The translations under genes and the position numbers were made by a program. A stretch of 64,000 bases of DNA from Eledone cirrhosa (Eukaryota), in assembly GCA_964016885.1 (NCBI GenBank), contig OZ024741.1, forward strand, positions 149,110,001 through 149,174,000, in the 5' to 3' direction. Shown here piece by piece: positions 1-64,000 of the stretch (its first letter is position 1; the number at the start of each line of letters is the position of its first letter). The notes below the pieces were generated by a model that was not told the origin of the DNA, did no database searches, and saw only the letters and a list, made by a program, of their open reading frames with translations.

Positions 1-320
1 GTAAGTTTTATGGCCAGTGATAGCATGGAAGAAGGAAGAGTGGATATATTGTGGTGAGTAATAATGAGAATTGAGAAGTATCTAGGAAGAAAAGGTACAG
101 ATTAGAGGTTAGAAATTAAAAGAAAAAAGGAAAAAGGAAGAAAGGGAAGTGATAAATAGGAATGATATAGAATGGGTAACTAGTGTTATATAATGTATAA
201 TAAATAACATTGAAATAAGGTAGAAAGATGGGTATATTTTTAAAGAAATATATATATATATATGTGTGCCTTTGAGAAAAAGGATTTTAAATTGGTAAAG
301 TATTAGATATTAGCTGTATG
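1..320 (-). mobile_element. Penelope-like element 3' UTR remnant, related to 53574-56267
   Basis: Similar to 54240-54730 (e.g. tgaaataaggtagaaagatgggtatatttt...tgtgtgcctttgagaaaaa...tattagctgtat). Confidence 0.7.
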
Positions 321-879
321 AACTGTTGACCTTTCAACATGACTGCAATTCACACACACATCCCTACTGACCATTATCACAACAATGAACCTCTTTACTA
401 CACACACACACACATACATATTTGTCTTAAAAGACTTATTTTTCAGTGACTTCTCAATCAGGCGCAAAATGACACTCTTCGACAAACCTACATTTGGCGC
501 AAAATCAATTTTTAACATTCACGTGACCTCTACCGACCAATCAAAATTGTTTTGACCACAAGAATTTTTGCAACACGAATTGGCGCGAAACTTATTTTAA
601 TACCTCTGGAGCCACTTTTTTCACATAAAACAGGTAGAATTTCCAAAACTAATCAGATTAGAGCAAACATCACGGGCGCTCTATCTCAAAATTATTTTTG
701 AAAAGCATTAGAAATGGGCAACAGGTAAAAACTTAAAACTAAAACTGAATACTAACCAATACTTATTACTAATTTATATTTATTCCTAATTAAACTATTT
801 TTCACTGGGAACAATTTGTCAGCATTTTCTTTTCCTTTTACCAATATATCACAACTCGTGTGTTACACCTCTATTCTTT

Positions 880-923
<44 letters not shown>

Positions 924-1010
924 TAACCCCACTATCCGGGAGCTTCCAACCGACATGGTCATATTCTTTAAGGGTATGTCAATATTTGTTTATAAAACTG
1001 ATCTATATTA

Positions 1011-1075
1011 TATTTTATCTGATGAAAGCGCACCATAATTTGCTTCGGTGTCCTTGAAATATGTATAATGAAATA
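1011..1075 (+). ncRNA. Type I hammerhead ribozyme (PLE type)
   Basis: tattttat-CTGATGA-stem II (aag..cacc/ggtg..ctt)-GAAA-tatgta-TA^atgaaata. 8-bp stem I, near-palindromic stem III, predicted cleavage after 1067. Confidence 0.8.
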
Positions 1076-1558
1076 AATATGGTTTTATAAATATAGTATA
1101 CATTTGTTAATATATTGTATTTTTACTCCCAAAATTTGTTGAGTGCTTTATATCAGTTATAAAAATACTTGCTTGTTGTATCCCAACAAATTAAATATAA
1201 CTTCTACATATATATATTTATCTAAGCGCTCATATATTCACCTAGCTTATGCTAACAGAATAACTATGAACCTTGTTTCCTTCCTCTACGGTTAGCTCTA
1301 CTCTTTGTTGTTTTCCTGTCTCACTCGCTTTACGCGTTTTAATTGTCCTAATAACTTAATTTAGTTATTATTGCACCGACGTGAGGTATATGATTTTTAA
1401 TGCAATGAAATATCTATGATCGTCGGCAAATCACTGATGAGGGACTTATTTTATTACATGTTATCCATGTGCTACCAGCAGTATTTTTCTCCCCATTTTA
1501 TCATATATATATACAACCATGTTACTCTTCATTCTTTCCCTATATATACATTTGTATA

Positions 1559-1670
1559 ACAGTTTCTGAAGATCTGATCGAGCTAGCACTGTATTTGAAA
1601 TTGAGTGGCACTGCTTTTAGTGTTCAGCAATTTTTAGACAACTTTATCAGAGAAACAATTGTTAGACTGT
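1559..1670 (+). ncRNA. Type I hammerhead ribozyme with a long stem II insert
   Basis: acagttt-CTGAAGA-tctgat...atcaga-GAAA-caattg-TT^agactgt. 7-bp stem I and palindromic ACAATTGT stem III. Confidence 0.7.
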
Positions 1671-1887
1671 AAATAAATCCCCTTTATTGTACTCTTCCCC
1701 ATGTTATTCTCAACCTTTTCAATTTTATTACTCCAAAATTAACTTACATAGGAATACAAATGAAATCATAAACACGCCATCTACGTAAACATCTTGTTGA
1801 GTCAAACAACGCCGTACGCTAAAACTATCTATAATAATAAGTATTCACAACCTCTAACTGGATTATCTGTAACGATATTTTGTTATC

Positions 1888-2570
<683 letters not shown>

Positions 2571-2727
2571 GGGATACTATTTATGGTTATGTATATATTA
2601 AAACTTTTCATAGTTATGTATATTTTAAACCCTAAACAGTGAAAGACAGTAATTTATTACTACCTTATTACCAGTAAGATAAATAGCTCAATGTAATAAC
2701 ATCAGTTGTTCTACAGAGCAGTTATAT

Positions 2728-3110
2728 AGAATTCACAAGAATCAAAGCTCTGTTCAAAGCATTTATTCCCTTACAATTGTTTCATCCAAACCTAGGCTTG
2801 GAGTCTTCGGACCATTTTTCAATGTTTGTACACATAATTGACCTCCTTTCCAACGCAAGAGACATACAGATACACATATATATATTGATGTACAGTGGAG
2901 TGACATATATTATACTATACTATTTTTGTACAGCAATTCAAATTCAAAATCAAAATCAAAATCAAAATCAAAATCTGTATGTCTCTTGCGTTGGAAAGGT
3001 CAATTATGTGTACAAATATTGAAAAATGGTCCGAAGACTCCAAGCCTAGGTTTGGATGAAACAATTGTAAGTGAATAAATGCTTTGAACATAGATTTGAT
3101 TCTTCTGAAT

Positions 3111-3113
<3 letters not shown>
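2728..3113. repeat. ~140-bp inverted repeat (2728-2871 / 2973-3113) with a hammerhead-like motif in each arm; probable PLE terminal fragment
   Basis: Arms are reverse complements with few differences. Motif CCGAAGA-c-tccaagc-ctag-gtttgga-t-GAAA-caattg-TA at 3031-3069; stem I pairs poorly. Confidence 0.7.
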
Positions 3114-3171
<58 letters not shown>

Positions 3172-3471
3172 GCGATTTAAGGATTTACAGAAACCCAAGA
3201 AGCTAGATTTACCATCTTTCTAGTGGGTCCGGGTAAGCTTTTTACATTCATATGATTTATTGATTTATTGATATTTTATCTGAGTGACCCGAATCTTCCG
3301 GATCGTAATTTTTCGGTCGTATGGTTGATTTTAGACATAATCTATGTGTGTTGGTATTTTAACGATAGTTATAGCTCTGATTTATCTGAATTATTGAGCC
3401 CTCTGCCACTCATGTCGAATTTTGTTTATCGTGAACTCGTGCGCCGATTTTTCGATACTCGATTATTCTAC

Positions 3472-3503
<32 letters not shown>

Positions 3504-3508
3504 CATAT

Positions 3509-3610
<102 letters not shown>

Positions 3611-3727
3611 ATACATATTTATATATATATATATACATAGCTTGAGACACGATCATTGTGTGGATCTGCCTGATTCTGGATTAGCAGGTTCGACGGACAC
3701 GTCTAATGATTTCGGACCAAATTGTTT

Positions 3728-3776
<49 letters not shown>

Positions 3777-3779
<3 letters not shown>

Positions 3780-4578
3780 GGAGGTGAGTTTTATTGTAGT
3801 ACAATAAAGCAATGCAGATATCGGATAAGAAGCACTCTACAGTTTGTAGGACTGGAGTATACATAATACACAAGAACAAAAGATGGCCAAAGGAGCTCCA
3901 TGTATCTCACTATGCGCACTTCAAAAACAAACATCATCATGCAATAATATTTGTGTTTTCATCAGATAAAACAGGAGGTATATTTAATGTTTTTGTCTTT
4001 CAAGGACCATATGAGTTCTGAGAGAGCCGTGTTGGTTCTTTTAAGTTTGTATTTAAAAGAACCAACACTTAAAAGAACCAACACGGCTTGAACAGTTCTC
4101 TATCTAAAATCTGCAATCTCTGCCTAAATGAAAAATTTACCATTATCTCTAATCTAGATTCTTTAATAAATAGACGCACTGACTTATTTTCTATCTGCTT
4201 GCATAAATTCCATAAAACATTTCACAAAGTATACAGCTAATATTCAATTCTTTATCAATTTAGAATCTTTTTTCTCAAAGGCACATATACATACACCTCT
4301 TTTAAAATATACCCATCTTCCTACTTTATTTCAAAGGGTATTATACACTCTATAATACTTGTTTACTCATTACCCTTACTCTATTTCACCTTGAAAAATC
4401 CTTCGTAAACATATACATTTGTTTTGACGCCAGATTATTCATCCTTAATTCATTATTTTTTTCTCCCTATCATCTAACTCATTATTCTCAATACATATTA
4501 ACATTTTCTTTTTCTTCGCACATATTATCAATTCCTTCAATATACAAACCTTAACTTCACATTTTTTTTTTCTCTTCG
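3777..4578. mobile_element. Rearranged fragment of the Penelope-like family at 53574-56267: pLTR (-), GIY-YIG piece (-), then C-terminus plus 3' UTR (+)
   Basis: 3777-3978 matches 53574-53678 and the reverse complement of 56120-56267. 3979-4060 matches 54912-54993. 4088-4578 is the reverse complement of parts of 54050-54873. Confidence 0.85.
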
Positions 4579-4586
4579 TTAATTTT

Positions 4587-4704
<118 letters not shown>

Positions 4705-4740
4705 AATATATATATATATATATATATATATTAATATATA

Positions 4741-4937
4741 TAACGAAGGAAATGTGGTAAGGAACCAGGTGGACCATAACGCACCAAAGTACTCAATACT
4801 TGAGGTAGTAGAGTGGGTAATAGGAACCAGTAAGACCCCGACAGCTGAGCTCAAGCCGTTTCGACGGCTAATTCAGTCCAGAATTAGCCGTCGAAACGGC
4901 TTGAGCTCAGCTGTCGGGGTCTTACTGGTTCCTATTA
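4741..4937. repeat. PLE-like terminal fragment ending in a perfect 57-bp hairpin (4818-4874 / 4881-4937)
   Basis: Perfect inverted arms with a 6-nt loop, embedded in (TA)n. Contains gtcGAAACGGCTT, which resembles a hammerhead 3' half. Confidence 0.75.
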
Positions 4938-5058
4938 ATATATATATATATATATATTAATATATATATATATATATATATTAATATATATATATATATA
5001 TATATTAATATATATATATATATATATATATATTAATATATATATATATATATATATA

Positions 5059-5139
<81 letters not shown>

Positions 5140-5290
5140 ATACTTTGGGAGGGTCATGTTGCCAATAAGAAACACACGCACCAGTTGCTTTCACTTCAAT
5201 TTAATTTAATATATATTTATAAATTTACAAATTTATAAATTTCTGGTTGGTTGGTTGGTTCCACAACCAGATAGTTGTTTATATATATAT

Positions 5291-5335
5291 AGTCATAGTT
5301 CTTTCGTCACACACTCTGTGACCTCTTCAGTGACT
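5291..5335 (-). ncRNA. Type I hammerhead ribozyme in the PLE pLTR, with an extra nucleotide after A9
   Basis: agtca-CTGAAGA-G-gtcaca-gagtg-tgtgac-GAAA-gaac-TA^tgact. Confidence 0.8.
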
Positions 5336-6477
5336 GGGGATTTCTTTCTTCGTTTCTGTGCCTTTCCTTTCTTCTATCCTACGCCATTTTGTTTGTGTGT
5401 GGGTTGCGTGCTCAGTTTGCGCATGCGCCACATCCGGGTGTCTGTGTGTGTTTGTGTTCATTTTTCTATTTTTCTATTTATATTTGTTTGTTTATTTATT
5501 TATTTATTGTTGGTTGGTTGTTTGTTCTATGTGTGTGTGTGTTTTCATTTTGTCTTGTGTGTGTTTTCATTTTGTGTGTGTTTTCAATTGTAAGTTGTTT
5601 ATATATGTGTGTGTGTGTTTTCATTTTGTCCTTAATTGTAAGTTGTGATGTTGCTGTTCCACTCATATTTTCTATTTAATTTTGGTTTTAATTCTTTTAT
5701 GCTTACTGCCTCTGTAATTTGCCTAAACATTGCGTCTTTCTTGTGTGTGGATTCTATTTTTATTTCTATGCTCTCTAATTTACCCCTGTGTTCTATCTTA
5801 GCATGTTGGTAGAGCACAGATGATTCTTTACTATCTTGGAGGTCTCGCCAGTGTTCATTTATTCGTTCCCCTATACTACGAGCTGTCTCACCTATGTACA
5901 CTATATTTTTGTTTCTACATTGTCCCTCAGTACATCTTATGCTATATACTACATTTCTAGTTTTACAGTTAATATGGGGGCTTATTTTACAGGTTATACA
6001 TTTCTTATCTATACATGAGGGTCTTTGGAACGGGTATGTCTTGCTAATAAGTGTTTTTACGGAGGTACCAGGTCTTTCTACTATCTTAATATTGAGATTA
6101 TGTTTCTTTAGGGCCCTTCTAAATTTGTAGGCTAGTTCACCTCTAGGGGTTGTATTGATGAACATTACACTCTGGTATTTATTGCTATCATACCATGAGT
6201 TTATTCTATTGGCCTTGTTCTTAGTTCTTTCTATTCTATTCCAAAATTTGCTCCTATACAAGGGGCAGGTCCCATTTATGTCATTATTTACCATTTTTTC
6301 CCATTTGGTTCTGGCTCCTTTATACACTCTGATTCTATCTCTCTGATTGTAGCCAGAGAATTGCATACGGTGGATGAAGTGTTGTATGTGTCTCTCTAGT
6401 TCTTCGGGGTTGCACATGCGGGACACATTTCTCATCACCCGTATCAAATCCGCAATCAGTATGTTGATTTTGGTATG

Positions 6478-7987
6478 TTACCTAGACACTTATGACCTTA
6501 GCAACCTGTGCCCTACAAGACCAGCAAGAGGCAGACCACCTACCATTACCTCAATGGCCAAGAAAACCCACACAGATAGATGGAACGGGTGGACCAGAGC
6601 CATACGGACACCCGAAAACCACGATGAACTGAAGAAAATGATTGCACATGCGGTAGGGGCCAGCATAAAATTAACCCTTAAGGAACATATGTTCAAATTT
6701 AATGGTAAAACATATGCCCAAGAGGAAGGAGCAGCCATTGGTGTTAGCATTGCAGGCGACATAGCTAACTTGTTCATGGTATGGTGGGACAGTAGACTTA
6801 AACAAAAACTTAAAGAACAATTAGAAGACAGATTAACCCTGATAATGTACTCCCGCTACGTAGATGATATAAACATCGTAGTTAAGACACCCCCACTAAA
6901 GAACAGTCAGGAACCTGAGAAAAACACAATGGAAAGCATCCAGCAAATAGCAAACTCCATCCACCAGAGCATTAGAGTTACTATAGACTACCCAAGTAGA
7001 CACCCCAACCATCGATTACCTGTACTAGACACAGAGCTCTGGTTAGATACTATTAACAACCAAAAACAAATCCTCCATTCCCATTATGCCAAACCCATGA
7101 CTTCCAAACATCTGATCCACCGAAACTCGGCCATTTCGGACCATACCAAAATCAACATACTGATTGCGGATTTGATACGGGTGATGAGAAATGTGTCCCG
7201 CATGTGCAACCCCGAAGAACTAGAGAGACACATACAACACTTCATCCACCGTATGCAATTCTCTGGCTACAATCAGAGAGATAGAATCAGAGTGTATAAA
7301 GGAGCCAGAACCAAATGGGAAAAAATGGTAAATAATGACATAAATGGGACCTGCCCCTTGTATAGGAGCAAATTTTGGAATAGAATAGAAAGAACTAAGA
7401 ACAAGGCCAATAGAATAAACTCATGGTATGATAGCAATAAATACCAGAGTGTAATGTTCATCAATACAACCCCTAGAGGTGAACTAGCCTACAAATTTAG
7501 AAGGGCCCTAAAGAAACATAATCTCAATATTAAGATAGTAGAAAGACCTGGTACCTCCGTAAAAACACTTATTAGCAAGACATACCCGTTCCAAAGACCC
7601 TCATGTATAGATAAGAAATGTATAACCTGTAAAATAAGCCCCCATATTAACTGTAAAACTAGAAATGTAGTATATAGCATAAGATGTACTGAGGGACAAT
7701 GTAGAAACAAAAATATAGTGTACATAGGTGAGACAGCTCGTAGTATAGGGGAACGAATAAATGAACACTGGCGAGACCTCCAAGATAGTAAAGAATCATC
7801 TGTGCTCTACCAACATGCTAAGATAGAACACAGGGGTAAATTAGAGAGCATAGAAATAAAAATAGAATCCACACACAAGAAAGACGCAATGTTTAGGCAA
7901 ATTACAGAGGCAGTAAGCATAAAAGAATTAAAACCAAAATTAAATAGAAAATATGAGTGGAACAGCAACATCACAACTTACAATTAA
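6478..7987 (+). CDS. PLE reverse transcriptase (partial) + Cys linker + GIY-YIG endonuclease
   Basis: GAAIGVSIAGDIANLFM, YSRYVDD, LPVLD, C-x4-C-x2-C-x7-C, NVVYSIRC...YIGETARSIGERINEH. The first ~35 aa of the listed ORF come from the inverted arm. Confidence 0.9.
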
Positions 7988-8283
7988 GGACAAAATGAAA
8001 ACACACACACACATATATAAACAACTTACAATTGAAAACACACACAAAATGAAAACACACACAAGACAAAATGAAAACACACACACACATAGAACAAACA
8101 ACCAACCAACAATAAATAAATAAATAAACAAACAAATATAAATAGAAAAATAGAAAAATGAACACAAACACACACAGACACCCGGATGTGGCGCATGCGC
8201 AAACTGAGCACGCAACCCACACACAAACAAAATGGCGTAGGATAGAAGAAAGGAAAGGCACAGAAACGAAGAAAGAAATCCCC

Positions 8284-8483
8284 NNNNNNNNNNNNNNNNN
8301 NNNNNNNNNNNNNNNNNNNNNNNNNNNNNNNNNNNNNNNNNNNNNNNNNNNNNNNNNNNNNNNNNNNNNNNNNNNNNNNNNNNNNNNNNNNNNNNNNNNN
8401 NNNNNNNNNNNNNNNNNNNNNNNNNNNNNNNNNNNNNNNNNNNNNNNNNNNNNNNNNNNNNNNNNNNNNNNNNNNNNNNNNNN
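8284..8483. other. Assembly gap (200 N)
   Basis: Run of N. Confidence 1.
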
Positions 8484-10253
8484 TGTTACTGAGTACCGCC
8501 AAAGGTCTCGGTCCAGTGACATTGTCTTGGAGAGGTGTAAGTGTGTGATGTCGGAGTTTATCAGCTCGTCCCAGGTTTTTCTAGGTCTGCCTATTCCGTG
8601 ACTACCGTCTATCTTTATTGCACTGCACTTTGTTATACAGCTATCGACTTTCATGCGCATCACGTGTCCATACCAACGTAGCCTTCTCTTGAGTAAACAA
8701 CATCTGATCCCTCTTATCTCTAATTTTATTTTTTCTTTAGTTCGTTTATGCTTTGCCGTTCACGTATATTACTGTTACACATCCAGCGGAGCATGCAAGC
8801 TTCGTTCCTCTCTAGTCTGCGTATATCCTCTGCACACACCGTTCCAGAGGCTTTCAGCATCTCAGCAACTATTTCCGAAGGCCCAGCCGCCTTACCCTTC
8901 TTCATATCTTTGATTGCCTTACTTATTATACTACCTTCGACTAACACTGCTGGTCCCTCTATTGGGTCGATGTGGGGAGACTGTCTTTCTCCCATTTATT
9001 CTCCTCATTTAGTAGCCTTTCGTAGTGACACTTCCAAGCTACCTTCTTATCAGCGTCGGTGATGGCAAGTACGCCATCATCGTTAAGTACACACTTCTCC
9101 CCCACAATATCACGGTTTTCCTTGACACATTGGCAATCCTGAACACCTCACGTTTTTGGTCCTCGCGTAGAACATGCTTGAACTTTCTTTCCTCTGCTTC
9201 CCTTCTTGCGAAGTACACTTGTCTCCTAGCTTCCCTCCTGGCCACTTGATAGTCTTCTCTACTTCCCTCATCCCGCCATGCTTTCCAAGCCTGCTTTTTG
9301 GCCTTGATTGACCCCTCCACCTTACTGTTCCACCACCATGTTACTCTCCTCCTGCCTACAGGCCTGCTCCAGCCACAGACTTCGTCTGCCGCCATCAACA
9401 GGTTTGCTTTCAGGAATTCCCACTGTTCCTCTACATTGTACGACTCTAATTGCTCTTCCTTACTGTCGAAAGCATCAAGTAATATGCTTTGAAATTTATT
9501 TCTGGCTGTGGGATCCTTTAGCTTCCATATTTTTCTCCTGAGGATAGTCCTCTTCTGCTGTCTAGTACGTCTCGTCCTGACTATGAGGTCGCTAATTATC
9601 AGTCTATGTTGGGAGGTGCATTCTTAATGGGGGAGGGATTTAGTGTTTACAACAGACACTCTGTCACGTCTTCTGGTGAGGATATAATCTACCTGGTTGG
9701 TATGTTCCCCTGATCTGTAGGTGATCAAGTGATTGTCTCGTTTTTTGAAGTTAGTGTTACAGATAGTTAGGTTATTTGCATCACAGAATTCCAGGATTCT
9801 GGAGCCTTCCTCATTTCTAGTACCAAACCCATAGCCTCCGTGGATTCCGTCATAGCCGTCACAATGTTGTCCAACATGGCCATTTAGGTCGCCAGCAATA
9901 ATTATATAGTCACTGTCGGTTATTTGGGAGGTAGTGAACATCAGTGTCTCATAGAATCTGTCTTTTATAGCGCCAGGCAGTCCGGATTGGGGCGCATATG
10001 CAGATATTACTGTCACAGTAGTAATTCTATTTAGAACAAGTCTTATTTTAATTATTCTGTCATTTACTCTATTTACATCTATTATCTTATCCACCCATTT
10101 TTCTGCTAACATGATTCCTACCCCACCTATCCCATTGTCATTTCACACCCAGAAAAGCTTATAGCAACGTTTTTTACCCACAATGAATCTAGCAGACCCG
10201 CCCCTCCACCTGGTCTCTTGGATACAGTAAACATCAACCTCCTTACATATCAA
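8484..10253 (-). mobile_element. RTE-clade LINE, decayed and internally deleted copy of the 12524-15426 family
   Basis: APE motifs (CIQETRW, SAYAPQ, GDLNGHVG, QVDYIL). The junction ASGTV|CAEDIRR removes the RT core. Frameshifts present. Confidence 0.9.
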
Positions 10254-10339
10254 CCTCCTTATGTATATATTTAATATATTATATATATATAATTTATTAT
10301 ATATATATATATAATATATTATATATATATATATAATAT

Positions 10340-11210
10340 TTCGTTTCTGAATTTGTTTAGCAAGATTCTTTATATGAAATCGTGTGTTGAAACCGATATT
10401 GTTATACTTTGGGAGGGTCATGTTGCCAATAAGAAACACACGCACCAGTTGCTTTCACTTCAATTTATTATATATTTATAAATTTACAAATTTACAAACT
10501 TATAAATTTCTGGTTGGTTGGTTGGTTCCACAACCAGATAGTTGTTTATATATAGTCATAGTCCTTTCGTCACACACTCTGTGACCTCTTCAGTGACTGG
10601 GGATTCCTTTCTTCGTTTCTGTGCCTTTCCTTTCTTCTATCCTACGCCATTTTGTTTCTGTGTATGTGTTGTGTGCTCAGTTTGCGCATGCGCCACATCC
10701 GGGTGTCTGTGTGTGTTTGTGTTCATTTATCTATTTGTTTATTTATTTATTTATTTATTGTTGGTTGGTTGTTTGTTCTATGTGTGTGTGTGTTTTCATT
10801 TTGTCCTGTGTGTGTTTTCATTTTGTCCTTAATTGTAAGTTGTTTGTTCTATGTGTGTGTGTGATTTCATTTTGTCCTTAATTGTAAGTTGTGATGTTGC
10901 TGTTCCACTCATATTTTCTATTTAATTTTGGTTTTAATTCTTTTATGCTTACTGCCTCTGTAATTTGCCTAAACATTGCGTCTTTTCTGTGTGTGGATTC
11001 TATTTTTATTTCTATGCTCTCTAATCTACCCCTGTGTTCTATCTTAGCATGTTGGTAGAGCACAGATGATTCTTTATTATCTTGGAGGTCTCGCCAGTGT
11101 TCATTTATTCGTTCCCCTATGCTACGAGCTGTCTCACCTATGTACACTATATTTTTGTTTCTACATTGTCCTTCTGTACGTCTTATGCTATACACTACAT
11201 TTCTAGTTTT
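10340..11210 (-). mobile_element. 3' fragment of the same Penelope-like family (GIY-YIG + pLTR)
   Basis: ORF 10878-11195 is nearly identical to the C-terminus of the 6478-7987 protein; the pLTR matches 5135-5640. Confidence 0.9.
10554..10598 (-). ncRNA. Type I hammerhead ribozyme (second copy of 5291-5335)
   Basis: agtca-CTGAAGA-G-gtcaca-gagtg-tgtgac-GAAA-ggac-TA^tgact. Confidence 0.8.
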
Positions 11211-11239
11211 ATCGATAGACAGACAGACAACCTCAGTTT

Positions 11240-11429
11240 TATATATATAGATTATATATATATATATATAATATATTATATATATAATATATGATATATA
11301 TATAATATATTATATATATATATATTATATATATATATATATAATATATATATATATATTATATATATATATATATATATAATATATATATATATAATAT
11401 ATATATAATATATTATATATATATATATA

Positions 11430-11526
<97 letters not shown>

Positions 11527-11715
11527 TATATATATATATATAATATATTTATAATATATTATATATATATATATAATATATATTATATATATATATATAT
11601 AATATAAATTATATATATATATATATAATATATTATATATATATATAATATATATATATAATATATATATATATATAATATATTATATATATATAATATA
11701 TATATATAATATATT

Positions 11716-11749
<34 letters not shown>

Positions 11750-11757
11750 ATATATAT

Positions 11758-11789
<32 letters not shown>

Positions 11790-11819
11790 ATATATTATAT
11801 ATATATATATAATATATAT

Positions 11820-11883
<64 letters not shown>

Positions 11884-12523
11884 ATATATATATATATAAT
11901 ATATTATATATATAATATATTATATATATATATACATATATTATATTATATATATATATAATATATTATATTATATATATATATAATATATTATATATAT
12001 ATATATAATATATTATATATATATATATAATATATTATATATATATATATATATATAATATATTATATATATATAATATATTATATATATATATAATATA
12101 TTATATATATATATACATATATTATATTATATATATATATAATATATTATATTATATATATATATAATATATTATATTATATATATATAATATAATATAT
12201 ATATATATATAATATATTATATATATAATATATAATATAATATATATATATATATAATATATTATATATATAATATATTATATATATATATAATATATTA
12301 TATATATAATATATTATATATATAATATATTATATATATATATTATATATATATATATATGATATATTATATATATATATATATAATATATTATATATAT
12401 ATATTATATATTATATATATATATTATATATATATATATATATATAATATATTATATATATATATATATATAATATATATATATATAATATATTATATAT
12501 ATATATAATATATTATATATATA
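11240..12523. repeat. Long interrupted (TA)n tract (units like tatattatatatatataa); continues at 15427-15988
   Basis: Read directly; the same motif occurs on both sides of the RTE insertion. Confidence 0.95.
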
Positions 12524-15426
12524 GATGCAAATAACCTAACTATCTGTAACACTAACTTCAAAAAACGTGACAATCACCTGATCACCTATAGATCCGGGGA
12601 ACACACAAGCCAGGTAGATTATATCCTTACCAGAAGACGTGACAGAGTGTCTGTTGTAAACACTAAATCCCTCCCCCATGAAGAATGCACCTCCCAACAT
12701 AGACTGATAATTAGCGACCTCATAGTCAGGACGAGACGTACTCGACAGCAGACGAGGACTATCCTCAGGAGAAAAATATGGAAGCTAAAGGACCCCACAG
12801 CCAGGAATAAATTTCAAAGCATATTACTTGATGCTTTCGACAGTAAGGAAGAACATTTAGAGTCGGACAATATAGAGGGAGAGTGGGAATTTCTGAAAGC
12901 AAACCTGCTGTTGGCGACAGACGAAGTCTGTGGCTGGAGCAGGCCTGTAGGCAGGAGGAGAGTAACATGGTGGTGGAACAGTAAGGTGGAGGGGTCAATT
13001 AAGGCCAAAAAGCAGGCTTGGAAAGTATGGCGGGATGGGGGAAGTAGAGAGGACTATCAAGTGGCCAGGAGGGAAGCTAGGAGACAAGTGTACTTAGCAA
13101 GAAGGGAAGCTGAGGAAAGAAAGTTCAAGCATGTTCTACAACGCGATGACCAAAAACGTGAGGTGTTCAGGATTGCTAGGCAATGCGTCAAGGAAAACCG
13201 TGATATTGTCGGGGAGAAGTGTGTACTAAACGACGATGGCACACTTGCCATCACCGACGCTGATAAGAAGGTAGCTTGGAAGTGTCACTATGAAAGGCTA
13301 CTAAATGAGGAGAATAAATGGGAGAAAGACAGTCTCCCCCATATCGACCCAATAGAGGGACCAGCAGTGTTAGTCGAGGGGAGTATAATAAGTAAGGCAA
13401 TCAAGGATATGAAGACGGGTAAGGCGGCTGGGCCTTCGGAAATAGTTGCTGAGATGCTGAAGGCATCTGGCACGGTGGGACACACCATGGTCACCCGCAT
13501 AGTTAACCAAGTCGTACAGAATGGGGTTGTTCCGAAGGACTGGCATAGCAGCATCATCGTTAACTGTTATAAGGGTAAAGGAGACGCCCTAGATAGGAGT
13601 AACTATAGAGGCATTAAATTAATCGACCAGGTCATGAAGGTCACGGAAAAAGTAATAGCGCAACTAATCAGAGAGAGAATTGACCTAGATGAAATGCAGT
13701 TCGGGTTTGTGTCAGGCAAAAGTACCACAGACGCTCTTTTCATAGTACGACAACTACAGGAGAAGTACCTAGCTAAAGGTAAACCCCTCTACTTAGCTTT
13801 TGTCGACTTGGAGAAAGCCTTCGACAGAGTCCCCCGCTCCATTATCTGGTGGGCTCTTAGAAAACTAGGCGTTGACGAATGGCTTGTGAGGGCTATACAA
13901 GCCATGTATAAAGAAACAGTCAGCAAGGTTAGAATTAACAACGAATATAGTGAAGAGTTTAGCGTAAAAGTTGGCGTCCATCAGGGCTCTGTTCTCAGCC
14001 CACTACTATTTATTATTGCCCTTCAGGCTATAACAGAGGAGTTCAAGACAGGCTGCCCATGGGAACTCCTATACGCAGACGACCTGACACTCATAGCGGA
14101 ATCAATGGCCGAGCTAGAGAAGAAATTCCAAACATGGAAGCACGGCCTAGAGTCAAAAGGACTTAAAATTAACCTGGCTAAGACCAAAGTACTAGTTTGT
14201 AGGAAAGAAAACAAGGCGGCGGTCCCTTCTGGGAAATGGTCGTGCTCGGTGTGTAGGAAAGGCGTAGGTAGAAACTCCATTTTATGTCCTAAATGCAAAG
14301 TATGGGTGCATAAAAGATGTAGTGGGATCACAGGTAAGCTAACTAAGAACATAGATTTTACATGTGGCCGGTGCTCTGGTGCAATAAGTAGCAGCAAGTG
14401 CCCACAAAATACTAGCTCTTTCAATTGCGCAGAGGGTTCTATAGAAATAGTGGACAGCTTCCGTTACCTGGGCGATAAAATCAGCAGTGGGGGAGGGTGC
14501 TCTGAAAGTACTGTAGCTAGAGTCAGAACTGGTTGGAAAAAGTTCAGAGAGCTTATACCACTATTAGCTGCTAAAGGGTTCTCACTAAAAATGAAAGGCA
14601 GGTTGTACGATGCCTGCATACGAACAGCAATGCTGCATGGCAGTGAGACCTGGGCATTGTGTGCAGAGGATATACGCAGACTAGAGAGGAACGAAGCTTG
14701 CATGCTCCGCTGGATGTGTAACAGTAATATACGTGAACGGCAAAGCATAAACGAACTAAGGAAAAAATTAGAGATAAGAGGGATCAGATGTTGTTTACTC
14801 GAGAGAAGGCTACGTTGGTATGGACACGTGATGCGCATGAAAGTCGATAGCTGTATAACAAAGTGCAGGGCAATAAAGATAGACGGTAGTCACGGAATAG
14901 GCAGACCTAGAAAAACCTGGGACGAGCTGATAAACTCCGACATCACACACTTACACCTCTCCAAGACAATGTCACTGGACCGAGACCTTTGGCGGTACTC
15001 AGTAACAGAGAAGACCTGCCTTACCTAAATATATAGTAAAACCTACTCCAGCCAGTAAGCATCTCTAACAAAATACACCCCGTCCCACCACCACCACCCC
15101 CACCCTATCCACACCACCCCGTTCTATGTAAAGTTATGTTGGTGCCGCGCCATCGAGGCCGAAACAAATGAGATCGTGTAGGTGTCACGACAAAAAAACA
15201 CACAGTCCACGCTGTAATGTGGCCGTGTAGGCAACACGGTAAAAACCTCCCAGACCCACACTGTAAATGTGGTTGGTGTTAGGAAGGGCATCCAACTGTA
15301 GAAAACCTGCCAGACAGTCCTATGCGAGCAAGACAATCACTCTTGCCTCAAGTGGGACTACCCCCGTCCAAACCCATGCAAGCGTGGAACACGGACGTTA
15401 AACGTTGATGATGATGATGATGATGA
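12524..15426 (+). mobile_element. RTE-clade LINE, 5'-truncated, with 3' UTR and (GAT)n tail
   Basis: Uninterrupted ORF, ~400-bp 3' UTR ending ggacgttaaacgtt(gat)n, inserted in a TA tract. Confidence 0.95.
12647..15028 (+). CDS. RTE ORF: APE C-terminus + reverse transcriptase with an internal PHD finger
   Basis: NYRGIKL, FVDLEKAFDRV, GVHQGSVLSPLLF, LYADD, FRYLG, MLHGSETW, RLRWYGHV, GRPRKTW; C4HC3 motif at 14243-14374. Confidence 0.93.
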   Translation: MSVVNTKSLPHEECTSQHRLIISDLIVRTRRTRQQTRTILRRKIWKLKDPTARNKFQSILLDAFDSKEEHLESDNIEGEWEFLKANLLLATDEVCGWSRPVGRRRVTWWWNSKVEGSIKAKKQAWKVWRDGGSREDYQVARREARRQVYLARREAEERKFKHVLQRDDQKREVFRIARQCVKENRDIVGEKCVLNDDGTLAITDADKKVAWKCHYERLLNEENKWEKDSLPHIDPIEGPAVLVEGSIISKAIKDMKTGKAAGPSEIVAEMLKASGTVGHTMVTRIVNQVVQNGVVPKDWHSSIIVNCYKGKGDALDRSNYRGIKLIDQVMKVTEKVIAQLIRERIDLDEMQFGFVSGKSTTDALFIVRQLQEKYLAKGKPLYLAFVDLEKAFDRVPRSIIWWALRKLGVDEWLVRAIQAMYKETVSKVRINNEYSEEFSVKVGVHQGSVLSPLLFIIALQAITEEFKTGCPWELLYADDLTLIAESMAELEKKFQTWKHGLESKGLKINLAKTKVLVCRKENKAAVPSGKWSCSVCRKGVGRNSILCPKCKVWVHKRCSGITGKLTKNIDFTCGRCSGAISSSKCPQNTSSFNCAEGSIEIVDSFRYLGDKISSGGGCSESTVARVRTGWKKFRELIPLLAAKGFSLKMKGRLYDACIRTAMLHGSETWALCAEDIRRLERNEACMLRWMCNSNIRERQSINELRKKLEIRGIRCCLLERRLRWYGHVMRMKVDSCITKCRAIKIDGSHGIGRPRKTWDELINSDITHLHLSKTMSLDRDLWRYSVTEKTCLT

Positions 15427-16169
15427 TATAATATATTATATATATATATATATAATATATTATATATATATATATATATAATATATTATATATATATATA
15501 TATAATATATTATATATATATACATAATATATTATATATATATAATATATTATATATATATATATAATATATTATATATATATAATATATTATATATATA
15601 TATATAAAATATATTATATATATATATATATAATATATTATATATATATATAATATATATATAATATATTATATATATATATATAATATATTATATATAT
15701 ATATATATAATATATATATATAATATATTATATATATATATATATAATATATATATAATATATTATATATATATATATAATATATTATATATATATATAT
15801 ATAATATATTATATATATATATATAATATATTATATATATATATAATATATTATATATATATATATATAATATATTATATATATATATATAATATATTAT
15901 ATATATATATATAATATATTATATATATATATAATATATTATATATATATATATATAATATATTATATATATATATATAATATATATAACGCCTTGTGAT
16001 GTCTGTTCTGGCACTTTGTGTTCTGAGTTCAAATTTTGTTCACTGTAGTGATGTAACAAGTGTCAGTGAGAGAAAAAGAGAGTCAGCATTTTTACATTCA
16101 TTCTTCCATGTTTGTACTGGCTGAATAATAGCCAAAGTTTATCTCAGTTTCATGTGGCATTAAAAGACA

Positions 16170-16370
16170 AGTACCCCTAGAAAAGATGCCAGTCCCTCAA
16201 AAGGTTATTCCCTAGCTGTCACTGTTACTCATTTTCAGCCAAGTAAACTGGAGCAATGTAAAATGAAGTGCCTTGTTGAAGGACAAACATGCCACCTGGT
16301 CAAGGAATTCAAACCACAACCATGATTATGAGCACAATGTCCAAACCACTAGACTATGAGCCTTCACTGA
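16170..16370 (-). mobile_element. SINE (tRNA-derived head); related copies near 18160-18370, 18580-18750 and 57250-57370
   Basis: Recurring motif tggagcaatgtaaaatgaagtg(t/c)cttgctcaaggacac with A/B-box-like sequence on the opposite strand. Confidence 0.6.
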
Positions 16371-17420
16371 TGTATTTAACATGGCAGGATTAAGCTCTGT
16401 TAAACTACAATGCACTACACATTATATCAATGGATATCCCATTGGTTTCAACAAGCAACATTCAGTAGTTCTGTCAACTGGATGTCTTAATTGTTAAACT
16501 AAAACACTTGCCCAAGATACAACATAGTGGGATTGAACACAAGCCCTCATAATTGTAAAGCAAACTTCTTAACCACTGAGATGTGTCTGTGTCTATATAC
16601 TATACTGTGCTGTGGTACATGGTAAAAACATGATAGGAAATCAGGTTACTGGATCAATCAATAGATGCAAGTATAGCTATGACTCATTTCTGAAATATGA
16701 ACATTTAGCTAGGCATAAGCTCTGTTATTTAGGTAATCAACTGGCCTAGGATTCAACATCTTAAATCACAGACTATTTTAGTTTTATTTATCTATTTTTT
16801 TTTTTTTTAGATATTCAAATTTCCATATTCGAATAAAAGAAAGATTAGATCAATTATCCATGTATTCATGTCTAAATAGTTTCAAATATTATAGTTCCAA
16901 GTAGCTTTGGTAAACTCATCAACAAAGCTGTCTCTTAATTAATGTGTGTGTGCATACATGCAAGAACAGCCAGGAGTTTAATTCCTGGTGTTATGTTGTG
17001 TGCTTCAGCAAGACACTTTATTTTATATTGCTCCAGTCCATTCAGCTGGCCACAATCTTATTCACATCAGCATATATGACATGTCCATATTTAAACTTTT
17101 TGTGGCCATATTTCTACTGAAATACACTGTCTATGCAATTCTTATAATATCAAAAACAGTCAATACATTTGATAATTAATTTTTTTTTCATTTTAAGATG
17201 TTTGTGGCCTATGCCTGGGTCTCCTGCAGGTTGACTTTGTCCATAAAATTTGTCCTGCGATTCTTTGCTTAGACATTCTAATCCTGATAACATCCATAAC
17301 TTCAGTTTGTCTCACTTGGGAATCCAGCTGGATCATTTGGAGATGGTTGATACTTGTATGACCTCCTGGAAGGTGTGTCTGGGGACTCTGCTCCCATGGC
17401 CCCTCCAGGAATAAGTGGGA

Positions 17421-17597
17421 GAAGAAGAAGAAGAAGAAGAAGAAGAAGAAGAAGAAGAAGAAGAAGAAGAAGAAGAAGCAGCAGCAGCAGAAGCAGAAGA
17501 AGCAGCAGCAGAAGCAGAAGAAGCAGCAGCAGCAGCAGCAGAAGCAGAAGAAGTGGTGATGATGATGAGGATGATGATGGTGGTGGTGGTGGTGATG
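17421..17597. repeat. Compound trinucleotide microsatellite (GAA)n(GCA)n(GAT)n(GGT)n
   Basis: Read directly. Confidence 0.9.
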
Positions 17598-18956
17598 TTA
17601 TGGTTGTTTCTGAGTTAAATCATAATGGAAGTTTTTAATTTAGATATGAACGATTTACAATGAAAATGTTTGTGTCATAAAACCAAGGCAGGTTATTGTA
17701 TTTGGAAAATTTTTTTAGTAGTGCTTCAGATTTTTATTTGGTGTATAAGACACGGGAAGTTGATAGCAAATTTTGGGGTTAAAAATTGCAACTTCTACAC
17801 TGAAACTACAGTAAATCTATAATGCCTATTGTTAATAACTCTTGATACTTCAAATGCTACAATTGTATGGGAAGATGAAGGATACTCTAGATTCGAACAA
17901 CATTATAGTATGTAAATAATTGTAGTATTTGGCAGTTGCAACTTTTTCAGTTGTTTTGTCAAAATTTGACAATTGTTTTTCTTTTTGCTGTATGTTGATA
18001 ATGTAGGCATTATAGGGTCAATTTCTTATCATGGGGCCCTTTGAACAGCAATGTTTTATAGCCAGATGCCCACCCTGGCACCAACTCTTTTAGTCACAAT
18101 TTACAGATATATAGAAGTTCATGAAGCCAGAGTATATCCTGGTTTCATTGGTGTTAAGTGACTGAGAGTTAAAAGACACTGCCAGTTCATCACAAGGTTA
18201 ACTCCAAGCTGCTGCTGGTGGTACTCATTTTTTATTTGAATGAACTGGAGCAATGTAAAATGAAGTGTCTTGCTCAAGGACACAATGCACCATCTGGTCT
18301 AGAACTCAAATCTATAACCTTACAATTGTGAGCATAATGCCATAACCACTAAGCCATGTACCTTCACAGGGTTTGAATCACAACTGCCAAATCTCCTCAA
18401 CAGCCTACTTATGTGATTATTTAAAATTTAGGACCATGTGTGTTGAGTCCTGAATCTTTGAAGATTTTCTACTACAATAAAAAATAGGATTTTAAAAAAA
18501 ATTGTCCAATACCAGAGGCTTATCAGGCTAGGGTTTATAATGTTTTCATTTGTGTTAAGCAACTAAATCCATTGGAAACTCAATCCCTCAACTGCTGTTG
18601 GTACTCACTTTTAGATATGTGGGTTGAAGCAACTTGAAACAAAATGTCTTGCTCAAGAACACAACATGCCAGCTTGTTTGTGAATTGAACCCATGGTGTT
18701 ACAATTGTGAGCCTGATACCCTAACCACTAAGCTGCATGCCTTCACTAAAATAATAGGATAGTGACATTCATCTTCAATAACTGATCAGTTGTACATATG
18801 TTTACAAAGCTAATATCTTCAGATAGTTTTTCTTCAAAGTGATCCAAGTGATCTGGACAAGGACCAATAACACAAGATGATACTGCTGCCATGATATAAA
18901 CCTATGACCCTTCACATAGAAACCCAGCTGTAACATGCACTATATAAAAATGTTCT

Positions 18957-19418
18957 TTAACTCTTTTATGACCATATTTCTAAGAAAAACCACTGCCTAA
19001 GATTTGCAAATAACTTTGAAAATAATAAAGAATTTTTTAGGGGATTCAGTAATATAACTAATTTTCCCATTATTAAATTTGTGTTTGGAATACAATTTAA
19101 AATAGTCCCCTACCTATGATGGAAGGTTTTTAGATAAATATAAACACTTTAATCCTTTCATCGGCGCATTTCTAATAACAGTCATTGTCTAAGATTTTTA
19201 AATAATTTTGAAAATAATAAAAAATTTGGGGGGATTTGCTGGTTCCACAATGAAATGCACCCAGTACATTCTGTAATGAGGTACTCGTAGTATCACATGT
19301 GTAGGGGCAAGATAACTAACTTTCTTATTATTTAGCTGGTGTTTGGACCATAACTTAAAGATTCTTACATAGAATTATGATGGAAGGTTTTTAGGTAAAT
19401 ATAAACACTTTAAAATAA
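18957..19418. mobile_element. Two adjacent decayed copies of a MITE-like element with TTAA-type ends
   Basis: ttaactcttttatgacc ... ggtatcaaaagagctaa; 18960-19150 is partly repeated at 19150-19410. Confidence 0.45.
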
Positions 19419-19799
19419 ACAGCTGTGTATCAAAGAAACAGGGACAGTTTCAGTTGGTTTGGTATCAAAAGAGCTAAAGACTTATAGAATTGTACAAGAT
19501 GTGAAATAAGGATGCCCTACATATAGTTGTGTGTGTGTGGGGGGGGGGTGCAAATGTGTGCATGCATGTGTGTGTATCTATGCATGTATGTGTACGGAAA
19601 GCTTTTGGCACATAAGTACACCATTGAAAATTTCATCTTCATGCAGTATATCTAGGGTAGGATACCATGGCAGACACCAGTCCTCTCTAAGTGACAGTCA
19701 TGGTAGGATTTAAAATCAATAATGAAATCTAATAAACCATTTGTTAAGTCCACAATGCTCCTGTTGTTTACCATGGTAAAGAATTACTGCTGGTGAAGT

Positions 19800-20072
19800 G
19801 CACTTCACCAGCAGTAATTCTTTACATGGTGTATTGGGTGCATTTTATCATGGCATAGCCACTTTGCAAAATGTACAAGCAGCATTTCATTGTGGCACCA
19901 AAAATACCACTTTACAGAGCCAACTGAATGTATTTTATTGTGGCACCAGCACTATATCGTTACAGAATGCAGTGGGTACATTTTATCATGGCACCAGTGC
20001 ATCCACTTTGCAGAGGATACTTGAGGCATTTTATCATGGCACCAGCACTACAACTTTACAGAATGTACTGTA
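19800..20072. repeat. Degenerate tandem repeat (~40-48 bp; cattttatcatggcaccagcac..actttacagaatg)
   Basis: About 6 diverged units. Confidence 0.7.
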
Positions 20073-20329
20073 ACTAGTACCACAAAGTATCCCATTCAAT
20101 ACTATAACAATTTCACAACTCCACTACTCTGAACTGCTACTATATTCTATTGACCTCTGTGAAATTTGAACTGAGAGTGACTAACTCTAGCTAGATGTAG
20201 AGATACTTTTGACTGCTGTGGGCAATATTACATTATCATTGACAGCTTAGTCAAACTATCAAACTCAGCAGTCCAACATGAAACAGTCTTGATCAGGAGT
20301 GGATTCTATCCAATCATAACTGAGCAGCA

Positions 20330-20672
20330 ACAGACATTACCTGACCTAAATGGTCATCATCAGACATTACCTGGCCTAATTAACCACCAGTGGACTCAAT
20401 CTACCTGACCAGCAGTGGATTCTACCTAACTGACCAGCAGTGGACTCTACCCGACTGACCAGCAGTGGACTCAACCTACCTGACAAACAGTAGACACAAC
20501 CTATCTGACCTTGCTGACCAATAGTGGATTCTACCTGACCAGTAGTGGACTCTACCTGTTCTAACTGGCAGTAGTGGCCTCTACCTACCAGACCAGTAGT
20601 GGACTCTATTTGATCTAACTGACCAGTAGTGGCCTCTACCCAACATAAATAAATACCAGTGGATACTATCTA
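20330..20672. repeat. Degenerate ~25-30-bp minisatellite (ctgaccagcagtggactctacc)
   Basis: About 11 units immediately downstream of the Rab11 exon 2 donor. Confidence 0.8.
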
Positions 20673-20708
20673 ACTGTACACATGAGATGAAATAAAGACA
20701 TCACTCAC

Positions 20709-20820
20709 CTGGTTGCAAATTCAACCCCTATTGTGCTTTTACTCTCTGCATTGAAGTCATTCCGTGTAAATCTATAAAGGAGATTAGTTTTTCCAACTCC
20801 AGAATCTCCAACAAGAACAA
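20709..20820 (-). CDS. RAB11: Rab11-family small GTPase, coding exon 2 ([39 protein letters not shown])
   Basis: 112-nt exon between a ttgcag acceptor and an AG|gtgagt donor. Contains the P-loop GDSGVGKT and the Rab11 switch I motif [12 protein letters not shown]. No later exon found in the window. Confidence 0.92.
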
Positions 20821-20869
20821 CTGCAACAATAACAAAACAAACAAACAATTTATTAGATTTTTACAACAG

Positions 20870-21160
20870 AGTGAAGGCATCTTAGTGGTTAGGATATTTG
20901 GCCCATGATCATAAGGTCATGAGTTTGATTCCAAGCAGTATCTGTGGCCATTAGCAAGACACTTTCTATATTCCCTATTACTCCAGTTCACTCAGCTGGA
21001 AAAAAAATGAGTTGTACCTGTATCACGTCAAATCTCCTTGAGAACAATGTTAAGGGTACACAAGTCTGTGGAATGCCCAGCCACTTGTCCATTAATTTCA
21101 TGAGCAGGCAGTACCTTTGATCAAACAAATGGAACACTTGCCATCTGAACTGATGGAAGT
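20870..21160 (+). mobile_element. SINE; related copies at 63235-63575 (+) and 28490-28820 (-)
   Basis: tRNA-like head (tagtggttagg...gagtttgattcc) and shared body ctccttgagaac..gttaagggtaca...gtggaatgc.cagccact. Confidence 0.6.
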
Positions 21161-22174
21161 CCAACATACACAGTAGAGAATCAAATTTCTAATATGGTTT
21201 ATTGATTATATCAAGAATTTGGAGTGATTTAACTAACTTTCTCATTATTAAGCTGATGTCAGGAACATAACTAAACAAAGGATCTTACAATAAATTATGA
21301 TAGAAGACATAAACATTTTAAAACAAACAGTTTTGTATTATAGAACCAATGGTGGTTTCAGGCAGTTTGGAATGAACCTGCAAAGCCTTTCTAAAATTAT
21401 GGGCTTGATCCTTTTAAGTAACTGTTAACACTGACTAATTGATCTGATAACCACCCTACTTCAACCTCCTCCTCCCACTACCATTCATTACCACCACAAC
21501 CTCCACCATCATCTTAACAATCTCCACTATCACTACCACAAACTCCATCAATGCTTCTGCCATTTGGCAATGGCAGCCACCATAACTACCAAAGCCTCCA
21601 TCATCACATCCCACCACCACCAATATCACTACTGCAACTTCCATCACCACCACCATAGATTTTTATCTTGGCTCTTTCTATCATCTGTTGATCCAGTCAA
21701 CACCATGTTCATCCAACATATACACAATCTACCCCAAGCTACACCAAATACAAAACATCTTAAATTAAATCAAGTCTAAACCACAACAGCTGTTTTCCTC
21801 CCCCCTCTCTCTTCTGTCTTTTCTTGCCTTCCACTGTTTGTATTTTTGTTTAAAAGAACGTCCATTAAAAATAATCATTATTTCTGTTAAAATCCATGGA
21901 AAGTGGGTCAGAGATTTAATATAAAATGTGAAGAAAAGGAGAACTGCATGTGTATGAAGGTACATATATGTGTAAGTATTACTGTGCGGTTAAAGAGTCC
22001 CACTAAAAGACACTTTGGGTAGATGTCTTCTACTGTAGCCTCATGTCGACCAATGCCTTGAGAACAATACCTTAACATCAGTTTCAGTGACCAGTTACAG
22101 CCAGTTTCAACAGAAAAAGGTAGAGAATTCTGGCCGGTTTTGGCCGGTTTGAACAGAACCCAAACAATCCCTGC

Positions 22175-23090
22175 ACAGGAGAAGACAATCCTTGGGTCTC
22201 TCCACAGAAACTTGTAGAAGGGTTGGTTGTCAAAGAGGATCTTAAGAAGTACCCCTACATAATACAGATTTAAAAAAAAGCTTACTGCAGCTGATAAATA
22301 CTATGGCTGAGGAAATGCAGAAGATGGAAAACAATCCAAATTTTCTAAATCTGCTGAGGACCTCTGATGAAGCCTTCTTTCACTTAGAGGGAAAGATCAA
22401 CTCTAAGAACAATGTGTTCTGGGGATCAGAGAAATCCACTGAAGTGGCAGTGAAATCTCTCCATTTGGCTAAATGTACTGTCTAGGCTGCCATTTCTGAG
22501 AGTGGGTTGATTGGCTCATTCTTCTCCAAAGAAAATGGTGCCACTGTTACAGTCACAAAGCAATGTTATGTGGAGGTTCTGGAAGACATCAAAGAGGAAC
22601 TAGGGACCATGTACCCATCTCTAATGGATACCTTCTGGTTCAAGCAAGACAGAGAAAATCTTTACACTTCGAGTGAGTTGTGAGAATGGCTGAAAAATAA
22701 CTTTGAAAATTGTGTGATCAGTTTGAAGACAGATTTTGAATGGGCCCCACACAGCCCTACAGATTTCTTTCTTTGTGACTATGTGAAGGATAGAGTATAT
22801 GTCAACAAACTCTGGACCATCACTGAACTAAAGGAAAACAGGAACGAGATCAGAACCATCCCTAGGTCTGTTTGTAAAGCTGTTATGCTTCACTATGTGC
22901 CTAAAAATGCATGGATTCAAATGGGGATCACTTGAAACATGTGCCATAACTCTGGAGAGAATCATCAGAAGATAGTGAATTTTTGTATGTTGTTTTTAAT
23001 GGTTTAAACTAAATATATTCAGAGTTTAATCAATTGTCAAAAGATGAATTATGTAGTCAAAAATAAAACTGAGGCCATTTTTTTAGTCAC
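22175..23090 (+). pseudogene. Tc1/mariner-superfamily transposase remnant; partial duplicate at 23375-23570
   Basis: TSDEAFFHLEG.INSKN..FWG, FWFKQD, WAPH(S/I)PDLNPTDFFL, VYVNK..TITELK; stops and frameshifts. Confidence 0.85.
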
Positions 23091-23162
23091 AAAAACACGC
23101 ATATATGTTCAAGTAAATGGTCTAAGACATAAAATAGGATTTTGGTATATCATTTGCAAATG

Positions 23163-23194
<32 letters not shown>

Positions 23195-23596
23195 TATGTG
23201 TGTGTGAGTATGTGTGTATGTTCTACAAAACTGAGAAGTGAAACTATGTGCTTAGTGTAGTGGTTTCCAAGCTTTTTTTTTAAATATTATTTTTCCAGGT
23301 GCATTTTAGGACAAGTGAAAATATTTTTGTGTACTTGGTACCTAGATTTGAAAATTTATTCGAAAAAGTCACGAAAATGGCTGAAAAATAACTTTGGAAA
23401 TTATGTGATCAGTTTGAAGACTGATTTTGAATGGGCCCCACACATCCCTGATTTAAACCCTACAGATTTCTTTCTTTGCATCTATCTGAGGGATATAGTA
23501 TATGTCAACAAACTCTGGACCATCACTGAACTAAAGGAAAACATAAGGGAGGAGATCCGAGCCATCCCTATCATAGTGCAATGTAGAGATATTAGA

Positions 23597-24199
23597 TAAT
23601 TAGCCCTTTAGCATTTCCATTACTCTATATATACTATTATATTTTGATAGTAAAAGCTTTACCTTACATAATTATTTCACATAATATCGAATCTATGAGA
23701 TTTTGATGTTATTTATTTTGAGAAAAATATCTTAACATCAGTATGAGTGGCCAGTTACAGCCGGTTTGAACAGAAAGAGGTGAGAAAATTATAACCGGAT
23801 ACTGAAAAATTATTTGAACAATAAATGCAACAAAGTTATCAATGAAAAACATGTACTTGGTGTTTTTGCAATGTTTTCATTCTTAGTTAACCCTTTAGCA
23901 GTCACATTACTCTATATATACTATTATATTTTCATGGTAATGAAAATATAATAGTATATATAGAGTAATGTGACTGCTAAAGGGTTAACTAAGAATGAAA
24001 ACATTGCAAAAACACCAAGTACATGTTTTTCATTGATAACATAATTATCTCACATAATATCGAATCTATGAGATTTTGAAAGTATTTATTTTGGGAACAA
24101 TACCTTAACATCAGTTTCAGTGACCAGTTACAGCCAGTTTCAACAGAAAAAGGTAGAGAATTCTGGCCAGTTTTGGCCGGTTTGAACATTAAAGGGTTA
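23597..24199. mobile_element. piggyBac-like MITE(s) (TTAA/CCCTTTAGCA ends) containing a perfect 101-bp palindrome (23835-24040)
   Basis: ttaaccctttagca ... tgctaaagggttaa; arms 23835-23935 / 23940-24040. Confidence 0.65.
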
Positions 24200-24626
24200 A
24201 GTTGTTTCCCACTTTCACAGTTACATATGAAATTCAATTTGTATTTTTCACATTTTGAAATAGAATCTTGCTCTTTTGCAGTGCCCCTAGTTATATCGCA
24301 GTACACAAGTTGTTTGTGAATAACTGTATTACTGCAACAAACAGGGAGAAGGTTTGTGTGACAATATACATATAGCTAGAGGTGACAAGGAATGCGAGAC
24401 AGAATGCAATAAGACATTGGTTAATAACTGGTTAATAACAGGACCTCCTCCTCCTCCTTCTCCTCATTCCTCTCCTTATGTCATGTGGATATATCAAAGC
24501 AGCTGACTCTCTTATTAGGCAGGTAAGTACGAACATCTAAGTAGGATATACAACTATGCTGACAAAAGAATAGACAGGTAGGAGGATAGACAGCAATTAG
24601 ATGTGGAGGGTGTTTTTTATGTATGT

Positions 24627-27600
24627 ATATATACACACCTGTGTGTTGTGTTTTAGTGTACTTATGTGTGTATATACACACCTGTATGTGTGTTGTGTTT
24701 TAGTGTATTTATGTGTGTATATACACACCTGTGTGTTGTGTTTTAGTGTACTTATGTGTGTATATATATACACACCTGTATGTGTGTTGTGTTTTAGTGT
24801 ATTTATGTGTGTATATATATACACACCTGTATGTGTGTTGTGTTTTAGTGTATTTATGTGTGTATATACACACCTGTATGTGTGTTGTGTTTTAGTGTAT
24901 TTATGTGTGTATATATATACACACCTGTATGTGTGTTGTGTTTTAGTGTATTTATGTGTGTATATATATACACACCTGTATGTGTGTTGTGTTTTAGTGT
25001 ATTTATGTGTGTATATATATACACACCTGTATGTGTGTTGTGTTTTAGTGTATTTATGTGTGTATATATATACACACCTGTATGTGTGTTGTGTTTTAGT
25101 GTATTTATGTGTGTATATATATACACACCTGTATGTGTGTTGTGTTTTAGTGTACTTATGTGTGTATATACACACCTGTATGTGTGTTGTGTTTTAGTGT
25201 ATTTATGTGTGTATATACACACCTGTATGTGTGTTGTTTTTTAGTGTATTTATGTGTGTATATACACACCTGTATGTGTGTTGTGTTTTAGTGTATTTAT
25301 GTGTGTATATATATACACACCTGTATGTGTGTTGTGTTTTAGTGTATTTATGTGTGTATATATATACACACCTGTATGTGTGTTGTGTTTTAGTGTATTT
25401 ATGTGTGTATATATATACACACCTGTATGTGTGTTGTGTTTTAGTGTATTTATGTGTGTATATACACACCTGTATGTGTGTTGTGTTTTAGTGTATTTAT
25501 GTGTGTATATATATACACACCTGTATGTGTGTTGTGTTTTAGTGTATTTATGTGTGTATATACACACCTGTATGTGTGTTGTGTTTTAGTGTATTTATGT
25601 GTGTATATATATACACACCTGTATGTGTGTTGTATTTTAGTGTATTTATGTGTGTATATATATACACACCTGTATGTGTGTTGTGTTTTAGTGTATTTAT
25701 GTGTGTATATACACACCTGTATGTGTGTTGTGTTTTAGTGTATTTATGTGTGTATATATACACACCTGTATGTGTGTTGTGTTTTAGTGTATTTATGTGT
25801 GTATATATATACACACCTGTATGTGTGTTGTGTTTTAGTGTATTTATGTGTGTATATACACACTTGTATGTGTGTTGTGTTTTAGTGTATTTATGTGTGT
25901 ATATATATACACACCTGTATGTGTGTTGTATTTTAGTGTATTTATGTGTGTATATATATACACACCTGTATGTGTGTTGTGTTTTAGTGTATTTATGTGT
26001 GTATATACACACTTGTATGTGTGTTGTGTTTTAGTGTATTTATGTGTGTATATATATACACACCTGTATGTGTGTTGTATTTTAGTGTATTTATGTGTGT
26101 ATATATATACACACCTGTATGTGTGTTGTGTTTTAGTGTATTTATGTGTGTATATATATACACACCTGTATGTGTGTTGTGTTTTAGTGTATTTATGTGT
26201 GTATATATATACACACCTGTATGTGTGTTGTGTTTTAGTGTATTTATGTGTGTATATACACACCTGTATGTGTGTTGTGTTTTAGTGTACTTATGTGTGT
26301 ATATACACACCTGTATGTGTGTTGTGTTTTAGTGTATTTATGTGTGTATATACACACCTGTATGTGTGTTGTTTTTTAGTGTATTTATGTGTGTATATAC
26401 ACACCTGTATGTGTGTTGTGTTTTAGTGTATTTATGTGTGTATATATATACACACCTGTATGTGTGTTGTGTTTTAGTGTATTTATGTGTGTATATATAT
26501 ACACACCTGTATGTGTGTTGTGTTTTAGTGTATTTATGTGTGTATATATATACACACCTGTATGTGTGTTGTGTTTTAGTGTATTTATGTGTGTATATAC
26601 ACACCTGTATGTGTGTTGTGTTTTAGTGTATTTATGTGTGTATATATATACACACCTGTATGTGTGTTGTGTTTTAGTGTATTTATGTGTGTATATACAC
26701 ACCTGTATGTGTGTTGTGTTTTAGTGTATTTATGTGTGTATATATATACACACCTGTATGTGTGTTGTATTTTAGTGTATTTATGTGTGTATATATATAC
26801 ACACCTGTATGTGTGTTGTGTTTTAGTGTATTTATGTGTGTATATACACACCTGTATGTGTGTTGTGTTTTAGTGTATTTATGTGTGTATATATATACAC
26901 ACCTGTATGTGTGTTGTGTTTTAGTGTATTTATGTGTGTATATATATACACACCTGTATGTGTGTTGTGTTTTAGTGTATTTATGTGTGTATATACACAC
27001 CTGTATGTGTGTTGTGTTTTAGTGTATTTATGTGTGTATATATATACACACCTGTATGTGTGTTGTGTTTTAGTGTATTTATGTGTGTATATATATACAC
27101 ACCTGTATGTGTGTTGTATTTTAGTGTATTTATGTGTGTATATATATACACACCTGTATGTGTGTTGTGTTTTAGTGTATTTATGTGTGTATATATATAC
27201 ACACCTGTATGTGTGTTGTATTTTAGTGTATTTATGTGTGTATATACACACTTGTGTGTTGTGTTTTAGTGTATTTATGTGTGTATATATACACATCTGT
27301 ATGTGTGTTGTGTTTTAGTGTATTTATGTGTGTGTATATATATACACACCTGTATGTGTGTTGTGTTTTAGTGTATTTATGTGTGTATATACACACCTGT
27401 ATGTGTGTTGTGTTTTAGTGTATATATATATACACACCTGTATGTGTGTTTTGTTTTAGTGTATTTATGCCTGTATATATACACACCTGTATGTGTGTTG
27501 TGTTTTAGTGTATTTATGTGTATATATACACACCTGTATGTGTGTTGTGTTTTAGTGTATTTATGTGTATATATACACACCTGTATGTGTGTTGTGTTTT

Positions 27601-27980
27601 AGTGTATTTATGCCTGTATATATACACACCTGTATGTGTGTTGTGTTTTAGTGTATTTATGTGTATATATACACACCTCAATGTGTGTTGTGTTTTAGTG
27701 TATTTATGCCTGTATATATACACACCTGTGTGTGTTGTGTTTTAGTGTATTTATGTGTATATATACACACCTGTATGTGTGTTGTGTTTTAGTGTATTTA
27801 TGCCTGTATATATACACACCTGTGTGTGTTGTGTTTTAGTGTATTTATGTGTATATATACACACCTGTATGTGTGTTGTGTTTTAGTGTATTTATGTGTA
27901 TATATACACACCTGTATGTGTGTTGTGTTTTAGTGTATTTATGCCTGTATATATACACACCTGTGTGTGTTGTGTTTTAC
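24627..27980. repeat. 47/51-bp minisatellite array (acacacctgtatgtgtgttgtgttttagtgtatttatgtgtgt(at)n), ~3.3 kb
   Basis: Read directly; unit length varies with the (AT) count. Confidence 0.97.
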
Positions 27981-28112
27981 TGTATTTGTATATACGCAAG
28001 TGTTGTTTTAGTGTTTTTTTGTGTATATATATTTATTTACATCTGTATGTATGTTATGTTTTTTGTGTGTATATACACACCTGTATATGTGTTGGTGTTG
28101 GGTTTTAGTGTA

Positions 28113-28152
<40 letters not shown>

Positions 28153-28894
28153 AGTGTTTTAGTATATTTGTATATGTATGCATGAGTATGTGTAAGTGCC
28201 TTAGAATATTTGTGTGTATATAATATATTGTGAGGCATGCAAACATGTCTATAAAAAGTACATCTATATACTTACTATCACACACACACATATATACAGA
28301 AACATAAATTGTTCCACATACATATATATGATGATAAAGACAAATAGTTATACAGATAGCCATGTACTCCACCCACACATACACTTCATTCTCTCAAATT
28401 CCTTAAAACTTAATAAAGAGACAAATATTCCCGGTATTTAAATTACTTCCTACTCACAATAACAGATCCTCTGCTCTAGACACAAAAGAGTGCAAGATAG
28501 TTTGGTATGAACCTCCATCAGTTTCGATGATGAGTGTTCCAGTTGTTCAGTGTTCTCATGAGATTAACATGTAAGGAACTGAACATTCTACAGTTGTGCA
28601 CTCTTAATGTAATTCTCAGTGAGATTCGAAGTGGCACAGTGTGAGACAAGGCTATACAGGTACAGTCTATGACAAACTTTCAAACAGTTTCCATCAACCC
28701 AATTTCCTTCACAAGGTATGGGTCAACCCAGGGCAATGATAAATGACACTGACTTAAGTTGCCCCACGCAAAAAAACCTAATGATTGAGAAGTTAACTTC
28801 TTAACTATTTAGCTATGCTGCATCCACATGAGACAGTTTATTGAATCAAAAACTTCACTATATTAATGATATATCATCAAAAGGGTTTCTGATA

Positions 28895-29060
28895 TAGGCA
28901 CAAGGCCAGCAATTTTGGAGGAAGTGAAAGTCAATTAAATTGACCCCAGCGCATGACCAGTACTTTATTTTATCGACCCCGTAAGGATAAAAGGCAAAGT
29001 TAACCTCGGCAGGGTTTGAACTCAGAATGTAAAGGGCTGTAACTCTATGCTGCGAAGCAG
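28895..29060 (-). mobile_element. SINE; copies at 45385-45512 (-) and 47444-47563 (+)
   Basis: Shared core gtactttattttatcgaccccgtaaggat(g/a)aaaggcaaagttaacctcggc...tttgaactcagaa. Confidence 0.75.
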
Positions 29061-30379
29061 GGTGTCCAACAATATGTCCACTTCTTCATGCTGGCACTGG
29101 TTGGATGTGTAGTTACAAACCAAATGAGTACTTAATCAGAGCTACTGTCCTCCTAGGTGGCAACAGTGAACCATATTTCACTCAATGTGTTTCATTTTGG
29201 AATGTTTTCTATGACTGGATACCCTACTTAATGCCAACCACTTTACAGGATGAACTAGGTATATTTTAATGTAGCACAAGCACTAGAGAGGTGCCTATGT
29301 CCTTCACATGACTTAAAAATCCACTTAATCCTTTGTTTAGCATGGTTTCTACAGCTGGATGCCATTCTTATTTTAAAGACCATATTGCAAGCATTTTGTC
29401 ATGGTTCCAACACTAAGGAGGTTGACAAGTTTTTGATGTGATTGAAGAGTCCTTACTACCCATTTTTGGCATGGCTGCTACAGTTGAATGCACTTCCTAA
29501 CAGCAGTGTACTGGATGCATTTTATCGTAATACAAGCACTAGGGAGGTTGTCATGCCAACCATGAAAATGCATATTCAACTGAGTATCTTGTCATTAAGT
29601 CAGCCAAATAATATATAGAAGTAGATAGGTGAAATGAACAAGATATTAGATTAATCTTGACTTCAAATCCACTATTCAAATCCACACTTCAAATCTACTA
29701 TTTAGTCAAAGAGAAAGGGTAGTGTCAATTATCCTTTTTAGGGCTTCCATGACTATTGGGTGCAAGTGGGTTAAGAAGGTACACTCACATCAGAGACCTG
29801 GCTGAAATACTTGTGATCTTTATTAAAGGCATCCAAGGGTCTGGTGGTGGTGTTAAACAAGTTGAGGCAATAAATTATCTATCCCTGTAGGCTACAATAG
29901 AATTTGAATTTAGAATGTAAAGAACTGAAACAAATACTATATGACAGTAAGCCAAATGCTCTAGCAATTCCTCTAATCCACCAAACATGAATTGGTACAT
30001 TATTTTATCAACCTCAAAAAGACAAAAAGGAAATTAACCTTGACATTTCATTGTCTTCACAGTTCATCAGCCCTCACTTACTGAAAAGAAATTTAAGTAC
30101 TATCATAAGAGATTGTTAAATGAAGATAACACATGTAAGGGTCTACTCCAAGTAGACTCCCTACAACAGAGGGACCAGCAATCCAAGTTGAGAATTGTAT
30201 TGTAACAAGTGCAATTAAAAACACAATAGCAGTGAAAGTATTCTATGAGGAATAGCTGTTGAGATGATTAAATATCTGGTGAGTAGTGTTCTGGCTAGTT
30301 ACCCACATAGTTAATCAGATAGTACAAGAAGTGACTGGTGTAGCAGCAGCATCGTCAACTGCAACAGGGGCAAAGGAGA

Positions 30380-30885
30380 TGTAGTTGAGAGAGGCAATTA
30401 TAGAGGCATCATATTGCTGGTCACAGAGAGAGTAACAGCACAATTGGTTAGAAACAAAATTTACTTTGATGCGATGCAATTCGGCTTTGTACTGGGAAGA
30501 GGTACTACTGATGCCATCTTCCTAGTGAGTTAACAGCAGGAGAAATACTTAGCTGCGAGTAAGCCCCTATACCTAGCATTCTTTGACTTGGAGTTCCACT
30601 CTGTAATCTGATTAACACTAAGAAAACTAGGGAGAAATGAATGACTTGTGCTGTACAAGCCAAGTACAGTGGTGCAGTAGGCACAGTGAAAGTTGGCTAT
30701 AAGTTCAATGATGAACCATACAAGTAGGGAGTCCATCGGGGCTCTGTTCTCAGCACCTTCCAGTTTATTATAGTTCTCCAGACAGTTTGTACTCTTGTAT
30801 ACTGATGACACAGTTCCTATAGTAGAATCTGTAGAAAATCTTAGAGAAGAAATTCCAGATCTGGAAGTAAAACCTGGAATCATGA
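30380..30885 (+). pseudogene. Highly decayed RTE RT fragment
   Basis: D.MQFGFV.GRGTTDAIFLV, QEKYLA..KPLYLAF.DLE and GVH.GSVLS, similar to 13690-14000. Confidence 0.75.
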
Positions 30886-31320
30886 GGGCCCTAAATATCC
30901 AGAGTGCTACCCTCAGTCACTTTCACCCTGTCCTTTGTTGATACACATAATCAATGTATAATTCCATTCCCCTTTCTTATAACTGAATGCTCTAGTTGAT
31001 TGAATATGTTTTGTTGAAGAGATCTATAATCAAAATATATCCATTGCTTTCAAGAAGTTGGCATAAAGACAATGGCCACTACTGTTGCATTGTTAAAAAT
31101 GTTACCCCAAAATTTGAATCAGCACAGACTTCAGGAGTTCTCTCTCTTGCTTGCTTCTCAGTATCTGAACAACTCACACCCCAAACAGATTTTGGTTTTG
31201 AAATTTCAAAAGATAATCTAAGTTGATGGAAATATTTTCATAGATACTACTTCAATGTATACACTTCATGCTGAGCAGTTTTGCCTCTAATCTTTGTTTA
31301 GACATACACACAAACATATA

Positions 31321-31475
31321 TACCGTATTTCCCGGTGTTGAAGACGCTACTTTTTTCCTACAATAAGTCTTTAAAATCTACCATGCATCCTGGAAGCCAA
31401 AGGTTGCTTATTATTTTTTTTCAAACTTTTGGTTGTCAAAATTAGGGTGCATCTTCAGCGCTGGAAAATACGGTA
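31321..31475. mobile_element. Small Tc1/mariner-type MITE
   Basis: TIRs taccgtatttcc.g.g.tgaaga.gc / gc.tcttca.cgctggaaaatacggta with TA flanks. Confidence 0.7.
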
Positions 31476-32777
31476 CATATATATATATATATGTGTGTGT
31501 GTGTTTGTCCAATCCCATTCCCCCTACATCCTCCATAGTGTCTAGAGGTCCTTTCAGTCGAGTCTAAGACGAACAGCTCACCCAGTACACAGTACAGTGG
31601 CTAGTGTTAGAAAGGGCTTACTTCCATAGAAAACCTGCCAAATAAAGGACCGGGAGGAATCTCCAGTGTGTCAAAGATATGACAATCTCCCTAGCGTTGG
31701 GGCTATGACAAAGTGCACTTGGTAAAATGAGTATCGGCAGCCCTTGAGTACTGACTTGATCTGTGATGACCTGTCACTATAAGAGGGAACAGGTGTTAAA
31801 TGATAATACATATATATATACATGCATACATGCAAATATACGTACATACAATTGTGTGTGTAAGAGAGAGAGAGAAAGAATGACAGGACGATATCTACTG
31901 AAAAGTACGATATGTTTCCCAGAAGTTATATCACTTTCCCTATGTATTAGCTTTAAAGAAAGGCTTACAAGTCACCTAGTATTATTGTTGTCCCCCATTC
32001 TCTTTTACTTTACAAATAGGAATTGTCTGCTACGTTTGAACATCTTGTCACTGTATTTGACTTAGTGCACACCACTTGTGCGTAGTACAAATATTTACTT
32101 CTTCAGTTGCAGCTATTTATACACGAACCGCGTGGGTGCATGTGTGTGTGCATGTATGTGTTTATATATATATATACCCACACACACACACATACCGTTT
32201 ATAAACTTAATACATTTCTAAGCACGAAATATATCCGGTATCCGTGCCAACCCTTACCTATAGTCATAAATCTTGGGTAATGACCAAAAGAATACGATCG
32301 CGAATACAAGCGGCCGAAATAGGGTTCTTAGGAGTAACGTTACTTGATAGAGTCCATAGCTCGTAGATCAAAGAATCACTCCAGGTAGGGCCGCTGCTAA
32401 TCAAAATTGAGAGAACTCAGCTCCGGTGGTCCTATGGTTATGTGGTTGGAATGTCTTTACGGGCAAAACCATCTGGCAGGAGACCCAGGGATAGACCCTA
32501 AGCAAGATGGTTGGATAGCATCCATGATAGGACCCTCTGGAAGGAGTATTTCAGGATTGTGCCTCCACAAGAAGAAGAAGCAGAAGGCGGGGGAGAAGAA
32601 GAAACAAAACTGAAAATAATGGAAAGACCCGTCTACATGAATTAAACTACGTATCTGTTGTCTGCCGGACAACGGCGTCTTTCCGTCTAAAGTCATGTTT
32701 GTATATGCATGCATTAAGTTTATTATACATAAATATTATATAAAGAATCTTAACCGTCTCTCTCCCTACACACATAC

Positions 32778-32816
<39 letters not shown>

Positions 32817-32894
32817 GTTGACGGCTGAGAGAAAAGAGTACTCAATACCAAAGTAGAGTTTTAATACTCATTATTATTAAGGCTAAAAAGTGAG

Positions 32895-32942
32895 TCTTGT
32901 TACTCTGGAGTTTCGCCTGTTTACCACAGGGTAATCAGACAA

Positions 32943-32944
<2 letters not shown>
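32895..32944 (-). ncRNA. Degenerate type I hammerhead in a short PLE pLTR fragment (32817-32945)
   Basis: tcttgt-CTGATTA (G8 mutated)-ccctgt-ggtaa-acaggc-GAAA-ctccagag-TA^acaaga. Confidence 0.65.
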
Positions 32945-32986
<42 letters not shown>

Positions 32987-34038
32987 ATGTCATGGGAAGA
33001 GGAATCCATTTGTCCAGCTGATGAAAAAAGTGACACGACAAATATGGTGGAAGCCACTTATGACCAGTTTGGAACGAAACCTTTTCAATAATAACCTATT
33101 GATAACAACAACCGACTAATAACAATCACCGGTTGATAACATTAAGCAAATATAAAATCGGGATCGATTATAATAAACGGCATTTACTATATCTTAATGA
33201 AGGTAGTAGCTCTAACCAGTGGCGAATAAGTTTGGTAAAATTTTAATACTACACTCGTCTCGGAAATGAGTGAAATAGTAAAAAAAAAAAATGTTAATAA
33301 ATAAATGAATTTTAAGGGTAGTTTATAAGTTTCGTTAGAATTTTGAAAATGAAATTTATATTTTTCCTAAAATCTTTGATGTTTCAAACGAATATGGCCT
33401 TCAAAACCGTCGTAAATTATTCGTTTTCTGTCGTTGCATCGCCAGGAAACTCCCTAATACTCGTCTCAAGTGTTAAAAATTTACCGGACAAAACTCTGAA
33501 ACTTTTTCAACCTCTAAATACAACTAATTGACTATAACACACAAACTATAAAACAAACAACAAACAAAACAATCACCTGAGATAGTTAGATGACATTTAG
33601 GAATACAGGTGTGGATGATTGTAATTTTTAGTAGTGTACAGGTATGAAGTAAGACGATATGAGTGTGTAGCTGTTCCTGTTTTGTTCAAGGGAACAAGAC
33701 TTACAGATTGAAATTTAAGTACTCAATACATTTGAGGATGAACTGCAATGCACTTTATAATAATAATATTAATAATAATAACAATAACAATGGTAATAAT
33801 AATAATAATAATTGTTTCTACTTTGGGCACAAATGATAATAAAAATGTTTACATAATTTCGTTACAATTCTGTTAAGCTGGTGTATATGATATATAATAT
33901 CTAAAGATCTAGCTCTGCTGTAGTATGGGCCGTAGGAGAAGGAAGACACGACGCTACTACGTTAAAGAGTTTTGGTAGCTGGGGCGGGTGTGCGCTCAGA
34001 AGTGGCAGTAAGTACCACTGTTAGAAAGTTTTACCTAC

Positions 34039-34075
34039 CTTTCCAAATAAAATCATATTGCTCTTCTGTTGTCAT
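34039..34075 (-). CDS. RAB11: Rab11-family small GTPase, coding exon 1 (MTTEEQYDFIWK + G)
   Basis: Minus strand reads gtaaccATGACAACAGAAGAGCAATATGATTTTATTTGGAAAG|gtaggt. The phase-1 donor joins the 20709-20820 exon in frame. YDFIWKV resembles Rab11 YDYLFKV. Confidence 0.85.
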
Positions 34076-34924
34076 GGTTACAGAGAGATCCAGCGGTCGA
34101 CCCTCTGAAGTATATTTTAGTTTACTGATCCAACGTGACTGAAATCACACACACGCACTCAGGTAGGGAGGTGGTGGGAGAAAAAGACTGAGTGAGGCTT
34201 TCTTATAAAAGAACGGTTGGACGAATATAGTAGTAGCGTTAAGCTTAAGTACCCAATACCGTGTACGACATTTTTCTTCTTTTTCTTTATGTTTGTCTTG
34301 CAGTAGTTAACTGCGCCAATGTATTTAGATCCATACTGTAGTAGTTTTTAGCAGATTTGAGGAGGTAAAAACCTGGTTAGTTTTTCGAAGTACTTGCCTG
34401 ACTACTAACATGGCTACATTATGACGCAACAGGCTTGACATAGCTTGAATAATTCGCTTTCTACCCGATGTCCTGACCTAGAAACGAAAAAAATACTAAA
34501 CTATAGCTACAGGACAGTACGGCATACGTCTTACCACGTAGCTCTATAAACTTTCCTCTTTTAATTATTTATTACCTATATATAGAGAGAAATAGATATA
34601 TGTACATTCAAGAACTGTGTATGCTGCTATTGTCTTTCTAAAAAGCCTTTGAAATAATTACTGCTCAGTTCTCTTTCGTTCCTAAATTTTGTTTTACTAC
34701 TCTCTCACTTTCTGTCTATCTGTTTCTTTTCCTTTTTCTTCTCGGTTTCTCATTCTTTTCTGTCCCTCTCTTACTCTCTCTTCTTATCCCTCCTCCTTGC
34801 TCACTGAAACTAATTCCGCTACTTTGTTTTTATGCCGTCGGCACATCTTTCTATTTAACACACACGCACTCACACACACATATATATATGTATATATACA
34901 CACACACAAACTGAGATTTATATT

Positions 34925-37795
34925 TATGCTCGCGGCCTCCCGGCCTTCGCCACTGCCTGTACTGTGCTCAAATCTATTCATAAAGCACACATTGTCACTT
35001 GTCGTAATGTCCATTTTCCTTAGAATAAAAAATATAAAAAGGTATTTAAATATTGCTCTACATAATTTAAAAAAATTATTTAGAATATCTTAACACAAAA
35101 AGTAATAAAGAAAATATTAGAAAAAAGTATTCTACGAAAATTATAAAACATTTACAGAACTTCAATATATACAATGTTTTTAGCGTCGATAGATTTATAG
35201 GTCTGGCTACCTCTAGGGATCATTTGTGATAAATTTTGTTGATGGCATTCAGTGTGATGTTTTTTTTTGGGGGGGGGGGGGGGATTGCTCTTTCACACAG
35301 CCACTCCTCATTGTAATGGTGGATTTGGAAATTAGGGAACACTTAATTAAACTTACAACGTTTTCCACAACAGTACAACATGAACGATCAAAACATTCTT
35401 CAGTATCAAGGGATTGCTTTTCTATAAATTTAAACTACTGAGAGGTACTTATCTGTAACTCCGAGTATGCCCCTCCTTTCCAGCCTTTTGTTATTCGCAC
35501 TGAAGAAATCTCATAGGCTGTGGAAATTCCAGGGTCCCCCCCCCCCCTCGCCCATCATTCCGTTTTCGGAAAAGAAGGCGATATATAACAAAGAAAGAAA
35601 ATAATAGAAAAATGTATTCTACGAAAATTATAAAACATTTACAGAACTTCAGTATATACAATGTTTTTAACGTCGATAGATTTAAAGATATGGCTACCTC
35701 CAGTGATCACTGTGGCATTCACTGTGATGTTTTGGGGGGGAAAGTTTGCTCTTTCACACAAACATTTCTCATTGAAATGATGGAGTTCGAAATTGTGGAA
35801 TACTTGATTAATTAAACTATCAACGCTTTCCATAACAGTACAAAATGATAAAGGATCAAAATAAGGGATACTTTCACTAAGTTTCAGAAGCTTTCGAGCA
35901 AACTGCAAAAATGTTGTCACCTTGAAGTTTTGTCCGCTTGCTGGTTGTTAAATTGTGTTTTGTGATAAGCGACCATAAAGTTGCCGATTTTAGGCAAACT
36001 CGGACTTGATCGGCATGAGTCTCCTTTGATATCACAGGTAAAGTTTATCGGAAGTCCCCTGATAAAACGACAGTAATTCCTCCCATGATCGTTGTACTGT
36101 TTCGGATATCTTTCAGTGTTCTGTCCTAGGCCTCCAATGCGAATCTGTGCGCCATTTTGCATTCATCCCCCAAAATTGCCACACATCTTTGCAATACTTG
36201 GATAGCTCCTGAGTCCTTCTTTATATGACAACACGGACAGTTCATTCAAACTGAGGCCCACGTCTAATTTGAAAGCAGAATGAGCTGGTAAAAGTGTAGC
36301 GGCAACTCCAAATGAAACAACCACTAAAGCTATTTTTTGGTCTTTTAGACACCAAAGGTATATCAAGAAGGTTTTAACAGTTCCACCCAAAGCATCGATA
36401 AAAAATAGGCCATCATTCTGTTGCATAATTGACTCAAGTATAATGTTATATATCGATTTTTAATCATCTAGCGGTTTGGGCTCGTTTTCATTAAAATAGG
36501 AAATGAAGTCTTTTACGTGGTATGAAGTTTCTCGCATGATTACACTCCTTAGTCCTAAAAATGAATTCTATTGGTGTGAAATAGGGCTAATAAATGCAGA
36601 GCATGACCAACTATTTCCGCCAGTTTGTCTTCAATCTCGATCAAAGCTGTGTTATAATGTTTGTCTGAAAAAGTTACCTCTATGTCAGGCTTTATCAATT
36701 GCGCTTCGTGTTTGATGTCTTCGGAATTGTCGTCCCTATATTACAGCAAAAGCGCTGATGGACTGGCTATGTCACAATTTTTTAATGTAACTGCGAACAA
36801 ATTTCGAATACTTTTGGCGGTCCGAGATAGAGATGCCTCTGCAAGTGTTGATCTTCAACAGACTTCTCCGCGTGATACGTGTTAAAAACAGCGCCATTCA
36901 CTTTAAGAAAACCTTAACGGCCACTAACTTCATTAAGCAGCATCTTCAAGTGGAAACATCCTTGATGTATTGTTTAAATCCTACATAATGTTTCTGCATT
37001 ACGAATTTCACGACGGTTTTCTACTGATCTTCCTCGTTTTCGCTGGTTCCATTTTCCTCTCTGTTTATCAAAGGAGTAGTAGGATGGCATTTATCTGTAT
37101 AGTAAAGTTCGTGCAAAGTTGTTAGTTCTACAAAGTTCAAAACATGCTAGCAAAGTTGTCTTTCTTTGTGCTATAGCTTGTTGGGCTGCATTTTGGGCTG
37201 TAAAATGCATACGTAGATCATTTCGCAAATGGACGTGAAGTTTTGCACCGGTGGGTAATGGGTCTCAATTGGGAATCCCAAAATGCACCAGAATGCTTCG
37301 ATACTGCACTGCTGATATATCGGCCATGCTGGAAGCTGGACACCCCGTCGGATATATTTTGTTGGCAGCATCGGAACTTTTCGGGGGGGGGGGGGGCGAT
37401 TCACAGCGTGTCGAAGGTCAGATTATTTGAAAACATACGAAAACAAAAAACCTATCAAAAAAAATGTATCCGCCGGGTGCTTTTCTATAAATTTAATTGG
37501 CTGAGAGGTGTTTATCTGTAACTCCGTTTTCGGAAAAAGAAGTCGTTGGCAAGTGAGTCACATGTTAGATTGGTCGAAAACATACGAAAAATCCTAGAAA
37601 AGAAAAAAATTCCCACTGAAGAAATCTCCGAGGCTGGCTGATGTCCCCCCTCCCTCATTCCGTTTTCGGAGAAAAAGTCGATTGCGAGCATGTTGGAGGT
37701 CAGATTAGTTCAAAACACAATAAACCTTAATTATTACCAATTTTATTTAGACTTATTAGCAGTCAACGTACAAACAAACTTCCTTTTTATAAGTA
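34925..37795 (-). mobile_element. Decayed Helitron (RepHel remnants at ~35900-37330)
   Basis: PIF1 motifs FFIDALGGTVKTFLI, SFGVAATLL, AHSAFKL, GDFR*TLPV; Rep-like EAFWCILGFPI..HYPPV; internal duplicated blocks. Ends are approximate. Confidence 0.75.
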
Positions 37796-37817
37796 TTATA
37801 TACACACACACAAAATA

Positions 37818-39050
37818 GATGCCTGGAATCAAGTATAGTGTACCTGTGTACTATCAATTCGGGCAACTTAGCATGGCACTACATAGGTTCTACGGCTGGG
37901 GAATTCAAAAAAAGATGGTATGTTCATAGACATTCTATGAAAAACCGTAGACTAGAGAACTCAACAACTCTGGCCAATAAAATCTGGCAGCTTAAGGACA
38001 CAAACCAGGAATATGGGATTAGCTGGTCGAAATTATCGGGAGCAAGGGCCTACGATAATGGAATGTCCCACTGCGGACTTTGCAATATGGAGCTGTTCCA
38101 TATTTTAAAGTATGATAAAATGCTGCTTAACAACAAAATAGAACTATCAATTTTCTGTAGGTACAAAGCAGCTACCAAGTTCGCAAACTTCAAACCAACA
38201 TGATGCGATCCAGCAATCTCAGAATTCAAGCAGAACCACCCGGATTTTAATGTACTGACTACATACCACCCCACTGTTATTAGCTGTCAACTGACCAACT
38301 GGTCACTAAATCAACATCATAAATCTCCCAACCTTTCTTTCACTCTCTCTCCCTAAAGCCACATTACCGCCATTAAGATAAAACAATCAGCCTGGCTGGC
38401 ATTAACCACCTATATATCAACACCACCCCTCTCAATTTTTATTCTCTATCTATCTACTCCTTCCCCGTCCTTAGCCCTACCCCTTATGTCTCATCCTCGT
38501 ATCACAACTCCTACTCTCTGTCTCCTGTCCTGTATCTCTTCCCTTCTCACTTAATTTTTATTTATTATTTTTTATCTTCTATCTGTTATTTGTTACTATT
38601 TTTCATTTTTTACTCTAATCCTCTGAGATTTGACCACTACGTATGTATGTATTTAGTGTTTCTTTTCATGTTAGTGTTATCTCTACCCTCATTACGACTT
38701 TACACATACACTTACTCACCACTGTAACTTTAATCACCACCACCACTATTATCAGCAATCGTATTCTGTACTTATTATTTTTTTACTTATTTTTACATCT
38801 TTATCATCTTCATTCTAACTTCTTTATTATTATCTTTTATTATTGATGTTATTGTTTTGATTCTCCGTTGTATCTATAAATACTTATGCCATATGTTAAA
38901 CCTCCAGTATTCTGATGATTTGATCAGAGGCAAACACTGTATTTAAGGTTGAGTAACGCAACTTCGAGTGATTAGCGGCCTTTAGACTCACCTGATCAGT
39001 GAAACAATTGTTATTCTTCAATCTTTCACTATATATATACTCAGTCCTTT
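37818..39050 (+). mobile_element. Penelope-like 3' fragment: GIY-YIG domain, 3' UTR and pLTR with a hammerhead-like motif (38905-39018)
   Basis: IVYLC..HYIGST..EFKKRW..H..S..N....NSTTLA..IW.LK, C.LC..E; CTGATGA-t-ttgatcag...ctgatcag-t-GAAA-caattg-TT. Confidence 0.8.
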
Positions 39051-39723
39051 TTTTTTTAATCGGCCCGTTATAAAAAGGAAAGGTTGACCTGGTTAAGATA
39101 AAATCATTTAGCTCCGGTGCTCTACCGATTCAACCAAGAGAGAGATGGGTGTAACATGATAGGAAACACCAACAAAGATACTCAAGGTTTGAGCAATTAC
39201 CAAAGTTAAATAAACAATAAATTTTGCCTTTTTTATCAATACAAGCAGGAAGTTGGAGGTTAACGATCTGTCAGAATATATATAAATAAAATAAACAAAG
39301 AAAGCAATAAACAAATAAAACTAAACAAATAAAATACTTTTTTAACAATGGAAGGGACTTGTTTAGTGCTGGTTCTAGGGTGTAGTAATAGTTGGGAGAA
39401 GGAGGAGATGAAGATTTCTTTGATGGGAAAAACTTACTCCAACACTTAATTTTAATTTTAAATCTTTAATTTTTAGTTTTTAACTCCTATTAATTCATTT
39501 TAATTTTTTATTTCAATACTCAACATTTGATAAGATGAATTTTAATAATACATCGAAACTGGTAATACTTTATATACATTATGAATTTTTTTAAAAAAAG
39601 AATTGTCCCTCTCATTTTTTCAATAATGTCATCTTTTCAATAATGTCACTTTAACGAATCAAAGAAAGGATAAAAAAAGAAAAACAGACCCTAAAATATA
39701 TTTTCCATGCTATTTATAACTTC

Positions 39724-41548
<1,825 letters not shown>

Positions 41549-41560
41549 TATATATATATG

Positions 41561-43999
<2,439 letters not shown>

Positions 44000-44968
44000 T
44001 ATATATGTATATATGTACACATACATATGGTTATGGTTGTTTTGAGAACACCGGTGCAATGCAGATTTGAAATAATGAAAAATTAGAGTGATGTAAAAAA
44101 ACAAACAAAAACTTTTACTTTATATTTCAATGTTAGGACCGCTTTTTCAACATCGATGTTGCCTTGGTACGTTAACACCTGGTCAATTCGAAGTTACACT
44201 GTATGTGAGTTGTCTCTGGGGTGAAAGAGGAGGTAATGAGAAAGGAAACAAGTATGGCAGAGAAAGAGATTGCATGGGCAGCAACTGGAACGGGGGCGGA
44301 GAGTATAGATCGAACAAATGTCTAAGGAAAAGAATCATATTGGCAAATTTAATCTAAGATAACCTTGTGGTTCATTAATTATACTCAAGGACACAACACC
44401 CTAACTATTAAGCCATGCTATTTTCTACAACACAAATTATTCAAAATATACGTATTTATGAATTACCTATATACACATTTATATAAACTGTATTTATTAA
44501 TACTGTACTATGAAACCTGTTATATATCTCTCTGTGTGTATTGTCCATTATCAAACCTGCACCTTCACAGTCTTTGTATAAACCACATATTGTTTTACAG
44601 TCTTGCATTATTATAACACTCAGAACGGAAGAGGTCTACACTTCTGCTGGTTCGTTCGAAAACAAAGGAAAACATTGAAATAAATAATAATCTATTGTTG
44701 TTAGTCTCACCCATTTATTTTCAGGATTGCTGTGTACCGTTAATGCAGCTTGGGTCATTGTAAATACTCAATTAAAGCGTGAAGCGAAAATTCCTGTATA
44801 CTTTTTATTCTTACGTATGACGGGTATTAGACTATTATATGTATGTGCATGTGTATGTGTATGTGTTTGTGTTTGTGTGTGTGTGCGTGGGAAATGTGTG
44901 CATCCAAACAGAAATGACCATAATATTAGTTGATCGCTGTAAATAATAATTGAGAAAATCGGACAAAG

Positions 44969-45350
44969 TGTAGCGAAATCTGTCCACACCTTGACCCCTG
45001 GGTGACATTTAACAGTCATTTTTTGAGTTATCTCCTTTCGGGCGTCAACAAGTCTCGAGGCTTGGGGACAGAGGAAGCGACAGAGATAAATAGCCTGTCT
45101 TAGATCAAGCCGGGGGCAGTTCGAAGCAGTTCTTGTGGGAGTAAATATGTAGACTATTGCTTTCTACAGACCCATTGGGGTCTTGCAGACTCTTACTTTC
45201 TCTTACTATCTCTCTTTCACTCAATCTCTATCTCTTGGTCTCTCTCTTAACCAAGCCAGTGAAGTTCATGAAGTTTTTTTGGTAAATACAATTTAATTCT
45301 ACTTTTACAAACAAACAAATAACGTATATAATTCTTGTCTAGTTTTCGTA
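44969..45350 (+). mobile_element. Solo LTR-like relative of 41669-42332
   Basis: Starts tgtagcgaaatctgtccacaccttgacccctgggtgaca; the 3' boundary is uncertain. Confidence 0.55.
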
Positions 45351-45799
45351 TAGCTTCGGCGTGAGCTATTTTCAATAAATTAATAATTGTTTCTACTTTT
45401 GGCACAAGGACAGCAATTATCCCAGAGCATTACTGGTACTTTATTTTATCGACCCCGTAAGGATGAAAGGCAAAGTTAACCTCGGCGGGATTTGAACTCA
45501 GAACGTAAAGGGCAATGTGGTTTGGTGTCATCGTGGTTAATTTATATATATTAATTTTCTGTGTGATCAAGGAACTATCATATCATCATCATCTTATTGA
45601 ACACTTACTCACTTAACTGCCCACATGCAACCTCTGGTCACACTGTATCACATAACAGTGACCTCACGACACAGCAAGCTACAAGTGAGCACACACGCAA
45701 CAAACGAATCAACACCACAACACAATCAACTACCAACCGATCACGACCAACAAACCACCTGGAAACAGGAATTATAGAAAGGAGCACAGGTAATCAAAA

Positions 45800-46530
45800 A
45801 TCTGGCTGATGCTACTTTCTAACGAGATTTTAGTGTCAAATACAAATTGAACGGAGGACAAGTACATGTAGTTGAATGACTGAAAATTTCAAGCTTTTCG
45901 CTAACACAAGTCCACTATCTGGACAATGAGAGACTTCGGAATTGATATGAGAAACGATGCATCATTTGATACGCATATCACCAATGGGCAAACGACTGAC
46001 ATGCTGATCTCCTGGAGGACATTTGTCTTCACCACCAGGAGTATTGCTCCTAGCTATAGTTACCTCACACTGTCAAATTAACTGCAGAATTTGAAGCAAC
46101 CCAATGAAGCAACACCAAGAAAATAAGAGACGAGTTGCTGGGAGAGACTGAAAGAACTAAAACTTTACTCTATAGAGCGAAGACGAAATAGATATGCACA
46201 GATATACATAAGGAAGATCCTGAAAATACTAGCACCAAAATTTGGCGTTAAGTACTAGAATAATTCTTGAACAGGACGTCGCTACATAATGTCAAAATAA
46301 CATCCTTTACATCTAGAGTAAGGACCAGATATTACAATAGCTTGGGGGCCCCTGGTCTATAATATGTTGTTAAACCACATCTTTATGGGGTGGATGCAGA
46401 TATTTTCAAGAAGCATCTTGACATTTGGCTATTTAAGATCCTAGATGAGCTTACAGCACCCCAAGAAGAGCAATTGATGGCGGCAGTGTCGAACTTCCTC
46501 AAATATCAATGGCCAACCAAGGAAAGTCGG
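45800..46530 (+). pseudogene. Decayed CR1/L2-like LINE 3' fragment
   Basis: WERLKELKLYSIERRRNRY motif near 46140-46196. Confidence 0.55.
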
Positions 46531-46749
46531 CTGTAGAAAGTATAGCAACAGTGACTGGAACAAGTATAAGTTAAAAGTATACATATATATACTAGACCAG
46601 TCAATACCCGTTGGGTCACGTTCACTTCAAAATATTTTTAAAAAATCATGTTCACTTAAAAATAACTTTTAAATATTTAAAATATACACAGACATGTATA
46701 TAATGTGAAATGAAACATATACGTGTGTGTATGTATATATATATATAAA

Positions 46750-46820
<71 letters not shown>

Positions 46821-47285
46821 ATGTGTGTGTATATATATATATATATGTGGGTAACCCGTGATCCGATTTACGCGTCACTTGTTTTATTCCATTTGTATTC
46901 CCATTTCAGGGGCAAATTCCTTTCAAAGTATTTTCCCATTGTGCGCGTGTGTGTAATGTATACATGTTTGCGTGTATGTGTATTGACATTTAACATACAT
47001 CATTTTAATAACCATACAATTTAAACCTCGCCGTGAAAAGTAAAACCAGTGGTCGCAGTACAATTGTATCTCTGTGGGCATAAAAACCGAAAATAAGCTG
47101 ATTAGCTTCTAGTACTCTTAGAACTCCATTAGAAAAAGAATAAATATTTTTTGTCCAGAGAGATATTAGTAGCTTACAGTTATATTGTATACAAACTAGG
47201 ATTCGGCTAAACTGACCAGTCTAATTTACATAACAGTCCATATGCTGACAACCTAAATAAATTAAACTATAGTGTGTATATGCAC

Positions 47286-47382
<97 letters not shown>

Positions 47383-47734
47383 TGTGCGTGTCTGTGTATG
47401 AGTTATGTACGCGCATATCCTATCCGTATCCTATCTATATCCATTCTGAGTTCAAATCCCGCCAAGGTTAACTTTGCCTTTCATCCTTACGGGGTCGATA
47501 AAATAAAGTACCAGTAATGTACTGGGTATTTGCTGGCCTTGTGCCAAAGGTTGAAACAATTATTTATATACATATCTTCTTAGATGTACAAAAGTAAATC
47601 AAAGTACTGAATACATGTAGTAAAGCTTATTTATATGTTCAAAGCCGCTGATTCATGTCGATGCTACTCAGTTTCTTGCTATTTGTGAACTTTCAAGCGA
47701 TAAAAATGAATATTGCATCGAGTGCCCATTCAGT

Positions 47735-48356
47735 GAATGTTTGAATGTTTAAAACACATATTCTAATGTTTAAAATACATATTCTAATGTTTAAAACACA
47801 TATTCTAATGTTTAAAATACATATTCTAATGTTTAAAACACATAGTCTAATGTTTAAAACACATATTCTAATGTTTAAAACACATAGTCTAATGTTTAAA
47901 ACACATATTCTAATGTTTAAAACACATATTCTAATGTTTAAAACACATATTCTAATGTTTAAAACACATAGTCTAATGTTTAAAACACATATTCTAATGT
48001 TTAAAATACATATTCTAATGTTTAAAACACATATTCTAATGTTTAAAATACATATTCTAATGTTTAAAACACATATTCTAATGTTTAAAACACATATTCT
48101 AATGTTTAAAACACATAGTCTAATGTTTAAAACACATATTCTAATGTTTAAAACACATATTCTAATGTTTAAAACACATATTCTAATGTTTAAAACACAT
48201 ATTCTAATGTTTAAAACACATATTCTAATGTTTAAAATACATATTCTAATGTTTAAAACACATATTCTAATGTTTAAAACACATAGTCTAATGTTTAAAA
48301 CACATATTCTAATGTTTAAAACACATATTCTAATGTTTAAAACACATATTCTAATG
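47735..48356. repeat. 21-bp minisatellite (aatgtttaaaacacatattct), ~29 copies
   Basis: Read directly; recurring variants aaatacat and catagtct. Confidence 0.97.
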
Positions 48357-48505
48357 CCCCTCCCCATAATTATATTTTTCTCTCCATACTACCAAAACAC
48401 ACATCTACAGTATTTGTATATGCGCTACAATTTATGTACATGTTATGTAGAGAAAGATGGGAGAGAGAGAGAGAGATACAGAGAGGAGAGAGATTGATGG
48501 TAATT

Positions 48506-50904
48506 GATATAGATTTCTATTTATTTGCCACCAGGGCATCAAAGATTGGGACAAATACAAAGGGGGGAGTTTACATACATTTAAAAAGACGTGTAAAAAA
48601 CATATAACAAATTAAATTTAACAATCGATGTCCTCAATTGGGAGGGGCGTTGACATAGGTCGCACACACCCCCGAAAAAATGTGCAACCCTCCTCTTCAG
48701 GAGCACAAAGAGCGGGTGCTTCCTTCCTCTTCTCATTCTTCTCCTCTCTCACCTACAGGCTGATATAGAGAGAAGGCCCATTCACTCGGGCCATTCTCGC
48801 TTCTTTCACCCATCTTTCATAAAACTTGCTGGGGTAGAGCACCTCTCTCTCCATTCCGATCCTTCTTCTAAAGTGGTACTTGAAAAAAAAAGACCAGTTG
48901 TTGGCCGGAGAGAAAGGTGTCTGACCTCAGCCCTTTCAACCTTGTCCACCATACAACTTCTTTCGCCATGGCTATCACTTCGTTTTTGAAAGGGGGAGGC
49001 GGTTTGATCGTGACAATGTTCTCGGTGGTCAACCGGATTGGTCCCACCCGCGACAGTAGTCGTTCCACATAGCCCCACAGGTCAGCAACGCCCGGGCAGT
49101 GTACGAATGCGTGTGCGACGGTTTCCTCGTCACGCACGCATCTTGGACAGATCTTCTTCGAGGGGTCCCTACCCGGGCGCCCGTGTCTGTAGAGCTTGTC
49201 CCGAACGGGTAGAGCTCCTCGGTAACATTGCCAAGCCAGGGACTTTTGGAAGTTGTCCATCGGTCCCGGACCAAACGTCCTACCGAACAGACTGGCCAGC
49301 TCGTCTTCCTCCATGCCCAGAGCCTCTCCGAGAGCGTCGTCGCACTTACTGCGCACCAACCCTCTATAGAATGTTGAGGTTGAGTCTCCACTGATTGCCG
49401 GATCCGCTTGCCAGAGGACGTGAGCGCCTGGGCACATTCAATGTGCCAGTCGCCCACTTTTCTCGGTCTTTGCTTGACCCAGGATTGCAGCTCGGTGAGT
49501 GAGACGAGTCTCGGAAAGGTTCGCCTCACAAACAGGGCCCACACCGGCTGACCGGTGAGGAATACCTGGAGGTGCCGTAGCCTTAATACGTGTCTACGCA
49601 TCGTCAGCCACGGCATCCCCTGCCCTCCGTTCGAAGGGTGTTGACAGCAGATGGATCTTCTCACCAAAGGAGCCCGCTTCTTCCAAAGAAATCGGAAGAG
49701 CGCGCGCTCCATTTTGGCGAGTGTTTTCTCTGGGCAAGGCACGACGGTCAAGCGGTAGTAGATGACGGACGCTATATAAGCGTTCGCCACCTCCGCTCGA
49801 CCTTTCAGGGATAGTTTGCACTCGGCCCACTTCTGGGCGAGTGCAAACACCTTGCCCGTTACCTCGTCCCAGTTTTTCTCCACCTGGAGGTCCGGTCCGA
49901 ACCAGACCCCGAGCAGCTTCACCGGTCCCTCCGTCCAGCGTCCGACGATGTCGTCGGAGGGCATCGTTTTGCCCCTCCACGTCCCGAGTTGCAAACCGAC
50001 GGACTTGTCCCGGTTCAGCTTGGCTCCTGTGAACCTTTCATATTCCTCCAGTAAGGTGCCAATCTGCCCGATTTCCGAGGCGCACAACACCATTACTGTC
50101 ACGTCATCGGCGTAGGCCGACACCGCTTTCCGCAATCCCGGTTCCAAGGGGATGCCCTGCAACAGCTCCAGCTTCCGCAGTAGTGGCTCGAGAGCCAGCA
50201 CATACAGGAGGGAGGAGAGAGGGCATCCCTGTCGGATGGATCGCGTGATTTGGAACGGCTCCGAGAAGTAGCCGTTCGCCTTGACCCTCGAGCAGGTGTT
50301 GCTGCTGTGCATTGCAGCAATCCAGCCCCTGAAAACGGGTCCGAAGCCTGCCGTCGCGAGCACCGCATCCAGGTACCGATGGTCGACCCTATCGAACGCC
50401 TTAGATTGATCCAAGTTGATCAGGGCCCCACCAAAGCCGGGTTCGTTCCCTACCCTCTCTACGATGTATCGCATGAGGTGGAGGTTGTCGTGTATGAACC
50501 TGGACGGGATTGCGCATGTCTGCGCTTCTCCCACCAGGTTCCCGACGACAAGCGCCAACCTCTTCGCTAACACCTTGGCCAAAATCTTCAACTCTGTGTT
50601 TAGCAGAGTTATAGGCCTGAAGTTATCTATGTCATCCCCCTTGTTCTCGTCCTTCCTCACCAGCGTGACTACGCCCTTGGTCACAGAACTGGGAATTCTC
50701 CCGTTCTGTTGCCAGTTGCAGTAGGCCGCCTCGAGGAGACCGGAGAATAAGCCCGGCATCGCTACATAAAGTTCGTATGGTAGATATAGATTTCTATTTA
50801 TTTGCCACCAGGGCATCAAAGATTGGGACAAATACAAAGGGGGGAGTTTACATACATTTAAAAAGACGTGTAAAAAACATATAACAAATTAAATTTAACA
50901 ATCG
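48506..50904 (-). mobile_element. Tx1/L1-clade LINE, 5'-truncated, flanked by a 122-bp direct repeat of its 3' end
   Basis: NFRPITLLN, LDQSKAFDRVDH, RQGCPLS, YADD and a C-terminal CPRC..EETVAHAFVHC knuckle; frameshift near 49420; 48506-48627 = 50783-50904. Confidence 0.9.
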
Positions 50905-50993
50905 TACTCACAAGATCACCAGACAAGACTGGTGATCTTGTGAGTGCGCAGGTGAAACTTTAGAGTAACAAAGCTCACCAATAGCCATAATAA

Positions 50994-51049
<56 letters not shown>

Positions 51050-51398
51050 AAGGTATATATTGAGTTAGAAACTCAAAATACTCTCTTACAATAAAATAGC
51101 TCTAGGAAAGAGATTTTTCCGAGCCGTATATTATAATAGAATATAAAAGAAAAACGAACACAGATATATGCATTTATGTGTTCATATATATATATATATA
51201 TATATATAAGTTGTAATAAAATGAAAACGAAATTTCATTTCTCACTCTTAGTACGGCTTTTCATTTTATTACAACTTATCGTTTTCGGTGCGCCTGGCCG
51301 ACTGAACTCACTCGATATGCAAATTAGGCTGCTCAGCCGTTAATTTTCATAAGGAAAGTATATACTTTCGAACGTTCAACCATCTGGCAGAAGGGTAT

Positions 51399-51441
51399 AC
51401 GGTGCTGATGATAACTAACAAGCTTGAAACTAGTACATCGT
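51399..51441 (+). ncRNA. Minimal type I hammerhead ribozyme
   Basis: acggtg-CTGATGA-taactaacaagctt-GAAA-ctag-TA^catcgt. 6-bp stem I, palindromic ACTAGT stem III, weak stem II. Confidence 0.75.
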
Positions 51442-51597
51442 TCCTGTGTCAGTGTTGAACAAAAAGGTGACGTGGTTGCCTTAACACCGTACGGCATAAA
51501 TTCAGGCTGTCAGTTTGTTTACAAACGGACAAAGCGGGCGTTATAATAAGCGTCCGCTAAACTGATACGTACATATATGTATGTGTACCTGTATGTA

Positions 51598-51659
<62 letters not shown>

Positions 51660-51712
51660 TGCTACTGTACGTCTGTATACATATATGTATGTACGTATAC
51701 ATACATACTTAC

Positions 51713-51832
<120 letters not shown>

Positions 51833-52203
51833 ATAAATTGGGTATAATACCAGTTTCTTACCAAATGCGAAGGAGCTCGATATATTAACCCCTTAGGAAA
51901 GGGCACAGAGCATTTTTTTTTAATTATATATCTACAGTGGCGGTGAAACGGGGGGCGGGGAGAGTCGCATGCCCCCTTCCAAAAATATTTTCTCCCAAAC
52001 TACCAAAACACACATCTATTTGGATATGTGCTACAATTTATGTTTATCGCATATCGAAGTTTTCTGACCATTTTAGAGTGCAAAGAGCTAAACTACTCAC
52101 TACAACTAAATTGTCCAAATTTGCCCACCGCCTCAATTCAGAAATGCTTCCACCGACCCTGATATATATATTTGTGCGTGTGTGTGTAATATATATATAT
52201 ATA

Positions 52204-52708
52204 TAAATGTAATCTGAGATTTTCGAATATTAATAACATTCGATTCGTTTGCAATTATGCAAACAAGCCTCAATTTTAAAGCCATGTCAGTAGAATGAAA
52301 CCTTCATTCTTGCTCTTGTGTTGGCATGTGGACAGAACTGCAGACACTAATGTTTCTGGGTATCACCCTTCATCAGTACAGCTCACTGTTCACCTGCCAA
52401 ACTGTCAGAGCTAGTGAAAATATATGCTATTTTCAAAAATACTCAGTGACTGATCGACCTGATTTGTATATTAGCAGACTGGGTGATCAGTTAGATCTGC
52501 ATATTATCAGATCCACTGATCAGCCAGATTTGCATATCATCAGACTGGCCAGTCAGTTTCCTGTATACGAGCGATAAATGGTCGGCTTTGCCAAATTCAA
52601 ATAAAAAATAAAATTTTCGCTCTACATGGCTGAATACAATAAATGTAACCTGAGTTTTTCGAACGAATCGAATGTTATTATTAATATTCGAAAAACTCAA
52701 ATTACATT
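52204..52708. mobile_element. MITE-like element with ~50-bp TIRs and an internal 27-bp tandem repeat (52445-52555)
   Basis: aaatgtaatctgag.ttttcgaatattaataacattcgattcgtt is inverted at 52660-52708. Confidence 0.6.
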
Positions 52709-52907
52709 TATTGTATTCAGCCATAAATAAAAATAAAGGATCGATCGACTTCGTCAAATTGGACCGAGAAAACAATGTTTTCATTGGTCTTTCCAGTTGC
52801 TAATACTATCTATCGGTCGCAACTCCAGGTAGAAGGAGCAACGTGAAATAAAGTGTCTTGCTCAAGGACATAACGTATCGTATTCAGCCATGTAGAGCGA
52901 AAATTTT

Positions 52908-53138
<231 letters not shown>

Positions 53139-53141
53139 ATT

Positions 53142-53192
<51 letters not shown>

Positions 53193-53193
53193 T

Positions 53194-53250
<57 letters not shown>

Positions 53251-53317
53251 GGGGTACAACACTGGAAGGTAAAATCCGTAGTGGTAGAGCACTCAGGCCA
53301 TGGGACGAGTTAGGTAG

Positions 53318-53520
53318 AAGTGGTAACACAACAGTTAGTTCACCATATCGAGAACAATTGTTTCACCCTAGTGGATCTTCAGCTCGTAATGGACATGGTT
53401 ATACGGAACAGATGGCGGACTCGACACGCCGCATCGGCAGCGGACACGCATCGGCGGCGGGAAGATCCGCTAAGGTGAAACAATTGTTCTCGATATGGTG
53501 AACTAACTGTTGTGTTACCA

Positions 53521-53523
<3 letters not shown>
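53318..53523. repeat. 63-bp inverted repeat with a minus-strand hammerhead (53349-53386); PLE terminal fragment
   Basis: cgag-CTGAAGA-t-cc-actag-gg-t-GAAA-caattg-TT^ctcg; the right arm begins inside the core, at GAAGA. Confidence 0.75.
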
Positions 53524-53574
<51 letters not shown>

Positions 53575-53602
53575 AACAAAAGATGGTTAAAAGAGTTCCA
53601 TG

Positions 53603-53673
53603 TATTTTATTATGCGCATTTCAAAAACAAATATCATCATGCAATAATATTTGTGTTTTCATCAGATAAAACA
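53603..53673 (-). ncRNA. Type I hammerhead ribozyme in the PLE pLTR
   Basis: tgttttat-CTGATGA-long stem II-GAAA-tgcgca-TA^ataaaata; palindromic ATGCGCAT stem III. Confidence 0.85.
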
Positions 53674-54720
53674 GGAGGACATGATATGAAGGTTAAAAAA
53701 CACTTGTGGATAGTTCAGTTTTAAATCAACATATGAGAAGTAGTTTTAGATTGATGTGTGATATTGGGAAAAAAATATTTTATTTAGAGGGGGGGGTGGA
53801 AAGGATGAAAAAAGAGGAGATGAGAGTGAAGGTGGAGAGGGAGGAGTATAATGAGGAAGGATGAGATAGGAGGAGAGATGGGTGATAGAGAGAGAGAGGT
53901 AGCTTTTATAACTGAGAAAGATATATTGTTTTACATAGAGAGGTTGAAAACCGTTGGAAGATAATGTATAAATTAAAAGAATTTGAAAATTAACGAAGAG
54001 AAAAATAATGTAAAGTTAAGGTTTGTATATTGAGGGGTTTGATAATATGTGCGAAGAAAAAGAAAGAGTTAATATGTATTGAGAATAATGAGTTAGATGA
54101 AAGGGAGAAAAGAATAATGAATTGAGGATGAATATTCTAACGTCAAAAAAAATGTATATGTTTACGAAGGATTTTTACAAGGTGATATAGAGTAAGAATG
54201 TGTTGTATTATGTAATAATTGATTCTATGTTAGGCAAGAGTGAGAAAAGGTACAGATTAGGGGTTAGATATTAGAAGAAGAAGAGAAGAAAGGGAAGTGA
54301 TAAATAGGGGTGATGTAGAAAGAGTAGACAAGTATTATAGAATTTGAAAATTAACGAAGAGAAAAATAATGTAAAGTTAAGGTTTGTATATTGAGGGGTT
54401 TGATAATATGTACGAAGAAAAAATGAGTTAGATGAAAGGGAGAAAAGAATAATGAATTGAGGATGAATAATCTAACGTCAAAAAAAATGTATATGTTTAC
54501 GAAGGATTTTTACAAGGTGATATAGAGTAAGAATGTGTTGTATTATGTAATAATTGATTCTATGTTAGGCAGGAGTGAGATAGAAAGAGTAGACAAGTAT
54601 TATAGAATGTATAATAACCTTTGAAATAAGGTAGAAAGATGGGTATATTTTTAAAAGAAGTGTATATATATATATGTGTGCCTTTGAGAAAAAGATTCTA
54701 AATTGATAAAAAATTGAATA

Positions 54721-56119
54721 TTAGCTGTATACTTTGTGAAATGTTTTATGGAATTTATGCAAGCAGATAGAAAACAAGTCAGTGCGTCTATTTATTATAG
54801 AATCTAGATTAGAGATAATGGTAAATTTTTCATTTAGACAGAGATTGCAGATTTTGGATAGAGAACTGTTCAAGTATAAAGACGCAGAAGAAACCTTCTT
54901 CCAAAAGATGCTATATTTAATATTTTTGTCTTTCAAGGACCATATGAGTTCTGAGAGAGCCGTGTTGGTTCTTTTAAGTTTGTATTTAAAAGACGAATGA
55001 TGGTTATAAAGACGAGCTTTAAAAGAGGTGGAAGTGGAGCCAAAATAGGTGAAGGAATTGGTGTCAGTTATAACTTTACATTCGTAAATTAAGTTTTTAT
55101 CAAGACAATGGTTGTTGAGAGGACATTTATTTTTAATAGGGCAATTGCAATTGCAATTAGAGAGATTATTAATGAGTGACCTAGTGTTATCTATAGAAGG
55201 AATTGGATTGGAGAAGTTGTTTGCGATAGGAATAATAGTTTCTTGATTTAGAATGGGATTATGAACATTTAGCGAAGTTGTGTTTGACGTTGTATTTGGG
55301 TTTGTAGAAATTAGCCTAGGGTTTACAATGACGTCTGGAGTACTATTATTATGAAATTCAGTGTTGGAAGGAAGAGATTTAGTATTTAGTATTTTATTGT
55401 TGTGTTTAGAGATAATGTTGGAAATGTTGGCGGATGTAGAATAAGAAAATTTTATAGTGTGTTTGTTAAATATTTTACTATAGATATGTGAGGGAGGGAA
55501 GCATTTATTTAAGGCACTAAAGAATAATTTAGGAATATTGTTATTAATAGAGATGGAGAAAGGAGCATTATACCAGATTATGTTTTTGTATCTAGGTCTT
55601 TTATTAAAGTTATTGGAATGATCATGATTAATTATTCTACTGTAATTTCTTCTAGAATTTGTTTCTTTACTATATTTGATTTTATCAGGATAGCCGGCTT
55701 TAGAAAGCGCGTTATTATAGTAATTGGCGTTAGCATCAAAGATGTTTTTATTAGAAGATAGGTTAGATATTTTTTTTCCAATATTACTAACTATAGCATT
55801 CTTGATATTAGTAGGATGGTTAGATTTAAAGTTAACATAATTTAGGTTCTCATTGTTTTTATGGTAAGGGTAATATAGGCCAGTGTCAAGATTAAGAGAT
55901 ACATCCAAGAAATTAGCTAGTTTGATACTGTTATCAAATTCAATTTTTAGGTTGTGTTGGTTAAAGAGATTACGTATATTGTTCTTAATAATATTAAGGT
56001 TAACTATGTTGCAATTTAAGATAGTAAAGAGTCCATCGTCACGATAAATTCCACCGCGAAGTTGAGGAATTTTCCGACTCAAAGAGTTCAAAATAAAGAT
56101 ACCAATTAAATCAGTCAAT
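54721..56119 (-). CDS. PLE RT (partial) + GIY-YIG endonuclease
   Basis: GGIYRDDGL, FLDVSL, SNHP, WYNAPFS, CNC..KCPL..CL..NLIY, TYFGSTSTSFKARLYNH, CNLCLNEK. The first residues of the listed ORF derive from the inverted pLTR. Confidence 0.9.
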
Positions 56120-56291
56120 TGAAATGCGCATAATAAAATACATGGAACTCTTTTAACCATCTTTTGTTCTTATATATTATGTATACTCCAGTCCTACAAA
56201 CTGTAGAGTGCTTCTTATCCGATATCTGCATTGCTTTATTGTACTACAATAAAACTCACCTCCTACATATATATATATATATATATATTTA

Positions 56292-56570
56292 TAAAGAGCC
56301 ATATATCGTTTAAGAAACAGTATTTTGTACACACATAAAGCACATAATATTTAGGATGATTGATTCATGTCCCTTGTAACTTTACCAAAATCGATAGTTG
56401 GTGATCGATGATCGATTGCTTAGATTGATTTTAGTTATGGTTTCTTGAATCATGAAATGGTACCATTAGGAAAAAAGAACTTTTTCCACCTTGAACTACA
56501 TATTTTTTCCTAAATATTGTTTGCTTTATTTATGTGCAAAATACTGTTTCTCAAACGATATATGGCTTTC
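56292..56570. mobile_element. MITE-like element with ~65-bp imperfect TIRs
   Basis: agccatatatcgttt.agaaacagtattttg..cac..ataaagca...aatatttagga is inverted at 56508-56570. Confidence 0.65.
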
Positions 56571-58499
56571 TTTCTATATACATATATATACATATATCTT
56601 TTAATTTGAGTTATTGATGTCCATTGAGCTTTTCTACTGAGAAACACAAGTATCATAGATAATATATATGTTGTGATACCTTAAATTAATAAATGTATAT
56701 ATACATATGGTGTCGAAATATACGTACATACACACATACGTGTGCGTAAACCTTGTATAAGCAAATAAATCAGGACACGCTCAGTGTTGTAGTCAGTGCT
56801 CTGTGACTCACCTTGCCTGCGTACCAACAGGTAAAGCTTTGTCTTTTGTAACTAACTACAAGTTTCTCTTTATCTAGCTGGCACCTGTCTCTCCTTCTTT
56901 CTCGCAGCTTTTCACCATTCTTACTACTTCTATCGCGTGATCAGTATATTCGGTATAAGTTTTATGGAAGAACTATTCCATAGATTGCGAATGTTACACT
57001 GAAATTTGTCGCCTTCTTCCACATCGTCATGTTTACTTAGCTGTCTGTCTGCCTGCTTATCTATCAATCTATTTAGATAGATAAATAAATAGAAAGAGAA
57101 GGTGAAAGAAGGAGAAAGTGTCACGGTATGGACATAACAGTACCGTCGACAATAAATACCTCAACTATATCAAACTATTTTATTTACAGTTTCCATGACC
57201 TCAACTTATCAAACAGAACGGCTAAATCCAGCAAAAACATACGTTGGCAAGGTGCGTGGCCTAATGGTTAGGATGTTGGGCTCGTGATCATAAGGCTATG
57301 TGCCTCATTCCTAGACTGGTCATCAAGTTGTGTTATTGAGCCAACACTTCATTGCTCAATGGTCTGGTCACTGTTGAGTAGAGTGTAGGCGAGAGAAGCT
57401 AGGTGTGTCTGATACAGTGGCCGAATGATAGTGTATGATAATGCAAAAGGAACTCTATTGAAAAGAGTATCAAATTACTGCTACACATCCATCTGGGAAA
57501 AAATGAAAAGCACCAGATTATTGGTGTCCCCTCCTGGTGGGAGCCTTGTACTTTCAGTCACTTATCGCTTATGAAACTGGGATAAGCTAGTTCTGGCTTG
57601 GTTAGTTAATGGGCTTGGGCCTGGATTAACTTCTTACGCATTTTTTAAATGCTGGTTTTGTCTAGAGCAAAGATCGGAGAACAGTGGTGAATTCCTCCAA
57701 ACCTATTCTCCGATTAGTGCCGAGTTTAGACATAAGCTAAAGAAGCAACAGCTTAAGCTTTCACAATCCATCGGGGCCTCAACATAATTTTAAGACGTGT
57801 ATATTTTCAATTTTAATGAGAGCTTCTGGTATGATTTAAAGTCTCGCTGAATTTTAACCGGGCACTGTTTCCGATTAAAAGAGGATATCAATTCTATGAT
57901 ACCCAGTGCCGGATTAAAACTTGGTGAAACCCTAAGCTACATAAAACTTGAAAACCTCTCGTTAAAAAAAAAATCATATAAGAAAATATCACAAACAATG
58001 AAAACGTCTTTTAAACCTTATGAATTCGCGAAGGGCTCGCACACTGTATATATAGCTTTTGGTTATTTTGGCCCTACGCACGTGCTTATTTTGATTAATC
58101 GGTTAACCCAAAGCTGATGAAACGTTTTGAAAAGTAAAATTCTTTTTCCCTTTATTCAAGGTAAATGTGACAGGTCAACAATGGATATAAAAAAAACAAT
58201 CGCTTTTCAAAAGTAAACTGTCAAACAATATATATTTCCTTCATAAACCTAAAAGCGGAAATTCATTAGATTACTTCGCATAATTGGTGTAATAACTTGA
58301 AAATATAAAACACCCAGCTTGTCTAGAGTTGCAAATAAAATATTTCGTTTCACATCATATTTTTGAAAAGCCTTTGTCAACTCTGACATTAATCAAAACC
58401 AAATATTCAGATAAGTTATTTTATTTTTAGTTTTGTGGTTTTGATATAGTCATAAAGGTATGTATGGACCAGTAACTCTAAGTGGAGTTGTAGAAGCGC

Positions 58500-62028
<3,529 letters not shown>

Positions 62029-62042
62029 TATATATATGTATG

Positions 62043-62101
<59 letters not shown>

Positions 62102-62293
62102 CAAAATGAGCCAGCGTTGTAGTTTTAACTCCCGGTTATATGAAACGCATAGACGTTGCAAGGACCTACTTCCACCGACTCGGAAACGAAGAACGGCCCG
62201 ATTACTGCCGAGAAAGTAAACGGGAATTGTTGAGTTAGGAAGAGTAAGTCAGGCGAGCGCTGACGAACAAGAAAACTAGTATTACTGAGCAAA

Positions 62294-62330
62294 ATGGCGA
62301 GACATGATATGTGTGCTTTGGAGCGTGGAG
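62294..62330 (+). CDS. Possible first coding exon of an unidentified gene (MARHDMCALERG + G)
   Basis: CpG-enriched unique sequence at 62100-62340, caaaATGGCG start context and a G|gtgaga donor. No downstream exon identified. Confidence 0.4.
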
Positions 62331-62364
62331 GTGAGACATAAGACAAGAATAACAAAGAAATAAG

Positions 62365-62653
62365 TTGGGTATTGTTGGATAATTGTTAAGACTATTATTT
62401 AGTCGGGTATGTTGGGTAAATGATAAGGTTAAACTATTGTTTAATTGGGTAAGTGTTAAGACTATTGTTTAGTTGGATACTGTTGGGTAAGTGTTAAGAC
62501 TATTATTTAGTTGGATATAGTTGGGTAAGTGTTAAGACTATTATTTAGTTGGGTAAATGTTAGGACTATGACTTAGTTGGGCACTTTTGGGTAAGAGTTA
62601 AGTCAATGACTTAGCTGGATACTGTTGGGTAAGAGTTAAGGCTATTGTTTAAT
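62365..62653. repeat. Degenerate minisatellite (gttgggtaagtgttaagactattattta...)
   Basis: About 8 units of 29-39 bp. Confidence 0.8.
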
Positions 62654-63720
62654 TTCCGTTCACATTTCGAACGATTTCATTTTAGTAACGTCTCCAGTGC
62701 TCTTGGGAAACATCTATATATGTTAATATGCGGTTTCTTTTATCATTAGACAATTGCAGGAAAGACGAAATGATTATATGTTAATCACATATTAATCTTC
62801 AGGCGTCATTTTCGCCATAAAAAAAACCTACAAAAACTGTTGAATTTTCGTCGCCCCGCGATTCTTGTTCGATGAAATTGTTTTAGTTTTAACGCACAGT
62901 CTTGGATCATGTCACTTGTCAGACAAGTACAACTCGGAAACTTAATCCTTCATTGCCCCAATCCACCTACTGGGCTTGGCTAGGAAAATTACCGTTGATA
63001 GGATACCTTCCTGTCCCAGTGAACATTTAATTTTACAGAATCTGGAATTTAAGCAATAGCTGTATAAATATTTGATTCGCGAAAGAATTGACTCTCTTTT
63101 GTTTATCTTAAATTATATGAATTTGAATTTCTTAATATTTTATTAGACAAAACTGCTAAAGTACATTTGAACTATCGATGATGCGTAAGTCGATAGCTTG
63201 TACATATCCTTTATAAGTTTCTCTGTTGATGCACCATAGCCGAATGGCTAAGAGGTTCACTTCACAATCATTAAGTTCAGAGTTCGATCCCACTGCAGGG
63301 CACCTCGGACAAGTATCATTTACCATAGCTTTGGGTTGACACATGGGAGTGAAATTAGGTAGACAGAAACTGTTTTGAACCTCGTTGGATGAACTGTATC
63401 TGTAATCGAAAAGGTCAACCTTGTCACACACTTTGTCGGGTTGAATCTCCCTGAGAATTACATTAAGGGTATACGTGCCTGGAGAATGCTCAGCCACTAA
63501 GACATTTATTTCATGAGCAGACTGCTCCGTAGACCAAACAACTGGAACAGTCATCGTCGAAACCAACGGAGGTCGTTCGATCAATCTTGTAAGTTGCTCT
63601 TCTATTCTATGTTTACTTATTTCTGAAGCCAAGAGAATCAATCTCATCCAGTTGACAAATGTAGTTAAAATACACAGTTTTGAGCTGTTCAAATTGTTTA
63701 TCGTGTAAAATACCAGTCAG

Positions 63721-63775
<55 letters not shown>

Positions 63776-63923
63776 CGCACACTCTCTCTCTCTCTCTCTC
63801 TCTCTCATTCTCTCTCAAACGCACACTCATCTTTATCTCTCTCTGTTTCTCACTCTCTCTTTGTGGCTATGTAACATGTAAAATACCAAAATACCATTCG
63901 GATAGTCTCCCCCCCTCTCTCTC

Positions 63924-63969
<46 letters not shown>

Positions 63970-64000
63970 TCACACACTCTCTCCCTCTCCCACACATACT

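Follow-up and report, generated by a model that had tools for sequence, protein, structure and literature searches.

Clusters of one-way A-to-G changes in genomic copies of a Penelope-like element of Eledone cirrhosa suggest reverse transcription of ADAR-edited RNA

RNA editing is normally regarded as not inherited. According to PMC5625713, the signal of RNA hyper-editing is strongest in octopus, the RNA of a lizard Penelope element is massively edited, and ADAR disfavours a 5' G. For genomic copies of retrotransposons, a study of APOBEC editing (PMC4866542) describes other mismatch clusters as negligible and 19 invertebrates as negative. Penelope/Poseidon elements, as set out in PMC8557442 and PMC11167929, have inverted 5'-truncated arms, a one-sided tail, a hammerhead, AT-rich targets and two starts of reverse transcription; the family described here resembles them in these features, with a hammerhead-like motif and with a tail about 85 nt long in place of their 30-40 nt. 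In vitro, a Penelope reverse transcriptase (RT) uses two RNA start sites and primes on both strands, and ribozyme mutants of an anole Penelope element still inserted (PMC11167929). A literature search whose coverage left out most subscription papers returned no account of clusters of the ADAR type that had become fixed in copies of endogenous retrotransposons, and the available parts of PMC7186786 and 10.64898/2026.07.22.740005 contain nothing on such clusters.

The window analyzed is a stretch of 64,000 nucleotides of Eledone cirrhosa DNA (contig OZ024741.1, positions 149,110,001 to 149,174,000), and the copy of interest has its tail and terminal-repeat arm at 3777-3978. An (AT)n run at 3727-3776, uninterrupted where it adjoins the element, marks the tail end of the insertion and is the likely target site. 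The Penelope tail follows on the minus strand (3777-3862); by sister comparison and folding, it is the 3' end of the ribozyme strand, occurs at one end of insertions only and is unpaired in hairpin copies. Next comes the terminal-repeat arm (3863-3978, minus strand), which is double-stranded in typical hairpin copies, joined to an 82-bp piece of the end of the element's open reading frame (ORF; 3979-4060, minus strand). The window copy ends with an inverted piece of 505 bp on the plus strand (4087-4591), comprising the ORF end and the 3' region, which runs into (AT)n before any partner arm is reached; that arm is missing. The junction between arm and ORF piece is unique genome-wide, the window itself being the only match in a search for a parent that shares it.

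Relative to two sister copies, the window copy has 11 differences within 3869-3932, namely T>C at 3869, 3871, 3887, 3888, 3896, 3906, 3908, 3910, 3919, and 3932 and A>G at 3892; T>C on the plus strand is A>G on the ribozyme strand. The original prediction had read the ten T>C changes in 64 bp, with a sole further change at 3892, as fossil editing of a retrotransposed RNA. All 11 differences are present, and the claim that 3777-3868 is identical to the sister is borne out by comparison with the arm at 56120-56266. The tenth T>C has a different origin, however, as 3892G and 3932C mark a subfamily and are linked (45 of 71 unselected arms have the two together, 1 has 3892G alone and 0 have 3932C alone), and L075 has the same background as the window copy. 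Because these two alleles are one inherited haplotype, the private changes are nine T>C (3869, 3871, 3887, 3888, 3896, 3906, 3908, 3910, and 3919) and nothing else. The background rate among unselected copies is 10 T>C per 2,355 T positions, against which 9 of 32 in the window arm gives a P of about 1e-14, or about 1e-12 in a hand calculation that omits 3871. None of the 24 T positions of the window tail is changed, the 82-bp ORF piece has no private change, and the inverted piece shows no A>G cluster, carrying 7 rare alleles of mixed types. The minus-strand 5' neighbour is A or U at 10/10 T>C sites, as predicted, but the accompanying lack of 5' G (0/6 versus 8/26) is not significant in this one copy (P = 0.30). 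The duplex that had been cited for these changes (53574-53622 / 56120-56175) belongs to a different insertion, and as a partner arm is absent from the window copy itself, the RNA duplex behind them can only be inferred. With its alleles absent from four sequencing runs, no partner arm and no parent sharing its junction, the case for the window copy is therefore one made by its family.

That different insertion, the sister at 53557-56266, consists of an unedited tail-less arm (53557-53678, minus strand), a 5'-truncated Penelope-type ORF that has a YRDD motif and, at its C-terminus, a GIY-YIG-like region (54721-56118, minus strand), and an unedited, inverted, tail-bearing arm (56120-56266, plus strand). 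Pfam and PDB searches with the truncated ORF gave nothing useful. Its atlas neighbours at 0.94-0.97 carry the domains HTH_animal, GIY-YIG (in 21-27% of their members) and RVT_1, the last two in a minority of members. Judged from sequence, the sister layout matches the Penelope layout given in PMC8557442. The family is a young and very abundant Penelope-like element: a 34-mer of the tail matches exactly at 8,053 places in the 3.0-Gb genome, which sets a lower bound on its copy number. Its typical copy has two 5'-truncated pieces head to head within (AT)n, one arm with the 85-nt tail and the other without; the inverted pseudo-LTR arms, one-sided tail and microsatellite target are those of the Penelope/Poseidon type. 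Many copies are near-perfect hairpins, as exemplified by an unselected one (L038) whose fold has an energy of -281 kcal/mol (z = -36) and leaves the tail outside the stem.

Other repeat pairs in the window showed no one-way spectrum. A 1,142-bp inverted repeat without mismatch (5336-6477 / 7142-8283) overlaps an RT-like ORF at 6353-7987 and is an inverted insertion, very young, of a different family. Short perfect hairpin elements in (AT)n at 4820-4937 and 53320-53525 are likely other non-autonomous Penelope-type miniature elements. The window further holds an 839-amino-acid open frame with RT and PHD-finger matches (12509-15028) and tandem arrays with units of 47/51 bp and 21 bp (24560-27320 and 47590-48500).

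The arm contains a motif like a type I hammerhead (3898-3978, minus strand), on the strand whose end is the tail. We take it to be a hammerhead from its sequence and the hammerhead consensus; an Rfam search at the gathering score gave no match. It comprises a CUGAUGA box (3965-3959), stem II, a GAAA box (3922-3919) and a short stem III; when the sister copy is folded, stems I and II form. The core boxes are kept in 68/69 and 73/73 unselected arms. In the window copy, three of the A>G changes (3910, 3908, and 3906) fall in the 3' strand of stem I and the one at 3919 is a real base change that turns GAAA into GAAG, as had been predicted. The GAAA box is intact in 73/73 unselected arms and altered in 12/18 edited sense arms, and cleavage by the putative ribozyme would likely be lost in edited copies. 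Such damage is probably an incidental by-product of editing. Single copies carrying 3919C were considered as a sign of a mutational hotspot and not taken as such, since the query had selected them and 0/73 unselected arms have this allele.

The frequency of such clusters was assessed in 50 loci from the first 100 matches listed for the tail 34-mer, chosen by tail alone and comprising 84 arms. One-way mutation clusters were found in 0/50 of them, the most mutated locus being an old copy in which 7 T>C and 7 A>G stand beside 13 changes of other types. Searches with an arm pattern requiring at least two of five T>C gave 21 matches at 18 loci, and those with either of two A>G patterns returned 6 and 8. 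For the tail, a matched T>C pattern yielded 3 matches versus 21 for the arm, a comparison scaled by the 72 arms and 56 tails in the 50 unselected loci; four narrow doublet patterns gave 3, 0, 0, and 1. The targeted searches yielded 21 loci, the window copy included, with at least four one-way A>G changes and few others. Four candidates (L102, L108, L111, and L113) were dropped, as other substitutions were equally common or the count was 2, and L083 (3 changes) and L114 (4, in the tail) were left out of the 21. The edited share is at least about 0.3% of copies.

For the mutational spectrum, we used 21 arms of 17 young loci, excluding those of older subfamilies (L086, L088, L094, and L101). A>G on one strand makes up 316 of 332 substitutions, with 2 A>C, 1 A>T and 1 G>A, and 13-65% of the A positions are changed per arm. 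These loci, selected for this change, thus show the dense, near-pure one-strand A>G of ADAR hyper-editing and not the sense-strand G>A of APOBEC (1 among 332). Although the search patterns required T>C or A>G, partner arms and columns outside the patterns show A>G too. All 18 of 18 sense-strand edit sets differ from one another, and so the editing events are independent between loci. The edited fraction by 5' neighbour is 0.44 for U, 0.42 for A, 0.15 for C and 0.15 for G; 5' C (31/204) and 5' G (21/141) are equally low, and G differs from A/U with P = 8e-11. The ADAR neighbour preference that had been invoked for the window copy partly fits: A/U is favoured over C/G family-wide, with no specific loss of 5' G, which matches a W-A motif equally well as the textbook ADAR order.

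The changes are restricted to sequence that can pair. In 15 tailed arms, and with the columns demanded by the search patterns excluded, 100/407 sites are changed in pairable arms versus 2/360 in the unpaired tail (P = 7e-28). The strongest tail match (L112) has two tails that face each other across (AT)n and can pair, and both are changed on one strand. Changes are thus confined to double-stranded sequence and affect both strands of the duplex, as is characteristic of ADAR.

The two arms of edited copies show two arrangements. In class 1 (five loci), each arm has its own A>G changes on the same genomic strand, with 12+19 (L009), 32+22 (L085), 13+17 (L088), 28+36 (L095) and 12+18 (L109) per arm and none common to both. 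This is the outcome expected of single-pass copying of one edited fold-back RNA, with either strand as template. In class 2 (L029, L087, L090, L096, L098, L100, and L104), 49 changes are common to both arms and 1 T>C is arm-specific, the changes always being A>G on the ribozyme strand. Six further loci, the window copy among them, have ribozyme-strand A>G in one arm, and L103, L112 and L121 are complex. Shared-arm and single-arm cases together are edited on the element's sense strand in 13/13 loci. As the tail-less arm often extends further than the tailed arm, we infer that both arms were primed on one edited RNA, in agreement with the RT start sites seen in vitro. Gene conversion between arms may be the source of the sharing, yet the A>G searches gave no shared pair of opposite sign.

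Flanking sequence and one complex locus add some observations. The flanking (AT)n is interrupted on the edited strand in L085, L088, L095 and L109, and on the opposite one in L121; in L085, 65/191 T of the flanking AT are changed relative to the parent. Certain TA/CA microsatellites of the one-sided kind may be relics of editing. In L103 (806-1836), there are two nested hairpins whose inner arms mix T>C with shared A>G, possibly through two rounds of editing and copying.

A search with L085 returned an unedited match on another chromosome, which gave an edited child (L124:958-3000, G000:C1:284,011,223-284,013,265, at 284.01 Mb) and its likely parent (L125, on C3 at 318.63 Mb). In-place overwriting at L085 is ruled out by the finding of its parent. 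The child copies 2.05 kb of the parent, antisense to the Penelope ORF; the copied piece comprises (AT)n, the hairpin and the tail, a fragment of a LINE and a portion of the ORF, and the flanks differ; there is a duplication of ~160 bp at its right end. It carries 159 T>C relative to the parent, with T changed at 24/42 and 34/53 positions in the arms (58/95 in total), 0/30 in the tail, 73/228 in the AT runs and 1/92 in the ORF piece, and with the AT runs and the ragged end set aside, there are four other substitutions only. By 5' context, with the parent as reference, the changed fractions are U 25/30, A 33/40, C 15/41 and G 6/21. The edits in the LINE fragment form two patches, which coincide with the segments covered by a LINE piece in inverted orientation at a distance of 3.3 kb in the parent locus: 27/63 T are changed inside the covered part versus 1/114 elsewhere. 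This partner was chosen post hoc, after the edits were known, and the parent locus has two more inverted LINE copies farther off (at about 7 and 13 kb, 89-92% alike) with which the unedited middle would pair too. The chosen partner lies outside the copied 2.05-kb piece, and such pairing would therefore have required a longer transcript. This pair, and not the window copy, thus shows the signature of a germline retrocopy, in which the edited sequence stands at a locus of its own and its source is unedited.

The clusters, their one-way spectrum, their confinement to pairable sequence, their independence and one edited/unedited pair are direct observations. The best explanation, and in our judgment a highly probable one, is that ADAR edited fold-back RNA and that this RNA was then reverse-transcribed, which would account for the spectrum, the boundaries, both arm classes and the parent-child pair. 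Hairpin-shaped copies would be transcribed, often by read-through, into near-perfect duplexes, in which ADAR would edit 15-65% of the paired A in a small share of molecules. The reverse transcriptase would then read inosine as G, and the edited RNA would be copied into an AT-rich site and fixed in inherited DNA. Where one edited sense RNA is double-primed and builds both arms, edits would be shared (7 loci), and the strand of the window copy and the 5 other single-arm cases is as in this route. Where a whole read-through RNA is copied with its flanks in a single pass, each arm would retain edits of its own, all on one strand (5 loci). The predicted entry of an edited Penelope RNA into the germline by reverse transcription is thereby strongly supported by other genomic copies; its wider claims, that editing mutagenises retroelements and disables their ribozymes, are weaker; few edited copies turned up (21 loci, against at least 8,053 copies with a tail, and 0/50 among unselected loci).

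A DNA-level process at integration, by an error-prone polymerase of the polymerase eta type or a deaminase acting on fold-back cDNA or an RNA:DNA hybrid, is an unlikely alternative with some points of agreement. Polymerase eta type errors are A>G at W-A, matching the favoured 5' A/U and the equality of 5' C and 5' G, and second-strand synthesis and repair are required in retrotransposition. Such a process does not sit well with the conversion of up to 65% of A and the near absence of A>C and A>T, with changes that stop sharply at the tail, or with edits that track a pairing partner never in the copied DNA. Misreading of A as G by the Penelope RT while it unwinds structured RNA would likewise tie the changes to template strand and structure. 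We consider it very unlikely, as many unselected copies are hairpins, yet clusters occur in 0/50 unselected loci, and the changes are near-pure A>G and all-or-none per insertion.

An assembly artefact, from edited RNA reads in the consensus or from sequencing errors at palindromes, is a further alternative. The C alleles of the window copy are absent from runs X1, X2, X3, and X21, where reads show family-wide alleles alone, so that these four public runs speak neither for nor against this copy; several loci have same-strand changes in the flanking (AT)n, as RNA reads would. Run X1, which is probably whole-genome DNA, judging by its 1.4 Gb of contigs, holds an 88-nt contig (depth 6.4) that equals L088 with 0 differences across ten A>G plus the junction behind; this haplotype was not among the pieces listed for the other three runs. 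As X1 lacks the window allele, it probably comes from another individual than the assembled one, and its contig supports a real, inherited sequence at one locus, L088, of an older subfamily. With this, an edited child that has its own flanks on another chromosome from an unedited parent, and sense-strand editing in all 13 shared-arm and single-arm cases, only a very slim chance is left to an artefact. That the C alleles are ancestral or subfamily markers, which would have undone the original prediction, is true of 3932 and 3892G and has a next to negligible probability for the other nine, which are derived and not common alleles among the 84 unselected arms, the GAAA box being intact in 73/73 and no edit set being common to two edited loci.

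If editing of RNA followed by reverse transcription is the true origin of these clusters, they would be direct evidence of edited RNA entering the germ line via a retrotransposon and an invertebrate counterpart of APOBEC scars. Penelope would then probably offer ADAR a way into the germ line, writing edited read-through RNAs, with neighbouring host repeats and microsatellites, into new sites, so that the genome becomes a datable archive of single edited RNAs, one of which can template both inverted arms. Edited loci would give the site preferences of germline ADAR from DNA alone and show antisense read-through RNA copied with its flanks, and edits that barcode single RNA molecules would make the construction of Penelope inverted ends testable from genomes. 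As the scale is small, a large role in restriction is not shown.

Comparison with described systems places these copies as follows. RNA hyper-editing of repeat double-stranded RNA (PMC5625713) has the same type of substrate and density, and a 5' G depletion that is partly matched here, but that pattern is known in RNA only, whereas here it is in genomic DNA. APOBEC 'DNA editing' of vertebrate LTR retrotransposons (PMC4866542) is likewise a clustered one-way hypermutation that was fixed and found by comparing copies; those scars are G>A on cDNA, in LTR elements of vertebrates, and these are A>G, linked to RNA pairing and in a Penelope-like element. In avian retroviruses (PMC12925331), about half of A is likewise changed to G in an LTR or inverted repeat and recorded after reverse transcription. 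The avian cases are exogenous retroviruses known from single isolates, in contrast to an endogenous, non-viral retrotransposon with 21 independent, apparently inherited loci. The model of deaminase-driven reverse transcription that Steele and Lindley put forward (PMC11817618) also has ADAR edits passing into DNA via reverse transcription; it is a hypothesis about in-place somatic mutation, and here the edits are at new loci, seemingly in the germ line. Relative to the Penelope/Poseidon elements described in PMC8557442 and PMC11167929, what differs here is that edits, used as barcodes, suggest a single RNA as the source of the two arms and the copying of read-through RNAs from either strand together with their flanks.
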